Below, one piece after another: positions 1 through 64,000 of a DNA stretch of 64,000 nucleotides. How positions within the stretch are numbered: the first letter of the stretch is position 1; each line of letters opens with the position of its first letter. The notes beneath the pieces are model-generated. The model worked only from the letters and a program-made list of their open reading frames with translations. It was not told the origin of the DNA and searched no databases. Origin of the DNA: Minisyncoccota bacterium (GTDB lineage Bacteria > Patescibacteriota > Minisyncoccia > Phycocordibacterales > CSBR16-193); assembly GCA_040905715.1 (NCBI GenBank), contig JBBDRA010000003.1, positions 459,142-523,141 of the forward strand. The letters run 5' to 3'. The position numbers and the translations under genes were made by a program.

Positions 1-358
1 CAAGGCTTTATCGCTAGGATCACGAGGAACAAGTCGGCAGATTATCCTTAATCGCGTTGTATCTTGGTTTGTCAGGCACTCTATTCCCAGAGGATAGTCC
101 TCCTCAGGTTCTGGTGTTCGAAGACCGCTTCCACCAATTGATCGATAGTACCGATCAACGTTATGCACCGCACTTTTGAGCTTGAAAACAACAAATGATT
201 GCCCAGACTCAAGAGCTTGGATCAGACCACCCTCCCACGCAGAAACAGGCTCGTATTGAGTGATCTCCATGTAGAAGCTTACATATCTTCTCTGACGGAT
301 CTTTATTTGCAGCAAACGTCTCCATTGCGTTTTAATGAACGTAAGCATCTACAGCTCC
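1..358 (-). CDS. hypothetical protein, 5' portion only (ORF continues past window start)
   Basis: Manual translation of the minus strand from ATG at 358 gives more than 118 codons without a stop (MLTFIKTQWRRLLQIKIRQ...) and runs off the window edge. It is absent from the supplied ORF track, presumably because it has no in-window stop. It competes with the short + ORF 199..405. No recognisable family. Confidence 0.3.
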
Positions 359-462
359 TTCTGTTTTGTCAGGTTGGGAAACTCTTCATAAATACTGACA
401 TTTAAATTTAAAATGTCAATATTTGTTCTTGAATTCTAACCTGAATCGCAACGAAGACTTTT

Positions 463-488
463 GAACGCCTCAACGCGTTGAGGCGTTC
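463..488. repeat. 26-nt perfect palindrome GAACGCCTCAACGCGTTGAGGCGTTC
   Basis: Read directly from the sequence. It is self-complementary around a central CGCG. No U-tract follows on either strand, so it is not a canonical terminator. Confidence 0.6.
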
Positions 489-528
489 AGCATAATACAT
501 TACTGCTATCGCGATGAGGCTAACCTAA

Positions 529-551
529 CTCCCGAGGTTAAACCTCGGGAG
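529..551. repeat. 23-nt perfect palindrome CTCCCGAGGTT-A-AACCTCGGGAG
   Basis: Read directly from the sequence; two 11-nt arms that are exact reverse complements. Confidence 0.6.
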
Positions 552-590
552 GATAGAAATTTGCTCACTCCCCACGGAGGCAAGAACAAC

Positions 591-622
591 AAAACGGCTA
601 CGCGCAAGGCGTAGCCGTTTTG
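591..622. terminator. bidirectional intrinsic terminator
   Basis: Stem ACGGCTACGC / GCGTAGCCGT with a 5-nt loop. It is flanked by an A-run on the 5' side and TTTT on the 3' side. It is positioned to stop the leftward transcript of the split tRNA. Confidence 0.6.
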
Positions 623-629
623 ATCGTTT

Positions 630-648
630 GCTCCGGGGGTGGGGATCG
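630..648. repeat. 19-nt direct repeat of the tRNA 3' end (att-like), identical to 830..848
   Basis: GCTCCGGGGGTGGGGATCG occurs at 630..648 and 830..848, exactly 200 bp apart. The second copy is the acceptor/T-stem 3' region of the minus-strand tRNA. An imperfect inverted copy (16 of 19 nt) lies at 763..781. Confidence 0.55.
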
Positions 649-868
649 GGGTCAAGTCACTAAGCTCACTCATCCCTTCGGTCTTCATTCACTAAGTGCT
701 TCCTCCCCGGACTCGGCGACAAGCACTCCCTTCGGTCGTCTTGTAATACCGCCTCCGTCTTTCGATCCCCACCGCCGAAGAGAACCAGAAAGACCCTACC
801 GCTGTCGCGATAGGGTCTAACTGGTTCTAGCTCCGGGGGTGGGGATCGAACCCACGACCACTCGATTA

Positions 869-1432
869 CACTTATCCAACTGTTTCCAGAAGGGGTGGAC
901 TATATCATCTCCCGTTGTTTTATAACACGAGGGAGCGAGGCGCTTCCCATTCGCTGTTAGGCGAACGGTACTCCGTAAAGGATAGTCTCTGAACCTTTCC
1001 GCCGACTGGCGGACTTGGCTGCGGATTTCCATATTCTTTCGAACGTAGGATTCCCGACAATTCACCTCGTTATCATTCCTGAGTTTCCTCAGGAAGCTGC
1101 GAGACACCGTCGTGAACCTCCATATGGCAATTGGCACAAAGTAACACACACTTTTCGATTTCAGCTTTTATCTTTTCCCATGACCTTGTAAGACCACGAG
1201 CAGACATGCCGAACTCTTTCTTTGATTCATCCTTATGATGAAAACTAAGTGCGCGCGGAGATTTGTGGTAACCACACAAGGCACACTTACCGCCCATATG
1301 GTCGCGAGCCATCTGACGAAGTTTTTTTCTTCGTTTCTTCACAGCTTCACGCATATATACGGCGCGGTCGGCGTATGTTCGTTTTTCTGGCATACATAGT
1401 TGAGTATACCATCTTCAACAAACAAGTAGTTC
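869..1432 (-). mobile_element. group I self-splicing intron inserted in the tRNA anticodon loop, carrying an HNH homing-endonuclease ORF
   Basis: Minus-strand reading shows canonical group I core elements downstream of the ORF. P-like AAUUGUCGGGAAUCC at 1048..1062. Q-like AAUCCGCAGCCAAGUCC at 1011..1027, where GCAGCCAAGUCC matches the Tetrahymena Q/P6 segment. R-like GUUCAGAGACUAUCC at 980..994 and S-like GAUAUAGUCCACC at 894..906, which together form P7 (GACUA / UAGUC). A short CUG-GAAA-CAG P9-like hairpin follows, then a terminal G at 869 (alternatively 871). The 5' exon ends in U under the Asn parse. Confidence 0.6.
1073..1393 (-). CDS. HNH family homing endonuclease (intron-encoded)
   Basis: 106 aa with CxxC ... 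FHHKD ... LLCANCHxEVH, the HNH pattern. Same strand as the tRNA and lies between the intron 5' end and the P3-P9 core. Confidence 0.7.
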   Translation of the reverse strand: MPEKRTYADRAVYMREAVKKRRKKLRQMARDHMGGKCALCGYHKSPRALSFHHKDESKKEFGMSARGLTRSWEKIKAEIEKCVLLCANCHMEVHDGVSQLPEETQE

Positions 1433-1989
1433 ACAGTCGAGCGCTCTGCCGCTGAGCTACCCCGGATTATGAGGAGCGGAACGGGATAATTTTTCTACAG
1501 CACCCGCTTTTTGAGAAATTTCATTTCTCAGATTCCGTGGGGCGAAATATACTGAAAAGCTTGTTTTTCTGTATATTGAGCCTCAACGGAACGAGGACTC
1601 AGTCCTCGGAAAGCGGGTGCTGACAAAAGAATTATCACATTGCGTCCGAACTGCACGCCGTGGCAAGGTTTCCTTCCCCCGGATATTCTGTATGTGTAAG
1701 TACATCTACGCCGTCAGCGCAAGCTCTGCTTGCCAGTACGCTTTTGCATAACTCTCGCACATCTTCGGGGCAAGGTCTGCTTACCCCGAAATGATTTCTG
1801 TAAAATACAAACGCTCACTGAGCGTCTTAACATTGTACTTAAAAAGAACAACTTCGCAAATTATACATGACCATATTTTCATTGCTATTGTATTTAAAGT
1901 AACGTACACTGTATGAAATCGACTCTGCAACAGATACTCTGTTTCAGCTCACCGGTTTACATTATCCACGTTTCTCAAACAACACAAGA

Positions 1990-2193
1990 ATGGCACAAGG
2001 AACAATCAAAAAGCTAATGTCAGATCGAAACTTCGGTTTCATCGACATTGAAGGACAGGACAAAGACCTCTTCTTCCACGCAGACCAGCTGCAGGGCGTA
2101 ACATACGACGAGCTTAACGAGGGCGACACCGTAGAGTTTGAAGTAGCTGAGACCGAAAAAGGTCCAAGCGCAAGCAACGTTACTCGAGTTTAA
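1990..2193 (+). CDS. cspA: cold-shock protein (CspA family)
   Basis: 67 aa; KGTIKKLMSDRNFGFI...DLFFHADQL is the classic RNP1/RNP2 cold-shock domain. Followed by a terminator. Confidence 0.9.
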   Translation: MAQGTIKKLMSDRNFGFIDIEGQDKDLFFHADQLQGVTYDELNEGDTVEFEVAETEKGPSASNVTRV

Positions 2194-2212
2194 GTACAAC
2201 TCAAGCAAATCA

Positions 2213-2243
2213 AAAACACCCGCCAGGAGGCGGGTGTTTTTGT
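2213..2243 (+). terminator. intrinsic terminator after csp
   Basis: CACCCGCC-AGGA-GGCGGGTG followed by TTTTTG. Confidence 0.7.
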
Positions 2244-2300
2244 ATTCTCGTACTCGTACGTAATTGGATGGCTAGTTAGAATGACTAGCATCTGAAAAAA

Positions 2301-3308
2301 CTAATTCTCCTCTCCCTCATCTCGAACAGTTCGTTCCACTCCTTCCTCTTCTACCGAGATCATAGCGTCATGATCTGCACGAATAGTAGCTGCGAGCGTG
2401 GAGCCAAAACTCTGATCACCCTTACGGGAAAGAAACCCGTACCACGGGTAGTCCACTGAAACATCGCCGTCAGCCTCAGCTCGAGCAACTGCCGTTACAC
2501 TCTTAGGAATGAATCCGAACAGATACACCCGTGAATTGTATGTAACCTCGGTCGCCTCAGCGTCAGTTGCAATGTCCTCCACTTCCTCGTTTTCTATCGC
2601 GGCTGAAGCAACCTTGATGCCGAAGTCATTTGCTGAATTCACCTCATTTGCAGCCGCTAGCCGTGCCCGCACTGCTTCTTTCTGCTCAGGATTCCACCCT
2701 CTGACTTCAGCCCCAGAAACACGCAGGCTTATATTGCTCCTTGTTAGCGATTCAACGGAATCCTCATCATCACAATCGTCGCTCCCGCATACTTGTCGAA
2801 TTGACACTCCTTGATACAGAAGCGGACTCGACTGATCTATCATAAGAACATCCATTAGCTTCGGGCTTGCCGCATCAATTTCCTTTGTTGCCCTAAGACT
2901 TGGTGTTGCTTTATCAAGCTCCTTGGTCACGCCCGTACGAGTTGGAACACCGTCACCATCATCGTCTTCATCGTGTGGATCAACAACTCCTTCGGTTTCA
3001 TTAGATCGCGATGAGTTATGATTTTGTGCCCGACCGTCTGAATCACTTTCTGTCCTGACATCAGCGTGACCGTCAGCATCTGTGTCTGAATCGTTCATCT
3101 CTCGCTCTTCCTCTGAGTCATCCGAAACACCGTCGTCGTCACTATCCTCATCCTGAGCAGAAACAGTGGCTGACCCCTCAGCTTGGATCCGTACCGGTGA
3201 TTCTTCGTCTGTGTCATGATCGTCTCCATCGTGCCCTTGCACCACAAGAGCGCCTCCGGAGAGCGCCATGAGCATACACATCGCAACGAGTACTGAAAAA
3301 TTCTTCAT
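2301..3308 (-). CDS. secreted acidic (Asp/Glu-rich) repeat protein, hypothetical
   Basis: N-terminal signal-like hydrophobic segment MKNFSVLVAMCMLMALSGGALVVQG. Long low-complexity D/E/S/G-rich central region. Confidence 0.55.
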   Translation of the reverse strand: MKNFSVLVAMCMLMALSGGALVVQGHDGDDHDTDEESPVRIQAEGSATVSAQDEDSDDDGVSDDSEEEREMNDSDTDADGHADVRTESDSDGRAQNHNSSRSNETEGVVDPHDEDDDGDGVPTRTGVTKELDKATPSLRATKEIDAASPKLMDVLMIDQSSPLLYQGVSIRQVCGSDDCDDEDSVESLTRSNISLRVSGAEVRGWNPEQKEAVRARLAAANEVNSANDFGIKVASAAIENEEVEDIATDAEATEVTYNSRVYLFGFIPKSVTAVARAEADGDVSVDYPWYGFLSRKGDQSFGSTLAATIRADHDAMISVEEEGVERTVRDEGEEN

Positions 3309-3430
3309 ATTACGCTTATATTATACTTATATTACATCCGGTTAATTACTGTTATTTATCCTTTTACGTATCACTGCCACTAGCAAGTAGTCTACCACAC
3401 AAGTCTATTAATCTACCTCAGGTAGGTCCT

Positions 3431-3658
3431 TTAGTGATAGTCCTGCCGACTATCAAAAACAGTTTGTGCTTTTTGCATCCCCTCTTCCGGTGTTATGTCG
3501 CCTTTACGCACCGCCTCTGTTATAGAAGCCATCTGCGCCGGCTCACCGTCCAAACTCCCCGTACTCATTTCTTGTAAAAGACGCTGGTTGATCCGTTCGA
3601 TGGCTTCCTCAGGGCTTATCTCGGGTTGTGGTTCAGGTGTTTTTTCATTCATATACAA
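3431..3658 (-). CDS. hypothetical small protein
   Basis: 75-aa ORF that overlaps only the non-coding upstream extension of the + ORF at 3495. Acidic and helical; no family recognised. Confidence 0.3.
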   Translation of the reverse strand: MYMNEKTPEPQPEISPEEAIERINQRLLQEMSTGSLDGEPAQMASITEAVRKGDITPEEGMQKAQTVFDSRQDYH

Positions 3659-3671
3659 ACTATATCACTTT

Positions 3672-4577
3672 ATGTCTACCACGGTATCATGCTACAATCC
3701 ACATATGACATTTTCACATCCGGCGGTCTATATTCCCACAACCCTTACCGTACTGCTTGCTGCAGGGCTCGGATATACCTATTACGACTTCTCAATGAAG
3801 CTTGAGGCGACGCAAAGCGAGCTTGCTTCGAGTACCGAACGTGTTGCCGCGCTTGAAGATGAGCTTGCGAGCTCAGAGAAGATCAGTACAGAGCTTGCTG
3901 AGCGACTACGCGAGGAGGAGGCGATCGTTGATGAATTCAGCGACACGATCCGAGAACTTTCCGGTGATATTGGTCACCTAACCCGACTTGAAGAAGTTGA
4001 CGAGGAACTTTTGCAAAAATACTCTAAAGTATATTTCTTAAATGAACACTATCACCCGGGACAGCTCGAGAAGATCGACCAGGAATACGTTCAAAAAAGC
4101 GAAGAAGAATATGTCCACAAAAAGGTCTGGCCTTTCTTGGAGGAAATGCTTGAAGACGCAGAAGATGATGACGTAGAACTACGTATCATTTCCGCCTTCC
4201 GTTCGTTTGACGAACAAACCTCGCTCAAATCACACTACGATGTCGTCTACGGTGCCGGAACGGCAAACCAATTTTCAGCCTCGCAAGGATACTCAGAACA
4301 CCAGCTCGGAACAACTATTGACTTCACAACCCCTCAGCTTGGCACAAACTTCAATAGCTTTGACCAAACCGAGGCATACGAGTGGCTAGAAAACAACGCA
4401 CATAAATACGGCTTTGTTCTCTCCTACCCCGAAGACAACGCCTACTACCAATTCGAACCATGGCACTGGCGTTTTGTTGGCGAAGAACTTGCTGAAGATA
4501 TTCACGACGACAACACAAGCTTCTACGACATGGACCAGCGCGAGATCAACAAATACCGCGCAGACATGTTTGACTAA
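3672..4577 (+). CDS. peptidase M15 family D,D-carboxypeptidase (VanY-like) with N-terminal TM helix and coiled coil
   Basis: C-terminal motifs SAFRSFDEQ...SEHQLGTTIDF...HKYGFVLSYPED...EPWHWRF match VanY/M15B zinc D-Ala-D-Ala carboxypeptidases. Start chosen at an internal Met (alternative 3705) because the upstream part of ORF 3495 overlaps another gene. Confidence 0.7.
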   Translation: MSTTVSCYNPHMTFSHPAVYIPTTLTVLLAAGLGYTYYDFSMKLEATQSELASSTERVAALEDELASSEKISTELAERLREEEAIVDEFSDTIRELSGDIGHLTRLEEVDEELLQKYSKVYFLNEHYHPGQLEKIDQEYVQKSEEEYVHKKVWPFLEEMLEDAEDDDVELRIISAFRSFDEQTSLKSHYDVVYGAGTANQFSASQGYSEHQLGTTIDFTTPQLGTNFNSFDQTEAYEWLENNAHKYGFVLSYPEDNAYYQFEPWHWRFVGEELAEDIHDDNTSFYDMDQREINKYRADMFD

Positions 4578-4603
4578 CCTGTCGTCTACCCTTCATATTC
4601 AGA

Positions 4604-4951
4604 ATGGAAAAATACATTCTCTTCGTTTGGCATGCTGCTTGGGATCCGATCGAGCGTCTGTATCGAGCAAACGCAATCGGCTCGGCATTTATAATAGCCG
4701 TAGGTAGTATTATTGGCTTTCTTTTCCTGCCAATTACGATCGGAATTTTTCTTCTTTGGCTTACGCTCCGTTATGTTTCAAACAAAACACTGCGCTACAC
4801 ACTCTCCGGTCTGATCGTCCTTATTACCGCTTTTGTAGGAACAACCTGGATCTATGTCATGATAACGGAGCCGTCACTTGATGCGCACAAAACAGGACTA
4901 GAGGAACGAACCGGAAGGACACAGCAAAAAAAGAATAGTGACCAACACTAA
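4604..4951 (+). CDS. hypothetical membrane protein
   Basis: 115 aa with 2-3 predicted TM helices. Confidence 0.45.
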   Translation: MEKYILFVWHAAWDPIERLYRANAIGSAFIIAVGSIIGFLFLPITIGIFLLWLTLRYVSNKTLRYTLSGLIVLITAFVGTTWIYVMITEPSLDAHKTGLEERTGRTQQKKNSDQH

Positions 4952-5085
4952 AAAGATAGTGGATCTTTCATTCATTTTGCATTGACTTTTCAAGTATGTG
5001 GTATATACTATTGGGACCAAAACGCACTCTCTTGAGGTTGAGGAGAAGCTGACGTTTGGTGTATTATTTTTAGGTCAATACCACG

Positions 5086-5292
5086 ATGCAAACAGGAACA
5101 ATTGCGAAGGTAACTGACCGTGGCTACGGCTTCATCAAAACTGATGATCAGGAAGAAGACATTTTCTTCCACGCCAGCGAGCTCACGGAAGGTGACTTCA
5201 ACAGCCTTCAAGAAGGCGACAAAGTTACGTTTGAAGTTGGCGAGAATGACAAAGGTCCATTCGCCCAGAACGTTACTCCAGCAGCTGAGTAA
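5086..5292 (+). CDS. cspA: cold-shock protein (CspA family), second paralog
   Basis: 68 aa; GTIAKVTDRGYGFI...DIFFHASEL. Confidence 0.9.
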   Translation: MQTGTIAKVTDRGYGFIKTDDQEEDIFFHASELTEGDFNSLQEGDKVTFEVGENDKGPFAQNVTPAAE

Positions 5293-5310
5293 TCTTGCTC
5301 ACTGATGAAT

Positions 5311-5342
5311 AAAACCCCCACTTTCGAGTGGGGGTTTTATTT
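5311..5342 (+). terminator. intrinsic terminator after second csp
   Basis: AAAACCCCCAC-TTTCGAG-TGGGGGTTTT followed by ATTTT. Confidence 0.7.
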
Positions 5343-5477
5343 TGCCTTACTATTTATTTTATTACCTGTTACCTGACACGACTGTCAATGTATTTTGTCA
5401 AAAATACATATGAGTATATGATACAGACAGTTGTTGTTTTCAGTTTGCACTTTCAACCAACCACAAGGAGGGGGTTC

Positions 5478-6161
5478 GTGACCGTACGCAACATACCTCG
5501 GGAACACTGCAACGAGTTTGATCCACTCGTTCCGATAGACCTCACGGCGATATCATTCAATCTCACAAAGGAGTACAACGAGATCATCTTCGTTCCAAGC
5601 GTCGGACGACTCGCCTTCGTAAACCAGTGGCCCGCCGGGTTGCAAGAGGATCTGGCCGCTGATTCTTTCTTGTTCGATGAGCAAGCAGTTCCTGTCTGCA
5701 ATAAACTCGGCATTAGCCGAGGCAGAACATTGCTTCTGCGAACAGGAGCGGATCAGAAGACGACCGTGGAATGTAACGCTATGGACGCACTCACAGAAAC
5801 TCCGTACAGGATATACTGCGGAGTGAACAGTGAAATGCTGAGCAGTCCTGAGTCATGCAGAGACATCAGCCCGATGAGCATGCTCGTCGTCTTCGATCAG
5901 CGACTAACACCCAGGGCACAGAGCTCACTCCTAGAGCATCTGAGCTGGGGGCTGTTTACTCAAAAGTCGCTCGGGGCACTCATCTCACATGGAAACGCTG
6001 CCCCTCTCTCGATCGCAGTATGCTCCCCGTCAGCTCATCTCAAAGAGGTGCGCGAGGCCGATGGAGAAACGTCGGTTGAAGTAGCGGTGAAGCAAACCCT
6101 CTGCACTGCTGTCCAGCAGGCACTTGAACGTAGCTCGTCGGCTTCGACCTCGCTTGCATAA
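5478..6161 (+). CDS. hypothetical protein
   Basis: ORF 5328..6161 begins inside the csp terminator. A GTG at 5478 sits 8 nt after AGGAGG and is the most plausible start; the alternative Met starts at 5388 and 5418 lack an SD. No family recognised. Confidence 0.45.
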   Translation: MTVRNIPREHCNEFDPLVPIDLTAISFNLTKEYNEIIFVPSVGRLAFVNQWPAGLQEDLAADSFLFDEQAVPVCNKLGISRGRTLLLRTGADQKTTVECNAMDALTETPYRIYCGVNSEMLSSPESCRDISPMSMLVVFDQRLTPRAQSSLLEHLSWGLFTQKSLGALISHGNAAPLSIAVCSPSAHLKEVREADGETSVEVAVKQTLCTAVQQALERSSSASTSLA

Positions 6162-6192
6162 ACACCGTCACGCTCGACACCTTCAAAGCACA

Positions 6193-6240
6193 AACGCCAT
6201 ACCGCCTTGCTATCACGCAAGATCGGTATGGCGTTTTTTT
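6193..6240. terminator. bidirectional terminator between convergent genes
   Basis: AACGCCATACCG ... CGGTATGGCGTT followed by TTTTTTT. Confidence 0.55.
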
Positions 6241-7114
6241 ACAGCTTAAGAGACTTGAGATATTTTTTAAATTCTTTCTTTGTCTCACCGTGGTAAAGAC
6301 CAAGATGGACCGTTGCCTTAAGAAAGCCAAGTTTGGAACCACAGTCAAACCGATATCCCTCGAACATATCTCCATACAGAGGGTTTTTATCGTTTACATA
6401 GGCATGTAAGGCATCTGCTAAACGGATCTCCCCTTCTAGCTGCGTTTTCTCAAGCTTACGCAAATACTGCCAGATCTCAGGCGTGATAATGTATTTGCCA
6501 ACGACGCCAAGCCTCGAAGGCGCTTCTGCGGGAGTTGGTTTCTCAACCAGATCACTTATCTTATACAGACGATCTTCTACCTTTTTCGCTTTCACAATAC
6601 CGTACTGCGAGACGAGCGATTTAGGAACCTGCTCAAGACCGATAATAGGCGCCTGTAGCTTTTCGAATGCATCTCGCATCTGAGTCAAACAATGATCTTT
6701 GCCGATAATAACATCGTCACCGAACAACACAGCCACCGGCTCATCACCTATGAGATGCGCAGCTGCCAAAAGCGCGTGACCGTCGCCCCGCGCTTCTTTT
6801 TGGCGTACATACGTGAAGTTGGCCATCGAAGAGATGCGCCTGGTCTCATCAAGCATCTGCTTTTTTCCTTTTTGCTCAAGTATCCGCTCGAGCTCAGGAG
6901 CGGAATCAAAATGATCTTCGATAGCTCGTTTCCCTTTACCGGTAACGAATATCACCTCCTCAATACCCGCGGCAACAGCTTCCTCAACCAAAAACTGAAT
7001 AACCGGCTTATCAACAAGCGGCAGCATTTCTTTTGGCTGAGCCTTTGTAGCCGGCAAAAATCGAGTTCCGAGACCGGCTACCGGCAAGATCGCCTTTCGT
7101 ATACGTGTCTTCAT
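6239..7114 (-). CDS. galU: UTP--glucose-1-phosphate uridylyltransferase
   Basis: AILPVAGLGTRFLPATKAQPKEMLPLVDKP N-terminal nucleotidyltransferase motif; 291 aa. Confidence 0.85.
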   Translation of the reverse strand: MKTRIRKAILPVAGLGTRFLPATKAQPKEMLPLVDKPVIQFLVEEAVAAGIEEVIFVTGKGKRAIEDHFDSAPELERILEQKGKKQMLDETRRISSMANFTYVRQKEARGDGHALLAAAHLIGDEPVAVLFGDDVIIGKDHCLTQMRDAFEKLQAPIIGLEQVPKSLVSQYGIVKAKKVEDRLYKISDLVEKPTPAEAPSRLGVVGKYIITPEIWQYLRKLEKTQLEGEIRLADALHAYVNDKNPLYGDMFEGYRFDCGSKLGFLKATVHLGLYHGETKKEFKKYLKSLKL

Positions 7115-7221
7115 AGTAAGCTGTTTTAAAAACGTTTAGTAATGCATCCGTTTCTTTACCTTTTTTTGTTTTTCTAGAGAGCAGGCGTACAATAACGATT
7201 ATACACGTAACTTTTACCCTT

Positions 7222-8568
7222 ATGAACTTTAGCGACATTATAAAGTCCTACGACGTCCGAGGTGTTTATCCTGATCAGATCAATGAAGAGCATGTCCGTA
7301 TTTTAGGCGGCGCCTTTGTGAAGTATCTCGGCGCAAAGACCGTTGCCGTTGGACGTGATTGCCGCACCTCTAGTCCGGCTTTTCACACTGCGCTTATTGC
7401 CGGTATCACTGAGCAAGGCGCTAACGTGATCGACATTGGAGAGGCTACTACACCAATGGTGTACCACGCTGCCGGCACGCTTGATGTTGATGGCGCAATA
7501 ATGATCACCGCCTCTCACAATCCTCCGGAGTACAACGGCATGAAGTTCGTACGCTCCGGAGCAATACCGATCGGCAAGGAATCGGGACTAGCGGAGATCA
7601 GTGAGATCGCCGAACAAAGTCCTTTCACTCCTGCAGAGCACCCAGGAGATGTTCACCCGATCGACATCAAAACCTCCTACAGCGACTTCATTACAAAGTA
7701 CGCGGACATTGATGGTAGCGTGCTTACCGCTGTTGTGGATCCCGGGAACATGATGGGGGTGTTGGATATTGAAATCCTCAAGAAACTCTCCCCTGCCCTA
7801 AGTGTGTCGGCTATTTTCGATAAGCTTGACGGCACTATGCCAAATCACGAAGCCAACCCGCTCAACAAGGAAACCCTGACAGACTTGCAAACAGAGGTAA
7901 CCAAACAGGAGGCTGATATAGGTATTGCGTATGACGGAGACGCTGACCGGATCGGCTTTGTAGACGAACAAGGCCGCGTGATCCAACCTCATCTGATCAC
8001 CGCCCTGCTTGCCCGACATATTCTTTCTAAGAACCCCGCAGCAGCTATAGCGTACGATGTTCCCTCATCCCGTTCAGTGAACGAAGAGATCACGAAGCAT
8101 GGCGGCACCCCGCTCCTTACCAAGGTTGGAACTGCCAACATAAAGTCAGAAATGCGTGAGCAAGAAGCGATCTTTGGAGGTGAATTTTCCGGTCACTACT
8201 ACTTTAAGGACCACTTCTACTCTGAGGCACCAACCCTCGTGGCAATTCTCGTGTTGAACATGATGGTTAGAGAAAACAAGCCGCTCTCAGAACTCATTGA
8301 CGCGGTTCAACACTACCACCACAGTGGCGAGATGAATTACGAGCTTGCGCCGAACACGAACAAGAACGCCATGCTCACCCAATTTAAAGACACATATAGT
8401 GACGGAGAGCTTACCGAACTCGATGGAATCCGCGTCGACTTTCCCGACTGGTGGTTCCTTGTACGCCCATCAAACACAGAGCCACTCATGCGAATGGTAG
8501 TGGAAGCAGCAACGCCTAAACTACTCGAAGAAAAGAAATTGGAGCTATCAAAAATCATTGACAAATAG
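7222..8568 (+). CDS. phosphomannomutase/phosphoglucomutase (alpha-D-phosphohexomutase family)
   Basis: TASHNP active-site serine loop, GEFSGH and DGDADR metal/sugar loops; 448 aa. Confidence 0.85.
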   Translation: MNFSDIIKSYDVRGVYPDQINEEHVRILGGAFVKYLGAKTVAVGRDCRTSSPAFHTALIAGITEQGANVIDIGEATTPMVYHAAGTLDVDGAIMITASHNPPEYNGMKFVRSGAIPIGKESGLAEISEIAEQSPFTPAEHPGDVHPIDIKTSYSDFITKYADIDGSVLTAVVDPGNMMGVLDIEILKKLSPALSVSAIFDKLDGTMPNHEANPLNKETLTDLQTEVTKQEADIGIAYDGDADRIGFVDEQGRVIQPHLITALLARHILSKNPAAAIAYDVPSSRSVNEEITKHGGTPLLTKVGTANIKSEMREQEAIFGGEFSGHYYFKDHFYSEAPTLVAILVLNMMVRENKPLSELIDAVQHYHHSGEMNYELAPNTNKNAMLTQFKDTYSDGELTELDGIRVDFPDWWFLVRPSNTEPLMRMVVEAATPKLLEEKKLELSKIIDK

Positions 8569-8606
8569 TATTAAAACGTTATCTTATACATAGAAAGGAG
8601 GTTGTC

Positions 8607-9008
8607 ATGTATATCCCTAATCCCAGGGAAGCAGCACAGGAGGCTGACGCCTCCGTTCTTACGTTTCTCGCCAAGAGTGAGGACAAGGTAGTGCGCCACA
8701 CTGTTGCGAGTAATCTTGACTGCCCGGATAAAGTTATCGAGGCATTACTTTTCGACCCGGACGAAGATGTTCGCCGGGCAGCACAAGACACAGCTGATAT
8801 CTGGACGTCAATGGCAGACGCGCGAGACAGCACTGACAGTGATCGTCTCCGCGAGTTAGCTAGCCATAAGCATCCTGCGGTTCGACGGCAGATTGCTGAA
8901 AACGCCTCGTGCCCTCAAGAAATTCGTGAAATTCTCAAGAAAGACGGAAACGATGAAGTTCGGAAAGCGGCACAGACCGGCCCCAGAGAACCTCCGACCA
9001 TCATGTAG
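8607..9008 (+). CDS. HEAT/PBS-lyase-like repeat protein, hypothetical
   Basis: Repeated LLxDPDEDVRRAA-type units. Good SD (GAAAGGAGG) 6 nt upstream of the ATG. Confidence 0.5.
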   Translation: MYIPNPREAAQEADASVLTFLAKSEDKVVRHTVASNLDCPDKVIEALLFDPDEDVRRAAQDTADIWTSMADARDSTDSDRLRELASHKHPAVRRQIAENASCPQEIREILKKDGNDEVRKAAQTGPREPPTIM

Positions 9009-9056
9009 ATTCTCTCTGTTCCATACCCTGCTCCACACAGAGCAACAAATAAATAA

Positions 9057-9086
9057 GTGCATCGCTCGTAGCGATGCACTTTTTTC
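9057..9086. terminator. bidirectional terminator
   Basis: GTGCATCGCT-CGT-AGCGATGCAC followed by TTTTTTC, between convergent genes. Confidence 0.65.
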
Positions 9087-9101
9087 TTTATTAAATTCAG
9101 C

Positions 9102-10295
9102 TTACAACTTTTTTACTTCACCGGGTGTCACCTCAAAGACCTGCATCTGCTCAAACGCCTGCGCTTCAAGACCTGCAAGATCACACCTTGACTCGGCTCG
9201 CTCCACATCCCGGAGACGAGCTTTGGTTTTAGGTTCGCTCGGCGTAAACACGCTGCAACAATCCTCGAACGGTCGCGTTGATATCTCATAGGTACCGATA
9301 CGTTTCGAAAGCTGAATCGTCTCAAACTTATCGTATCCAATGAGCGGCCGAATGGTCAGCATGCTCGAGACCGCATCTACTGCCGTAAGATTTTCGGATG
9401 TCTGGCTTGCAACTTGCGCCAAGCTGTCTCCGGTAACCAAGAGTCCGTAGTGCTTCTCCTGCGCTATCCGCTCAGCGATCCGATGCATGGACCGACGAAA
9501 AAGGATCGTCCAGTACCCTTCCGACGCCTGCTGGGCTATCTGTTTCTGGATCTCTGCAAGCGACGGGGCGTAGACAGTCATTGACTCCCCTTTGAAGCGA
9601 GCGAGCACGCGAGCAAGATCTAGCGCTTTTTCTTTTGCTTTCTCGCCGGTATACGGCGCGGAGTGAAAATACACTGCATCCATCGAAAGCCCGCGTTTCA
9701 TCCCTATCCAACAAGCAACCGGACTATCGATACCGCCGGACATTAGCGCAAGCCCCCTGCCGGACATACCGACCGGCAAGCCACCCGGACCTGACGTCTG
9801 GTCTTTGTCAGTATAAAGATAAGTTCCACCCTCACGCACTTCTATAAAAAGTGTAACATCGGGATCATCAAGATCCACGCCTAGACCAGGGATCTCGTCC
9901 TGAAGCACCTTACCCACCTGCACATTGATCTGCTGGGAGCTATATGAAAAATCTTTATCGGCTCGCCTTGTGACGAGGGCAAATTTCAAGTTTGTATTCC
10001 CCTTTATTAAAGTCCGGAATTTTTCTATCGCCACTTGCGTGATCACTTCAATATCATTTTCTACCATCACTGCCTCAGCAAACAAATGAATACCAAACAC
10101 TCGCGACAGCGCCTCACGCGCAGGCCTTAGATCTCCGTCATTCTCAAGCGTGACCCGAATTCGTCCACGCTCCCTCTTGATCGTTGTATCCTTAGAAATA
10201 ACGGCTTTTATATTAGAGACTAACCGCTCCTCAAAAAGACGCCGATTACGTCCTTTGAGGGCTATTTCCGAGTATTTTACTAAAATGCAATTCAT
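9102..10295 (-). CDS. thiI: tRNA 4-thiouridine synthase (tRNA sulfurtransferase)
   Basis: N-terminal THUMP-like region and the PP-loop LMSGGIDSPVA; 397 aa. Adjacent to a cysteine desulfurase. Confidence 0.85.
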   Translation of the reverse strand: MNCILVKYSEIALKGRNRRLFEERLVSNIKAVISKDTTIKRERGRIRVTLENDGDLRPAREALSRVFGIHLFAEAVMVENDIEVITQVAIEKFRTLIKGNTNLKFALVTRRADKDFSYSSQQINVQVGKVLQDEIPGLGVDLDDPDVTLFIEVREGGTYLYTDKDQTSGPGGLPVGMSGRGLALMSGGIDSPVACWIGMKRGLSMDAVYFHSAPYTGEKAKEKALDLARVLARFKGESMTVYAPSLAEIQKQIAQQASEGYWTILFRRSMHRIAERIAQEKHYGLLVTGDSLAQVASQTSENLTAVDAVSSMLTIRPLIGYDKFETIQLSKRIGTYEISTRPFEDCCSVFTPSEPKTKARLRDVERAESRCDLAGLEAQAFEQMQVFEVTPGEVKKL

Positions 10296-10351
10296 GTTCT
10301 GTATTCAGTATTATGTATTAAAGATAAATACCGTATACGGAATACCGGATA

Positions 10352-11512
10352 CTACACCGTCCGCGTTGCAGACCTTAATTCTTCCACCGCTTCTCTCACT
10401 ATCTGTGACGCATTCTCAATTTCTTCCGTCGTATTCAATCGAGATAATCCGAATCGAACACTCGAATTCTTCACGTCTTGTCGATCTGTAACATGCTCCA
10501 GTACGTGACTCTTAATCTTGTTATTTGTTGAGCAAGCCGAACCGGTAGAAAAGTACACCCCTTTCTCTTCAAGCGTATGAAGTAGTGTTTCAGCTGAAAC
10601 ACCCAAAAAAGAAACGTTCAGTGTAGTCTCCAGTCCACTTTCTGGTGAGTTAATGACTACATCATCGATCTGTGTGAACACGCTCAACAGATACTCACGT
10701 AAATTCTGAATATGATCCCGATTTTGCCTCAGGTTGCTATACGCCAATTCCACAGCTTTCCCGAGTCCTACTATAGCCGGAACATTCTGTGTACCTGAAC
10801 GAATACCAAATTCCTGTCCTCCCCCAACAATAAGCGGCTTCATACGCTGTTTTACTCCTTCTTTTACGACCAGCGCACCGACACCTTTCGGTCCATGAAA
10901 CTTATGCGCACTGATCGCGTATGCATCAATATGCGTCAGATCAACAGACATCTTACCAAACGCTTGAACCCCATCCACCACCACATACACATCATCTTTC
11001 TTTTTCTTCACTGCATACGCAATATCATTCACCGGATTGATCGTACCGAGTTCATTGTTGACCTGCATTACCGCAACAAGCGCGGTATCTTCACGCACTA
11101 CCTCACTCACTTGCTCCGGTGTAACCATGCCATACTGATCAGTCTTAAGATAACTCACTTCCCAGCCTTCTTCTTCAAGAACCTGGCACGATGAAAGAAC
11201 CGCATCATGCTCTACTGCCGTAGTGACAATGTGCCGGCCTTTGCGCTTATTCGCTCGCGCAATACCCAGAATGGCTGTATTGAGCGACTCAGTTGCCCCG
11301 GAAGTAAATACGACCTCACTCTCTTTAACACCCAACAGCTCTGCCAGCTGATATCTGACGTTGCTCACCGCTCGCTCAGCCTCCGTTCCTTTGGAGTGCA
11401 AGCTCGAGGGATTGCCATACCGCTCGGTAAAATACGGAAGCATCGCCTCTATCACAACCGAGTCAACCGGTGTAGTAGCATTGTTATCTAGATAGATACT
11501 TTCTTTTTTCAT
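10352..11512 (-). CDS. iscS: cysteine desulfurase (class V aminotransferase, NifS/IscS-like)
   Basis: SAHKFHGPKGVGALVV PLP-lysine motif and a C-terminal SGSACS active-site cysteine loop. Confidence 0.85.
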   Translation of the reverse strand: MKKESIYLDNNATTPVDSVVIEAMLPYFTERYGNPSSLHSKGTEAERAVSNVRYQLAELLGVKESEVVFTSGATESLNTAILGIARANKRKGRHIVTTAVEHDAVLSSCQVLEEEGWEVSYLKTDQYGMVTPEQVSEVVREDTALVAVMQVNNELGTINPVNDIAYAVKKKKDDVYVVVDGVQAFGKMSVDLTHIDAYAISAHKFHGPKGVGALVVKEGVKQRMKPLIVGGGQEFGIRSGTQNVPAIVGLGKAVELAYSNLRQNRDHIQNLREYLLSVFTQIDDVVINSPESGLETTLNVSFLGVSAETLLHTLEEKGVYFSTGSACSTNNKIKSHVLEHVTDRQDVKNSSVRFGLSRLNTTEEIENASQIVREAVEELRSATRTV

Positions 11513-11685
11513 GAAGTTGACAGTATAAACCTTTTGTTTTAATACTTCAACATATTGTCTTATTACATGTTGCCCTTCGACCTGTTACATTCCGAAAACG
11601 TGCCGTATGAACAATACGCTAACTTCACACCGAATACCTACCGATAGGTAGAGACAGGCCGGATACGGTATACTAAATACTGCAC

Positions 11686-12294
11686 ATGGATGATCGAGCT
11701 AAAAAAATGAGAGCGGTCAAAAAAGAGGTTGAGGCTCTTACTCGTTCTCCTCTTTGCCAAGAGCGCATCAAAAACGAAAAACTTCCGGTCGTCGGTGAAG
11801 GCGCACTCGATGCCGATATTATGCTCATCGGCGAAGCACCGGGCAAGAATGAGGCGATCACCGGCCGGCCGTTTTGCGGAGCCGCCGGACGGATTCTTGA
11901 CCACCTTTTTCTATCAGTCGGAATACAGCGCGAGGATGTTTATATTACGAGCATCGTCAAGGACCGTCCGCCAAATAACCGCGACCCGACCCCTCAAGAG
12001 ATCGCTGACTACGCTCCTTTCCTGGACCGACAGATAGAGATCATTCAGCCTAAGGTGATCGCCACACTCGGACGCTTTGCGATGAACTATATTCTTGAGC
12101 GATACGGCACACCGGAGATGATCCGACCGATCAGCCAGAACCATGGCAAAAAATACAAGATACAAATGACCTACGGCGACATTGATGTTATACCGCTTTA
12201 TCACCCAACCGCTACGGTTTACAATAAAACAGTACGCAAAGATCTGGCAGAAGATTTTAAAATCTTGGCGAAACCTAATCAACCAATAAAATAA
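11686..12294 (+). CDS. uracil-DNA glycosylase, family 4
   Basis: GEGALDADIMLIGEAPGKNE...GRPFCGAAGRILD matches the family-4 UDG motifs. Confidence 0.75.
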   Translation: MDDRAKKMRAVKKEVEALTRSPLCQERIKNEKLPVVGEGALDADIMLIGEAPGKNEAITGRPFCGAAGRILDHLFLSVGIQREDVYITSIVKDRPPNNRDPTPQEIADYAPFLDRQIEIIQPKVIATLGRFAMNYILERYGTPEMIRPISQNHGKKYKIQMTYGDIDVIPLYHPTATVYNKTVRKDLAEDFKILAKPNQPIK

Positions 12295-12298
12295 TCCT

Positions 12299-12757
12299 AT
12301 GCAAACAGAACACGGAATATTTGGCGTCGGAGTGGGAGTGATGATCAAGCGGGGCAACACAGTGCTTCTGGGCAAACGCCACAGCGACCGCGACAAGGCA
12401 GACAGCGATCTTGAAGGTCAAGGTTCCTGGACCTTCCCGGGCGGATCAGTTGAGTTCAACGAGAATTTGGCGGACGCAGTACTGCGCGAGGTAAAAGAAG
12501 AAACCGGTCTAGAAGTAGACCCAACGTCACTCCAGCTGATCAGTGTTGCGGACGATAAACTTGAAAAGAAGAAGGTTCACTTCGTCACGATAGGCTTTCT
12601 TGTCCCGGACATCACCGGTGAAGCAACAGTGATGGAGCCGGACGAAATAACAGAATGGCGCTGGTTTGAGATCGATGACCTTCCCACTCCTTTATTCAAA
12701 CCTACAAAAAAGATGGTCGAGCAACATAGAGAAAACAAGCTTTATGTCCACAGGTAG
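12299..12757 (+). CDS. NUDIX hydrolase
   Basis: Nudix box GGSVEFNENLADAVLREVKEETGL. Confidence 0.75.
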   Translation: MQTEHGIFGVGVGVMIKRGNTVLLGKRHSDRDKADSDLEGQGSWTFPGGSVEFNENLADAVLREVKEETGLEVDPTSLQLISVADDKLEKKKVHFVTIGFLVPDITGEATVMEPDEITEWRWFEIDDLPTPLFKPTKKMVEQHRENKLYVHR

Positions 12758-12812
12758 CGCATTCGGAACTTCACCTTTAGAATGGAATAGTACTAACCAT
12801 TAATCTTCATCT

Positions 12813-13118
12813 ATGGACCTCATCCTTGACCCGCTCGCATCCACAAACCTGATACTCGCGCTTACCGTTGTTGTTTTCGGCACACTCGCCTACAGAGCAA
12901 GTAAAGATAAGACAACGCTCTATCTCGCCGCCGGATTCTGTCTTTTCGCCATCACTGATCTTCTCACCATCTTTGGTATCGGTACTCGTTTTGACGCACT
13001 TCACATCATCACTTTGATCAGCGGGTATATTGCTGTCGTTGCGGCACTCTACTTACTCTGGCAGAAGAAACCGGAGCCAAAGCGAAGCTTTATTAAGCGA
13101 CTGTTCAGCCGTAAATAA
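12813..13118 (+). CDS. hypothetical membrane protein
   Basis: 101 aa, three hydrophobic helices. Confidence 0.4.
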   Translation: MDLILDPLASTNLILALTVVVFGTLAYRASKDKTTLYLAAGFCLFAITDLLTIFGIGTRFDALHIITLISGYIAVVAALYLLWQKKPEPKRSFIKRLFSRK

Positions 13119-13152
13119 ATAAAAGCCCGTACATAAAAGTTTAAACAAAAAA

Positions 13153-13180
13153 GACCCGCTCTGAAGAGAGCGGGTCTTTC
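13153..13180 (+). terminator. intrinsic terminator
   Basis: GACCCGCTCT-GAAG-AGAGCGGGTC followed by TTTCCC. Confidence 0.55.
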
Positions 13181-13688
13181 CCAATATGAATCCACTATAT
13201 CAAGTTTGACCCCACTAAAACCCAAAACCGCCCAGCACTCTGGGTGCAAGGCAGTAAAGGTGGCGGCGGCATCCTCTCGGTACAAAGAGGAGAATTCCAG
13301 GCGACATTTTATAGTGGTACCCAGGAGATCCAGACTTATAAGCTTTATTATAATTGCTGAATCAGCTCGGGTCCTTTTTTTGTCTTATTATGATTGGAAC
13401 TCCTCTTTAGAGAAGATTACCTATATTGTATTATGCCACTATCGGCGAATATTACAATAAGCGAGTCACACCGGTTTCGTGTATATCCTGTGGAAATCTT
13501 GTTTATATCAGTGGATACACAGGGGACAACTTCGGGATAACTCAGCGGCCCTCATGGTCATATTCTCAATTTAGACCTCAACTAAGCTTCCGTTAGATAA
13601 CCTCGCCCAAATTTAAAACATATACACAACTTAAACCCGCCTAGCCTGAGCCAAGCGGGTTTAAGACTGAGATCAAAACAAAGGTTTA

Positions 13689-13982
13689 CTACTCTACCTC
13701 TACTTCAGCACCTGCTGAGGCGCCATCATCATCCTCGTCCTCAACATCATTAGTTTCGTCCATAGTATCATCGTTTCCTTCTTCAAGCTGCTCATCAACA
13801 TCACCATCCGGCAACGTTGTGTCTTCACCTCCTCCAGCAAACAAGATAATACCGAGTACAATAATAATGATAACGACTACTACGATCAAAATTGTGTTTG
13901 TAGAGCTTTTGCTATCGCCACCTTGTGGTTCTTGTGTTGAACCCATGTCGTTCTGCGGCTGTTGGTTAAAATCTTCTGGCAT
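13689..13982 (-). CDS. small single-pass membrane protein with acidic C-terminus, hypothetical
   Basis: TM helix ILIVVVVIIIIVLGIILFAGG followed by a D/E-rich tail. Confidence 0.45.
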   Translation of the reverse strand: MPEDFNQQPQNDMGSTQEPQGGDSKSSTNTILIVVVVIIIIVLGIILFAGGGEDTTLPDGDVDEQLEEGNDDTMDETNDVEDEDDDGASAGAEVEVE

Positions 13983-14149
13983 AAAGTTGACTTAAAATTA
14001 TAATTGAGGCGTATCCGGAAGCACCGCTAAGCGGACACGCCCCAGGTACACTAGTTTGATTATAGAAGGTATAGTTACAAAAGACAATAGACGAAACGGA
14101 AAAGCTGTGGAAAGTACTGCATGGCAAGGCTATTCCTTCCATTTGCAGA

Positions 14150-14476
14150 ATGCGCTATACTAATGGGAGTTACTTAAAAACCACTATTACATCTATGTTA
14201 CGAACACCGATCATCATCGCAGTAGCCCTTCTTGTTGCGGGAGGCATTGGCTACGCCGTACTTTCCCAGACCAACACTTCTATCCCGATACAAGATGAGT
14301 TCTCTGATAAAGTTGTATACACGATCGATCTTGGTGTTGATACCCAGCCGCTGATCGAAGATTGCAGCGAGAGAGGCGGTGAATTCAGTGAATGCGGAAG
14401 CGTGTGCGAGCCGGAGGCCGAGATGTGTGCCAGCGTTTGCGCATATACCTGTGATGGTATTCCCGAACGAAATTAG
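14150..14476 (+). CDS. hypothetical secreted/membrane protein with Cys-rich C-terminus
   Basis: N-terminal TM/signal segment. C-terminal CSERGGEFSECGSVCEPEAEMCASVCAYTCDG has 8 Cys. Confidence 0.4.
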   Translation: MRYTNGSYLKTTITSMLRTPIIIAVALLVAGGIGYAVLSQTNTSIPIQDEFSDKVVYTIDLGVDTQPLIEDCSERGGEFSECGSVCEPEAEMCASVCAYTCDGIPERN

Positions 14477-14481
14477 GGACC

Positions 14482-14510
14482 TTGAACAGCCTCATAAAAT
14501 GTGCTATATA
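14482..14510 (+). promoter_or_regulatory. sigma-70-type promoter (TTGAAC-17-TATATA with TG extension)
   Basis: TTGAAC at 14482..14487, a 17-nt spacer ending TGC, and TATATA at 14505..14510. The predicted TSS is a few nt before the ATG at 14521, giving a near-leaderless mRNA. Confidence 0.45.
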
Positions 14511-14520
14511 CTATATATCT

Positions 14521-14634
14521 ATGCCGAACAATAAATCACAACGAAAAAAAGACAAGACCCTCCGCAAACACAAAAAGGGCCTCAAGAGCGGTCGCGAACT
14601 CGAAAAGCTGAAAAAACAAAAAATACGGAGCTAA
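14521..14634 (+). CDS. 37-aa extremely basic small protein (MPNNKSQRKKDKTLRKHKKGLKSGRELEKLKKQKIRS), hypothetical
   Basis: Not in the ORF track (under 60 aa). It has its own promoter immediately upstream and a hairpin terminator downstream. 14 of 37 residues are K or R. Confidence 0.4.
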   Translation: MPNNKSQRKKDKTLRKHKKGLKSGRELEKLKKQKIRS

Positions 14635-14667
14635 CAAAAATCCTCTAGCTAACGTTTGTACCTACAA

Positions 14668-14700
14668 TAACCCGCTTTCTCTACTCTAGCGGGTTATTTT
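14668..14700 (+). terminator. intrinsic terminator
   Basis: AACCCGCTTTCTCTACTCTAGCGGGTT followed by ATTTT. Confidence 0.5.
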
Positions 14701-14757
14701 ACTATATGGGTATGAGGACTTGCGTTCCCCTATTATCCCCCATATGATGGAACCGTT

Positions 14758-15957
14758 ATGAGCAACACTCCAAAAATTCAGATTGAACATCTCTATAAGA
14801 TCTTTGAAAAGAAGCCAAACACCGTCGACGAACTTCCTAAAGACCTCGTCTCAAAAAAAGAGACCGCGACGCAGATCGGGCAAGTGGTCGCACTCCAAGA
14901 CATCAACTTTGATGTAAAAGAGGGTGAGATATTCGCTATCACAGGACCGACCGACTCCGGCAAATCTACGTTACTTCGCTGTATCAGCCGGCTCCAAGAG
15001 ATAACCCACGGCTCGATTCTGATCAATAACGTAGACATTACCCAACTCTCTCAAGATAAGATACGTCAGTTCCGCCAAACTACTTTTGGAATGGTCTTTC
15101 AACACGTTTCTCTCTTCCCTCACCGAAGTGTGTTTGAGAACGTTATCTTCGGCCTGGAGGTCCAAGGAGTCCCAAAAAAGGAACGTGTTGAAAAGGGACA
15201 ACACGTTATAGATATGGTTGGACTCAATCAGTGGTCAAACAGACTCACCGGCGAACTCTCCGGTGACATACAGCAACGTGTTGGTCTCGCTCGAGCGTTA
15301 GCCGTCAATCCTGAGGTACTCCTTATGGACGAGCCCTTCTCAGCACTCGATCCCCTCACTCGAAACGGCCTGCAAGACGAGTTTTTAAAACTTCATTCTA
15401 AAATAGGTAAAACAGTCCTTTTTGCTACCGACGACCTCAATGAAGCTGTCCGTATTGCCGACCGCATCGGCATCATCAACAGCGAAGGCGAACTGATCCA
15501 GGTCGGATCACCTGAGGAGATCTTACTCGACCCCGCAGACGAATACATAGAAAGATTCTTGAACGATATCGATAGACCGTCGGTTATCCGTGTCGAAAGC
15601 CTTATGCAGCAGCCCCGCCATGTTATTCAAGAGAACAAAACACCGGCAAGCGCTCTCGCAAAAATGAACGAGACAAAGACCGATTACGTATTTGTAATAA
15701 CATCGGGTAAAGGTTTCCGAGGCATCGTAACCCGTGAACGTGCCGTGAGCGTGACCGATCCCAGCTCAACTCTTGCCGATATAACCCGCGCCTCAGATAT
15801 CACGCACACGAACCGAACGATCAAAGAAGTTCTGCCACATGTGCTTGAAGGCGGCCGACCAATTGCTGTGCTGGATGACGAAGAACAATTTGTGGGCGAA
15901 GTCAGCCGAAGTGAGATCGCTGCTGTTCTAAAAAAGCAACAGAGAAGCAGTGTCTAA
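14758..15957 (+). CDS. proV: glycine betaine/proline-type ABC transporter ATP-binding protein with C-terminal CBS pair
   Basis: Walker A GPTDSGKST, signature LSGDIQQRVGLARAL, Walker B LLMDEPFSALD; C-terminal tandem CBS-like region. Confidence 0.85.
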   Translation: MSNTPKIQIEHLYKIFEKKPNTVDELPKDLVSKKETATQIGQVVALQDINFDVKEGEIFAITGPTDSGKSTLLRCISRLQEITHGSILINNVDITQLSQDKIRQFRQTTFGMVFQHVSLFPHRSVFENVIFGLEVQGVPKKERVEKGQHVIDMVGLNQWSNRLTGELSGDIQQRVGLARALAVNPEVLLMDEPFSALDPLTRNGLQDEFLKLHSKIGKTVLFATDDLNEAVRIADRIGIINSEGELIQVGSPEEILLDPADEYIERFLNDIDRPSVIRVESLMQQPRHVIQENKTPASALAKMNETKTDYVFVITSGKGFRGIVTRERAVSVTDPSSTLADITRASDITHTNRTIKEVLPHVLEGGRPIAVLDDEEQFVGEVSRSEIAAVLKKQQRSSV

Positions 15958-15996
15958 GTCTTTATTTTTTATCGCCCAAAAGCTATACGCAACAGT

Positions 15997-16926
15997 ATGC
16001 CCCACTCAACAAACACCTACCTTTTCGTTGCCCTCGTCGTGGTCTTAGCAGCCACGGCAGGATTGGTTGGATCCTTAGATATTGCTGCTCGTATCCCGTA
16101 CATACCGTTTCAGGAAACTGCGGACACCGTGATCGGCTGGCTAAATACGAATCTTGACCCACTATTCAGCAGTATAGCCTTTATCATCACCTCTCTTCTT
16201 ACACCAATTCACTATTTTTTTACCCAGGCTCCGTCCGTACTCGTCATTGCTGTGCTTGCCTCTCTCGGCTACCTTCTCGATACATGGCGACTATGCTTAC
16301 TCATCCTTATTTCTCTCTTGTTTGTAACCTCCTTCGGCCTCTTTGACGAAACAATGATCACCCTATCACTGGTCATTACCTCAACCCTCTTCGCCCTTCT
16401 CGTTGGCATACCACTAGGAATCGCCAAAGCCCACTCGCACACGCTAGCAAATAGTGTCGATCCGCTGCTTGATTTTATGCAGATCGTACCGCTGTTCATA
16501 TACCTGATACCGGCAATACTCTTCTTCTCGATCGGAATCATACCCGGCATCGTAGCGACCTTTATCTTCTCAATACCTCCGGCTGTACACCTCACCGCCC
16601 TCGGAATCAAACAGATCCCGGATGAATACCTTGAAGTCAGCCGAGCTTTTGGCGCTACCCCCTTTCAGTCACTAAGAAAAATAGAGCTTCCGCTTGCCTT
16701 ACCATCGATCATGGCTGGCGTACATCAGACCACCCTGCTCTCCCTCTCGATGATCGTCGCAGCTTCAGTGGTCGGAGTGCCTGGGCTCGGAGAGGTCGTG
16801 TACGCATCTCTCACCCAGTCACAGATAGGCCAAAGTATTGTGAGTGGCATAAGTGTCGTACTGCTGGCAGTAATGCTTGACCGAGTTGCCCGAGCGACAA
16901 ACAAACATGTCTCCCGGCACTCCTAA
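15997..16926 (+). CDS. proW: ABC transporter permease (ProW/OpuAB-like)
   Basis: 309 aa polytopic membrane protein with the EAA-like loop SRAFGATPFQSLRKIELP, directly downstream of the ATPase. Confidence 0.8.
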   Translation: MPHSTNTYLFVALVVVLAATAGLVGSLDIAARIPYIPFQETADTVIGWLNTNLDPLFSSIAFIITSLLTPIHYFFTQAPSVLVIAVLASLGYLLDTWRLCLLILISLLFVTSFGLFDETMITLSLVITSTLFALLVGIPLGIAKAHSHTLANSVDPLLDFMQIVPLFIYLIPAILFFSIGIIPGIVATFIFSIPPAVHLTALGIKQIPDEYLEVSRAFGATPFQSLRKIELPLALPSIMAGVHQTTLLSLSMIVAASVVGVPGLGEVVYASLTQSQIGQSIVSGISVVLLAVMLDRVARATNKHVSRHS

Positions 16927-16975
16927 TTCGAACGTGTATTAAAAAAGGAGCAAAACAACTGATACAATGTAATAT

Positions 16976-17230
16976 ATGAATACTATTTTTAGATCATTCA
17001 CCTTTCGCTGGTGGCAACTAGCACTATATGAGACCGCTCTTATTTCGCTCGGACTCGGAGTCGGATCGATCTGGAGCGACACATTTGAAGATCTAGCGCC
17101 GTGGCTGCTACTTGTCTTTATCTGCATCGCTCCGTATATCCTGTACCTGTACCTTGACCAGGTCTCACAAAAGGCAATTATTTCACGAAAAGATGACCCA
17201 CGAGATCCGTCGCAAAAAGAAGGACGTTGA
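16976..17230 (+). CDS. hypothetical small membrane protein
   Basis: 84 aa, two TM helices; weak translation signals. Confidence 0.3.
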   Translation: MNTIFRSFTFRWWQLALYETALISLGLGVGSIWSDTFEDLAPWLLLVFICIAPYILYLYLDQVSQKAIISRKDDPRDPSQKEGR

Positions 17231-17355
17231 TACTACACAGCTCGACAACGCATACTGAAGGCGTATAATGCCCAAAGCTACGCCCTCCCACTGCTTACGT
17301 GGATGAGGTTAGTACGTTAGTAAACAAACATTAATTACCTTAATACGAATTTCTT

Positions 17356-18186
17356 ATGAATAAAGCCATCACTATCATCGCCATTCTTGCAATTGTTTTC
17401 CTCGCCGGAATACTCTTGTTCGGCGCGGGAGAGGAGCCAAAAGCAAGTGGCCAGGTATACTTCGGTATAACTGATGCCGCTGCTGACATGGGCAACATTA
17501 GCGAGATCACCATGACAACCGAGCGCGTTGAGCTTCACAGCCAAACCGAAGGCTGGATGACCGCTTCAAGCGAGCAGGAAAGTTTTAACCTCCTTGAACT
17601 TAACGCATCAGGCCAAAACCAGCTATGGGCTCAGGCAGATGTTAATGAGGGTGCGTACGACCGAGTACGAGTCACTATTGCTAGCGTAGAAGTTACAACC
17701 GAGGACGGCGAAACGACCGAGGCAACGCTTCCTTCAAACCACGTTACTCTTGATGGAACAGTAAACGTAACGACCGGTGCAACATCAAGCGTACTGCTCG
17801 ATGTTGAAGCAGACCGATCTATCCACGTCGCAGCAGACAGCAGCTTTGTTTTCGCTCCGGTTATTCAGATGGAGACGCGAAGCAATTCAAACGTAGAAGT
17901 TACTAGCGAAAACATGCTCACTATTACTGGTGGGTCTGTGGACGCAGATGTTACCTTCGGCGTGGATCTCGCTGGAAACAGCCAAGCGAACTTCTCACTC
18001 GATGCCGACCAGGCAATTGAGCTAAACGAAGACGGCTCTATCAACGTTGACCTTGGAGGTGAGTCAGCTACGAGCTCTGATGATAACGATTCCTCAGCTG
18101 ATGTAGAGACTGACACAGAAATTAATGCTGAAACAGACGGCGCGGGAGCCGGTGTAGAAGTGGAGACCGAAGCCAACGTACAGTAA
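17356..18186 (+). CDS. secreted DUF4382-like protein
   Basis: Signal/TM MNKAITIIAILAIVFLAGILLFGAG. The GITDAAADMGNISEITMTTERVELH...GW...FNLLELNASG...GAYDRVRVTI pattern resembles DUF4382 lipoproteins. Confidence 0.5.
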   Translation: MNKAITIIAILAIVFLAGILLFGAGEEPKASGQVYFGITDAAADMGNISEITMTTERVELHSQTEGWMTASSEQESFNLLELNASGQNQLWAQADVNEGAYDRVRVTIASVEVTTEDGETTEATLPSNHVTLDGTVNVTTGATSSVLLDVEADRSIHVAADSSFVFAPVIQMETRSNSNVEVTSENMLTITGGSVDADVTFGVDLAGNSQANFSLDADQAIELNEDGSINVDLGGESATSSDDNDSSADVETDTEINAETDGAGAGVEVETEANVQ

Positions 18187-18217
18187 TTGATCAGGTTTAA
18201 GGTTCCAGTTTATAGAG

Positions 18218-18248
18218 AAAAGCCGGTCGCGTACGCGACCGGCTTTTC
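18218..18248 (+). terminator. intrinsic terminator
   Basis: AGCCGGTCGCG-TA-CGCGACCGGCT followed by TTTCTGG. Confidence 0.65.
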
Positions 18249-18342
18249 TGGTTTGACGGATAACTCTAACCATCATATCCGAAAGAATCGGGCAGGTCAC
18301 GTGTCTATGATATAATAGAAACATACATAACCTTTTAGGCCT

Positions 18343-18870
18343 ATGAAGATCACCGAAAAACTTCCTCAATTTGAGAACGAGACCGCGCTCCTTGTGGTTA
18401 CCGGCAAACAAGACGCGGTCTTTTATATTGCTCAAAACGGTGAAGTGAACGCGGTTGAATCATTCAAGGTAGACAAGCCAAAATACACCGACCTGCACGG
18501 CCACTTTGAAACACGCGCCCACGGCAAAGTAACTCGGGCCGGCTCACCGTATGAACCAACTGATCTCAGCGACGACGCAGTTCGTCAATTCCTCAAAGAA
18601 CTTGAGGAAGAACTAAAAAACGTCTCCCGCCACTACGCTCTTGATTCTCTCTACATTTTTTACCCGTCTCATATGAAAAACAGGATCAGCGAGGTCTTGC
18701 CTCCCAAACTTGCCCGCAAGCAACAGATCGCGATCGAAGGAAACTTTTATGAACACCACCCGTTCAAACTACTGGAACGAATACAGAAAAAGAACTCCTC
18801 TGGAGTGATCAAACCTATCACTGCTACCGCACAGAAGATCCTGAGCAAGATCAAAGGAACAAAAAAATAA
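18343..18870 (+). CDS. hypothetical protein, possibly host-attachment/baeRF-like
   Basis: The N-terminal pattern ALLVVTGKQDAVFYIAQNGE resembles the Host_attach family. This is a weak, memory-based call. Confidence 0.35.
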   Translation: MKITEKLPQFENETALLVVTGKQDAVFYIAQNGEVNAVESFKVDKPKYTDLHGHFETRAHGKVTRAGSPYEPTDLSDDAVRQFLKELEEELKNVSRHYALDSLYIFYPSHMKNRISEVLPPKLARKQQIAIEGNFYEHHPFKLLERIQKKNSSGVIKPITATAQKILSKIKGTKK

Positions 18871-18924
18871 TTCTCTTGCTCGTCTCCCTGCTAACCCCCC
18901 TAATCTTCCAAAGCACAGCACGAA

Positions 18925-18962
18925 CAGAACAAAAGCGCCACTGGCGCTTTTGTTCTGTTTAC
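18925..18962. terminator. bidirectional terminator
   Basis: AACAGAACAAAAGCGCC-ACTG-GCGCTTTTGTTCTGTT long perfect hairpin. Confidence 0.6.
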
Positions 18963-18985
18963 TTTGCCGACTACTTAAGCAAGCT

Positions 18986-19393
18986 CTAGCGTAACAATTC
19001 ATTTCCCTTCTCCTCATCGCTTTCCGGCTCATGGCCCTCCGGTGAGCTTCCGTACATGTTCTCTTGTGCAGCCTCCTGATCGCCAGCGTCCGGCAATTCG
19101 CTCATGTCTTCCGGCTGACCCGGGGTTTTATCGCGATCGACTAGTTTAAAATTCTCTTCTGGCGAGCCATCTATACCATTATCGTTATACTCGAAAGCAA
19201 GGTTGCCGCTTTCGAACTGATCAAAAAACTCCTCCCAGGTAATTCGGCGGTAGCCTGGATCACCGCTAAAATCAAAACGCAGCGTTCCGGAATTGTTCTC
19301 GGTTGTTGTACCGGATATAACCGCCGGCTCTCCACCATGCCCCTCGATCCACGAGCGGATCTCATCATGATCGGTTGTTGTTTTATATGCCAT
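18986..19393 (-). CDS. hypothetical acidic protein
   Basis: 135 aa, Asp/Glu-rich C-terminal half; no family recognised. Confidence 0.45.
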   Translation of the reverse strand: MAYKTTTDHDEIRSWIEGHGGEPAVISGTTTENNSGTLRFDFSGDPGYRRITWEEFFDQFESGNLAFEYNDNGIDGSPEENFKLVDRDKTPGQPEDMSELPDAGDQEAAQENMYGSSPEGHEPESDEEKGNELLR

Positions 19394-19514
19394 TGCATCA
19401 GTATACCAAATCCAAAATTCTTGAAAAAGAACAAGGATTATGCAAAGCTATGTACCCAGTTGTCCTCGTTGCCCATACAACACTCATTCTGCCTACAACA
19501 ACTAAGGAGATACC

Positions 19515-19802
19515 GTGACAAACGCCACTGATGTACACATCGTAGAGGGATTTCAGGAAGTTTACAATGAACTCTGCGAGCTCGACAACGCCCGCATCAT
19601 TCCCCACCCCACGAGCAGGAACGTAACGTATGTTGGACTCAAGGCCGCAATTCAGACCATCGAGAGTGAGCGGCAAACAAATCTTCACATTATGACGGTG
19701 AACGGTGAACAATGGTTCAGTATCACCGGACTTAGCACGGAGGCAGTCATCAACATTCTGAAGAAGTACAATTTTGAGATCGAGGGACCGCGCGCTCTCT
19801 AA
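19515..19802 (+). CDS. hypothetical protein
   Basis: 95 aa; GTG start preceded by AAGGAG. Confidence 0.45.
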   Translation: MTNATDVHIVEGFQEVYNELCELDNARIIPHPTSRNVTYVGLKAAIQTIESERQTNLHIMTVNGEQWFSITGLSTEAVINILKKYNFEIEGPRAL

Positions 19803-19819
19803 CACCTCATGAACATATT

Positions 19820-19856
19820 CACAGCCTCAACCGACGCATCGGTTGAGGCTTTTTTA
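19820..19856 (+). terminator. intrinsic terminator
   Basis: CAGCCTCAACCGA-CGCA-TCGGTTGAGGCT followed by TTTTTTA. Confidence 0.65.
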
Positions 19857-19881
19857 TTCTTTAGCGCTATTTTCCGGAACC

Positions 19882-20442
19882 TTATGCAGCAGGGCCATTC
19901 GGTTCTTCAGCCATCACCACCTTCTGCGGCATCTCTCTAACCTTCTTAAGTTGCTCGTTCAATTTCTCGCGAGCTTCAAAAGGATCACGTGCTCCCGCGA
20001 GAACAACCTCCCGCTCTTCGCCGGCGCTCTGCACGCGCAACTGGCCAAAATTAAACATGGTCGCTATAAAACCGGGAACTTCTGAGCTTATATCTTGAAT
20101 TCGATCGAATCGCAAACTAGCGATATCTCGGTGAAACAACCCATGTTGTTCAATATCAATAATGCGCTGTGGTGTCACAACCCATTCGTCAAGATAATAA
20201 TCCGTCCACAAAATAAAGGCGAGAACCCAAAGCAGAAGCAACCATATGCTGTACAGAAAAGATCCGAGAGCAATATGAGATAACTCGACAGCGATCGGCA
20301 GCTCAATATCAGCTGCAAGTAACCCGAGCAAAGCAGTCGGTGGCACAAGTGCCACCAGTGGCAGCGCCCATACTTTGGCAACATACACAAACCAATGTTT
20401 GCGAACCTCAAACAGAACGTGCTCTCCTTTTTCTAATATCAT
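19882..20442 (-). CDS. bacterial PH-domain (bPH_2/YdbT-like) membrane protein
   Basis: Two N-terminal TM helices followed by a PH-like domain (ILWTDYYLDEWVVTPQRIIDIEQHGLFHRDIASLRFDRIQDI). Confidence 0.5.
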   Translation of the reverse strand: MILEKGEHVLFEVRKHWFVYVAKVWALPLVALVPPTALLGLLAADIELPIAVELSHIALGSFLYSIWLLLLWVLAFILWTDYYLDEWVVTPQRIIDIEQHGLFHRDIASLRFDRIQDISSEVPGFIATMFNFGQLRVQSAGEEREVVLAGARDPFEAREKLNEQLKKVREMPQKVVMAEEPNGPAA

Positions 20443-20458
20443 ATTTGCAGGTAAAAAC

Positions 20459-20698
20459 TCATAACAAGAAATACAGAGTTAATGAAAGAAACGTCACACT
20501 AAGAATAATCGCCACACCGACGAAATAGATGAACTGGGCACGAACGATAACCGTTCTATTCACCCCATAGTACCGCCAATGGTAGTGAAGAATAAAACTT
20601 ACCGTGGCAATAAGCCCAAGAACAAGCCCGAACAATGCCCAGAGTCCGCCGGGAGATGTCGCGTATTCCGCGATCACACTGGTAAGATCAGATCCCAT
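20459..20698 (-). CDS. small membrane protein, hypothetical
   Basis: 79 aa with 2 TM helices; immediately upstream of, and co-directional with, the PH-domain protein. Confidence 0.4.
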   Translation of the reverse strand: MGSDLTSVIAEYATSPGGLWALFGLVLGLIATVSFILHYHWRYYGVNRTVIVRAQFIYFVGVAIILSVTFLSLTLYFLL

Positions 20699-20822
20699 TA
20701 TGTATATATTATATCGTACCAGGCACAGTTATGCGAGAGAGCTACCGTACTGCTATTACGATGCTTTTAAGCAAGATTCGATTGATACCACAGGAGGAAA
20801 CCACTAATAGTGTTGATAACCT

Positions 20823-20849
20823 TTGACACAGGGCTCGAATGTGTATAAT
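20823..20849 (+). promoter_or_regulatory. putative sigma-70 promoter of the V/A-ATPase operon
   Basis: TTGACA at 20823..20828, a 15-nt spacer, and TATAAT at 20844..20849. The 5' UTR would be about 125 nt to the ATG at 20977. Confidence 0.4.
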
Positions 20850-20976
20850 AGGGGCACCTCAGCAAAGAGAAGATCTTTGTACTGCAGTATCATTTTCGAG
20901 CCAAGGAGACGAGCAAAGAATTAATCCCTTAAAGCTTGTTCAAAGGCTCTTTACTACAGCGTTTTATTTTCATTTT

Positions 20977-22791
20977 ATGACAACAGACGACACCACAACA
21001 CAGACAAAATCAGAGCAAGGAGTGATCGAAAGCATCAGCGGTCTTTTGATCAAGGCGAGCGGTATGGGACAGGCAAAAATGTATGAAGTTGTCTTTGTTT
21101 CCGGCGAAAAACTCATGGGTGAGGTTATTGAGCTTAACGGTGACGTAGCCTCCATTCAGGTATACGAAGATACGTCCGGCCTCACGCCGGGCGATATTGT
21201 TACCCGAACCGGCGAGACCATGTCAGCGGAACTCGCTCCTGGGCTCCTCGAATCAATTTACGACGGTATCCAGCGCCCACTAAAACTTATCGAGGAAAAG
21301 TCTGACAGTTTTTACATTCAGCGCGGTGTTAAGGCCGACGGTATCGACCGAGAGAAAAAGTGGGATTTTCAAGCACTTGCAAAAACCGGTGACACGGTAG
21401 TGACCGGTGACATTCTCGGAACGGTTGAAGAAACCTCACTTATCACCCACAAGATCATGGTGCCACCAGAATGCGACGGTATCGTTGAATCTGTTAAAAG
21501 CGGCTCATACACGGTCACCGATACGGTTGCCGTTATCAAAACAAAGGACGGCACAACAAAGGAAATACAGATGCTTCAGCGTTGGCCGATCCGCACACCA
21601 CGCGGAAAAAAAGGTAAGCTTTTTCCGAACACCCCACTGGCGACCGGTATCCGATCCGTCGACAGCCTCTTCCCCATTGCCAAAGGAGGTGCCGGCGCTG
21701 TTCCTGGGCCGTTCGGATCCGGCAAGACCGTTATCCAGCAATCACTGGCCAAGTACTGTGACGCACAGGTTATCGTCTACATTGGATGCGGAGAGCGCGG
21801 TAACGAGATGACCGAAGTGCTCAATGAATTCCCTGAGCTTCTCGACCCGAACACCGGTGAACCGCTTATTAAGCGCACTGTTCTTATCGCCAACACATCG
21901 AACATGCCGGTAGCAGCTCGTGAAGCATCTATTTACACCGGCGTTACCATCGCTGAATACTATCGTGACATGGGATACTCCGTTGCGCTTATGGCCGATT
22001 CAACATCCCGTTGGGCGGAAGCAATGCGTGAGATCTCCGGACGCCTCGAAGAAATGCCGGGTGAAGAAGGATATCCGGCCTATCTTGCATCAAAAACCTC
22101 CGCTTTCTATGAGCGTGCGGGGTATGTTGAGTGCCTCGGCTCAGACGACCGCACCGGCGCACTTACTATCATTGGCGCCGTATCACCTCCGGGAGGAGAC
22201 CTCTCCGAGCCGGTCTCACAGGCAACACTTCGTGTTACCAAAACATTCTGGGGTCTCGACGCAGCACTTGCCTACAAGAAACACTTCCCGACCATTAACT
22301 GGCTCAACTCGTACAGTCTATATGTCGACAACTTCCGAGCTTTCTGGAAAGAAAATGTCGGAGAGGATTTCGAGCAGATCCGTGAAGATGTCATGACGCT
22401 TCTATCAGAAGAGGATCGTTTGAACGAGATCGTTCGTCTTGTCGGCATGGAGGCACTTGCTGACGGCGAAAAGATCATCCTTGAGATCGCTCGATCGATC
22501 CGGGAAGACTTCCTTTTCCAAAACGCTTTTGACGAATACGATGCATACACTCCACTACAAAAACAATACGAAATACTAAAATCAATAGTATCGGTATATC
22601 AAAATGCAAAAGACGCTTCGAGTGCTGAGGAATTTGAATTTGAATCATTCGCTCAACTTCCGGTCGTAAAAGAACTAGCCAATCTTAAAAATTATGACGT
22701 TGATAAACCTGAGTTATTTGAACAATTCCGTGAGCAAGCTGAACGAGAGATCCAAAACCTTATCAGCGTACCGGCTAACATAACCGCCTAA
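20977..22791 (+). CDS. atpA: V/A-type ATP synthase catalytic subunit A
   Basis: Walker A GPFGSGKTV; strong overall similarity to NtpA/AtpA. Start set at the Met after the promoter, because ORF 20839 runs through the promoter. Confidence 0.9.
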   Translation: MTTDDTTTQTKSEQGVIESISGLLIKASGMGQAKMYEVVFVSGEKLMGEVIELNGDVASIQVYEDTSGLTPGDIVTRTGETMSAELAPGLLESIYDGIQRPLKLIEEKSDSFYIQRGVKADGIDREKKWDFQALAKTGDTVVTGDILGTVEETSLITHKIMVPPECDGIVESVKSGSYTVTDTVAVIKTKDGTTKEIQMLQRWPIRTPRGKKGKLFPNTPLATGIRSVDSLFPIAKGGAGAVPGPFGSGKTVIQQSLAKYCDAQVIVYIGCGERGNEMTEVLNEFPELLDPNTGEPLIKRTVLIANTSNMPVAAREASIYTGVTIAEYYRDMGYSVALMADSTSRWAEAMREISGRLEEMPGEEGYPAYLASKTSAFYERAGYVECLGSDDRTGALTIIGAVSPPGGDLSEPVSQATLRVTKTFWGLDAALAYKKHFPTINWLNSYSLYVDNFRAFWKENVGEDFEQIREDVMTLLSEEDRLNEIVRLVGMEALADGEKIILEIARSIREDFLFQNAFDEYDAYTPLQKQYEILKSIVSVYQNAKDASSAEEFEFESFAQLPVVKELANLKNYDVDKPELFEQFREQAEREIQNLISVPANITA

Positions 22792-22801
22792 CTAGAAATC
22801 T

Positions 22802-24208
22802 ATGCCGCAGCAACAACACAAAGAATACAAAACAGTAGATACCGTCGCCGGTCCGCTCATTACCGTTATCGATATCGAAGGTGTTTCATACGATGAACTG
22901 GTTGAGGTGCAGGTTCCGGGAGAAAGCAAAGTACGAAAAGGAAAAGTGCTGACTGCTTCACGAGATAAAGCTGTCGTTCAGCTATTCGAGCCAAACTACG
23001 GAATGCAGGTCGAAGATACGAAAGTACGCTTCACCGGCGAAGTAGCAACAATGGGTCTGTCTAAGTCAATGCTCGGCCGTACCTTCTCCGGAGGTGGCGA
23101 CGTTATTGATGACGGTCCGGCCATCATTCCGGAAACAAAGCGCCCGATCGAAGGGTCTCCTATCAATCCATGGAGCCGACAATTCCCGGACGACTTCATC
23201 CAGACCGGTATCTCCTCGATCGACGTAATGAACACACTTGTTCGTGGACAGAAGCTTCCGATCTTCTCCGCTTCCGGACTACCGCACGGCAAGCTTGCCG
23301 CTCAAATTGCTCGACAGGCGAAAGTGACTACGGGAGAGGACTTCGCTATTGTCTTCGGAACCATGGGTGTGACCTTTGAAGAAGCTGACTATTTCCGCCA
23401 AGAATTTGAAGAGACCGGCGCGATCGAGCGAAGTGTTCTTCTTCTGAACACAGCTGCCGACCCGGTAGTTGAGCGCATCTCAACTCCGCGCATCGCACTG
23501 ACCACTGCTGAGTATCTTGCCTTTGAGCACGGTATGCACGTACTGGTCATTTTAACCGACATGACAAACTACTGTGACGCGCTTCGTGAGGTATCCAGCG
23601 CCCGCAAAGAGATCCCGGGGCGACGTGGGTATCCGGGTTATATGTACACTGACCTTGCCGGTCTCTACGAGCGAGCAGGTCGAGTTAAAGGTAAAGAAGG
23701 TTCTATCACCCAGATACCGATCCTCTCGATGCCGGATGACGATAAGACTCATCCAATTCCCGACCTTACCGGCTACATTACTGAGGGACAATTCATTATC
23801 TCGCGGGAACTTAGTGCTAAAGGTATCTTCCCGCCGGTTGATGTGCAGGACTCGCTCTCACGACTCTGGTCAGCCGGTGTAGGTGAAGGTAAAACACGCG
23901 AAGAGCACAAGGATGTGAAGGACCAGCTATTTGCGTCCTACGCGACCGGACGTGAAGCACGCGAACTTGCCGTAGTGCTCGGTGAAAGTTCCCTCTCTGA
24001 AAGCGACCAAGCACATCTCAAGTTTGCCGAGGCGTTTGAAAAGGAATTTATTAACCAAGGCGAGTTTGAAGACCGAGACGTTGTCGACTCACTTGATCTA
24101 GGCTGGAAACTCTTAACGCTCGTCCCACGCGACTCACTCAAGCGCGTAAAACCGGATACCGTAGAAAAGTATCTCCCTAAAGAAAAATTTGAGATAAAAA
24201 GTTCATAG
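22802..24208 (+). CDS. atpB: V/A-type ATP synthase subunit B
   Basis: 468 aa regulatory-subunit homolog ([29 protein letters not shown]). Confidence 0.9.
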
Positions 24209-24222
24209 CACACCGCTAACCT

Positions 24223-24846
24223 ATGCTGAAAGTTAATCCCACACGTGTTAATCTCCTTGCCCTTAAGAAGCGGTTAAAAACCGCTAAAAAAGGTCATAAA
24301 CTTCTGAAAGACAAGCGCGACGGCCTTATCCAGAAGTTCATGCAGATCATCAAAGAAACACGTGAACTTCGCAGTCAGGTCGATCAAGAGCTCGGCGAGG
24401 CCTTGCACACCTACGTTCGTGGATCATCAATGATCAACAAAAAAGTTATCGATGTCGCTTTTATGGTCCCTGCAGCAAATGTCTCCCTGGAGGTCGCGAC
24501 CGAATCGGTCATGGCGGTACGTATCCCCCGTTTTTCTATCCAGAAGGAAGGTAACGGCTTTTCGTACGGATTTCTTGAGACAAATGGTGACATCGATACC
24601 GCTATCAACAAGATCGATACCATCTTCCCGAACCTGGTCAAGCTTGCGGAGTTAGAGAAAACAATAGAAAACTTAGCCGACGAGATCGAGAAGACCCGCC
24701 GACGCACAAATGCTCTTGAGAACGTTATGATCCCGAACCTGAATACCACGATCCGCTACATCAATAGCCGGCTTGAAGAACAGCAACGGGATGCCGTGAT
24801 CTCAAGCATGAAGATCAAGGAGATGATCATGGAACGTGGCGATTAG
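24223..24846 (+). CDS. atpD: V/A-type ATP synthase subunit D
   Basis: MLKVNPTRVNLLALKKRLKTAKKGHKLLKDKRD is the canonical subunit D N-terminus. Confidence 0.85.
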   Translation: MLKVNPTRVNLLALKKRLKTAKKGHKLLKDKRDGLIQKFMQIIKETRELRSQVDQELGEALHTYVRGSSMINKKVIDVAFMVPAANVSLEVATESVMAVRIPRFSIQKEGNGFSYGFLETNGDIDTAINKIDTIFPNLVKLAELEKTIENLADEIEKTRRRTNALENVMIPNLNTTIRYINSRLEEQQRDAVISSMKIKEMIMERGD

Positions 24847-24882
24847 CCAGAAGTATATTATGTAGTCAACTTTATTTCGATC

Positions 24883-25194
24883 ATGGAAACGATACAAACA
24901 ATTTTAAACACCGAGCAGGAAGCGAAACAGCTTCTTGAAAAGGCACGACACGAACGAGGCCAGAAACTTGAGCGAGCGCACGCAAAAGCCCGTGAGGAAC
25001 TAGAGAAATACCGCGAAGAACTTGCCCGAGAATATGATGACGCCCTTGCCACAGTAGAAAAAGAAGCGGAGACAACCAAGAAAAAGGTTCTTGAAGAACA
25101 AAAAAAAGAACAGGCAGCTATTGAAAACAAAGCTCGAGGCAATCACAGTAAAGCAATAAACCAACTTTTAGACACACTTGTACTGAGTAAATAA
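24883..25194 (+). CDS. small coiled-coil protein, probable V/A-ATPase peripheral-stalk subunit (G/H-like)
   Basis: 103 aa all-helical K/E-rich protein between D and I, in the position of the stator G/H subunits. The antisense ORF 24858..25142 is rejected. Confidence 0.4.
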   Translation: METIQTILNTEQEAKQLLEKARHERGQKLERAHAKAREELEKYREELAREYDDALATVEKEAETTKKKVLEEQKKEQAAIENKARGNHSKAINQLLDTLVLSK

Positions 25195-25224
25195 ACCACA
25201 TTTACCTAGCTACCAACCACTCTT

Positions 25225-27712
<2,488 letters not shown>

Positions 27713-27797
27713 CAGCTTAGAGCCTATAGCTTGTAGTCGTTTACTCACAAAGCAAGTAAACACCATTTCCTATAAGCTATCAGCTATAACCTACACT

Positions 27798-28373
27798 ATG
27801 GCCTTAAACGACATTACTCAAAAAATTCTCGACGACGCGCGCACACACGTGACAGAAATAGAAAAAGAAACGATCGAAGAGGTCGCGGTGATTGAGAATG
27901 AAAATAAAAAAAGAAAAGACCAGATCAAACTCGAGCACGACAGTCGTGTGGAGCGCGAGGCAAAGCACCAGCGAAAGCAAGTCATCTCTCACTCAGAACA
28001 AGCTAAGAAGCGCGCGGTCGAAACAACGAAACGTCAGCATATTGACAGTGTTTTTGCTGATACTCACCAAAAGATGATCGACCTGGACGGCGAGAAGTAC
28101 CAAAAAATGATAACCTCTCTCCTCCAAGAACTACCGGAGAACGTGCAGGGAACACTACACGCACCGAGCACCCGAATGGCAGAAACCAAGGAGGCTCTCC
28201 AGTCGGCCGGAAAAGGTGACCTAGACATTGCCGAGGATTCGTCGCTCGACGGAGGCTTTCGTATCTCTGGTAAAACAGCAGATTATGACTATAGCTTTGC
28301 ACGCCTTATAGAGGACGCTCGAGATGCCCACGAGCTTACTATTGCATCAACGCTCTTCGGGGAAACGAACTAG
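27798..28373 (+). CDS. atpE: V/A-type ATP synthase subunit E
   Basis: 191 aa: long N-terminal charged helix and a C-terminal globular domain, the typical subunit E layout. Confidence 0.8.
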   Translation: MALNDITQKILDDARTHVTEIEKETIEEVAVIENENKKRKDQIKLEHDSRVEREAKHQRKQVISHSEQAKKRAVETTKRQHIDSVFADTHQKMIDLDGEKYQKMITSLLQELPENVQGTLHAPSTRMAETKEALQSAGKGDLDIAEDSSLDGGFRISGKTADYDYSFARLIEDARDAHELTIASTLFGETN

Positions 28374-28388
28374 CGCACAAAAGATCCT

Positions 28389-29363
28389 ATGCAATCAAAA
28401 TACATCTACGCCGGGACCAGAGCAAAGACACTCGAACAAGAACTACTGACCGACACTCAGCGGGAAGTTTTGCTTGGAGCAAAAACAATGGATGAATTTT
28501 TTGCCGGTCTGCAGGATACATTTCTTGCTCCGTACCTTGCCCGCGAGTCAGGCGATCTGTCTACAGCACTGGAAGAGGCAGTAACAGACGCCAAGCAACT
28601 TCTTGAGCAGATCGCACCGGAGCCGGAGCTCCTGAATGTCCTCTGGCTTAAGTATGATTTCTATAACCTTAAAGCAGCCATCAAAGGCACGATCGCCGGT
28701 CTTTCCTACGATGAAATAAAAGAGAACTGTTATAAAACCGGCATATACGATGCTGACCGTCTGCTTCAGGCGTATCAAAGCGATCGTATCGGCGTGCTCG
28801 ATAGTCGACTCGGACGCGCCAATACTGAAGCACAGACATACAACCGCATTGCAGACATTGATCTTATCCTTAATCTTCACTATCTTATCTCAATACGAGA
28901 AGTTGCCTTCAAAACAGGCAATCTTTTTGTCCGCTCTTACATAATTCTGCTTATAGACCTTTTCAACCTTAAGGCTGCTCTTCGAACCAAAGCGTTCCAA
29001 AAAACACCGATCCGAGACATGTTCATCAATGGAGGCACCTTCCACAAACATGAATTAGAAGATGCAGAAACCGTGCTCGACCAGTTTCATCGGATCGGAG
29101 GACCGGCTATATGGAAAGACGCGATCGAGGAGTACCGCAAGAACGGCAGCTTCACCCAGATCGAGAAGATATCTGAGAACTACATAGCCGCCTGGCTTCG
29201 CGATCAAAGCTATGAGATATTTTCAGCTGCACCGCTTTTTGCGTATTTCACTGCAAGGAAGAACAACGTTCAGCAGATCCGCGCTATTCATGTAAGCAAG
29301 GCAGCTAACCTTCCTGAACACGACACTCGTGCCACCCTCCGTAATCTTTACTCTAGCCTGTAA
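28389..29363 (+). CDS. atpC: V/A-type ATP synthase subunit C (d)
   Basis: 324 aa; MQSKYIYAGTRAKTLEQELL N-terminus typical of the C/d subunit. Confidence 0.8.
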   Translation: MQSKYIYAGTRAKTLEQELLTDTQREVLLGAKTMDEFFAGLQDTFLAPYLARESGDLSTALEEAVTDAKQLLEQIAPEPELLNVLWLKYDFYNLKAAIKGTIAGLSYDEIKENCYKTGIYDADRLLQAYQSDRIGVLDSRLGRANTEAQTYNRIADIDLILNLHYLISIREVAFKTGNLFVRSYIILLIDLFNLKAALRTKAFQKTPIRDMFINGGTFHKHELEDAETVLDQFHRIGGPAIWKDAIEEYRKNGSFTQIEKISENYIAAWLRDQSYEIFSAAPLFAYFTARKNNVQQIRAIHVSKAANLPEHDTRATLRNLYSSL

Positions 29364-29364
29364 T

Positions 29365-29730
29365 ATGAGCACTCAATACAAAATAGCTGTTGTTGGCCCT
29401 CAAGATCTTGTTTCCGGTTTTCGCGCTCTTGGCGTAGACGTCTTTGACGCAGAAAAAGGAGAAACTGCACTTGAAGCGATCAAGAAGATCAAGCGCATGA
29501 CCTCCCGAGAGCAGACCGGAACCAATGACGAAGCGCGTTACGCTGCTGTTTTTGTGATCGACTCACTTGTTAACGATATTCCCGAAGACGAATACCTAAA
29601 AGCAACTGAAGGGGCGCTTCCTTCGGTAATAACTATTCCCGGCCTCAACGCCGACAAAGAAGCCGGCACTCGAAAACTCCGCCAGCTGACGGAAAAAGCA
29701 ATAGGTAGCGACATACTCTCAAACGACTAG
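29365..29730 (+). CDS. atpF: V/A-type ATP synthase subunit F
   Basis: 121 aa; YKIAVVGPQDLVSGFRALGVDVF matches subunit F. Start moved to the internal Met after the atpC stop. Confidence 0.75.
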   Translation: MSTQYKIAVVGPQDLVSGFRALGVDVFDAEKGETALEAIKKIKRMTSREQTGTNDEARYAAVFVIDSLVNDIPEDEYLKATEGALPSVITIPGLNADKEAGTRKLRQLTEKAIGSDILSND

Positions 29731-29754
29731 CCTTGCCAACACGAAGAATAAGTA

Positions 29755-29790
29755 AAATGCCTCTGAGCTTGCTCAGAGGCATTTTACACG
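29755..29790 (+). terminator. intrinsic terminator ending the ATPase operon
   Basis: AAAATGCCTCTGAGC-TTG-CTCAGAGGCATTTT. Confidence 0.65.
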
Positions 29791-29823
29791 TCTTCCTGCC
29801 GGCAGGCAGGCTCGGCTCGTAAA

Positions 29824-30576
29824 TCATACAAACTCTTCAAGTCCATACTTCCCCACTCTCTCTCGTCGGATCCAGAACGCACACGCACCACACTCTTTCT
29901 TCTTCCCCATTTCATGCGCCAGCGAGCGCATATACGTCCCACTCGAACAACTCACCACAAACCGCGATATGACAAATACATCTTCATATGACGTAGGGCC
30001 TTTGCGTCTAAGTACCTGCTCCCAAGCGAACCCGATCTCTTCTTGGCGGAAATCACCTTCGACAAGCGAGAGACGGTGTTGAACTACTCTCGAAAGCTCG
30101 TCTGCGCTCGTCGAGTGATCACCGCAGCGCTCAATACTGTGTATCGTCACCTGCTTACTCGGCACATCGACCTCGCCTATTCGTCCTTCTCTTGCCCACT
30201 GCCAAAGCTGTTTTCCTTCAACACTCTTCGAGGAATACGGTGGGTACGACTGGTCGAATATACCAACAAAGTCTTCGGTACTTACTTCCCTCGCCGTGCC
30301 CGGACCTCGAGCTGTCGGTAAGCCAAGCAGATCATAGGTATCAGTTTCAATTCCCCAGAGTACATCAAGTGTGTACGTTTTATCGAGTCCGGTAAACTCA
30401 TCCTTCCGATGAACATCTTCATCGGAAAGCGCGATCATTACCCCTTCGGCCATTGGATCAAGACGACCGGCGTAGGTCAAAGGATGATTTTGTGAGAGAC
30501 CTTCTTTTGCACGCAAACGCCCAAGCGACTGCAACGGAGTTTCTCCAAGCTTTTTATATATCTGAAAGACAGCCAT
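29824..30576 (-). CDS. truB: tRNA pseudouridine(55) synthase
   Basis: HPLTYAGRLDPMAEGVMIAL contains the catalytic Asp motif; 250 aa. Confidence 0.85.
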   Translation of the reverse strand: MAVFQIYKKLGETPLQSLGRLRAKEGLSQNHPLTYAGRLDPMAEGVMIALSDEDVHRKDEFTGLDKTYTLDVLWGIETDTYDLLGLPTARGPGTAREVSTEDFVGIFDQSYPPYSSKSVEGKQLWQWAREGRIGEVDVPSKQVTIHSIERCGDHSTSADELSRVVQHRLSLVEGDFRQEEIGFAWEQVLRRKGPTSYEDVFVISRFVVSCSSGTYMRSLAHEMGKKKECGACAFWIRRERVGKYGLEEFV

Positions 30577-30618
30577 CGTGCTTCAAAAATAGCACAAACG
30601 TGGTAAAATCAAAGGACA

Positions 30619-31950
30619 ATGGCAGACCAGCAACCATCCATGGAACCCTACAAAGGCGTACGCGACTTCTATCCGGAGGACCAGTTCATTCAGCGCTATC
30701 TCTACGCGATCATGCGAGAAAGCGCTGAATCATTTGGCTACGAAGAATACGACGCGTCACTATTAGAGCCGGCGGAACTCTACGAGGCAAAAAGCTCTGA
30801 AGAAATAGTCAGCGAACAAACCTACACGTTTACTGATCGCGGCGAACGCAAAGTGACACTGCGGCCGGAAATGACCCCGACCGTCGCTCGCATGGTCGCC
30901 AAGCAACGCAAATCACTTTCGCTTCCTCTTCGCTGGTTCACTATCGCCAACCTCTTTCGTTATGAGCGACCACAGAAAGGTCGCCTACGTGAACACATTC
31001 AACTTAACGCTGATCTCTTTGGTCTTTCAAGCCAGGAAGCCGATATTGAGGTCATCGAGCTTGCTGCAACCACGCTTCTCAACGCCGGCGCGACCTCTGA
31101 CGACTTTGTTATCTCCATTTCAAGTCGCGGACTGTTGCAAGATCTCTATGAACTTTACGCCGTTGATAACGAGACACGACCTCAACTCACTCGGCTTCTA
31201 GATAAGAAAAACAAGATGAAAGAAGACGCCTTTAGAGAAGCTGTGAGTGAGCTGATCGGCGATAGAGCTGATGACTTTCTTACCACCATCAACTCTGCAG
31301 ACGCCACCATGAAAATGCTTGGCGACGATCACAAGGAACTTCAAGATCTTAAGGTGCTTGTAGAAAAGTTACACCAACGAGGTATTGATAACGTCGAGAT
31401 CCTGCCAACATTAGTCCGCGGTTTCGATTACTATACCGGCATGGTCTTTGAAGTGAATGATACCGATCCGGAAAATAATCGCTCAATGTTCGGTGGCGGA
31501 CGATACGACAACTTGCTCGCAACCTTTGGTGCTGAGCCAACTCCGGCTGTTGGCTTCGGTATGGGCGACGTTACACTTTACGAGTTTCTCAAGAGCCGTG
31601 ACCTCCTTCCTGCTTACCGCTCAAATGCTGACGTAGCACTGTGCCGAATAGACGATACGGACGCAAACGATATTGATGCACTCGCCAACCGTTTACGAAA
31701 CGAACAAGGTCTGCATGTGCGCGTAGACATAACCGGTAAGAAGATCGGCGATCAGATCAATAGCGCAGATAAAGCAGCAATTCCTTTCGTGATATGTGTG
31801 GGTCAAAAAGAACTCGAGAGCGGTCAGTACACCGTAAAGCATCTTTCCACCGGTAGAGAAAGCACCGTACCTGAAGATGAGATACTCGATATCATGGAAG
31901 AGTTGGCATCTACCGACGAAGAGACACCGGAATGGTCAAGCGAAATCTAG
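30619..31950 (+). CDS. hisS: histidine--tRNA ligase
   Basis: KGVRDFYPED, class II motif 2 FRYERPQKGRLREH, C-terminal anticodon-binding domain; 443 aa. Confidence 0.9.
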   Translation: MADQQPSMEPYKGVRDFYPEDQFIQRYLYAIMRESAESFGYEEYDASLLEPAELYEAKSSEEIVSEQTYTFTDRGERKVTLRPEMTPTVARMVAKQRKSLSLPLRWFTIANLFRYERPQKGRLREHIQLNADLFGLSSQEADIEVIELAATTLLNAGATSDDFVISISSRGLLQDLYELYAVDNETRPQLTRLLDKKNKMKEDAFREAVSELIGDRADDFLTTINSADATMKMLGDDHKELQDLKVLVEKLHQRGIDNVEILPTLVRGFDYYTGMVFEVNDTDPENNRSMFGGGRYDNLLATFGAEPTPAVGFGMGDVTLYEFLKSRDLLPAYRSNADVALCRIDDTDANDIDALANRLRNEQGLHVRVDITGKKIGDQINSADKAAIPFVICVGQKELESGQYTVKHLSTGRESTVPEDEILDIMEELASTDEETPEWSSEI

Positions 31951-32016
31951 CTGTATGTAAATACGGTGAGCTTTGATAGAATAGTATTTAATTACTCTAA
32001 CATTTGAAGAAAATGT

Positions 32017-32592
32017 ATGCGAAAGATAACTTTTGATATCGAAACGAAAAACATGTTTAGCGATGTCGGTTCTAACAATGCCGCCGATCTTGACCTCTCT
32101 GTTGTCTGCATTCACGACTCCGAGACGGATGAATACAGCGCTTTTCTAGAAGAAGATCTTCCTAGCCTCTGGCCGATCATTGAAAAAGCCGACATGTTGA
32201 TCGGTTACAACTCGGATCATTTCGATGTTCCCCTTCTGGACAAATACTACCCGGGAGACCTTTTTTCTATTAAAAGCCTAGATATCTTAAAGGAGATCAA
32301 AAATTCATTCGGTCGGCGAATGAAACTCGATCAGGTGGCCGAAGGTACCCTGGGCGTTAAAAAATCAGGACACGGACTTGAGGCTATTGCCTGGTGGAAA
32401 AAGGGTGAGATCGAGAAGATCAAGAAATACTGTATTGATGATGTACGTATCACAAAGGATGTATACGATTTTGCAATAGCGAACGGTAAGCTTAAGTTCA
32501 CCGAAGGTGGCACAGTAAACGAATTTCCACTCGACACGACTCACTGGGAGGTTATCGAAGACAGTGCAATGACTCACACCCTACCCTTCTAA
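32017..32592 (+). CDS. RNase H-like 3'-5' exonuclease (YprB/DEDD-like)
   Basis: ITFDIETKN ... IGYNSDHFDVPLL ... YCIDDV carry DEDD-type acidic residues. Confidence 0.5.
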   Translation: MRKITFDIETKNMFSDVGSNNAADLDLSVVCIHDSETDEYSAFLEEDLPSLWPIIEKADMLIGYNSDHFDVPLLDKYYPGDLFSIKSLDILKEIKNSFGRRMKLDQVAEGTLGVKKSGHGLEAIAWWKKGEIEKIKKYCIDDVRITKDVYDFAIANGKLKFTEGGTVNEFPLDTTHWEVIEDSAMTHTLPF

Positions 32593-32619
32593 CGCATAAA
32601 GATCGCTCTGATAACCAAA

Positions 32620-32652
32620 AAATGTCCAAAGCCAGGCTTTGGACATTTTTTC
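32620..32652. terminator. bidirectional terminator
   Basis: AAAAATGTCCAAAGCC-AGG-CTTTGGACATTTTTT. Confidence 0.65.
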
Positions 32653-32674
32653 ATTGTGTTACGGCTGTTCTAAA

Positions 32675-33466
32675 TTAGATAAGAAACGCGAACAACACCA
32701 CAGCAACGAACACACGATATATCACGAAAATAGTAAGTCGGTTGGTCCGCAGGTATCGAACCAAAAAATGCATCGCGGTAAGACCAACCGCAAAAGCGAC
32801 CGCTGCGCCGAGGAGCGCGGGTGCCTGAAAGACATCAGCCGGTGACGACGCATGGTACAGCGCGCGAGCTCCTGCACCGGCGATGATCGGCAAACCCAAA
32901 AGAAAACTGAATCGTACGGCTTCTTCACGACTCAATCCAAGTAAAAGACCTCCGGCGATCGTTGATCCTGACCGAGACATGCCGGGAATAAGCGCAAGAA
33001 CCTGAAACACACCGATACCAAAACCTCGATTACCTGAAATGATCTTAGTATAACGAGCGGATGCTTCAGCGACCGCAAACAAAAGACTGCCGAGAAGTAA
33101 CGAGAATACAACAACCATCGGTGCACGCAGTACATGCTCGATAATATCCTCAAAGAGGAAGCCGACCAATACCGCCGGAATCGTACCGAGAATGATCGCG
33201 AGCAGTAACCGCTCTTGCGTTTTGTCAATCGGTTTGGCTGCGGCATACGCAATAGCCGTCTTTACAAGCTGAAACACGTCACGCCTAAAATACACAACAA
33301 TAGCGGCCAATGTTGCCAAATGAAGAAGCACATCAAACGCCAGTGCTCCTTCCACGCCAAAACCCAATACGCTGCGGGCAGCAATGAGATGACCAGAGGA
33401 AGATATCGGTAAAAACTCGGTCAAGCCTTGGACAATTCCCAACAAGATAGCTTCGGTATACGACAT
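32675..33466 (-). CDS. uppP: undecaprenyl-diphosphatase
   Basis: AILLGIVQGLTEFLPISSSGHL canonical UppP/BacA motif; 263 aa polytopic. Confidence 0.9.
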   Translation of the reverse strand: MSYTEAILLGIVQGLTEFLPISSSGHLIAARSVLGFGVEGALAFDVLLHLATLAAIVVYFRRDVFQLVKTAIAYAAAKPIDKTQERLLLAIILGTIPAVLVGFLFEDIIEHVLRAPMVVVFSLLLGSLLFAVAEASARYTKIISGNRGFGIGVFQVLALIPGMSRSGSTIAGGLLLGLSREEAVRFSFLLGLPIIAGAGARALYHASSPADVFQAPALLGAAVAFAVGLTAMHFLVRYLRTNRLTIFVIYRVFVAVVLFAFLI

Positions 33467-33578
33467 ACAATAATGGCCTTACAATGGCTGTTCATAACCT
33501 TGTAAATACGCTTATCACAATACCACAATCTCCGTTGCCGTGGTAGAATATCAGCTATATTCAGGTAATTTATTATAT

Positions 33579-34385
33579 ATGCAAAAATTAGGTATTCCGA
33601 TAGCGATAGTCATAGCCGGAGTCATCATTGCCGGCGCAATTGTATGGGGTGGCGACCTTAGCCTCTCAGGCGAACGATCGGCAAACAGTACTACCGGACA
33701 GAATTTAAACTACGACCCTGCTGAGATGCAGACAGTGATCGACGAAGTAGGTGTTGAAGGCAAGATCCTTGGCGACCCAAACGCACCGATCATCATTACT
33801 GAGTATTCAGACACTGAGTGTCCTTTCTGTCAGCGCTTCCACAACACCATGATGGAGGTTATCAACAAATACGGAGCGAGCGGCGAAGTTGCTTGGGAAT
33901 ACAAGCATTTCCCTATTCCACAACTCCACCGAAAAGCGGCGGCTGAATCACACGCCCTCGAATGCATCTATGAGCTAGGCGGAGACGAGGCCTTCTGGAT
34001 CGCTATCGATACGATCTACACGATCACACCAAGTAACGACGGACTCAACCACGCTCTCCTCCCAGAGATCGCCGAAATAGCAGGAGTCGATGCAGGAGAG
34101 TTCAACGAATGTCAGGAAAGTGGTGACCATCAGCAACTCGTCGAAGCAGAGGCGCGAGAAGCACAAGAGAATGGCGGCAGAGGAACACCTTACTCGGTCA
34201 TTCATCTTAACTCAGCCCTAAGTGCAGAAGGACGAGCGGCAGTAGAAGAGGTCGACGCCCAGGCCTCGCAGGACAGAGAACTATTTAAGATTGTTGAAGA
34301 CGGTACCCAGATCCAAATGAGTGGGGCAATGCCGTTTAACCTGATCGACCAACTAGTAACAGCTATTCTTGAGAGCAACGCCTAG
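33579..34385 (+). CDS. DsbA-like thiol:disulfide oxidoreductase (thioredoxin fold, secreted)
   Basis: N-terminal TM/signal, then ITEYSDTECPFCQRFH carrying a CPFC active site. Confidence 0.7.
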   Translation: MQKLGIPIAIVIAGVIIAGAIVWGGDLSLSGERSANSTTGQNLNYDPAEMQTVIDEVGVEGKILGDPNAPIIITEYSDTECPFCQRFHNTMMEVINKYGASGEVAWEYKHFPIPQLHRKAAAESHALECIYELGGDEAFWIAIDTIYTITPSNDGLNHALLPEIAEIAGVDAGEFNECQESGDHQQLVEAEAREAQENGGRGTPYSVIHLNSALSAEGRAAVEEVDAQASQDRELFKIVEDGTQIQMSGAMPFNLIDQLVTAILESNA

Positions 34386-34419
34386 TATCTCTTTCTACTC
34401 CAAAGAGTTACCGCAACGT

Positions 34420-34455
34420 TAAAAAACTCCGTACAACCTGTACGGAGTTTTCTTT
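34420..34455. terminator. bidirectional terminator
   Basis: AAAAAACTCCGTACA-ACC-TGTACGGAGTTTTCTTTT. Confidence 0.65.
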
Positions 34456-37400
34456 TAAATTTTCTCCTCTATAAGATCTTGTTCAAACTGCTCCACCCCC
34501 TTTACATCAGGACTGTACTCACTCACGTCAGGAAAATCGAGGTTCACAATGTGCCGATACACCGCTTCGATGAGGGAACGCGTACGGGCTGCATCTTCGT
34601 CTGTTATACCGAGAACAAGGTCTATACATATGCCATTCGTAGGCTCTACAAACTCCAGTACACCCTTTTCAACACAATATTGACCATAATCACGCGACTC
34701 CTCCACCAACAGCTTATACACGACAAGCTGCTGCTTATAGCTATGCAGTTGGATCTTCTCGATCGGGTTCGATCCGTTCCACTTGGACTTTGCTTTTCCG
34801 GTCTTGTAATCGTGTACAACTGCAGTTGTTTTATCCAAAGGCGCCAACTTGTCTATCTTTCCGGCCAGCTGTGCGTCGCCAATGATAACACCCTGGTCTT
34901 TAAAGTTCACCTCAACTTTGTGTGCCGGGTCGAATGTATCCTTCTTTTGTTCAAGATATATCGCTAATGCTTTCTCTCCTCGCGCGCAATTCACCTCAAA
35001 GTCACGAGCCGACAGTCGCTCTTTTCTCAGTGACTCGCTAAACCAATGTACAACCTGCTCTAGCGACGGAAGTTCATTGTGCTTGCGCAAATGTATATAC
35101 AATAATTCCAGTGCCTTATGCACAGCGGTACCGAACGCGGCTGACGCTGTTTTCGCTTGCGGGAAACGAAGCAGGTTTTGCTCCAAAAACTGCTGAGGAC
35201 CACCTCGAGCAACATTCACAAAGTTATTCAAATGCGTCACACTCATCTTATACTCCTCTACCAGCGAACCGAGCAAGGCCTCCTCGTCATGAATAAACGG
35301 TCCGGCATGCACACTCATGACTGACGCAGTGAGCACATCAGTGGTCGCCGGCATGTCTGCCGCGTCTACCGATCCTTCACGCTCAAGTAAAAGCTTTTTA
35401 ACCGATTCAGCATACGTATCCGTGTCAGCGACGGGCGCAAGAAACTGTACTGCCATCCGCTCCTTACCACTCTCATCTGCCTGATATAACGTTATATACA
35501 ACTGACGCTTGGCACGAGTAAGCGCCACATAAAAAAGACGCAACTGGTCATCGAGCGTGTCGCCTGCGGTTGTGATCGGCATATTGATCGGAAACGCGAG
35601 ATTACTTCCACGCGGTTTTGGTGTCCAAACCTCATCAACACAACTCAACACAAAAACCGTGTCGAACTCAAGACCTTTTGCTTTGTGCGCGGTCAAAAGC
35701 TGTACTGCCTCGTGCGCTGATACGAACGGACTCGCGTCTACAACCGGTATACTGTTTTGCTCGTGAAGGTCTACAAACGCGATAAGATCCTCGACCCCCA
35801 ATACCTCGCCTTGTTTGTATTCACGAACAGCATCAAGAAATACCCGCAAACTGGAGAGAAACGTAAGGTACTGATCTTTATTTTGTTCAAACTCCAGCTC
35901 GCTGAAATAGTATTCACGGAGAGGACTTTGCATCGGTAACGGATCAGACTCATCGGCACCACTTCCTACATTCAACAGCGGTTCCCCTTCATCTTCATTT
36001 TCTTGCTTAAGCGGCATGTGTGATCCGATCAAATGATCTAGCGTAAGCTCAAGTGGTTGTGAGAGCGATCGTATAGCGACATCAATAAAAAACGCCGCAA
36101 TATCGCGTACCTGTTTATCTGCGTGTTCTTCCATTACCTCAAGCCACAGTTTATTCTCACGTGCCGCGGTAACCGATATACGCCAGACAATGCTTCGCTC
36201 AAGGCCCCAAAAAGGATACGCTAAGATCTCCGGCAGAAGCTCGTCCGCCTCTCTGCGCTGTTTACGCGCCAATGACCCGATGAACCGCGTCATCTGAATA
36301 AGCTGACGGACGTGCGCCTCCTGAAGCACGTTCTGCTGACGCTCATAGCGAAGGGGCACATTCTCTTTATACAGATACCCCAACAACTCCTTAAGATGCT
36401 TATGCTGTCGGGCGATCACGGCTATTTCACTCGGATTCGTTCCGTTAGCTATTTGACGCGCTATCTCCTTGGCGACAAAACTGTACTCATGTGCGCGAGA
36501 CGGAAACGCCGCATAGCGTATATCACCTTCAGTTAGCTCGGTATTTGATGCTATCAGCTCCTTGGAAATATTCGGCAGTCGAGTCTCGAGCCGTTCCTCC
36601 CCCTTAGCGATAACAAATCGAGCGACATCAAGAATATCCTGACTCGAGCGGTAGTTCTCGGTCATAGTAACAATGGTCGGATCACGATACGTTTCCTTAA
36701 AATTCAAGATGTTCGATATCTCTGCTCCCTGAAATTTGTAAATGGCCTGATCATCATCACCAACCACCATAAGATTCGGTCTCCCTTCATTAACCGGGCT
36801 GTCAGTAATAGCCCGCAGGAGACGCATCTGAGCATCGTTGGTATCCTGAAACTCATCTACTAAAATATAACGATACTGTTCCTGAAGCTCACTCTTGAGA
36901 ACCGGATTGTTCTCGACCGCCTGAATAGTGTCGAGGATCATATCGTCAAAGTCTATATAACCTCGTCGATACATTTCACTGCTGTATGCTTCATACAGAT
37001 CAGCGAGAGCATACATCCGATCAATTGATAGTGTGTCTTTAAATACTCGAGAGCCCTCTTCCCCTTTAGGTGCCCACTTTTGTTTCCACTTTGATACCGG
37101 CGAAGTGCTTTCTTGTTCAGCTGCCTGATTCATCGCATGCTCTAGCGAATCCGCAACCACTTCCTCCAGAGGATAAAAAAGAGAGACTGACAAATTACGT
37201 TTTAGAGCTTTTTTTCTCAGGTCCGCAATGGCCCGCTCAATCTCCCCCACCTTCTCTTTCGTTAACCGCTCGCTAAAAAGTTTGTCCATCCAAGTGTTTA
37301 CCGTCTTAAGCGAATCAGCATCGGCATTTAAGACAGCCCTGAATTCATCCGGGGTCAGTCCGGCCTTCTTAAGCTGACCAATAGCCTCTTTGATCGAGCG

Positions 37401-37856
37401 AAGATAGGTATATCCCTGTTCAGGGTGCTGACTTTTAAGCGGGTTGTCGTGCTCAACCGCATCAAGTATGCCGGTGATCACCTCTATCTGGACCAACTCG
37501 TCAGCCGGAGACAACAAAGCGTTATTATAAAAATACTCGGGATGTCGACCAATGATGTCGACTCCAAAGTTATGAAAAGTGTGAATTGCTACCCGATACG
37601 CGTCCCGACCAATGAGACCGTCCAGGCGCTCGCGCATATTGGCGGCTGCTGACTCCGTGAATGTAAGACAGAGAATATTACTCGGGAATGCATCCGTCTG
37701 ATTCAGAATATTTCCTACCCGCATCGAGAGTATCTGGGTCTTACCGGACCCAGGTCCGGCGATCACCATCACCGGCCCTTCTATCGCGTCTACCGCTTCT
37801 TTCTGTTTCGTATTAAGTTTTGCGTACGCTTGGTCAAACGTTTCAGTTGATGCCAT
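34455..37856 (-). CDS. UvrD/PcrA-family helicase fused to a C-terminal PD-(D/E)XK (RecB/AddA-type) nuclease
   Basis: N-terminal GPGSGKTQ Walker A and UvrD motifs. The C-terminal ...DKLAP...VVHDYKTGKA is RecB nuclease motif III. 1133 aa. Confidence 0.8.
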   Translation of the reverse strand: MASTETFDQAYAKLNTKQKEAVDAIEGPVMVIAGPGSGKTQILSMRVGNILNQTDAFPSNILCLTFTESAAANMRERLDGLIGRDAYRVAIHTFHNFGVDIIGRHPEYFYNNALLSPADELVQIEVITGILDAVEHDNPLKSQHPEQGYTYLRSIKEAIGQLKKAGLTPDEFRAVLNADADSLKTVNTWMDKLFSERLTKEKVGEIERAIADLRKKALKRNLSVSLFYPLEEVVADSLEHAMNQAAEQESTSPVSKWKQKWAPKGEEGSRVFKDTLSIDRMYALADLYEAYSSEMYRRGYIDFDDMILDTIQAVENNPVLKSELQEQYRYILVDEFQDTNDAQMRLLRAITDSPVNEGRPNLMVVGDDDQAIYKFQGAEISNILNFKETYRDPTIVTMTENYRSSQDILDVARFVIAKGEERLETRLPNISKELIASNTELTEGDIRYAAFPSRAHEYSFVAKEIARQIANGTNPSEIAVIARQHKHLKELLGYLYKENVPLRYERQQNVLQEAHVRQLIQMTRFIGSLARKQRREADELLPEILAYPFWGLERSIVWRISVTAARENKLWLEVMEEHADKQVRDIAAFFIDVAIRSLSQPLELTLDHLIGSHMPLKQENEDEGEPLLNVGSGADESDPLPMQSPLREYYFSELEFEQNKDQYLTFLSSLRVFLDAVREYKQGEVLGVEDLIAFVDLHEQNSIPVVDASPFVSAHEAVQLLTAHKAKGLEFDTVFVLSCVDEVWTPKPRGSNLAFPINMPITTAGDTLDDQLRLFYVALTRAKRQLYITLYQADESGKERMAVQFLAPVADTDTYAESVKKLLLEREGSVDAADMPATTDVLTASVMSVHAGPFIHDEEALLGSLVEEYKMSVTHLNNFVNVARGGPQQFLEQNLLRFPQAKTASAAFGTAVHKALELLYIHLRKHNELPSLEQVVHWFSESLRKERLSARDFEVNCARGEKALAIYLEQKKDTFDPAHKVEVNFKDQGVIIGDAQLAGKIDKLAPLDKTTAVVHDYKTGKAKSKWNGSNPIEKIQLHSYKQQLVVYKLLVEESRDYGQYCVEKGVLEFVEPTNGICIDLVLGITDEDAARTRSLIEAVYRHIVNLDFPDVSEYSPDVKGVEQFEQDLIEEKI

Positions 37857-37996
37857 AACGGCATTCTATCACAGTGCTCCTACCCTAAGCACCTACACTT
37901 TTCAGCCCCTATATTTACAAAATACCCCACAATAGTAGAGTATACTTAATTAGCTCCTTACCATCCGGCAAACTTATCTCAGAGAGGAGATCATCC

Positions 37997-38179
37997 ATGC
38001 AGTCACAACAAATATTTAACTTTGCTGTTGGATTCTTCTTATTTATTATTTTTGCAGGACTTTTTGCTGTTATTACACAAGTTGGACCAGATCCGCTGAG
38101 AATACGCTGGCGCCTGGTCACTCCTATTATTTTCATTTCAGCGACTCTCTTTGGAGTATTAACTGCAATAAACCTCTGA
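37997..38179 (+). CDS. hypothetical small membrane protein
   Basis: 60 aa with 2 TM helices; AGGAG SD 8 nt upstream. Confidence 0.35.
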   Translation: MQSQQIFNFAVGFFLFIIFAGLFAVITQVGPDPLRIRWRLVTPIIFISATLFGVLTAINL

Positions 38180-38228
38180 CTTGTGCAAAATGATAAACGG
38201 TTGCCTCACCAAATAAAACCAGACTAAA

Positions 38229-38258
38229 ATTGCCAACCCCTGGGGTTGGCAATTTTCA
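38229..38258 (-). terminator. terminator of the rpoB-rpoC-dnaG-rpoD operon (perfect palindrome ATTGCCAACCCCTGGGGTTGGCAAT)
   Basis: 25-nt perfect palindrome followed by a T-run on both strands. Confidence 0.65.
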
Positions 38259-38288
38259 ATTGGTTTCGGCTTGATCGGTCATTGTTCT

Positions 38289-39677
38289 TTAGTAATTCCT
38301 CAATCGCTCTACGTTATCGTGCTGACGGATCTTTTCGTGAGCTTTCGCTTCAATCTGACGAATACGCTCTCTCGTCACACTAAATTCTCGACCCACTTCC
38401 TCAAGTGTGTGCGTAATACCATCCTTCAAACCGTGACGCATCTCAAGGATCCGGCGCTCCTTTTCCGGCAGATCGGCCAGTATCTCCTTCACCTGGTCGC
38501 GAATGATTCGACGAGACGACTCCTGGTCAGGCGAAAGCACCGAATCATCTGACAGGAAGTCGCCGAGGGTTGATTTACCATCCTCGTCATCTTCTTTGGT
38601 CGGACTATCAAGAGAAGCAGTGTTCTGATCGATCTTCTCGATCTGATAAATCTTTTCGATATCCAGATTCATTTCAGTAGCTATCTCCTCCGGAAGTGGC
38701 TCTCGACCAAGATCCTGAGATATTCGTCGGACGACCTGCTTGTACTTTGCAATGGTCTCAACCATGTGAACCGGCACGCGAATGGTTCGAGACTGGTCAG
38801 CGAGTGCACGAGTGATCGCCTGGCGAATCCACCACGTCGCGTACGTTGAGAATTTATACCCCTTTGTCCAGTCAAATTTATCAACTGCCTTAAAGAGTCC
38901 GAGGTTCCCTTCTTGGATTAGGTCAAGCAATGTAAGATCCGGGCTGCGGCCGACATACTTCTTTGCAATAGAAACCACAAGTCGAAGGTTAGCGCGGGCA
39001 AGGAGTGTTCGCGCCTCCTCGTCGCCGGACTCAATACGTCGCGCAAGCTCTTTTTCCTGAGCAGCGGTAATAAGCGGGTATTTTCCGATCTCACGCAGAT
39101 ACATTTGAATAGAATCGTACGAAGAGGATTCATTGCTTACCGGCCCCTGCTTAGCTGATATCTCCTCCGCGGTCTCGAGAAGACTTCCTGACTCAAGAAC
39201 ATCCACGCCTGCTGTTGATAGCTTTGCGTACATATCTTCAAGAAGCTCAATGTCCTCCTCTACATCAGGAAACGATTTAAGGATCTCGTCATAGGTAATG
39301 AATCCTCGGCGCTTTCCTTTAGCAATAAGTTCATTCTCCAATTTTTCAAGTTCCTGAGCTATGGTTTTCTTAGAACGACGCTTAACCGGCGCCTTCTTAG
39401 TTGCTTTTTTCGAAGACTTCTTCGCTGCGGTCTTTTTCGAAGTTTTCTTTGTGGTTTTCTTCGCTGTCTTTTTTGTGACGGTCTTTTTCTTTGCGGATGC
39501 TTTTGAGGTCGCTTTCTTGGCTGCTGCTCTTGTTACAACCTGATCACCCCCTTTCTTGGCACCTTTTTTACCACGACTTTTTTGAGAAGCGGTCTTTTTC
39601 TGCGTCTTTTTTGTTCCCGAGCTGGATACTCGCTTGCTCTGACGCGTATTCGATTGTGTTTTCTTTGCCTGTGGCAT
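38289..39677 (-). CDS. rpoD: RNA polymerase sigma-70 factor RpoD with a roughly 100-aa Lys/Ala-rich N-terminal tail
   Basis: Regions 2-4 are clear ([24 protein letters not shown]...TLEEVG). The N-terminus is [19 protein letters not shown]-type repeats. Confidence 0.9.
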
Positions 39678-39726
39678 ATGGTAATTCGTTACTTTGAATC
39701 CGTTCAGCTGTATGTAAATATCAACG

Positions 39727-41508
39727 TTATGTTTTTTCGCTATCCGGCTGTCTCATTCTGTCTATTTGCGCTTGCAGCTCTTGATACGCTTTCATCTTTT
39801 GGGCGACCCGCTCATCATCACGATCACGACCGGCCTCTTGCAATTCATGACGTATCCGATCCCGTCTCTGAATAAGAAGCTCAATATCTAATTCCTGGAA
39901 CAGCTCTTCAACCGTTCTGTCTGTGACATTACTCTCACCGTACTGCTGCTCAATTCGGAAGACCGCATCAGGGTGATCGGCAACGTTATCAAGAAAGGTT
40001 TGCGCGTCATCACCGAGCCGCTCTTCGAGCTTTGCTCGCGCGCTAGCCACATCGATAAGCGACTCCTCCTTAGCCCCCTGCCAAAGAATTAGTCCGGCAA
40101 GATCTTGAGCAACGATTCCCAGTCTATTTCGGGTTGTTGCCCGCGACTCTTGCGGTGCGGCATCTGACCCAACTCCGGCAGCCGCACCGGCCTGCTCTTG
40201 CTCAGCACGAGTATCCCGCTGGCTTTCGGTGATCGGCCGGGTCTTTTTTAGATCGCTCCAGAGCGCGTCTTCACGAATGCCGACCTTTTTTGCTACCTCC
40301 TCAATGAAGAATGACTGTTCGCTTGATTGAGGCAGTGCGGCAATGTATGGCAGAACCTCTGTGGAAACTCGACGCGAGAGTGATCGCTTATCAGAACCAA
40401 CTTCCGCAATAATGTGGTTGAGAAGATAGGTCACAACCGGCTGAGCATTGCTGAGGATCATTTTCCACTCACCCGGATCCCGCTTGAGCACATCGGCCGG
40501 GTCATCACCTTCAGGAGTTACCGCCACCTTAACGTCCATCCCCAACGCCAAAGCAATACCGGCACTCTTTTGTACCGCACCTACCCCGGCACTGTCCGCA
40601 TCAAAGGCAAGCATGATCTTGCGGGACAGACGATTAAGTCGTTTCAGATGATCCTGAGTAATAGCCGTACCTGATGTAGCAACTGTGTTCTGGAACCCTG
40701 ACTGATGACTCAGCACCAGGTCCATCTGCCCCTCAACCAATGTCGTGAAGTCCATCTGCCGAATCGCTTGTTTAGCCCGATCCAGACCGTACAAAACATT
40801 TGACTTGTGAAAGATCGGTGTGTCGGGACTGTTAAGATACTTTGGAGCATCATCGGTCTCTTGAAAGATTCTACCCGAGAATGCGATAGCCCGGCCGGCC
40901 GGATCGTTGATCGGAAACATGATCCGATCACGAAAGGTGTCGTAGAGTCTTGTGGTGCCGCTTGAGGTCTTGTTACTTCGCTTCACTAACCCGGCAGTGA
41001 TCATGTCCTCATCAGAATATCCCTTAGCTGAGAGATGCTCATAGAGACTTCGCCACTCACCGGGCGCATAACCGAGCCGCCAGACTGAAACACTTGCATC
41101 ACTTACCCCACGCCCTTTCAGGTATGAGCGAACCGCATTCGCACCGTTGAGCTGATTACAGTAATACAGACACGCCACTTCGAGCAGCTCATACAATGTA
41201 TCCTTTGCCTCATGCTCTTTTTTCGTTACCGGCTCAAACGTGATGCCTGCGCGCTCAGCCAGGATCTTCATCGCTCCGTAGAAATCAACACCCTCGATCC
41301 TCTCTACAAAGTTGATCATGTCTCCACCCGCTCCGCAACCAAAACAGTAATACATCTGACGCTCAGAGCTAACCGAAAAGGATGGTGTCCGCTCATTATG
41401 AAACGGACATCGCGCCTTCCAGTTCACACCGGCGCTGGTAAGAGTTACATAACTCTCCACAACATCCACAATGTCAAGTTTTGATTTTATCTCGTCAACA
41501 GAACTCAT
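39727..41508 (-). CDS. dnaG: DNA primase
   Basis: CHC2 zinc finger (CPFHNERTPSFSV...YYCFGCGAGGD) plus a Toprim domain. Start set at the internal Met MSSVDEIKSKL; the upstream 40 codons of ORF 41628 look non-coding. Confidence 0.85.
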   Translation of the reverse strand: MSSVDEIKSKLDIVDVVESYVTLTSAGVNWKARCPFHNERTPSFSVSSERQMYYCFGCGAGGDMINFVERIEGVDFYGAMKILAERAGITFEPVTKKEHEAKDTLYELLEVACLYYCNQLNGANAVRSYLKGRGVSDASVSVWRLGYAPGEWRSLYEHLSAKGYSDEDMITAGLVKRSNKTSSGTTRLYDTFRDRIMFPINDPAGRAIAFSGRIFQETDDAPKYLNSPDTPIFHKSNVLYGLDRAKQAIRQMDFTTLVEGQMDLVLSHQSGFQNTVATSGTAITQDHLKRLNRLSRKIMLAFDADSAGVGAVQKSAGIALALGMDVKVAVTPEGDDPADVLKRDPGEWKMILSNAQPVVTYLLNHIIAEVGSDKRSLSRRVSTEVLPYIAALPQSSEQSFFIEEVAKKVGIREDALWSDLKKTRPITESQRDTRAEQEQAGAAAGVGSDAAPQESRATTRNRLGIVAQDLAGLILWQGAKEESLIDVASARAKLEERLGDDAQTFLDNVADHPDAVFRIEQQYGESNVTDRTVEELFQELDIELLIQRRDRIRHELQEAGRDRDDERVAQKMKAYQELQAQIDRMRQPDSEKT

Positions 41509-41640
41509 GATCGAGTGATGGGGCCTTAAAGCGTCTCTCGCTCTTGCAAAGCTCACTCCCCCGCAAGTACACGACAGCGCCCGGAACACATTCATCCGTC
41601 CTCTGCAATTCTCAGCCTTAGCCGACAATCTGGCAATGTA

Positions 41641-44600
41641 CTACTTTGAAGCCTCAACCGCTCCCCCGCTCTGTATCTCGTCTTTCATGTTTCGCTTAAC
41701 TTCTTCGATCACCTCATATTTCGGACTTCCTACAAATCCGGTACCGGCCGGAATAAGGTTACCGATAATGACGTTCTCTTTCAGCCCGATAAGCGGATCC
41801 TTGCTACCTCGAACTGCCGCATCGATCAGGACACGTGTTGTGTGCTGGAACGATGCTGACGATAGGAAACTTCGTCGTGAAAGCGAGACCTCAGTAATAC
41901 CCATGATCACATCTTCACCTTTAGCTTCCTCGCCACCTTCTTCAGCTACGCGCGCGTTCTCTTCTTCGAACTGTGACAGCTCAACCACATCGCCTTGTGT
42001 GAGTGTGGTGTCCCCGGTCTTCGTGATACGTCGACGGGAAAACATCTGGCGAGCGATCGTCTCAATGTGCTTGTGACTCACACTCTCACCCTGAAGCTCA
42101 TACGGCTTCACAATCTCGTGGATAATGTACTCTTGCGCTCGTTCTGTACCGGCGTATTTGAAGAGTTCATCGATATCAACCGATCCGTCAGTGAGAATGT
42201 CACCCTTTTTCACCTCCTGACCCTCACTCACCGTGATCGTACGGTTAAAGTACACGGAGTAGGTTACTTCCTTCTTTGCTTTTCCTGAACCTTTTTCCTC
42301 AAGGTCCTGAATGATCGTGATCGATTTATCGTTATCATCTTTTGTATCAACGCTTGAAACAACACCACTTACCCGACTCACTACAGCAGAGTGCTTCGGC
42401 TTTCGCTTCTCGAATACCTCCTCAACACGAGGAAGACCTGAGGTAATATCACCGCCGACAGACGCTGCACCACCGGAGTGGAACGTACGCATGGTCAGCT
42501 GCGTACCCGGCTCACCGATCGCCTGCGCCGCGATCGTTCCGACTGCTTCACCGATATCGATCGGTTTGTTTGTGCCGAGGTCAGCACCATAACAGGTTCG
42601 ACAAACTCCGTATCGGGTCTTACACGACATTGGAGAACGCACGTAAACTGACTCAATACCTTTCTCTTCTATCAGCTCAGAATCCTGTTTCGAAAGATAA
42701 TGGTTGCGCTTAAAGAGCACGGTACCTTCAGCATCTGTTACGTCTTTTGCCAGGTAACGACCTCGCACGTTTTCCGCAATAGGGATCTCAATACCGGAAG
42801 CCGTCTTCTTCTGAATCCACAAACCGTTCTTAGTATTACAATCATCCTCGCTGACAATAATATCCTGTGCTACATCGAACAGGCGTCGGGTAAGATATCC
42901 AGCCTGAGCGGTCTTGAGCGCTGTGTCAGACAGACCCTTACGTGATCCGTGAGTAGTTATAAAGTACTCGATCGGTGAAAGCCCCTCTTTCATAGAAGCA
43001 AGGATCGGGAATTCAATAGTTGATCCACTGGTTGACTGGATCAAACCTTTCATTCCGGCCATCTGCGTGATCTGTGAGAACGAACCTCGAGCACCGGAGT
43101 AGATCATGTCATATACTGGTCCTGTTTTTGAAAGCGTGGCCGGGAGAAGTTCCTCTACCTCACTTTTCGCGGCGTGCCAGATCTCGAGGCTTTTACGCTT
43201 GCGCTCATCTTCAGAAAGAAGACCATCTTCGTACTGCTCGTGTATCTCGCCTTCCTCCACTTTGGCACGAGCAATAACAGCGTGCTTCTCTTCCGGTATT
43301 TTAATATCGTCAAGTCCCCACGTAATACCTGAGTGAGTCGCGTAAGAGAAACCGAACGTCTTGATCTCGTCAAGGATCGGCGGCAGGCCGTCGAGTCCAT
43401 ATCGCTCGATCAACGCGTCGATCAGGCGACCCATCGTCTTTCGCTCCACATCTTCATTTATGTATGGGAAATCGTCCGGAAGAACATTGTTGAATTTCAG
43501 TCGACCAACAGTGGTCTCGAAGGGCTTATGCTCAAAGTCAGCAAATTTCTCGGCCTCGTTTGGAAGCACATGTATCTTCGCTCGAAATCCAACCTGACCG
43601 AAGTCGTAGGCGGTCACCGCGTGTGACGGTGATGGGAAGTATTTTCCTTCACCTTTATCACCTTCAACTATTTTGGTCATCCAGTACGTACCCAGGACAA
43701 TATCGAGCATCTTCGCCGAAACAACCGGATCTCCACTTCCCGGCTTCAGAATGTTTTTGTTCGCCGCCATAAAGTGACGCGCTTCAGCTTGTGCTTCAGT
43801 CGAAAGCGGAACGTGGACCGCCATCTGGTCACCGTCGAAGTCCGCGTTAAATGCGGTACAGATAAGCGGGTGGATCTGAATAGCGTTACCTTCGATCAAA
43901 GTCGGACGAAACGCCTGGATACCCAGTCGGTGAAGGGTTGGTGCGCGGTTCAAAAGCACGTGCTTATTGGCAATTACTTCTTCGAGGATCGCCCATACTT
44001 CATCAGCTCCGTCCTCGATCAGCTTGCTAGCGCTTCGAATATTGTACGCGAGCTCGCGTGAGAGAAGCTTGGAAATAACAAATGGCTTGAAGAGCTCAAG
44101 TGCCATATGCTTTGGCAGACCACACTCATCTATCTCGAGGTGTGGACCAACAACGATCACACTACGGCCAGAGTAGTCAACACGCTTACCAAGAAGGTTC
44201 TGACGGAAGAGACCACGCTTCCCTTTCAAGCTGTCAGCAAGTGACTTCAATGGTCGATTCTGCGCCTGATTCACTGCAGACGGCATCGTGTTACCGTGTC
44301 TGATCGAATTATCAATAAGTGAGTCAGCAGCTTCCTGGAGAATTCGCTTCTCGTTTCGGAGAATAACGTCAGGGGCCATGATATCCTTCAGACGCTTCAG
44401 ACGATTATTACGGTTGATAACTCGACGGTAGAGATCGTTTACATCCGATGTGGCGTAACGTCCACCATCAAGTGGAACCATGGGGCGAAGTGCTGGCGGA
44501 ATAACCGGAATACGAGTTAAGAACATCCATTCTGGCCGGATACCTGAGCTACGCATTGCTCGTACTGCAGAGAGACGACGATTGATCTTGCCTTTCTCTA

Positions 44601-45336
44601 TTGAGCCTGCTTTCTCTAGGCGTGTCTCGAGAGCCTTTTCAAGCTCATCAAGATCCATCCCCTTGAGCATGTTGTATATTGCCTCGGCACCGATCTCAGC
44701 CTCAAAAAGCGTACCGTACTTCACTGAGTAGTTGTGGTACGCCACCTCATCAAGAACGGTGTTTTCCTTGATCAGCTCAAGCTCCTGCTTTGCCTTTACA
44801 AAGCGCTCTTTGATATCTTCTTTTGCGTCCTTGTCATCTGCACCTTTTACTTTTGATTTATATTCAGTATCAAGCTGCTTCAAAAGACGCAGTCGTTCTT
44901 CCTCCTCAACCTTTGTTACCAAGTAACCGGCAAAGTAAATAACCTTCTCAAGGTCGGAAGTGGTGAGACCGGTGATGAGACTGATTCGAGACGGCATACT
45001 TCGAAGAAACCAGATGTGAGAAACCGGAGTCGCAAGCTCGATGTGACCCATGCGTTCTCGACGCACGATAGACCGAGTGATCTCGACACCACATTTTTCG
45101 CAAATAATGCCCTTATAACGAACACCGCGATACTTACCGCAGTAACATTCATAGTCGCGGTCAGGGCCGAAGATCTTCTCGTCGAAAAGACCGTTCTTCT
45201 CACTACGCTGAGTACGGTAGTTGATCGTTTCCGGTTTGGTGATCTCACCCCACGACCAGGAAAGGATAGCTTCCGGCGATGCCATGCGAAGCGAAACAGA
45301 ATCGAAATCGTTGATGAATTTGTGTGATTGTGACAT
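41641..45336 (-). CDS. rpoC: DNA-directed RNA polymerase subunit beta'
   Basis: 1231 aa; the N-terminal zinc finger YECYCGKYRGVRYKGIICEKCGVEI and the NADFDGD catalytic motif are both present. Confidence 0.95.
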   Translation of the reverse strand: MSQSHKFINDFDSVSLRMASPEAILSWSWGEITKPETINYRTQRSEKNGLFDEKIFGPDRDYECYCGKYRGVRYKGIICEKCGVEITRSIVRRERMGHIELATPVSHIWFLRSMPSRISLITGLTTSDLEKVIYFAGYLVTKVEEEERLRLLKQLDTEYKSKVKGADDKDAKEDIKERFVKAKQELELIKENTVLDEVAYHNYSVKYGTLFEAEIGAEAIYNMLKGMDLDELEKALETRLEKAGSIEKGKINRRLSAVRAMRSSGIRPEWMFLTRIPVIPPALRPMVPLDGGRYATSDVNDLYRRVINRNNRLKRLKDIMAPDVILRNEKRILQEAADSLIDNSIRHGNTMPSAVNQAQNRPLKSLADSLKGKRGLFRQNLLGKRVDYSGRSVIVVGPHLEIDECGLPKHMALELFKPFVISKLLSRELAYNIRSASKLIEDGADEVWAILEEVIANKHVLLNRAPTLHRLGIQAFRPTLIEGNAIQIHPLICTAFNADFDGDQMAVHVPLSTEAQAEARHFMAANKNILKPGSGDPVVSAKMLDIVLGTYWMTKIVEGDKGEGKYFPSPSHAVTAYDFGQVGFRAKIHVLPNEAEKFADFEHKPFETTVGRLKFNNVLPDDFPYINEDVERKTMGRLIDALIERYGLDGLPPILDEIKTFGFSYATHSGITWGLDDIKIPEEKHAVIARAKVEEGEIHEQYEDGLLSEDERKRKSLEIWHAAKSEVEELLPATLSKTGPVYDMIYSGARGSFSQITQMAGMKGLIQSTSGSTIEFPILASMKEGLSPIEYFITTHGSRKGLSDTALKTAQAGYLTRRLFDVAQDIIVSEDDCNTKNGLWIQKKTASGIEIPIAENVRGRYLAKDVTDAEGTVLFKRNHYLSKQDSELIEEKGIESVYVRSPMSCKTRYGVCRTCYGADLGTNKPIDIGEAVGTIAAQAIGEPGTQLTMRTFHSGGAASVGGDITSGLPRVEEVFEKRKPKHSAVVSRVSGVVSSVDTKDDNDKSITIIQDLEEKGSGKAKKEVTYSVYFNRTITVSEGQEVKKGDILTDGSVDIDELFKYAGTERAQEYIIHEIVKPYELQGESVSHKHIETIARQMFSRRRITKTGDTTLTQGDVVELSQFEEENARVAEEGGEEAKGEDVIMGITEVSLSRRSFLSSASFQHTTRVLIDAAVRGSKDPLIGLKENVIIGNLIPAGTGFVGSPKYEVIEEVKRNMKDEIQSGGAVEASK

Positions 45337-45361
45337 AGGATTCAGGTTTAGTCGCTAATAG

Positions 45362-48300
45362 CTATTCATCGCCGCGGTGAAGCTGTACATCCAGAGACAG
45401 ACCGCGTAGATAACTGAGTAATACATTGAATGAAGCGGGTGTATTGATCTGGGTGATCGGTTCGCCCTTTACGATCGAGTCAAACGCCGCTGATCGTCCG
45501 AGAATATCGTCGGACTTGATCGTCAATACTTCGCGCAGGTTATATGCCGCACCGTACCCGAGAAGCGCCCAGACCTCCATTTCTCCAAATCGCTGTCCAC
45601 CTCCTTGCGCCTTTCCTCCCAATGGTTGCTGAGTAATAAGTGAGTACGGTCCGATCGAACGCTGGTGGATCTTGTCGTCTACCATGTGGTGAAGCTTTAA
45701 GATATACATATATCCAACCGCAACATCTTGCTCATACGGAATACCGGTATGTCCATCGAATACACGCACCTTGCCGTTCTCCGGGTATCCGGCCTCCTTG
45801 AGTTCACTGCGAATCTCTTCACCGGTCGCACTGGCAAACGGCGGCACGACTGCCTGATATCCAAGTGTATGTGCTGCCAACCCAAGATGGAGCTCAAGGA
45901 TCTGACCGAGGTTCATTCGAGACGGAACACCAAGCGGGGTCAGGATAACATCAAGCGGCTCGCCATCTTCGGTGAACGGCATGTCCTCCTCTGGCAAGAT
46001 CTTGGAGATAACACCCTTGTTACCGTGTCGTCCAGCCAGCTTGTCACCGACTGAAATATTACGTAATTCAGCCACTTCAATGTGAACGCGCTTTATGATG
46101 CCGCTCTCGAGTTTGTCCCCTTGCTCACGAGAAAAGACCTTCACGTTTATCACGCGACCGCGCTTCCCTGCCTCTAGTCGCTTAGAGGTGTCCTTTACAT
46201 CACGAGCCTTCTCTCCGAAGAGTGATCGCAAGAGTCTCTCTTCCGGTGTAAGCTGTGTTTCACCTTTTGGTGTGATTTTACCAACAAGAATATCGCCCGG
46301 TTCTACTTCTGCACCAACACGGACAATACCGTCTTCAGCGAGGTTCTTAAGTTTTCCTTCTCCTACGTTCGGGATATCACAGGTTGTCACTTCCGGACCA
46401 AGCTTGGTATCACGTACATTGACCACGAACTCTTCGATATGAATACTGGTAAGCTTTTTGTTCTTTACCAATCGCTCGGAAATAATAATAGCGTCTTCAT
46501 AGTTAGCACCGTGCCACGAGAGGAAGCCGACCCGAAGGTTCTGACCAAGCGCCATCTCACCACGATCGCTCGAAGAAATATCAGCAAGCACGTCTCCCTT
46601 CTTTACTTTGTCACCAGCCCAGACACTCGGGCGCTGGTGAAATGCGGTGTAGTCATTGGTTCGGTTATAAACAATAAGCTCGTATTCTTTCTTCTTTCCT
46701 TTGTTTGTCTTAACAATGATCTTTGTTGAATCTGCGTAGGTCACTTCACCCGGTTCATCAGCAATAACAAGACGATTTGTATCAGCAACTGCCTGTCGCT
46801 CCATACCGGTCGCAACTACCGGAGCGTCCGGGATCAAACACGGTGTAGCCTGCTTCTGCATGTTAGAACCCATGAGTGCGCGGTTTGCGTCATCATGCTG
46901 CAAGAATGGGATCATTGATGTTGCCACTGAGAATGCCTGATTTGGCGCAATATCAATAAAGTCAATATTCTTATTCGACACCATTACCGGATCTCCGTTA
47001 TGTCGTGCTTCAACTGACTTATCAGTTATAACACCGTTTTCGTCATAGTTCGTACCAGCGTGAGCGATGGTGAAGTTCTCTTCTTCCATCGCATTCATGT
47101 ATCTGATCTCTCCGGTCATCTTTCCTTTCTCTACCTTTGCGTACGGCGTTTCTATCATACCGAACTCATTTACCTGAGCAAAAACACTCAAACGAAGAAT
47201 AAGCCCGATGTTCCCACCTTCCGGTGTATGGATCGGACAGACACGACCGTAGTGACTTGAGTGAACGTCTCGAACCTCAAAACCAGCGCGAGCTCGGTTC
47301 AAACCTCCCGGTCCGAGCGCAGAGAGTGTGCGCAGGTGTTCAACCTCAGCAAGCGGGTTCTCCTGTTGCATGTACTGAGAAAGCTGGTTAGTAGTGAAGA
47401 ACTCCTTAATACGTGCCTGGAGAGGCTTCGCGCTGATGAACTGAACCGGTGTAGAGACATCACTCTCGATCGTCGACATTCGGTTTTGAATGTTGCGCTT
47501 GATCTGCGACATACCGACTCGCAATTTCTGCTGAAAAAGTTCACCAATGTAACGTACACGACGGCTTCCAAGGTGGTCGATGTCATCCTCCATTGAACCC
47601 GGTGTCGTATTCAACTCAACGACATGATTGAGCACGAGCGCAAAGTCCTCAAGAGAAAGCGTTCGACGTTCAAGTTCTTTTTTATCAAGCTCAATCCCAA
47701 AACGCTTATTAAACGTGGAGCGACCTACACGAGAAAGGTCGTATCGCTCTTCACTAAAGAGCGTAGTAATGAATTCTTTCGCGTTCTCAGCGGTTGCCAG
47801 GTCTCCATCGCGAAGTCTCTTGTAGATCTCAATAGCAGCCTCATCAACTGTTTCAGCCGCATCTTTTGCTAATGTTTGCTTAATATACTCTTTTGCAACA
47901 TCTGATTTAAAGAGCTTCTCCATGTCTTTGTTCGTCTCGGCACCAAGAACTCGGAGGAGTGTGGTGACCGGGAACTTTCGCTTGCGATCAATACGAACAT
48001 GAAGCGCATTATCAGCATCCGTTTCGAATTCTATCCATGCCCCGCGTGTAGGAATAATCTTTGCACCAAAATAGGTCTTTCCTTTCAAGACCTGTGACGT
48101 AAAGAATGCGCCGTAGGAACGGGCAAGCTGGGGAACAATAACTCGTTCAATACCACCAATGACAAAAGTCCCGCGTGAGGTCATCAACGGGAAATCAGCA
48201 AGAAATATCTCCTGCTCTTCTTCACTACCGGTTGTCTTGTTGATCAGCTTTACTTTAACTTTAAGCGGAGCGTCGTACGTAAGCTTCTGATCTTTTGCGT

Positions 48301-48574
48301 GCAACTCACTGTGCTGAGGCTCACCGATCTCAAAACCATAAAATTCAAGGTCGAACTTTTTCTCGGAAAAGTCTCGTACCGGACTGAATTCCTGGAAGAT
48401 CTCTTTTAGTCCTTCTTCAATAAGCCACTCAAAAGAATGACGTTGTGCCTCGATCAAATTTGGAATCGGAACGAGTGGGTCTTTATATGCTTTAAAGTAC
48501 TTCTTGGTGATCCCGGAGACCTCCTTGGTGTGTACTTCATTCTTCACGTCTTTAATCTGAGTTGTTTGTGCCAT
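45362..48574 (-). CDS. rpoB: DNA-directed RNA polymerase subunit beta
   Basis: 1070 aa with conserved beta-subunit blocks throughout. Confidence 0.95.
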   Translation of the reverse strand: MAQTTQIKDVKNEVHTKEVSGITKKYFKAYKDPLVPIPNLIEAQRHSFEWLIEEGLKEIFQEFSPVRDFSEKKFDLEFYGFEIGEPQHSELHAKDQKLTYDAPLKVKVKLINKTTGSEEEQEIFLADFPLMTSRGTFVIGGIERVIVPQLARSYGAFFTSQVLKGKTYFGAKIIPTRGAWIEFETDADNALHVRIDRKRKFPVTTLLRVLGAETNKDMEKLFKSDVAKEYIKQTLAKDAAETVDEAAIEIYKRLRDGDLATAENAKEFITTLFSEERYDLSRVGRSTFNKRFGIELDKKELERRTLSLEDFALVLNHVVELNTTPGSMEDDIDHLGSRRVRYIGELFQQKLRVGMSQIKRNIQNRMSTIESDVSTPVQFISAKPLQARIKEFFTTNQLSQYMQQENPLAEVEHLRTLSALGPGGLNRARAGFEVRDVHSSHYGRVCPIHTPEGGNIGLILRLSVFAQVNEFGMIETPYAKVEKGKMTGEIRYMNAMEEENFTIAHAGTNYDENGVITDKSVEARHNGDPVMVSNKNIDFIDIAPNQAFSVATSMIPFLQHDDANRALMGSNMQKQATPCLIPDAPVVATGMERQAVADTNRLVIADEPGEVTYADSTKIIVKTNKGKKKEYELIVYNRTNDYTAFHQRPSVWAGDKVKKGDVLADISSSDRGEMALGQNLRVGFLSWHGANYEDAIIISERLVKNKKLTSIHIEEFVVNVRDTKLGPEVTTCDIPNVGEGKLKNLAEDGIVRVGAEVEPGDILVGKITPKGETQLTPEERLLRSLFGEKARDVKDTSKRLEAGKRGRVINVKVFSREQGDKLESGIIKRVHIEVAELRNISVGDKLAGRHGNKGVISKILPEEDMPFTEDGEPLDVILTPLGVPSRMNLGQILELHLGLAAHTLGYQAVVPPFASATGEEIRSELKEAGYPENGKVRVFDGHTGIPYEQDVAVGYMYILKLHHMVDDKIHQRSIGPYSLITQQPLGGKAQGGGQRFGEMEVWALLGYGAAYNLREVLTIKSDDILGRSAAFDSIVKGEPITQINTPASFNVLLSYLRGLSLDVQLHRGDE

Positions 48575-48954
48575 AAAGCTGCCTTGCTATATAATGAGGT
48601 TACTGCACTTACCCACATGTACGAACGCGTCGAGTAACGCCCGCAATGCTTCTAAGTGACAGGTGGTAATGACAACTACAAACGTTTAAAAAGTGTCTAT
48701 TCGTATGAACGAAAAAGTGACCTTTTCACCTTTTCGCCTGCGTCGAAACGCAAAATGCCCCTTTCCCGACAAAGGTCGCGCATGAATATCTCTATACTAT
48801 TATTTGACTATTAGGCCGTACAAAGTATTTCGTCAACGAGTAATATTACGTATGCTATCCCCTCGTGACAGATAGACGTGTAGTATACTCGTCACGCAAA
48901 TTCTGTCAACCGTGTCAAGTCAAACCTGTGGATAAGAAGGGAGGACGGTTCCAT

Positions 48955-49013
48955 CGAATAGGTATTTTCTAAGCCCAGACCCTACGCCCAACAACTTAGA
49001 AAATACCTATTCG
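48955..49013. repeat. 19-bp perfect inverted repeat with 21-nt loop (CGAATAGGTATTTTCTAAG / CTTAGAAAATACCTATTCG)
   Basis: Read directly: 48955..48973 pairs perfectly with 48995..49013. Located in the rpoB upstream leader. Confidence 0.7.
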
Positions 49014-49036
49014 CTAGGACCTAGGAAGGAAGATGC

Positions 49037-49090
49037 GAACGAAAGTCTCAGTCCTAACATAAAATAAAAATGGAACTGAGACTTTCGTTC
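49037..49090. repeat. 16-bp perfect inverted repeat with 22-nt A-rich loop (GAACGAAAGTCTCAGT / ACTGAGACTTTCGTTC)
   Basis: Read directly: 49037..49052 pairs perfectly with 49075..49090. It lies between the trmD stop and rpoB. Confidence 0.7.
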
Positions 49091-49248
49091 TAAATCGCGG
49101 CAAAACTTCTTTAAAACATATACTTTACACCACGCTTAAGAAGTTGAGGTAAACTGCCCAACTACTTTCAGCAAATACGTCGCACCCCTAACTACAAAAA
49201 AGTAAATGTCGAAAACTGAGTTTTCGACATTTACAGCTCACAAACATT

Positions 49249-49887
49249 CTAGGACCGTTCCTCTCTCCACTGATCAATCTTTTTATGATCTCCCGAACGC
49301 AACACCTCCGGCACCTCATACACCTTCCCTTTCCACTTTAATTTTTCAGGTCGGGTGTACACCTCATGCGAAGCGATCCTCTCTTCCTCCCGACTCTTTT
49401 CATCACCGAGTACGCCTTCGATCTGTCTCGCTGTCGCATCCATTATCACCATCGCCGGCAACTCTCCGCCGGTCAGAACATACGGACCTATTGTCACCGC
49501 ATCTGCGTTAAGCGCCCTGCGCGCCCGGGCATCAATTCCTTCGTACCGACCGGCAACAAGGACAATATGTTTATATTTTTTACTCCAAGTCCGAGCATAT
49601 TCATTACTGAATTCATCTCCATCAGCTTCCATAAAAACTATCTTTACATTTTTCTTTCTGCCAACCGCGTCTTTTACCGCACGAAGAACCGGTTCGGCTT
49701 GGATCACCATTCCCGGACCACCACCGTACGGCTTTTGATCTACTCGAACGTGTTTGTCTTTTGTATAGTCACGCGGGTTATAAAATGACACCTTGATATT
49801 TCCGTCATGAACAGCCCGTCCAATGATGGACGAGCGAAGATATGATTCAAACGATTCGGGAAACAATGTAATTATGTGGAAATGCAT
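49249..49887 (-). CDS. trmD: tRNA (guanine37-N1)-methyltransferase
   Basis: MHFHIITLFPE...KPYGGGPGMV is the SPOUT-family TrmD signature; 212 aa. Confidence 0.85.
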   Translation of the reverse strand: MHFHIITLFPESFESYLRSSIIGRAVHDGNIKVSFYNPRDYTKDKHVRVDQKPYGGGPGMVIQAEPVLRAVKDAVGRKKNVKIVFMEADGDEFSNEYARTWSKKYKHIVLVAGRYEGIDARARRALNADAVTIGPYVLTGGELPAMVIMDATARQIEGVLGDEKSREEERIASHEVYTRPEKLKWKGKVYEVPEVLRSGDHKKIDQWREERS

Positions 49888-50023
49888 AAACAGTATTCCG
49901 TATGCTGTAGTTAGTATTCAGTATAGTAGACGAAACGAAACAAAAATAAAAGCGAAGTAAAAGATAAAATCCGCCGAAGCGGATTTTATCTTTTACGCAG
50001 TGATTTATTTCTAACGTCTCAAA

Positions 50024-50437
50024 TTAGTTCCCATTCTTAAAATCATCCATCACTTCGTCAACACTTTGTTGAGAATCAGCTGCCTGTGGCTGCTCCGGGG
50101 TTTCGCCTGCTTCTTTTTGGACCGCTTGAGAAGCTCCGGCATCTGCTGTATTCGCACCGGTATCACGAATCCCGCCTTCCGGCTCATTGATCTTAAGATT
50201 TACTCGAGCGTTATTTTTCATACCCACAACTCGCAAAAGCGTTCGGACTGCTTTCGCTGTATTTCCTGACCGTCCGATGATCTTACCCATATCCTCACGC
50301 GAGACATCAAGAGTGATCAGAACACCCATTTCATCTACTGTTCGATTGATCCTAACCTTATCAGGATTATCGACCAATGATTTAACAACAAACTCAAGAA
50401 ATCGCGCATCTTCGTGCTCCTGTGTGGTATCTACCAT
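50024..50437 (-). CDS. KH-domain RNA-binding protein (YlqC/UPF0109-like) with C-terminal extension
   Basis: KH-like core with GKIIGRSGNTAKAVRTL (GxxG loop); located between rpsP and trmD as in the classic trmD operon. Confidence 0.7.
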   Translation of the reverse strand: MVDTTQEHEDARFLEFVVKSLVDNPDKVRINRTVDEMGVLITLDVSREDMGKIIGRSGNTAKAVRTLLRVVGMKNNARVNLKINEPEGGIRDTGANTADAGASQAVQKEAGETPEQPQAADSQQSVDEVMDDFKNGN

Positions 50438-50616
50438 AAATACTGAAGTTAGCTATCAATCCATTCATCACCACCTTATCGCCTCCGCCACGATCTTCTG
50501 CTATCAATTAAGCCAGTAGCCGATTCGCACTTCACCACTGCCTATCACCATAATTTTACGGCAACAAAAAACCTCCGTCAAGAGAACGGAGGTCGCCTAT
50601 CAGCTCTATTTTTTAC

Positions 50617-51201
50617 TTACGCTTTCTTTTCTTCTGCCTGTTCAGTATCTGACTTTTCCTCTGTCCCGACGCTTTCAGGTCGGGACTCCGACTCGTCTTG
50701 CGACGTCGGAGCCGGAGCCTCCTCTTCCTTGGAAGCTTCTGCTTCTGCTGGAGCTTCTTCCTTCACCTCTTCAGTAGCTGGCTCCTCTTTCTTTTCCTCT
50801 TCAGCTGGCTCCTCTTTTACTTCTTCTTTTTCCTCTACCTTGGGTGCTTGTGCTTCAGGTTCACCAGCAGGCTCAGATTCAGATGAAGCCTCCTCTTTCT
50901 TTTCTCCTTCAGGCTCATCCTTCACCAGTGGAGTTTTCTTAGGAAGCACGTTCTTCTTTCCGCCCTTCACAAGACCAAGGTCGACGAACAAGTTATAGAC
51001 GGTGCCGGAGGCCTGTGCTCCATTTGAAAGCCAGTATGAAGCTCGCTCAGAATCAATAACGGGAGCGTCCTTACGTGGATCATACGAACCAAGTATCTCA
51101 ACCACACGACCGCTCTTCGGGCTCTGATGAGAATCCTGAACAACAACCCGGTGAGCCGGGATGCCTTTGCGTCCAATGCGTTGTAAGCGAATCGATAACA
51201 T
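50617..51201 (-). CDS. rpsP: 30S ribosomal protein S16 with a roughly 110-aa Glu/Lys/Ala/Pro-rich C-terminal tail
   Basis: MLSIRLQRIGRKGIPAHRVVVQDS...GSYDP is a canonical bS16 N-terminus. Start set at the internal Met. The tail is low-complexity (EEKKEEPATEEVKEEAPAEAEA...). Confidence 0.8.
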   Translation of the reverse strand: MLSIRLQRIGRKGIPAHRVVVQDSHQSPKSGRVVEILGSYDPRKDAPVIDSERASYWLSNGAQASGTVYNLFVDLGLVKGGKKNVLPKKTPLVKDEPEGEKKEEASSESEPAGEPEAQAPKVEEKEEVKEEPAEEEKKEEPATEEVKEEAPAEAEASKEEEAPAPTSQDESESRPESVGTEEKSDTEQAEEKKA

Positions 51202-51269
51202 GCGGGCAATACTAACAAAAAGCCCGGAAAGCGTCAAACATATTGTAAGTGTCGCCATCCTAAAGTTAT

Positions 51270-53318
51270 ATGTGTTATAGTCTTTTCATGAAAAAGCACC
51301 ACAATAATCAAAGAAATAGAGGTCGAAGTACTAAGAGATCCCAGGAGAAACCGCTTCCTCTTCCAGAGCAAACCACCTACGAAGGGCGCATCTCGGTTAA
51401 CTTCCGTGGTGTCGGTTATTTACGAACAGAGCTTCTTGACGAAGATATCGAGATTCCTCAGGAGAGCATGAACACCGCACTTCACGGTGACACTGTTCGA
51501 GTTGATCTTCTTCCAAAACGAAGCGATCGGAATCGTATCCAGGGCGAGGTAACCAAGGTCATGGAACGCGGCCGCACTGAATTCGTCGGCACACTTATCA
51601 AAAACAATGGCACGGTCACCTGCAAAGCTGATGATGCGCGCGTCTATCGAGACATTTACCTAGACAAGGACGAGGTGCGCGACATAGAACCCGGCACAAA
51701 AATATTTGTCCGCCTCAATGACTGGCACGACCCCAAGCAGAACCCTGAAGGAAAACTTCTCAAGGTACTTGGCAAACAAGGAGAGCATGATGTTGAGATG
51801 AACTCAATCGTTCTCGAACATGGCTTTCGTGTAGAATTTCCTAAAGCCGTTCAAGAAGAAGCAGAAGACATCCAACAAAAGGCGCACGAAAATATTCAAA
51901 ACGAGGCAAAAACACGACGTGATTTTCGGGGAGTTACCACGTTCACGATCGACCCCTGGGACGCAAAGGACTTTGACGACGCCCTCTCGTACAAGAAACT
52001 CGAGAATGACAACGTCGAGATCGGTATCCATATCGCCGATGTCTCCCACTACGTCACTCCGGATAGCGAGCTTGATAAAGAAGCCAAAAAGCGCGGATTC
52101 TCCGTATACCTGGTAGATCGCACTATCCCGATGCTACCTGAAGAACTTTCGAACGATGTCTGCAGCCTCAACGAAGGCAATGATAAGCTCACCTTCTCCG
52201 CCGTGTTCGAACTGGACGCAAGCGGTAATGTCCAGGATAGTTGGTTCGGGCGAACGATCATCAACTCCGACAAACGCTTTACGTACGAGGAGGCCCAAAA
52301 AATGATCGATGCCGGTGAAGGGCAATTCTTTGAAGAGCTCCACACCATGAATGAAATTGCCAAGAAAACGAGCGAGCGACGATCAAAGGAAGGCGCGGTG
52401 GACTTTGAGACCGACGAAGTAGAGATCGAGCTTGACGAGAACATGGACCCGGTCAAGATCTACAAGAAGGAGCGTATCGATACTCAGAAACTTATCGAGG
52501 AATACATGCTCCTCGCCAACCGCGAAGTTGCTCGCTACGTAGCCAAGAAACAGGAAAAAACCCAAGGCAGCTTCCTCTACCGAGTCCACGACCAACCGGA
52601 CCCGGAAAAGATCGACTCGCTCACTATATTCACCGACGCCCTCGGCTATGATCTTGAGCGGCTCGGCAACGGCAGTATCACCAGCCAGGCTCTTAATGAC
52701 CTTATGGCAAAGATCGAGGGCGAGCCATCTGAAAGCATTATCAAGGTTGCTGCTATTAAGTCGATGGCAAAAGCAGTCTACTCAACCAAGAACATCGGTC
52801 ACTTCGGTCTAGCCTTTGAGTACTACACTCATTTCACCTCACCGATCCGCCGCTACGCGGACCTTGCGGTGCACCGTATCCTCGGCAAATACGTAGCCGG
52901 CAAAAAGATCAGTCCGGAAGAATTTGCAGAGCTCAAAGGCGTTGCTGAACGCACCGCCCAGCAAGAACTGGATTCCATGCACGCTGAACGCGACTCGGTC
53001 AAATACAAGCAAGTTGAGTACATGGCCGATCATATCGGTGAGACCTTCGAGGGCGTGATCTCCGGCATCTCCCAAAATGGTATCTTCATTGCCGAGGAAT
53101 CAACCGGGGCGGAAGGTATGGTTCGCCTGCGAGACGTCGGCGATGACTACTTTGAGCTCGACGAATCGAACTTTGCTATCGTAGGCAGAAAGACCGGCCA
53201 GCGATTTCAACTTGGTGATGAAGTAGCTATTAAGGTGATGAGCGCCAACCTTGACCAAAAACAACTTGATTATAAGTTGGTTGCCGGCAATAAAGCACCT
53301 ACAGATACTAAAAAGTAA
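51270..53318 (+). CDS. rnr: ribonuclease R (RNB-family 3'-5' exoribonuclease)
   Basis: Cold-shock-like N-terminal domains, RNB catalytic region (DPWDAKDFDDA...HIADVSHYV) and a C-terminal S1 domain; basic N-terminus. Confidence 0.85.
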   Translation: MCYSLFMKKHHNNQRNRGRSTKRSQEKPLPLPEQTTYEGRISVNFRGVGYLRTELLDEDIEIPQESMNTALHGDTVRVDLLPKRSDRNRIQGEVTKVMERGRTEFVGTLIKNNGTVTCKADDARVYRDIYLDKDEVRDIEPGTKIFVRLNDWHDPKQNPEGKLLKVLGKQGEHDVEMNSIVLEHGFRVEFPKAVQEEAEDIQQKAHENIQNEAKTRRDFRGVTTFTIDPWDAKDFDDALSYKKLENDNVEIGIHIADVSHYVTPDSELDKEAKKRGFSVYLVDRTIPMLPEELSNDVCSLNEGNDKLTFSAVFELDASGNVQDSWFGRTIINSDKRFTYEEAQKMIDAGEGQFFEELHTMNEIAKKTSERRSKEGAVDFETDEVEIELDENMDPVKIYKKERIDTQKLIEEYMLLANREVARYVAKKQEKTQGSFLYRVHDQPDPEKIDSLTIFTDALGYDLERLGNGSITSQALNDLMAKIEGEPSESIIKVAAIKSMAKAVYSTKNIGHFGLAFEYYTHFTSPIRRYADLAVHRILGKYVAGKKISPEEFAELKGVAERTAQQELDSMHAERDSVKYKQVEYMADHIGETFEGVISGISQNGIFIAEESTGAEGMVRLRDVGDDYFELDESNFAIVGRKTGQRFQLGDEVAIKVMSANLDQKQLDYKLVAGNKAPTDTKK

Positions 53319-53385
53319 GCAATGTAAATGGCTCACATTGCTTGTGAGCCATTTAAAATTACTCCCGCCTTTATATTCTGCAATA

Positions 53386-54234
53386 CTATACAGTAAAGAC
53401 ATCAAGATCCTTGCCATATTTTACCACCCCTTTGTAGTTCTTCTTTATTTCTTTTACTAATCCTGTAGCAGAAACATGCCGATGGATCTGATGGACTAAA
53501 ACAAGCTTTTTAGGATTGGTCTGTGAAGCGATCTCAGCAAGTTCAGAGGAAGAAGTGTGAAAATTTCTCATGTATTTTTCCCAGTTTTTATCTTTACCGT
53601 ACTCCGTATCAGACGCAACTTCGTGGATCATTAAGTCCGCGTCTTTTCCTTCCCGGACAACATTCTTGTGAGGCTTCGTGTCCCCGGAGATAACGATCTT
53701 CTTTGAACCAACAGTGATCGTAAAACCGTATGCATGCTTCCAGCTCCCGTGCTTTACCCGAAACGCCTTTACTGCTATCTGTTCATCCTTGTAAATCACA
53801 CCATTTGAAAACTCAGTGACTGTTGTTTTATATCCGGTCGTATCCCCTTTCTCCAGACCGGTTGTTCGCACATGAACATCCTCCTCATACGCTTTTTGAA
53901 TATTACGAACCATTGCCTTTGTCCCCGGAGGACCGAAGATGTTAAACGGTACACTTCTTCCCATTACCCATGGTGTATAGATCGCGTCCGGTAGTCCAAG
54001 TGTATGGTCACTATGTAAATGAGTAAAAAATAGAGTACAAAGATCTCGCTGAGCTATAGCGTCGTTTTTAGTCGAATTGATATACTCCTGCAATCGACGA
54101 ACAACTCCCGGCCCGGCATCAATGACGTACAGAGATGAATTAACAATAATTGCGATAGACGGGCCGCTTCGTTCAGGATCAGGGAACGGATAGCCGGTTC
54201 CAAGAAGTACTACTTTAACAGTATTTTTTGCCAT
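53386..54234 (-). CDS. metallo-beta-lactamase-fold hydrolase (RNase Z / sulfatase-like)
   Basis: HLHSDH zinc motif, a downstream D/H ligand, and an N-terminal LLGTGYPFPDP. Confidence 0.6.
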   Translation of the reverse strand: MAKNTVKVVLLGTGYPFPDPERSGPSIAIIVNSSLYVIDAGPGVVRRLQEYINSTKNDAIAQRDLCTLFFTHLHSDHTLGLPDAIYTPWVMGRSVPFNIFGPPGTKAMVRNIQKAYEEDVHVRTTGLEKGDTTGYKTTVTEFSNGVIYKDEQIAVKAFRVKHGSWKHAYGFTITVGSKKIVISGDTKPHKNVVREGKDADLMIHEVASDTEYGKDKNWEKYMRNFHTSSSELAEIASQTNPKKLVLVHQIHRHVSATGLVKEIKKNYKGVVKYGKDLDVFTV

Positions 54235-54299
54235 ATATCACCGATACTATCAAAATGTTCTGTAAAAATCGATCAGGCACATTTCAAACACACTTAAAA

Positions 54300-54326
54300 A
54301 CGCAACCCCTGGGGTTGCGTGTTTTA
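54300..54326. repeat. palindromic hairpin ACGCAACCCCTGGGGTTGCGT followed by a T-run; shares a 15-nt core with the hairpin at 38229..38253
   Basis: CAACCCCTGGGGTTG occurs in both hairpins. This copy sits between divergent gene starts, so it does not look like a simple terminator. Confidence 0.5.
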
Positions 54327-54428
54327 ACGTCGCCACCGCAAACCATTGACATATGGCAAGTATGGTGTTACTATGTAATCTGCGTTAGAAGTTCGTTTCA
54401 ATCACCCAAAGATCCAGGAGAGACGTCC

Positions 54429-55034
54429 ATGGAATTCAGAATCCGAGTTTGCAGGCATGGTCATTCTCCCCACGAAGGAAATGACGCGGCTCGCGGTCTT
54501 GACGACCTCGGTCGTCAACAGATCCGGGACACGGCGCAAAACCGATTTCCCAAGACTGTCGAACCAATTTTGGTTTTGACGAGTCGCAAGGAGCGAGCAC
54601 GCGAGACGCTGGAGATCTTGCTTCGGGAGACCGGCAACGAGAAACTGATCCCGGAGATCATACCGCTTCACGGTCTGGACTACTCCTGGCCGATGGCAAA
54701 CGGAGGTGTCACTAACTTCATGTACGGCCCCGAGCACGACAACGTGCTCACTGTCAGCCAGATCATGAAAAATCATCCCGAGTTCACCTCGCTCATTCGA
54801 GGCATGCTCTGGGGGTCGCTCATGACCGCGATCCGAATGCACCGGTACAGTTGGAAGGCGTACGCACCGGATGAGATCTGGGTCGCCAGCCATTCGCCCT
54901 TCGGCGAATTTCTGACTCCGGATCCTGTCAGCACCACGCGGCGCCCGAACGGCGGCGGCTTTACCTTCATCCTCGACATCCCTCGTGATGAAGAGGAAGG
55001 AGTGGTCACCGGCCATTCTCTGGAACTGTTTTGA
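54429..55034 (+). CDS. histidine phosphatase superfamily protein (SixA/phosphoglycerate-mutase-like)
   Basis: RHGHS catalytic His motif at the N-terminus. AGGAGA SD 8 nt upstream. The upstream part of ORF 54228 is non-coding read-through. Confidence 0.6.
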   Translation: MEFRIRVCRHGHSPHEGNDAARGLDDLGRQQIRDTAQNRFPKTVEPILVLTSRKERARETLEILLRETGNEKLIPEIIPLHGLDYSWPMANGGVTNFMYGPEHDNVLTVSQIMKNHPEFTSLIRGMLWGSLMTAIRMHRYSWKAYAPDEIWVASHSPFGEFLTPDPVSTTRRPNGGGFTFILDIPRDEEEGVVTGHSLELF

Positions 55035-55044
55035 TTTGCTTTTT

Positions 55045-55090
55045 TCGTGACCCGTAGCCCGACACCCTTGTGGTGCCGGGCTTTTTTATT
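55045..55090. terminator. bidirectional terminator
   Basis: GCCCGACACC-CTTGTGG-TGCCGGGC followed by TTTTTTA, between convergent genes. Confidence 0.6.
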
Positions 55091-56594
55091 GTGAACTGAC
55101 AACGGTTATGGTTCCGGCCTCAGTATCTACTTCGATCTCATCGCCGTCTTTTATTTTAGATGTGGCATTTTGCACACCAACCAAACAAGGTATCTGCAGT
55201 TCTCTCGAGACAATTGCCGCGTGAGACAACAGCCCGCCCAGCTCGGCAATGATCGCCTTAGAGCGCTTCATGGCAGGGAGTAAATCGGGGTATGTTCGTG
55301 AAGATACAAGGATGTCTCCCTCGTTTACCTTATCCATCTGACCCACATCCTGAACCAAACGCGCGATACCGATAACTTTTCCTTTGCTATACGCGATCTC
55401 TCCCTGCATAGGCGTATCATCAGCAACAATAATCTTATTTAGCTCATGTTCTATCTCCTTCGCCTCAGAGCCTGTGTAGAAAGTCGGTTCTTCGTTCTCG
55501 AGAACACACACCGTGAGCTCCATCCTATCTCTAATTACATCTTTAGAAACTTTGCTTCTTTTCATCAGATTATCCTTAAGTTCCTCAGGCCATAGGTACT
55601 TTGCCTCAGTCTCGGATACAGCCAGTCGTTTCCCAAACTCTTCAAATACCCCACGACGCAGATACAGAAACCTCATCGTCTCATCGACAAGTACGCTCCC
55701 GACCTCAGCGCTCTTTGTAGCAAACGTGATCACTCTCTGTTGGTCAGGATCAGCTTTTTCCATAACTCCTTCGAACACCCGTTGTCGTTCATCTTTTTTC
55801 TCTTGCTTGTCCTCTTCTCGCTCCTTGAGAATACGCTCTAAGTCCGAACCAAAAGATAGCAGATCGTTTATATCTCTGATGATCGTCTCTACGGATTTAG
55901 GAGGATTAGTTAAGCTTGCGTCAAGCCAGCCGTAGGAATCTTGAATTTCATGAATTTTTTCTTTTATCTCCGGATTTTTACCCAACACATCTTCATTCAA
56001 CTCAGAGATGCTCTCCTTGCCGGCTTTCCGCGCTACCTCACTGATCGCGTTGTCGTACTCTATTACTCCGAGCTTTCGGGTTGTTCGAAAAAGGATCGGC
56101 GCGATTGCGTGAGGTGAAAAGCCAATATCCTTTAACGTTTTCTCGAGTGTTTTGTGGATGAGATTCGTTCCATAATTGATCGTTATTATGTCAGCCACCT
56201 GCATGCCGTTCGTTTTTTCAAACCCGATAATAGAATCAAGAGCTATACAAAGTGAACGATTAGTTAATTGCTCAAAGTTGAGCTTTTTATGAGCCGAATT
56301 AAGTGCCTCTATATACTCAAGCCACTCGTTCATTCTTCCCTCCCAATCTTCTATACGCTCGTCACTAGCGAGCGTATAATCTAATACCTTCTGCCCGGCA
56401 TCAAACCACTTGTCCTTTTCAATGAATAATTTATAAGAGCCCTCATGAAAGATGAGAACCATTGACCCCTGATCCTGAACTCCGAACTCAGGTCGTTGCG
56501 TGAGCATCATATGACCAAGGTTTACGAACACCACATCCATAGGGTGTCCGCCGGGCACATGCTCTAGGAACATATATTTTTCAGCTTTTTCCAT
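55086..56594 (-). CDS. PEP-utilizing-enzyme swivel (phosphohistidine) domain protein, paralog C
   Basis: C-terminal 90 aa with ELGGLLSHAAIVSRELQIPCLVG is the PEP-utilizers mobile domain carrying the catalytic His. The N-terminal roughly 400 aa are not recognised. The start lies 2 nt after the paralog B stop. Confidence 0.6.
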   Translation of the reverse strand: MEKAEKYMFLEHVPGGHPMDVVFVNLGHMMLTQRPEFGVQDQGSMVLIFHEGSYKLFIEKDKWFDAGQKVLDYTLASDERIEDWEGRMNEWLEYIEALNSAHKKLNFEQLTNRSLCIALDSIIGFEKTNGMQVADIITINYGTNLIHKTLEKTLKDIGFSPHAIAPILFRTTRKLGVIEYDNAISEVARKAGKESISELNEDVLGKNPEIKEKIHEIQDSYGWLDASLTNPPKSVETIIRDINDLLSFGSDLERILKEREEDKQEKKDERQRVFEGVMEKADPDQQRVITFATKSAEVGSVLVDETMRFLYLRRGVFEEFGKRLAVSETEAKYLWPEELKDNLMKRSKVSKDVIRDRMELTVCVLENEEPTFYTGSEAKEIEHELNKIIVADDTPMQGEIAYSKGKVIGIARLVQDVGQMDKVNEGDILVSSRTYPDLLPAMKRSKAIIAELGGLLSHAAIVSRELQIPCLVGVQNATSKIKDGDEIEVDTEAGTITVVSSQ

Positions 56595-56596
56595 AG

Positions 56597-57901
56597 CTAC
56601 GTGTTTAGTATTCTAACCACCCCCTCATCCGCATCCACCTCTACTTCATCGCCGTCTTTGAGGATTTGTGTGGCGTGTTGCGTACCAATCACACACGGCT
56701 TATTCATTTCTCTTGATACAATAGCTGCGTGAGAAGTAATACCACCGATATCAGTCACGAATGCCGCTGCTTTTGCCATTCCACTAAGAAAGTCCGGGGT
56801 GGACATTGTAGCCACCAGAATATCCCCTTTTTCAATTTTTGAACACTCCTTTGGACTTAACACTACCCTTACCTTACCTCGAACCTTCCCTTTATTCGCG
56901 ATCTGCCCTTTTATTTCTTTAACTTCTTCGTTTCTCTCTTCTTCCTTATTCTGTTTATCCTCGCTCTTCAGTTCAACTCCCTGGTCAGTTATCTCAAGTA
57001 TAAATGATTCTCTCTCATAGAACACTGAGCGTGATGGAAATTCTTTTTTAAACAGATCAACAACATCTTTCATACGCAGACTAAGAAGATCATCGTAGTG
57101 AACGATATCAGAATAGTGATCAATGACCATTTTCCTAAAAAGATACGTTCCATAACACATAGTCTCCCACTTTTCAGTTCGAAGTCGCATCAAACTTTCA
57201 AGATAGCGTGCATACTGGGAATCAACGGTTTGTTGATCATTGCCTTGATGATCGTCAGAGCTCGAAAGGTCCACAGCCATCTGGTACGCTTCCCAAATAC
57301 ACCATGACCTGCCTTGAAAATACTTCATCCCTAAATATCCATACCGGTCTATCACTTTCTGTAGTTCACTCACCATCTCTTCGCTAACGGACAAATCGTA
57401 GGCATTATACTTTTTCCCTATTTCCGCCAATTCTTTAGCTGCCCTAGAAATATCGGTTTCAGATCCTGCAACCTGGCTTGGAGAAAAACCTTCATCTTCT
57501 AGCTTCTGACCAAGCTGAATTTCAAAAATAAAACGAGGAATCGTGCCGGCAGCCTGAATCGAACGTTGGAAGTACTCATCAACAAGACCGGGGGCGACGT
57601 GAGACTTTTCTATTTTTTCTTTAAAGGTCTTTAGGTATGAGCGATATTCGGAAAGTGATCGCTCAAAATACTTGATGAGCTGTTCGTACTGATCGTCAAT
57701 TAGATGATTTTTTTCAACGTACTCAAGCCTATCTTTGGACCACTGTATATCACCGGTTGAATGGATATACCGCAAGTATGGATAATCGAACGGATAACCA
57801 AACTCCTTAAAATTAGAGTGATACCGAATACCGCTAAGGATCAGGTCTTGCGTCAAAAGATCTGATCGATGATTAACAAGTGTTTTCCATTCCTTTTGCA
57901 T
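56597..57901 (-). CDS. PEP-utilizing-enzyme swivel domain protein, paralog B
   Basis: C-terminal DIGGITSHAAIVSREMNKPCVIGTQ...ILKDGDEVEVDADEGVVR. Start set at Met54 of ORF 58060, which overlaps the upstream stop by 1 nt; the track's upstream extension is out-of-frame read-through of paralog A's C-terminus. Confidence 0.55.
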   Translation of the reverse strand: MQKEWKTLVNHRSDLLTQDLILSGIRYHSNFKEFGYPFDYPYLRYIHSTGDIQWSKDRLEYVEKNHLIDDQYEQLIKYFERSLSEYRSYLKTFKEKIEKSHVAPGLVDEYFQRSIQAAGTIPRFIFEIQLGQKLEDEGFSPSQVAGSETDISRAAKELAEIGKKYNAYDLSVSEEMVSELQKVIDRYGYLGMKYFQGRSWCIWEAYQMAVDLSSSDDHQGNDQQTVDSQYARYLESLMRLRTEKWETMCYGTYLFRKMVIDHYSDIVHYDDLLSLRMKDVVDLFKKEFPSRSVFYERESFILEITDQGVELKSEDKQNKEEERNEEVKEIKGQIANKGKVRGKVRVVLSPKECSKIEKGDILVATMSTPDFLSGMAKAAAFVTDIGGITSHAAIVSREMNKPCVIGTQHATQILKDGDEVEVDADEGVVRILNT

Positions 57902-57902
57902 A

Positions 57903-59921
57903 CTAGTTTTTAGATATTTTCCTGACCACTCCTTTGTCCGCATCCACCTCCACCTCGTCACCGTCTTTGAGGATTTGTGTGGCGTGTTTGGTGCCGATAA
58001 TGCATGGTTTTTGCATCTCCCGAGCCACAATAGCAGCGTGGCAAGTAATCCCACCCTCATCAGTCACAAAGGCAGAAGCATTTTTCATGTACTGAACTAT
58101 CTCAGGCCGAGTCATAGGGGTAACTAAGACATAATCTTTTTGACCACCCAGAACCTTACCAGCATTGCCGTAATCAAGCGCACTTAACACAATAACTTTC
58201 CCTGACACCTTTCCTGCTGTTGCTGAAACGCCCGAGATAGAAGAAGCGTTCTCAGTTCCCGGTTTATTTTGCTCCTTTAGATAGTTTTCTATTTCTGTAA
58301 ACTCCTCTTGATCAGTAACGTAAGAAACCTCACCGTTAGCAAAGACAATTGCTATTTTTCTATCTTTATCGATATCTACTTGCTTGCCTGACAAAATATC
58401 TTCTATTTCAAGAGGCGTTGCTTTGGTAATCACATCCTCAGGAATAGAATGTTTCTCAGATGCCTTGGTTAATATTTTATACAAAAGAGGAAAAACATCG
58501 TTAACAACGAACTCTGATACCTCTAATCGGATCTCCGGCAACCCTTTTAGGAGTTGTTCGTCATTCGTTTCAAAGTTTTCATCCGCAAAAAAGCTATAGG
58601 GTTTATATAGGATGGTTATTTTTCCTATAAGTTCTTTAAACGTATCTAGCTCAAGAAAATCATCAACTTTATTTTTTTCTATGTATTCTTTCAGCTCACG
58701 ATAAGATTCGAGGCAGTCATTACTAATTTTCTTAATAGTTTCCGTATCTTTAACTATTACTTTTTTTGTTTCATCGATCCAAACATCAACACCTTCGTTT
58801 AACATGAAGATCAATCCGGGGCCTTCCCCGTTCTGTAAATACGGGTTGTCTACATACCGATTGGCCGGTGGGCCGAAATAGGCCGCTGGAAACATCGGGT
58901 ACTGAGAACGAAGAGTAAAGTCATGCTTTTTTATGGAATCTATAGTTTTCTGTAATTCTGGCTGTCCCGCTGTCAACGTTGTGATCGGCCTACTTTGGAC
59001 AATATAGAACTCGCCGTTTTCAAACGCCCACTCAATATCACACGGGAACCCGTAGTGATCTTCGACGCGCAAAATAAGCTCCGAGAGCTCGGTAACCTGA
59101 TCTTCCACCAGAACCTGTGAAGACGCAACGGGTTCACTAATGTCTTTCCATTCATTGCCGCCGTCATCTACTCGGTACAGCCCTCTTGTCTGGGTTGAGA
59201 TGTTAACATCGATGATCCTTCTTGGCTTCTTTTCTACCACGTAACTATCAGGTGTAACTGAACCGGAAACAATCGCCTCGCCGAGTCCGAAGCCGGCCTC
59301 GATAATAAACTGGTTATAATCCTGAGTAACCGGATGGACCGAGAAAGCAATGCCCGAGCACTCTGAGTTGACCATTTTCTGCACCACCACCGCCACGGAT
59401 ACTTTGCGCGTATGCGTATCATCGCCAAAGCGTTCGAAGCGATAAAAGATAGCGCGAGGCGTAAAAAGAGACGCCCAACAGTTGCGAACGTTCTCAAGCA
59501 GCGTATCCCGATTTGTGTTAAGAAAACTATCCAGCTGTCCGGCCCAGGCATCGCTCGATGAGTCCTCGGCGGTGGCTGACGAACGAACCGCCACAAAATC
59601 CGCACCGAGTTTGTCGAATTCAGAGAGAATCTCCTCGCGCAGATCATCCGGCATTTCCCGCTCTTTGATCAGCCCCTGTATCTGCTCGGAAGCATTTTCA
59701 ACAGTGTGCATTACCTGCGGATCAACTTCGTGAAGAATATTGTCGATCTCGACATTGATATCAGTCTCCTCGATAAAACGCTCAAACGCATCAGCAAGCA
59801 CCACGAAACCGGGCGGTACCGGAATACCCGCCTGTGTCATCTCGCCGAGCGACGCGCCTTTCCCGCCCGCTTTATCGACACTGCCTTTGTTTAGCTCACT
59901 AAACGGCGCTGTGTGGGTCAT
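57903..59921 (-). CDS. PEP synthase / rifampin-phosphotransferase-like protein: N-terminal PPDK_N ATP-grasp domain plus C-terminal phosphohistidine swivel domain, no PEP-binding TIM barrel (paralog A)
   Basis: N-terminus GGKGASLGEM...AGIPVPPGFVV is the PPDK_N nucleotide-binding signature. C-terminus DEGGITCHAAIVAREMQKPCIIGTK. The middle roughly 250 aa are unassigned. Confidence 0.7.
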   Translation of the reverse strand: MTHTAPFSELNKGSVDKAGGKGASLGEMTQAGIPVPPGFVVLADAFERFIEETDINVEIDNILHEVDPQVMHTVENASEQIQGLIKEREMPDDLREEILSEFDKLGADFVAVRSSATAEDSSSDAWAGQLDSFLNTNRDTLLENVRNCWASLFTPRAIFYRFERFGDDTHTRKVSVAVVVQKMVNSECSGIAFSVHPVTQDYNQFIIEAGFGLGEAIVSGSVTPDSYVVEKKPRRIIDVNISTQTRGLYRVDDGGNEWKDISEPVASSQVLVEDQVTELSELILRVEDHYGFPCDIEWAFENGEFYIVQSRPITTLTAGQPELQKTIDSIKKHDFTLRSQYPMFPAAYFGPPANRYVDNPYLQNGEGPGLIFMLNEGVDVWIDETKKVIVKDTETIKKISNDCLESYRELKEYIEKNKVDDFLELDTFKELIGKITILYKPYSFFADENFETNDEQLLKGLPEIRLEVSEFVVNDVFPLLYKILTKASEKHSIPEDVITKATPLEIEDILSGKQVDIDKDRKIAIVFANGEVSYVTDQEEFTEIENYLKEQNKPGTENASSISGVSATAGKVSGKVIVLSALDYGNAGKVLGGQKDYVLVTPMTRPEIVQYMKNASAFVTDEGGITCHAAIVAREMQKPCIIGTKHATQILKDGDEVEVDADKGVVRKISKN

Positions 59922-60066
59922 TACTGCTATTAAACCACAATAAAGCTAGTACCGCAAAAAAAACGCAACCCCAGGAGTCGTGTTGTCTTTTTTCAATACT
60001 ACTAAGATTTCTGAGCTACGACACAGAAAGTTCAGAAAATTCAGAGTTTTCAGTATTACCTAATTC

Positions 60067-61470
60067 TTATTCTCCACCTTCCTCCGTCTCAAATTGCTTT
60101 TTAATTCGCTCTAGATCCTCTTCGGTTATATTGAGCTGCTCGAGTACCCAGACATGTCGTAGATTTGTCGGATCATATTTGCCGATCATGACTCGTTTCA
60201 TTTCATCTGAGCCTTGCTTAACAAGATCCCAGACGCCGATATTTCCCTCCCGGTACACAATGTCTTTCGTAAAGCATGCACCGGGCGTCGCGCATGTAGA
60301 CCCACGAAATGTCCTCACTGTTCGTTTCCACGCAAGCTCACTTGCTTTTGCATCTAGTGCTTCTCCCTCACCGCTCGAAGTAAGCATAAAATACTGCTTG
60401 AGAACTTCAAACGTCTGTCGAAAATCCCGTGGCGTACCGTCCATACCTTTGGCAAGAGATATAGCCAAATGCCCCGTCAAACCGGCAAAGTCATCAGCTC
60501 CCTCGATCTTTTGTTGCTCATACGTGGCTACTCCTTCTTCTCCTTTCACGTATCGGTCAAACCCGAGTCCGAGTAGCCGAATGCGTGATTGTTCCCCGTA
60601 ATCTCTTCGCCGAGCGTGCGTACCGATCTCGTGCGCTGCCAGCGCCTCAATGGACGTTTTCGTAAGCGGAATACTTCGCTGCTCCAACTTCTGTTCTGAA
60701 GGAATGTTCACTGTCCGCGTCTCTTGGCTCACACTTAAACCGCTTCTGCTCCCGGATTCGTCAACAACTACATCCCAGTTATGTAACCCGTATGAACGAA
60801 GCGCTTCTTCAAAATATTCACGAACCTCTTCAGCGGAAGTGATCGTTTCAGTTTCCTTTGGACTATCCGGGAGATCATCTGCCGAAAAGGCAAGGGTGTC
60901 AGACGCTCCGGCTTGTTCCCACGAGATCAGTAATTCAAGTTTTCGAGCAGCGTCACGCTTTTGTTCATTATCACTCTGTTTATACGATTCAATTTTGTCG
61001 CGCACCTGCGTAAGCGTGTATGTGAATATCTCTGGAGAAGGTTCCCCATAGATAAAATCCGAGTAACGCATAAAACGATTATCATCACCCTCTTGTGCCG
61101 CTTTCAACATACGAAGCTTTGCTAATTCTTCATTAACACGCCATCGGTAGAGCTGGCGAACGATATCATTCTCTTCTTCCTCCAACACATCACCTTTCAG
61201 TTCCACGAGTTTTTGCTCCCGTCCCTCAAAATCAAAATCCTCAAGTTTTGGATAGTCGAGCGTTGGATTACCCTCACCGACTGAAAGAAACCGCTCCTTT
61301 TCATGTTCACGCTTTTCGCTATCGCCATGAAGATATTCATAATCATCAAAACACGTTTCTTGAAATCTCTCATACCATTTATCATCAAGCTGCTCCCAGT
61401 TACCGGACTTAGAAGGACCTTGTTCTGCAGGTTCATTATGCTCTGATCCGGGAAATTTTTCTGATTCCAT
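60067..61470 (-). CDS. DUF1704-like putative metallopeptidase (HExxH; QEGLA-like motif)
   Basis: HEIGTH zinc-binding-like motif and GEEGVATYEQ resembling the QEGLA motif of the DUF1704/MATCAP family; acidic N-terminal region. Confidence 0.45.
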   Translation of the reverse strand: MESEKFPGSEHNEPAEQGPSKSGNWEQLDDKWYERFQETCFDDYEYLHGDSEKREHEKERFLSVGEGNPTLDYPKLEDFDFEGREQKLVELKGDVLEEEENDIVRQLYRWRVNEELAKLRMLKAAQEGDDNRFMRYSDFIYGEPSPEIFTYTLTQVRDKIESYKQSDNEQKRDAARKLELLISWEQAGASDTLAFSADDLPDSPKETETITSAEEVREYFEEALRSYGLHNWDVVVDESGSRSGLSVSQETRTVNIPSEQKLEQRSIPLTKTSIEALAAHEIGTHARRRDYGEQSRIRLLGLGFDRYVKGEEGVATYEQQKIEGADDFAGLTGHLAISLAKGMDGTPRDFRQTFEVLKQYFMLTSSGEGEALDAKASELAWKRTVRTFRGSTCATPGACFTKDIVYREGNIGVWDLVKQGSDEMKRVMIGKYDPTNLRHVWVLEQLNITEEDLERIKKQFETEEGGE

Positions 61471-61493
61471 ACTACAAAATATTTAATACGTCA

Positions 61494-63737
61494 TTACCCC
61501 GCCACTGCCTTCTCCGCCTCCTCGAAGGCAACCGAGAGAACTGTCGAAGCACCGGTGCCGGCCATAGTAATACCGTAGAGCACGCCGGCGCGCGACATGG
61601 TCTCGCGGTTGTGAGTTATCAAAATAAGCTGAGACTTATCTGCCAACTCCGCGATCAGGTCGCCGTACTTCTTAGCGTTTGCTTCATCAAGAGCGGCGTC
61701 GGTCTCGTCGAGAATGATGAATGGTGGAGGATTAATATATGACATTGCAAAAAGCAGTGCGATCGAAACAAGCGAGCGCTCCCCGCCTGAAAGCATTTGC
61801 AATCCTTTGATCTTTTTGGCGGGCGGACTGACGTACAACTCAACACCGTCTTGGGACGTATCTTCAGGAACCCCGTCTTCCGTGGAATCCTCAAGCTCAT
61901 CATCATGCTTTGGCTTGATCTTCATTCGCACAAGCCGCGCGGTTCCGCCGCTGAACATGTGTGAAAAAAGTTTTTGAAACTCATCATTTATTTTTTTAAG
62001 ACCGATCTGGAATTCCCGTTCCAAGGTTTCCTCAAGCTCAGCAATGAGCTCTTCAAGCGAAACCGCTGACTTCTCCAGGTCTTCGAGCTCGCGCTCCAAA
62101 AACTGATCTTTCTCGACGAGATCCTCGTACTCACGCAACATGTCGTCACCGGCCTCGACAGCATTATCTTCGATCCGGATCAGAAGACGTTCCAACTCTT
62201 TTCGCCTATCACCTTGATCAGGTACTTCTCTGCCTGTCTGATCACCAAGATCATAATTCTTGTAATCAAGGACCGCACGACCAACAACCTGACCTATCCG
62301 AGCCAGATCCTGATTCATCTCCTCCTCACGCGCGCTCAAGGCACGAGCACGAGCATCAAGACGCTCAAGATCATTGGTAATAGCGGAAAGCTGTGTTCGA
62401 AGCTCATAGATCGCCCGCTCAGCGTCACGCGTGGAATCCTTACGCTCCTCAACAGAGTCAGTGATGCCTCGGTATTCTTCCTCTCGCTGCTTCTTCTCTC
62501 CGTCGAGCATGTTGCGTTTCTGTTCGATCTCTCCTTTTTCTCCTTCGAGTCGTTCGATCTCCGCCCGAGCTTCTTTAACCGACACATCATCCTGCTCTTC
62601 TCGGTTTGCCTGAATAAAGTTAGCAAGACTCTCACGGATAGCTCCGAACGCCTCCTTCATCTTCTCGACAGTTCCCGCCTGCTCTGCCCGCTGTATCTGT
62701 TTCTCGATGAAGTCAGCGGTATCTTCAACATGCTTCAAGTACACTTTGCGGGTCGCGTTGTGCTCATCGGTTTTGTTTGCCTGTGCAATAACGCGCTGAT
62801 GAAGCGCGAGCTCTCCTTCGATACGCCCCAGCTCACGTGTCAGCTCGTCACGCTGACGTGAAAGCTCGGCTATCTGTCCATCGATCTCTCTGAGTTTGGT
62901 GCTCTGATCGTTCTCTGTACTTGCTGCTTCAACGTGACTGCGTTTCTCTGCCAACTCTGCTTCAAGCTGCTGCTTCTTCTGTTCGAGTGGCGTACGCTTG
63001 TCGCCACCCTCTTGCTTCTGTGCTTCGATCTCGGCATATTCACGCGCAAAATACTCAAGCGACTGAGTCTGTAGATCCTGCTTCATCTGGCGAACCTGTT
63101 CAATTCTCTCTTTGATCCGAGCAAGCTCACGCAAACGAGGCGCGACTTCTCGGCGCTGAGTCTGAGTCTCTTTAATATTCTCACGAGTGCGCTCAAGCTT
63201 ACGGATACTCTCTAGGCGTTTCGCTTGATATATCCTCAGCCCAAGCGCATCTTCGATCATTTCTTTACGCCCTGCCGGAGATGCCTCAATGATCTTATCC
63301 GCCTCACCTTGTGAAATAATGTGGTGACCGCTTGAACCGATATGCGCGCCAGCAATAAGCTCGCGAATATCCCTCAGTCGAGCCGGAGACCCATTGAGAT
63401 AATATTCATTTGCCCCGTCGCGATGAACAACCCGCTCAATAACAACTTCGTTGTAATCGATATCCAGGAGTCGATCGTTGTTGTCGAGTGTCACCTTGAC
63501 CTGAGCACGATTAGACCGACCGTGGGAATTAGAACCATTGAAGATCATGTCCTCTCCGCGCTTTCCACGCATCGACTTCATTGACTGCTCACCCAACACG
63601 AAGCGAAATGCCTCGGCAATATTAGATTTGCCGGACCCATTTGGACCCACGATCGCCGAGATGGACGAGTTGAACGTAAGACGTGTATGTTTGGAGAACG
63701 ATTTAAAACCGTCCACTTCAAGGGTCTTCAAGCGCAT
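61494..63737 (-). CDS. smc: SMC-family chromosome segregation ATPase (short form, about 747 aa)
   Basis: N-terminal Walker A GPNGSGKSN. C-terminal signature/Walker B/D-loop LSGGERSLVSIALLFA...ILDETDAALD. Long coiled coil in between. Start set at Met26 (MRLKTLEVDGFKSF). Confidence 0.75.
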   Translation of the reverse strand: MRLKTLEVDGFKSFSKHTRLTFNSSISAIVGPNGSGKSNIAEAFRFVLGEQSMKSMRGKRGEDMIFNGSNSHGRSNRAQVKVTLDNNDRLLDIDYNEVVIERVVHRDGANEYYLNGSPARLRDIRELIAGAHIGSSGHHIISQGEADKIIEASPAGRKEMIEDALGLRIYQAKRLESIRKLERTRENIKETQTQRREVAPRLRELARIKERIEQVRQMKQDLQTQSLEYFAREYAEIEAQKQEGGDKRTPLEQKKQQLEAELAEKRSHVEAASTENDQSTKLREIDGQIAELSRQRDELTRELGRIEGELALHQRVIAQANKTDEHNATRKVYLKHVEDTADFIEKQIQRAEQAGTVEKMKEAFGAIRESLANFIQANREEQDDVSVKEARAEIERLEGEKGEIEQKRNMLDGEKKQREEEYRGITDSVEERKDSTRDAERAIYELRTQLSAITNDLERLDARARALSAREEEMNQDLARIGQVVGRAVLDYKNYDLGDQTGREVPDQGDRRKELERLLIRIEDNAVEAGDDMLREYEDLVEKDQFLERELEDLEKSAVSLEELIAELEETLEREFQIGLKKINDEFQKLFSHMFSGGTARLVRMKIKPKHDDELEDSTEDGVPEDTSQDGVELYVSPPAKKIKGLQMLSGGERSLVSIALLFAMSYINPPPFIILDETDAALDEANAKKYGDLIAELADKSQLILITHNRETMSRAGVLYGITMAGTGASTVLSVAFEEAEKAVAG

Positions 63738-64000
63738 AGATGAATACAGTATACCGTATTCTGTATTCAGTATGAAATCCCGCTGTTCGCTGTGCGAACG
63801 GCGGGATTTCACTAACTATCCACTACCACCTAACCCCTACACATTAAACTCAGTTCCAGCCTTTCTCCTCCAACCCCCGCTCGGCTGCCTTCTGCTCCGC
63901 CTCCTGCTTAGAGTTTCCTTCCCCGAGGGCGACTTGCTCATCGGCCAGAAAGACACCGACCACGAACCGCTTATCGTGGTCCGGACCGCTTTCTTCTGTT

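Follow-up and report, generated by a model that had tools for sequence, protein, structure and literature searches.

On the minus strand of the window (the whole 64-kb stretch of DNA that was analysed), a 34-nt tRNA 5′ half at 1466..1433 (TCCGGGG TA GCTC AGCGGCA GAGC G CTCGA CTGT) and a 38-nt 3′ half at 868..831 (TAA TCGAG TGGTC GTGGG TTCGATC CCCAC CCCCGGA G) are separated by an insert of 564 nt (1432..869). The acceptor, anticodon and T stems of the two halves pair perfectly, and every element that the initial annotation had listed for them lies where it was placed. The locus is a real tRNA gene whose anticodon loop is interrupted by a group I intron with an HNH homing-endonuclease ORF, and its principal features are as follows.

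1546..1575, minus strand: sigma-70-like promoter candidate, TATACA-18 nt-TATATT, about 80 nt upstream of the tRNA
1433..1466, minus strand: tRNA-Asn 5′ exon, positions 1-35, comprising the acceptor 5′ strand, D arm and anticodon-stem 5′ strand
869..1432, minus strand: IA-like group I intron of 564 nt, beginning with G1432 and ending with the terminal G869, recognised by RF00028
1403..1411, minus strand: TGGTATACT, a motif resembling an extended -10 promoter, 9 nt ahead of the HNH start codon
1073..1393, minus strand: HNH homing-endonuclease ORF of 106 aa, inside the P1 loop, recognised by Pfam and by its relatives
831..868, minus strand: tRNA-Asn 3′ exon, positions 36-73, recognised from sequence, in-silico splicing and relatives
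791..818, minus strand: intrinsic-terminator-like hairpin with a 12-bp stem and T-rich tail, 13 nt past the tRNA 3′ end

The anticodon loop of the 5′ exon reads C32 U33 G34 U35, with the 5′ splice site after the U at 1433, and the same tRNA 5′ half was found in 78 related loci. The 3′ exon contributes U36 A37 A38, the anticodon-stem 3′ strand, the variable loop, the T arm, the acceptor 3′ strand and G73; CCA is not encoded. The upstream TATACA/TATATT candidate is a consensus match only, and the count of such sites is near the shuffle expectation. Without intron detection, ARAGORN reported no tRNA in the 64-kb window, and neither with nor without intron detection did it report a second, intact tRNA-Asn there. 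The search with intron detection (-i) that had been proposed as a check did find the gene, but as tRNA-Thr(tgt) with a 564-nt intron at position 33, i(33,564), rather than as tRNA-Asn.

The Rfam check of the insert gave a match of RF00028 (Intron_gpI) to 1125..876 on the minus strand that covers the full model (positions 1-253) with 68.6 bits (gathering threshold 50) and E = 2.6e-15. The P-, Q-, R- and S-like elements that had been picked out by eye correspond to the P4, P6, P7 and P7′ strands of the Rfam alignment, and the CUG-GAAA-CAG hairpin and terminal G noticed after them are part of P9 (889..880) and G869. The window intron core was aligned with those of 43 relatives (alignment A2); the alignment has 56 invariant columns, all 56 of which are preserved in the window, and RNAalifold found compensatory changes in 26 of its 40 predicted pairs, with a covariation term of -8.58 kcal/mol. 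The covarying helices are P2, P3, P4, P5, P7.1, P7.2 and P8. The elements of the ribozyme, in the direction of transcription, are listed below.

1420..1432, minus strand: small hairpin GAAC-UACUU-GUUU, immediately past the 5′ splice site
1097..1102, minus strand: P1 3′ strand, the internal guide sequence UCGCAG, conserved across the family
1076..1095, minus strand: P2 hairpin, UUCCUGAG-GAAA-CUCAGGAA, with many compensatory changes in A2/RNAalifold (columns 8-24)
1063..1069, minus strand: P3 5′ strand CGAGGUG, pairing with 942..936
1019..1060, minus strand: P4-P5 domain, from the Rfam alignment and RNAalifold
998..1013, minus strand: P6 hairpin UCCGCC-AGUC-GGCGGA, from the Rfam alignment and sequence
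983..989, minus strand: P7 5′ strand GAGACUA (R element), pairing with UAGUCC at 902..897
947..982, minus strand: P7.1 and P7.2 between P7 and P3′, a 38-nt insertion relative to RF00028
936..942, minus strand: P3 3′ strand CGCCUCG, from covariation
909..935, minus strand: P8 hairpin, CUCCC (935..931) with GGGAG (913..909), with compensatory changes in columns 239-242 and 280-283
897..902, minus strand: P7 3′ strand UAGUCC (S element), from the Rfam alignment and A2
876..893, minus strand: P9 hairpin CCUUCUG-GAAA-CAGUUGG, from the Rfam alignment, with compensatory variants visible in A2
869, minus strand: terminal guanosine (omega-G), the 3′ splice site lying between 869 and 868

P3 (columns 34-40 with 232-238) changes from CG to UA in 11 sequences and from GC to AU in 19. 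P4 is formed by UUGUCGGG (1060..1053) with UCCGCAG (1025..1019), with GC to CG changes in 13 sequences, and P5 by UCC (1050..1048) with GGA (1030..1028); P6 was not recovered by RNAalifold because its loop aligns with many gaps. P7 is the guanosine-binding helix, and its pairing was read from the sequence because the models do not represent the pseudoknot; the AGAGACTAT and ATAGTCC blocks are invariant in A2, as is the terminal G (G232). The insertion between P7 and P3′ folds as two hairpins, P7.1 (UCC at 982..980 with GGA at 974..972) and P7.2 (CCGUUCGC at 968..961 with GCGAAUGG at 954..947), both of which covary (columns 172-185 and 189-227). On these hallmark helices, without a formal classifier, the intron may be described as IA-like, and published Patescibacteria tRNA introns have been assigned to subgroup IA (PMC13011429).

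[quoted passage not shown] GCAGCTTCC is conserved in most related loci, among which the CUGU/GCAG pairs are invariant, and each of the 15 published tRNA-Asn 35/36 introns has GCAG(C) after its P1 loop. Three other pairings were rejected. In the P1 proposed by Rfam (GGAGGUU..AGCUUCC, 1121..1092), the codons for HMEVH and the P2 strand form an internal hairpin, whose "exon" is not tRNA. A local P1 with the exon end pairing just past the splice site (CUGU/GAAC-UACUU-GUUUGUUG, with a U1433-G1419 wobble) would likewise predict the 35/36 junction; because it is absent from ORF-less relatives, all of which have GCAG, it was kept only as a possible extension or alternative fold. Hairpins analogous to the one at 1420..1432 are visible in GCA_023898525 and GCA_016699245, with folding inconsistent across relatives, and this hairpin is possibly a distal P1 extension or an alternative fold. 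The 5′ exon is also complementary over 8 nt to the 3′ strand of P9 (ACAGUUGG, 883..876), but this match is not conserved in relatives and was therefore treated as chance.

The HNH ORF (1393..1073) was placed by the initial annotation simply ahead of the ribozyme core; ORF and core are both present, but the ORF lies inside the ribozyme, in the P1 loop, past the 5′ splice site and ahead of the guide sequence, and with its last nine sense codons and stop codon it extends over the guide sequence and the whole of P2. Pfam HNH (PF01844) scores the 106-aa protein at 21.0 bits (E = 3.6e-4), just under the cutoff of 21.4, and matches 23 of 24 family members at E < 0.01, the best at 1.9e-6. C37, C40, H52, H53, C82, C86, N88, C89, H90 and H94, a set comprising the catalytic His, Asn and His and the residues of a Cys4 zinc site, are invariant in the 24 sequences, and the window ORF is full length. 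The protein is 61-74% identical to 23 relatives and 50-65% identical to the HNH proteins of four published tRNA-Asn introns; its closest relative in GTDB has at most 75% identity. The identical protein turned up only on Logan contigs from SRR27977658 and SRR27977663. A profile search of the PDB gave weak matches only, to a group II maturase endonuclease domain (E = 0.007) and to McrA (E = 0.43).

The motif before the ORF recurs as the pattern TGnTAnAnT: 48 of 58 ORF-bearing introns have it within their first 140 nt, and the remaining 25,247 nt of intron sequence contain a single hit. An in-frame start codon is 0-11 nt away from it in 43 of the 48, and it also precedes 13 of 15 free-standing copies of the HNH gene. 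TGGTATACT probably acts as the HNH promoter; it was not picked out by a promoter scan because the motif has no -35 element.

At least 554 stretches of species-representative genomes code for relatives of the endonuclease; in 78 of the best 80 GTDB loci with the HNH gene, tRNA-Asn is split at 35/36 (17 leftover loci of the 80 were scanned with half-specific tRNA patterns and Rfam). About 62 species retain, with covariation, the design in which the ORF sits in P1. In 15 related loci, a free-standing HNH gene adjoins a tRNA-Asn gene with an ORF-less 35/36 intron. The HNH gene occurs in three configurations: inside the P1 loop, as a separate gene upstream on the same strand, and as a separate gene on the opposite strand by ORF-less introns. 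Alleles at the site are patchy, the published introns being with or without an ORF, and intronless tRNA-Asn genes also exist. The GTDB loci were used for comparison of the 3′ core, since the published ORF-bearing introns are given to about 400 nt in the supplement. The flanks share a single neighbour, a VanY-like ORF found in L003 (Paceibacterota) and L080. A Patescibacteria source, probably Paceibacteria-like, is presumed.

From the observed anatomy, family membership, covariation, junction and ORF integrity, the locus is best explained, with a probability of roughly 0.88, as a functional tRNA-Asn(GUU) gene of the Patescibacteria type with a subgroup-IA group I intron at 35/36 whose P1 loop carries an HNH homing-endonuclease gene. 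For the window copy, splicing, the activity and target of the endonuclease, and use of the promoter are predicted as follows. A pre-tRNA would be transcribed across 1466..831 and end at the hairpin 818..791; C32-U35 and the first two bases of the intron would pair with UCGCAG (1102..1097) as P1, closing a loop of about 330 nt that holds the ORF, and P2 to P9 would make up the catalytic core. Exogenous guanosine would attack after U35 (1433), G869 would then take its place, and ligation of the exons would create the GUU anticodon in a 72-nt tRNA still needing CCA addition. An extended -10 promoter of its own (TGGTATACT, 1411..1403) probably drives the HNH gene, giving a leaderless or near-leaderless mRNA, and the HNH protein would cut intronless tRNA-Asn genes near the insertion site so that recombinational repair copies in the intron with its ORF (homing). 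Several points count against this explanation: the core of P1 has no more than 4 bp, or 6 bp if the two intron pairs are counted, before an A31xC mismatch, and has to close a loop of about 330 nt; translation of the ORF would take ribosomes across the guide sequence and P2; and the Pfam score lies just below the cutoff, with weak similarity to solved HNH structures.

The junction is where the ARAGORN call and the preferred reading part. The call amounts to a tRNA-Thr(UGU) gene with the same 564-nt intron moved two bases to 33/34 (U33 at 1435, intron end at G871), a highly improbable reading, even though in this copy the exon would end in U and the intron in G at that junction too. Joined in silico at 1435/870 the exons are called Thr(tgt); joined at 1433/868 they give a cloverleaf called tRNA-Asn(gtt), with the anticodon formed by G1434 and U1433 from one exon and U868 from the other, the discriminator G831, and T1466-A832 as U1-A72. 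A U1-A72 pair is typical of bacterial tRNA-Asn, and G34 U35 U36 with the discriminator G73 belong to tRNA-Asn(GUU). T1 and G73 are present in 63 of 63 relatives, and U1-A72 and G73 in all, at variance with the threonine assignment, and the G of the guide GCAG (1100..1097), which pairs with the exon from C32 to U35, makes its wobble with U35 (U1433-G1100) and not with U33; this P1 with its U35-G wobble is kept in the 15 published and about 45 new relatives. Under the 35/36 parse, 74 of 75 relatives have U as the last exon base and G as the last intron base, while under the 33/34 parse no more than 49 of the 75 introns would end in G and the other 26 would end in A. The ligated junction predicted for 35/36 (GACUGU/UAAUCGAG, loop CUGUUAA) is found in real tRNA-Asn genes: its 28-nt sequence has at least 120 exact, uninterrupted matches in metagenome contigs, and 114 of 115 complete uninterrupted copies were called tRNA-Asn(gtt). 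The junction of the threonine type would be AGAGCGCTCGACTTGTAATCGAGTGGTC. The raw identity of 51/72 between an intronless metagenomic tRNA-Asn and the window tRNA is lowered by a 1-nt difference in D-loop length and was not used to gauge relatedness. A recurrent 2-nt mis-call of Patescibacteria tRNA-Asn introns by ARAGORN and tFind has been reported, and the Asn junction was sequenced in a homologue (PMC13011429). Thus the 35/36 junction and tRNA-Asn(GUU), which the initial annotation had preferred, is the correct prediction from the guide sequence, the comparison of intron ends, U1-A72 with G73, and the uninterrupted junctions.

If the gene is tRNA-Asn, it might still be a pseudogene inactivated by insertion, in which the intron or its ORF-bearing version cannot splice and another tRNA-Asn serves. 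This is very unlikely: P1 is short and must form across about 330 nt, and splicing has been tested for an ORF-less homologue only, but all the invariant core positions and all the helices are intact in the window copy, the tRNA stems are perfect and a terminator-like hairpin follows the gene; moreover, retention of the ORF-in-P1 design with covariation in about 62 species implies selection for splicing. Another tRNA-Asn elsewhere in the genome is possible, the survey having covered the 64-kb window; against this, the intron-containing gene is often the sole tRNA-Asn copy in published complete genomes (PMC13011429). A further alternative accepts splicing and supposes that the HNH protein is no longer a homing endonuclease, being either an inactive remnant or co-opted, for example as a splicing helper or a regulator. 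The Pfam score of the window protein is borderline, its first 35 residues, rich in Arg and Lys, might serve to bind nucleic acid in some other role, and limited horizontal transfer of these introns has been argued (PMC13011429). Nevertheless, loss of homing is unlikely, since the catalytic and zinc-binding residues are invariant in 24 diverse members with full-length ORFs, ORF-bearing and ORF-less introns coexist at the same site, and the gene is met both within introns and, at the same target gene, as a separate copy next to ORF-less introns, as would be expected if the endonuclease were active and mobile.

HNH endonucleases encoded in group I introns are known from phages (I-HmuI, I-TevIII and I-BasI), where the enzymes are larger and lie in other intron loops of protein-coding genes; the window protein shares the family and the setting inside a group I intron, with no close sequence relationship detectable. 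The classical introns of bacterial tRNA-Leu, tRNA-Ile and tRNA-Arg, which belong to subgroup IC3, are likewise self-splicing ribozymes of the anticodon loop with a P1 that uses anticodon-loop nucleotides, but they have no ORF and occupy other insertion positions. The cyanobacterial tRNA-fMet intron was reportedly found by Bonocora and Shub in 2001 to encode the PD-(D/E)XK endonuclease I-Ssp6803I; it resembles the present case as a bacterial anticodon-loop group I intron with its own homing endonuclease against the intronless tRNA gene, and differs in the endonuclease family (PD-(D/E)XK, not HNH), in the site (fMet 33/34) and in the phylum. The classical examples are tRNA-Leu(UAA) at 34/35 in cyanobacteria and plastids, Azoarcus tRNA-Ile and Agrobacterium tRNA-Arg (PMC3984707); the tRNA-fMet class is listed in PMC13011429, according to which 81% of bacterial tRNA introns are of subgroup IC.

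The closest known systems are the group I introns at 35/36 of Patescibacteria tRNA-Asn, four of which, among 95 complete genomes, carry HNH (PF01844) genes (Nakagawa, Amikura, Omae and Suzuki, mSystems 2026, PMC13011429; preprint 10.1101/2025.07.03.662931). The window intron shares with them the host gene, the insertion site, the GCAG guide, an IA-type core with P7.1 and P7.2, the HNH family, the place of the ORF with its end running across the guide sequence, and the ARAGORN mis-call as Thr(UGU) at 33/34. Its core aligns throughout with those of GCA_016699245.1 and GCA_026016225.1; the window genome is a different one, and no published sequence is identical. For the ORF-less homologue of GCA_016700035.1, precise self-splicing at 35/36 was demonstrated in vitro, with the junction sequenced and a terminal G-to-C control (PMC13011429); that intron has a 6-bp P1 and no ORF, in contrast to the intron of the window, whose 4+2-bp P1 has a loop of about 330 nt. 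An intron type named Asn.4Ug was catalogued earlier (Williams, 2020 preprint, bioRxiv 10.1101/2020.01.27.920355). It too is inserted behind nucleotide four of the tRNA-Asn anticodon loop, where a U precedes the 5′ splice site and the intron ends in G, and it is reported to be frequent in metagenomic assemblies from unnamed phyla. The work is a computational catalogue only, and the part of it consulted does not discuss endonuclease genes. The initial annotation was aware of no such intron in tRNA-Asn and of none with an HNH ORF in that position, and saw here the best candidate in the window for novelty; this is contradicted by the 2020 listing of Asn.4Ug and by the HNH-carrying 35/36 introns of PMC13011429. 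The arrangement is already published (2020-2026) and common in Patescibacteria, and the window is therefore an ordinary new example; as a discovery it has little weight, the class being published, experimentally validated and widespread.

The comparative data extend the published picture and point to testable features of the expression of the endonuclease and its entry into the intron. The count of at least 554 relatives, with 78 of the best 80 linked to a split tRNA-Asn, argues against the impression given by PMC13011429 that endonuclease-bearing tRNA introns are rare in the phylum. Three features look to be unreported: the ORF in the P1 loop overlapping the guide sequence and P2, the conserved TGGTATACT before the ORF, and the free-standing copies beside ORF-less introns; the text of PMC13011429 makes no mention of an intron promoter, of leaderless expression or of an internal guide. 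Collaborative homing, in which a free-standing homing endonuclease acts with an ORF-less intron, is known from phages (PMC3984707; T4 mobE/I-TevIII, PMC2790892), and a free-standing endonuclease beside an ORF-less intron is the proposed precursor of composite mobile introns (PMC3984707). The 15 related loci with a free-standing HNH gene by an ORF-less tRNA-Asn intron share this arrangement, although the phage systems involve protein-coding genes and the present ones bacterial tRNA genes, known from sequence alone, with the window representing the composite form.

With chances a little short of even, the HNH gene may be an autonomous unit of expression and mobility, with its own TGGTATACT promoter, a leaderless mRNA and three configurations round one target. 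If so, Patescibacteria preserve the stages by which a free-standing endonuclease invades an intron, from collaborative homing to a composite mobile intron, and the invasion would have forced the C-terminus of the protein (Q-L-P) to double as the ribozyme guide sequence and a P2 strand. For annotation, the locus has a more immediate bearing: default tRNA finders miss the gene and ARAGORN with intron detection returns tRNA-Thr, and therefore annotation and completeness estimates of small genomes would wrongly report tRNA-Asn as missing.

The tRNA gene of the window lies on the minus strand in two halves separated by 564 nt, with perfect pairing in the acceptor, anticodon and T stems. Both halves are present as the initial annotation described them, and its whole observation was confirmed in full. 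The features of the locus are as follows.

1466..1433, minus strand: 5′ half of the tRNA, TCCGGGG-TA-GCTC-AGCGGCA-GAGC-G-CTCGA-CTGT, as read in the sequence (700..1700)
1436..1431 with 1102..1097, minus strand: P1, read from the sequence, with pairs C1436-G1097, U1435-A1098, G1434-C1099, U1433-G1100 (wobble), plus G1432-C1101 and A1431-U1102
1393..1073, minus strand: ORF of 106 aa, best Pfam match HNH (21.0 bits; curated cutoff 21.4)
868..831, minus strand: 3′ half of the tRNA, TAA-TCGAG-TGGTC-GTGGG-TTCGATC-CCCAC-CCCCGGA-G, as read in the sequence (700..1700)
818..791, minus strand: terminator-like hairpin (12-bp stem, T-rich tail) from a sequence scan, starting 13 nt past the tRNA 3′ end

CCA is not encoded by the gene. 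A weak sigma-70-like promoter match is located about 80 nt upstream of the tRNA (1546-1575, minus strand). Just upstream of the locus, two paralogous cold-shock-domain-like ORFs of 67-68 aa (1990-2193 and 5086-5292, plus strand) flank an extremely Asp/Glu-rich ORF of 335 aa with an N-terminal signal-like segment (2301-3308, minus strand); a Pfam CSD label was seen only for the first cold-shock-like ORF (1990-2193), on L001.

The intervening sequence is a group I intron, as initially proposed. An Rfam scan matched Intron_gpI at 1125..876 on the minus strand with 68.6 bits (gathering score 50; E = 2.6e-15), covering the whole model, and identified no other RNA family in the 64-kb window. The window, 41 related loci and two published introns were aligned over the segment that begins at the guide sequence and ends at the terminal G. 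This alignment contains 56 invariant columns, among them the P7 strands AGAGACTAT and ATAGTCC and the final G, and the window has all 56. RNAalifold recovered P2, P3, P4, P5, P7.1, P7.2 and P8 from this alignment, with 26 of 40 predicted pairs represented by sequences in which both sides have changed and pairing is kept; P6, P7 and P9 are readable from the sequence and the Rfam alignment. Between P7 and P3′ (982..947) there are two additional hairpins, the signature of subgroup IA, in which nearly all Patescibacteria introns were placed by Nakagawa, Amikura, Omae and Suzuki (mSystems 2026, PMC13011429). The ribozyme looks functional.

The identity of the tRNA depends on the position of the intron within the anticodon loop. 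ARAGORN in default mode found no tRNA anywhere in the 64-kb window; with intron detection it found the split gene and labelled it tRNA-Thr(tgt), placing the 564-nt intron at position 33, and in neither mode was a second tRNA gene found in the window. Splicing in silico at 1435/870 (33/34) yields tRNA-Thr(tgt), and splicing at 1433/868 (35/36) yields tRNA-Asn(gtt). ARAGORN and tFind often mis-call genes interrupted at 35/36 as tRNA-Thr(UGU) at 33/34 (PMC13011429). The 35/36 parse gives an exon ending in U and an intron ending in G in 74 of 75 family members; splitting at 33/34 instead would leave A as the last intron base in 26 of the 75. In all 15 published sequences (Table S3, PMC13011429), the P1 loop is closed by a GCAG(C) block, located immediately 5′ of P2, with which exon bases C32-U35 (CUGU) can pair such that U35 forms a U-G wobble. 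The window carries the block of Paceibacteria introns unchanged, GCAGCTTCC, at 1100..1092. None of the 58 ORF-bearing introns departs from the four core P1 pairs, and position 31 is paired in these introns only if it is occupied by G. Each of the 63 relatives first recovered has T1 and discriminator G73, and every spliced product from these 63 was called Asn by ARAGORN. A metagenome scan for the predicted 28-nt anticodon arm spliced at 35/36 found at least 120 uninterrupted copies; among the matches listed, 114 of 115 complete uninterrupted copies are tRNA-Asn(gtt). On these grounds the 35/36 tRNA-Asn reading, preferred from the outset, is well supported, and tRNA-Thr at 33/34 is an annotation artefact.

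The sole family member with an annotated intron ending in A (...ataagca|TAAC) is the published sequence of GCA_016700375.1, either a real exception or a boundary issue of 1-2 nt in the published table. Directly past the 5′ splice site is a small hairpin, GAAC-UACUU-GUUU (1420-1432, minus strand); a GGTTC/GTTC motif occurs 8-12 nt into the intron in many relatives (5′ ends of L003-L082), its complementary partner not always present. Another hairpin, GGAGGUU...AGCUUCC (1092-1121, minus strand), which Rfam aligned as P1, pairs the HMEVH codons with the guide/P2 strand and might form at the expense of the real P1 and P2. GGAAG/CUUCC complementarity recurs among relatives, but this may be a simple consequence of M-E-V codon conservation.

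The feature is real and its structural interpretation correct, but the claim of novelty fails. The insertion type was catalogued as "Asn.4Ug" by Williams (bioRxiv 2020, 10.1101/2020.01.27.920355), and among 95 complete Patescibacteria genomes, 15 tRNA-Asn(GUU) genes carry group I introns at 35/36, four of which encode HNH (PF01844) endonucleases; one ORF-less homologue self-splices precisely at 35/36 in vitro, with a sequenced product and a terminal G-to-C control (PMC13011429). The window element is an ordinary additional member of this recently described class, which is abundant as shown here. Three details go beyond PMC13011429: a promoter-like motif, free-standing copies of the endonuclease gene and an RNA-shaped C-terminus.

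By the proposed mechanism, the pre-tRNA would be transcribed and the intron would fold with P1 closing across the ORF; guanosine is predicted to attack after U1433, whereupon G869 would dock and the exons be joined to form the GUU anticodon, with CCA added thereafter. The HNH protein would be expected to cut intronless tRNA-Asn genes, driving homing.

The initially noted HNH ORF looks intact. Two CxxC pairs and the HH, N and final H residues are invariant in the family alignment, and 23 of 24 family members match PF01844. The window protein has 50-65% identity to the four proteins from published tRNA-Asn introns and 61-74% to 23 other relatives; solved structures resemble it only weakly, the top matches being a group II intron maturase, in its HNH region (E = 0.007), and McrA. 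Pairing with 1102..1097 places the ORF inside the P1 loop, and its last nine sense codons and stop (1073-1102, minus strand), which read GTC TCG CAG CTT CCT GAG GAA ACT CAG GAA followed by TGA, run across the guide sequence and the entire P2 (1095..1076). Proteins encoded within introns have the C-terminus ...QLP..., the translation of G-CAG-CUU-CC (GCAGCUUCC) in the guide sequence and P2 strand, while most free-standing copies lack QLP and end in KIP, ILP, KID or others; thus, the intron-borne C-terminus is shaped by the RNA.

Of 58 ORF-bearing introns, 48 have the motif TGnTAnAnT, mostly TGGTATACT, within their first 140 nt (1411..1403, minus strand, in the window); the rest of the intron sequence, 25,247 nt, yields a single match. 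An in-frame start codon follows the end of the motif by 0-11 nt in 43 of the 48, and 13 of 15 free-standing HNH copies retain the motif. It resembles an extended -10 promoter that would give a leaderless or near-leaderless mRNA, suggesting that the endonuclease is expressed from a promoter of its own as a leaderless message. Alternatively, TGGTATACT may be a protein-binding site, as its GTATAC core is palindromic. In a term search, PMC13011429 gave no match for an intron promoter, "leaderless" or "internal guide".

The endonuclease is common. When one genome per GTDB species was scanned for HNH relatives, 554 of 600 stretches among the matches listed were confirmed, giving at least 554 relatives. 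The best 80 of these are almost all from Patescibacteria MAGs, with 60-75% identity, and in 78 of the 80 loci a group I intron splits tRNA-Asn(GTT) at 35/36; L024 and L068 have no tRNA-Asn half within the fetched sequence. A protein identical to that of the window was identified only on Logan contigs; its nearest relatives, together with one neighbouring gene in common, suggest a probable origin from a Paceibacteria-like Patescibacterium. At 15 loci an intact, free-standing HNH gene immediately adjoins a tRNA-Asn with an ORF-less 35/36 intron, on the same strand (L007, L044, L045, L051, L058, L080) or the opposite strand (L004, L013, L062, L065, L072, L074, L076, L079, L082). The series from this configuration to a composite intron as in the window resembles collaborative homing, the pathway to composite mobile introns covered in the review PMC3984707, and by this analogy the free-standing configuration is a possible precursor stage. 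The contigs of L035, L074 and L077, which carry the Patescibacteria-type split tRNA-Asn and HNH element, belong to MAGs that bear the labels Burkholderiales, Nitrospira and Gammaproteobacteria; these contigs are probably mis-binned, horizontal transfer being less likely.

Follow-up and report, generated by a model that had tools for sequence, protein, structure and literature searches.

PEP-synthase/RPH-type dikinases are the textbook case of a single swivelling phosphohistidine domain that shuttles between two active sites. Members of the RPH-type superfamily of small-molecule dikinases (Stogios et al. 2016) are recognised by a PPDK_N ATP-grasp domain, a swivel histidine within GGxxxH, an RPH-fold acceptor domain and the block 9 Arg-Glu (and Lys), and they convert ATP, substrate and water into AMP, Pi and phospho-substrate. 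Rifampin phosphotransferase (RPH; PDB 5FBS/5HV1) is a single chain with one swivel, and its essential Arg666-Glu667 sit 159 residues before His825 (PMC4844700). It has also been reported that HpeHI (Rhodococcus), CreHI (Corynebacterium) and the phenylphosphate synthase PpsAB (Thauera/Aromatoleum) are two-component small-molecule dikinases, where a separate ATP-grasp protein charges the swivel in trans and the phosphate then passes to the substrate bound on the same polypeptide as the swivel (PMC12167813). Finally, VadK (Rv1127c) of M. tuberculosis is a PPDK-derived autokinase with grasp and swivel but no PEP/pyruvate domain, which autophosphorylates on His and binds metabolic enzymes (PMC13400623).

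The locus described here, from an ultra-small (CPR) bacterium, contained three consecutive genes, A, B and C, within the window, that is, the whole 64-kb stretch of DNA that was analysed. The relevant features were as follows.

54429..55034, plus strand: His_Phos_1 histidine-phosphatase-fold gene, convergent, 201 aa, with RHG, S..RARET and SH motifs; likely partner
55056..55082, no strand assigned: strong hairpin (-22.6 kcal/mol, z -4.6) in the gap where gene C and the phosphatase gene converge; a U run comes after it on the plus strand
55086..56594, minus strand: gene C, 502 aa, long-class acceptor domain and swivel
55089..55406, minus strand: C residues 397-502, swivel (PEP-utilizers 424-494, E 4e-24)
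55407..56594, minus strand: C residues 1-396, long-class acceptor domain (fold match to the RPH rifampin-binding domain)
56597..57901, minus strand: gene B, 434 aa, long-class acceptor domain and swivel
56600..56914, minus strand: B residues 330-434, swivel (PEP-utilizers 356-427, E 2e-26)
56915..57901, minus strand: B residues 1-329, long-class acceptor domain (fold match to the RPH rifampin-binding domain)
57903..59921, minus strand: gene A, 672 aa, ATP-grasp, short acceptor (X) domain and His swivel (ORF, Pfam)
57906..58241, minus strand: A residues 561-672, phosphohistidine swivel (PEP-utilizers 594-664, E 1e-25)
58242..58943, minus strand: A residues 327-560, short-class acceptor (X) domain (clustering and profile alignment)
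58944..59921, minus strand: A residues 1-326, PPDK_N ATP-grasp, nucleotide-binding (Pfam 16-326, E 5e-95)
59966..59980, minus strand: weak terminator-like hairpin and T run between the upstream MATCAP-like gene and A (consensus scan)

The genes were separated by 1 nt (A/B) and 2 nt (B/C). The start of B was placed at the ATG that agreed with the starts of its orthologues in alignment; a longer 487-aa reading frame from 58060 received no support from the same alignment. Protein A was 100% identical to an NCBI protein from a Candidatus Paceibacterota MAG. The surrounding genes were housekeeping genes and those for a MATCAP-like peptidase, an MBL-fold protein and the His_Phos_1 protein. The hairpin at 59966..59980 might mark the start of the operon, with the reservation that it folded no better than shuffles and was weak evidence. 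A search for anti-phage defence systems with PADLOC returned nothing for A and B, nor for the phosphatase and the upstream gene, and for C just one weak match to a CorA-like protein (E 0.004); this assignment was rejected.

The domain content of the three proteins was as the initial annotation had described it: Pfam and tblastn placed a C-terminal swivel in each of the abutting genes and PPDK_N in A only, with B and C devoid of ATP-grasp by Pfam, and tblastn over the window as a whole found three swivel domains and a single ATP-grasp, with no further copy of either. PEP synthase and PPDK possess a PEP/pyruvate TIM barrel, whereas no Pfam match to this domain (PEP-utilizers_C) at E <= 0.1 was found in A, B or C. 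The grasp of A contained the motifs GGKGASLGEM and VAVRSSATAEDS, and the protein's order of grasp, acceptor and swivel was that of RPH and not of PEP synthase, also as previously noted. Every protein carried the GGxxxH swivel motif with its catalytic histidine: His628 of A (codon 58038-58040, motif GGITCHAAIVARE), His391 of B (codon 56729-56731, motif GGITSHAAIVSRE) and His458 of C (codon 55221-55223, motif GGLLSHAAIVSRE). Thus, the earlier statement that the histidine was intact in all three held, but the shared SHAAIV motif did not, since A reads CHAAIV. The swivels of A and B were 59% identical and had the GGxT[SC]HAAI motif of PEP synthase and PPDK, including the Thr that is regulatory in those enzymes (PMC12167813), while the swivel of C carried the RPH-like GGLLSH.

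The initial annotation regarded the N-terminal regions of B and C as unrelated and unrecognised. This view had to be abandoned because the two regions aligned with each other (profile-profile probability 99.9%, 295 columns) and both were predicted to adopt the fold of the rifampin-binding domain (RIF-BD) of RPH. The short X domain of A, which grouped with 38 relatives, could in turn be aligned by profile with the B cassette over 319 columns, lacking a helical insert of about 80 aa present in B. By these alignments, the cassettes of A, B and C were homologous beyond the swivel. Their acceptor domains fell into three different sequence families. Identity with RPH in the acceptor domain was only 16%, this domain comprised about 235 aa in A versus about 430 aa in RPH, and by sequence C aligned with RPH residues 701-867.

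Scores against NCBIfam models for true RPH, PigC/RedH, PEP synthase and PPDK were all far under the cut-offs, and membership in these families was rejected. Namely, A reached 329 bits in the RPH equivalog model NF041857 (cut-off 999), B and C reached 67 and 78 bits with the rifampin phosphotransferase models (NF041857 / NF000283), and the score for PEP synthase/PPDK (NF005057) was 422 bits against a cut-off of 598. A match to PTS enzyme I was limited to the swivel, and that assignment was rejected as well. PEP synthase and PPDK shared the ATP-grasp and swivel domains with A and gave the best sequence matches; grasp and swivel of A matched PEP synthase (8a8e, E 5e-88) more closely than RPH (E 1.5e-71), although the fold of the acceptor domain differed from that of PEP synthase/PPDK. 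A rifamycin-like or antibiotic substrate was, given the score of A in the RPH model, pure analogy.

B and C (acceptor and swivel, no grasp) had exactly the architecture of the H component of PpsAB, CreHI and HpeHI, and the stand-alone relatives of the A grasp resembled their I component. However, the I component is a separate protein paired 1:1 with H, whereas the grasp in the window was fused to a cassette and accompanied three swivels. The known systems have one acceptor-swivel component in comparison to three here and up to six in relatives. They are also surrounded by aromatic-catabolism gene clusters, while no such genes (carboxylase and others) were found in the neighbourhood of A/B/C, and their hosts are different from the CPR bacteria and DPANN archaea considered here. 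RPH, with its single chain and single swivel, and VadK, a single regulatory protein that shares domains with A but has no RPH-type acceptor or paralogous cassettes, were likewise unlike this locus. A literature search for enzymes carrying two or more swivel domains found none in the library that it covered. The initial annotation did not recognise the three-gene arrangement as a described system; the two-component principle is already known from PpsAB, CreHI and HpeHI (PMC12167813), and the new part is the layout of one grasp to many cassettes.

Relatives revealed how these parts are combined elsewhere. Several CPR and DPANN lineages had full-length orthologues of B (identity 35-49%) and of C (41-65%), in whose N-terminal domains many residues were invariant; relatives with a source name came nearly all from CPR bacteria or DPANN archaea. 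Loci L003, L005 and L006 encoded stand-alone ATP-grasp proteins (321-327 aa) 63-72% identical to the grasp of A, and in L006 the grasp gene was directly upstream of a C-type gene whose product was 65% identical to C. A stand-alone grasp of this kind lacks a swivel in its chain and, if functional, can work only in trans. Additionally, there were fusion proteins of 719-764 aa with a B-type acceptor domain between PPDK_N and swivel in a single chain, and 92 of the 120 best relatives of A had two intact His swivel motifs per chain (Pfam-confirmed in seven of these). Loci with a grasp always had one grasp, never two, and from one to six swivel cassettes; the ratio was 1:3 in the window, L001 and L009, 1:4 in L003, L007 and L011, and 1:6 in L008. 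In Woesearchaeota, L012 had a grasp immediately before a B-type cassette, and contigs L002 and L004, both shorter than 10 kb, had no grasp, with three cassettes on one of them and at least one on the other. Altogether, the cassettes used at least 14 interchangeable acceptor families. No consistent pathway emerged from the gene neighbourhoods across 13 loci, which varied from housekeeping genes (window) to a dnaK-dnaJ operon (Woesearchaeota) and mreBC-PBP2 (L014). This modular layout was common in ultra-small bacteria and archaea, yet undescribed.

A candidate catalytic residue was present in every acceptor family at the locus. An invariant basic residue was located 150-164 residues before the histidine in each family: Arg465 in A, within an LPE.R motif, R241-T242 in B and K294-S295 in C, where Lys replaced Arg. 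A Glu was nearby in B (R241-T242..E246) and C (K294-S295..E297), and profile alignment matched R241 of B to the Arg of an [LM]R[ED] motif present in other cassette families. We consider these residues as possible equivalents of the catalytic Arg/Glu of RPH on the basis of their spacing and of profile alignments among cassette families rather than of a direct alignment with RPH.

The convergent His_Phos_1 protein was a likely conserved partner of the cassettes. It possessed RHG (residues 9-11), S52..R56 (SRKERARET) and SH (154-155) motifs, and was 60% identical to the product of the gene at the same position in L006. Alone it scored 19.2 bits in Pfam, under the cut-off of 21.7, while its family profile matched His_Phos_1 members in the PDB at 2e-8; the superfamily also includes SixA and PGAM5. 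A phosphatase-fold gene accompanied 6 of the 13 loci and was missing from the other 7, with relatives adjoining cassettes in L001, L003, L006, L008 and L009. Metagenome scans with the window-type phosphatase protein, made to test the dikinase link from the phosphatase side, gave no match.

Taken together, A, B and C are probably the parts of a split, multi-acceptor dikinase for small molecules, of the RPH/PpsAB/HpeHI type. This reading drew on the domain content with intact His motifs, the cassette homology beyond the swivel, the 1-2 nt gaps in a unit bracketed by hairpins, the invariant basic residue at RPH-like spacing from the histidine, and the presence of one grasp, never two, with many cassettes. 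We infer the following dikinase chemistry. The N-terminal grasp of A would bind ATP and pass its beta-phosphate to a swivel histidine with release of AMP and Pi, charging its own swivel in cis and those of B and C in trans. A swivel, once phosphorylated, would swing back to the acceptor domain of its own chain and phosphorylate the small molecule bound there. With acceptor domains from three sequence families, the operon would use its one ATP site to phosphorylate three different substrates. The His_Phos_1 partner may dephosphorylate the products or reset phospho-His as SixA does. Loading of B and C by A in trans, already proposed in the initial annotation, would be in line with the stand-alone grasps beside C-type genes, the grasp/B-type/swivel fusions and the two-swivel fusions, a strong comparative backing, and has experimental precedent in HpeHI, PpsAB and CreHI (PMC12167813).

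Several observations counted against a split dikinase. A owned a swivel and an acceptor and might need no partner, in which case something else would charge B and C; its short X domain was without the helical part of about 80 aa, and C had Lys instead of Arg. There were also the grasp-less Woesearchaeota contigs, the differing neighbourhoods and the 7 of 13 loci without the phosphatase.

One could therefore ask if the swivel phosphohistidine is itself a signal, in a regulatory phosphorelay or protein kinase with X domains as sensors or protein-interaction domains and the His_Phos_1 protein as a SixA-like off-switch. VadK provides a precedent for a grasp and swivel autokinase without a PEP domain (PMC13400623), the phosphatase partner belongs to the superfamily of SixA and PGAM5, cassettes were found within dnaK-dnaJ and mreBC-PBP2 operons, and A and B retained the regulatory Thr (PMC12167813). 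Nevertheless, we consider this unlikely because the X domains of B and C are predicted to have a substrate-binding catalytic fold (RIF-BD of RPH) with invariant polar residues at the expected acceptor site, at least 14 interchangeable X families suit substrate diversification better than signalling, and a response regulator or output domain was absent from every locus. The tight spacing with A, the fusions of B-type domains with grasps and of two swivels, the pairing of C-type genes with grasp-only genes, and the grasp directly preceding a B-type cassette in L012 all argued against another possibility, that B and C are ATP-independent transphosphorylases moving phosphate between small molecules through the swivel histidine independently of A, itself a self-contained dikinase. 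HpeH alone did move phosphate from 4-phosphoacetophenone to acetovanillone (PMC12167813), A had a complete domain set, and the cassettes of L002 and L004 came without a grasp, but this explanation still seemed very unlikely to us.

A further possibility is that the repeated swivels are artefacts and that B and C are pseudogenes left from a disrupted ppsA/ppdK, either as fragments or as decayed copies. Fragments of such a gene were what the initial annotation named as refuting its reading. The top NCBIfam and PDB sequence matches were indeed PEP synthases, all under family cut-offs. However, the reading frames were intact with the catalytic histidine in all three, the orthologues were full-length at 35-65% identity across several phyla, including CPR and DPANN lineages, with invariant N-terminal residues, and nothing aligned with the PEP-binding half of PpsA. 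Moreover, no PEP-utilizers_C remnant was detected, and the predicted RPH acceptor fold of the N-terminal domains corresponds to no part of PpsA. The checks named in the initial annotation thus refuted this origin, which we regard as extremely improbable.

[quoted passage not shown] If the split dikinase reading is true, this type of enzyme would be wired in a new way, with several swivel-acceptor cassettes supplied in cis and in trans from one ATP site, and the natural cassette shuffling would be a pattern that enzyme engineering could copy. We tentatively propose, as a possibility somewhat short of an even chance, an undescribed modular class of "multi-headed" dikinases in CPR and DPANN, where one PEP-synthase-like grasp charges 2-6 interchangeable cassettes of RPH-fold acceptor and swivel (at least 14 acceptor families), fused or split into operons and often with a dedicated histidine-phosphatase-fold protein. 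Such enzymes would give ultra-small symbionts a general ATP-driven means to capture, activate or detoxify many kinds of scavenged small molecules. The family was abundant in both groups, and its genes at present carry the labels 'PEP synthase/PPDK' or 'PEP-utilizing enzyme', so that metabolic reconstructions of CPR and DPANN are misled. Knowledge of the substrates could show what these organisms obtain from their hosts, or by what means they withstand host compounds.

The three abutting minus-strand genes A, B and C, separated by gaps of 1 nt (A/B) and 2 nt (B/C), all encoded a C-terminal PEP-utilizers phosphohistidine domain (the swivel; Pfam, E 1e-24 to 1e-26), and A also carried a PPDK_N ATP-grasp domain at residues 16-326 (Pfam, E 5e-95). 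The catalytic histidine was intact in A (GGITCH628AAIVARE), B (GGITSH391AAIVSRE) and C (GGLLSH458AAIVSRE). Pfam found no PEP/pyruvate TIM barrel in any of the three proteins, and the 64-kb window held no further swivel or ATP-grasp. Thus, the three-gene observation of the initial annotation was confirmed: three swivels with intact histidines, one ATP-grasp and no barrel. The features discussed here were as follows.

Genes and elements in the window
57903-59921, minus strand: gene A, ORF of 672 aa
56597-57901, minus strand: gene B, ORF of 434 aa
55086-56594, minus strand: gene C, ORF of 502 aa
55056-55082: strong hairpin between C and the convergent gene (-22.6 kcal/mol, z -4.6)
54429-55034, plus strand: histidine-phosphatase-fold protein, 201 aa, convergent with C; RHG, S..RARET and SH motifs
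20839-22791, plus strand: V/A-type ATPase A subunit (Pfam)
22802-24208, plus strand: V/A-type ATPase B subunit (Pfam)
25225-27201, plus strand: V/A-type ATPase I subunit (Pfam)

A weak terminator-like site was present upstream of A. The window was core chromosome (rpoB, rpoC, dnaG, rpoD, hisS, V/A-ATPase, trmD), and the proteins A, B and C matched records of a Candidatus Paceibacterota (CPR) MAG at 100% identity. The G+C content over gene B (56001-58000) was 0.427 vs 0.44-0.52 elsewhere in the window. Directly upstream of A was a MATCAP/QEGLA-motif metallopeptidase-like gene (60067-61470, minus strand; Pfam E 1e-23, TIGR02421 under cut-off), and no such gene was seen beside the dikinase genes of the other loci. 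As read from the translation, an S16-like ribosomal protein ORF (50617-51258, minus strand) ended in a low-complexity stretch of about 110 aa rich in Glu, Lys and Pro.

The ATP-grasp and swivel of A were nearest to PEP synthases (8a8e, E 5e-88), with rifampin phosphotransferase (RPH) second (E 1.5e-71), and A reached no curated family cut-off. Its first 320 residues were 63-72% identical to stand-alone ATP-grasp proteins (321-327 aa) of related genomes. Its middle domain (residues 327-560) was an acceptor domain of the "short" class and aligned with that of B, minus an insert of about 80 residues that was helical in the B model. The N-terminal regions of B and C had been described as unrelated and unrecognisable, and neither description held. 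The C family profile matched RPH residues 701-867 by sequence, that is, extending past the swivel; B residues 128-433 aligned with C residues 148-500 in profile-profile comparison (probability 99.9%); and intermediate paralogues in other loci bridged the two families (30-32% identity over 280-370 residues). Therefore, B and C are RPH without the ATP-grasp. The same architecture is found in the H component of HpeHI, CreHI and PpsAB, which are two-component dikinases. In these, the ATP-grasp is a protein of its own; it charges the swivel histidine, and the charged swivel phosphorylates the substrate held by its own acceptor domain (PMC12167813).

Comparison with related proteins and with related loci in other genomes and contigs (labelled L001 onwards) argued for joint action of A, B and C. 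In L006, 9 nt separated a grasp-only gene from the C-type gene downstream of it, which was 65% identical to C; in L005 the distance between two such genes was about 800 nt, and in L003 a grasp-only gene stood ahead of three cassette genes (acceptor domain plus swivel). Such a swivel-less ATP-grasp has no cis partner to charge and must, if functional, act in trans. The window and related loci contained one ATP-grasp and up to six swivels each, never two ATP-grasps: the ratio was 1:3 in the window, L001 and L009 (a Diapherotrites archaeon), 1:4 in L003, L007 and L011, and 1:6 in L008 (Kaiserbacteria). The 120 top-ranking relatives of A included 92 proteins of 930-1170 aa with two intact swivel histidine motifs and the domain order grasp, X1, swivel, X2, swivel, where X is the acceptor domain; Pfam confirmed both swivels in 7/7 checked. 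The X domains formed at least 14 sequence families of two size classes and occurred in either order, which points to their exchange by cassette shuffling. Run against 1.84 billion representative proteins, a profile restricted to the B-type acceptor domain retrieved just 49 relatives. In five of these, 719-764 aa long, the domain lay at about residues 306-646, and in the three scanned with Pfam it stood between PPDK_N and a swivel; these are single-chain RPH-like enzymes.

Source-named matches came from the CPR (Paceibacterota, Andersenbacteria, Kaiserbacteria, Moranbacteria, Staskawiczbacteria, Parcubacteria) and DPANN (Woesearchaeota, Diapherotrites), the sole other name being a MAG labelled Gammaproteobacteria. 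That contig (L011, CAYGHM010000002.1, "uncultured Gammaproteobacteria bacterium") carried one ATP-grasp and four swivel cassettes 55-65% identical to the CPR proteins, which may be due to mis-binning or horizontal transfer. Gene neighbourhoods gave no consistent pathway across the loci examined. In L007 (4572-13732), the A-type gene followed riboflavin genes (flavokinase, riboflavin synthase, lumazine synthase), and a 202-aa ORF, not a histidine phosphatase, and an AbiEii gene separated it from three cassette genes. In L014 (4790-11843, Parcubacteria), a double-swivel dikinase gene lay between mreB-mreC (with an 87-aa ORF) and a PBP2 transpeptidase gene. Swivel cassettes of Woesearchaeota (L002, 3246-8889; L004, 6241-8695) were downstream of dnaK with a YhcG/DUF1016 nuclease-like gene, followed in L002 by dnaJ; neither contig, both short, contained an ATP-grasp. 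In L003, an orphan 75-aa ORF (1731-1958) comprised only the C-terminal part of a swivel; it adjoined a Fic gene, and the dikinase cluster was some 4 kb away from it.

The phosphatase-fold protein at 54429-55034 by itself scored under the Pfam cut-off, and its family profile matched PDB members (TIGAR-like, PGAM5, SixA; E 2e-8 to 8e-6). It was 60% identical to the product of the L006 gene at the corresponding position, and related His_Phos_1 genes flanked the cassettes in L001, L003, L008 and L009. In L002 (7174-8889), an HD phosphohydrolase domain fused behind the swivel took the place of this neighbour. No His_Phos_1 gene stood beside the stand-alone double-swivel genes of L013 and L014. Thus, its link with the cassettes is frequent (6/13 loci) but not universal, and the phosphatase-fold protein is a likely conserved partner. 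Its gene was adjoined by an MBL-fold gene (53386-54234, minus strand; best NCBIfam matches GntH-like and RNase Z-like, all under cut-off), and L006 likewise had one (Lactamase_B_3) just past its phosphatase gene.

We consider it fairly probable that A, B and C form a split multi-acceptor dikinase with a shared ATP-grasp. In RPH, PEP synthase and PpsAB, the beta-phosphate of ATP is transferred to the swivel histidine with release of AMP and Pi. By inference, the A ATP-grasp would do the same, charging the A swivel in cis and those of B and C in trans. Each swivel would then swing back to its own acceptor domain and phosphorylate the substrate bound there, and the phosphatase would act on the products or reset the phosphohistidine. 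Each family had an invariant basic residue 150-164 residues ahead of the histidine: R465 in A (invariant across 38 relatives), R241 in B (then T242 and E246) and K294 in C (then S295 and E297). Other cassette families had an [LM]R[ED] motif whose Arg aligned with B R241. In RPH, the essential Arg666-Glu667 lies 159 residues ahead of His825 (PMC4844700). The spacing fits this position, making the three residues candidate equivalents.

A regulatory phosphorelay of the VadK kind (PMC13400623) with a SixA-like phosphatase seems rather unlikely. That B and C act as ATP-independent transphosphorylases has a precedent in HpeH, which is capable of this reaction alone (PMC12167813), and we regard it as quite improbable here. 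The initial annotation had also raised the case of B and C as pieces of a disrupted ppsA; this was refuted by full-length conserved orthologues and by a different fold, and its probability is negligible. A role in rifamycin resistance is an analogy only, because scores against the RPH equivalog models fell far below the cut-offs.

Neither two-component dikinases nor the RPH superfamily is new. A limited literature search turned up no account of an enzyme or operon in which one ATP-grasp is combined with several swivel-acceptor cassettes. Such putative multi-cassette dikinases are widespread in CPR and DPANN organisms, where they are at present mis-annotated as PEP synthase or pyruvate phosphate dikinase.
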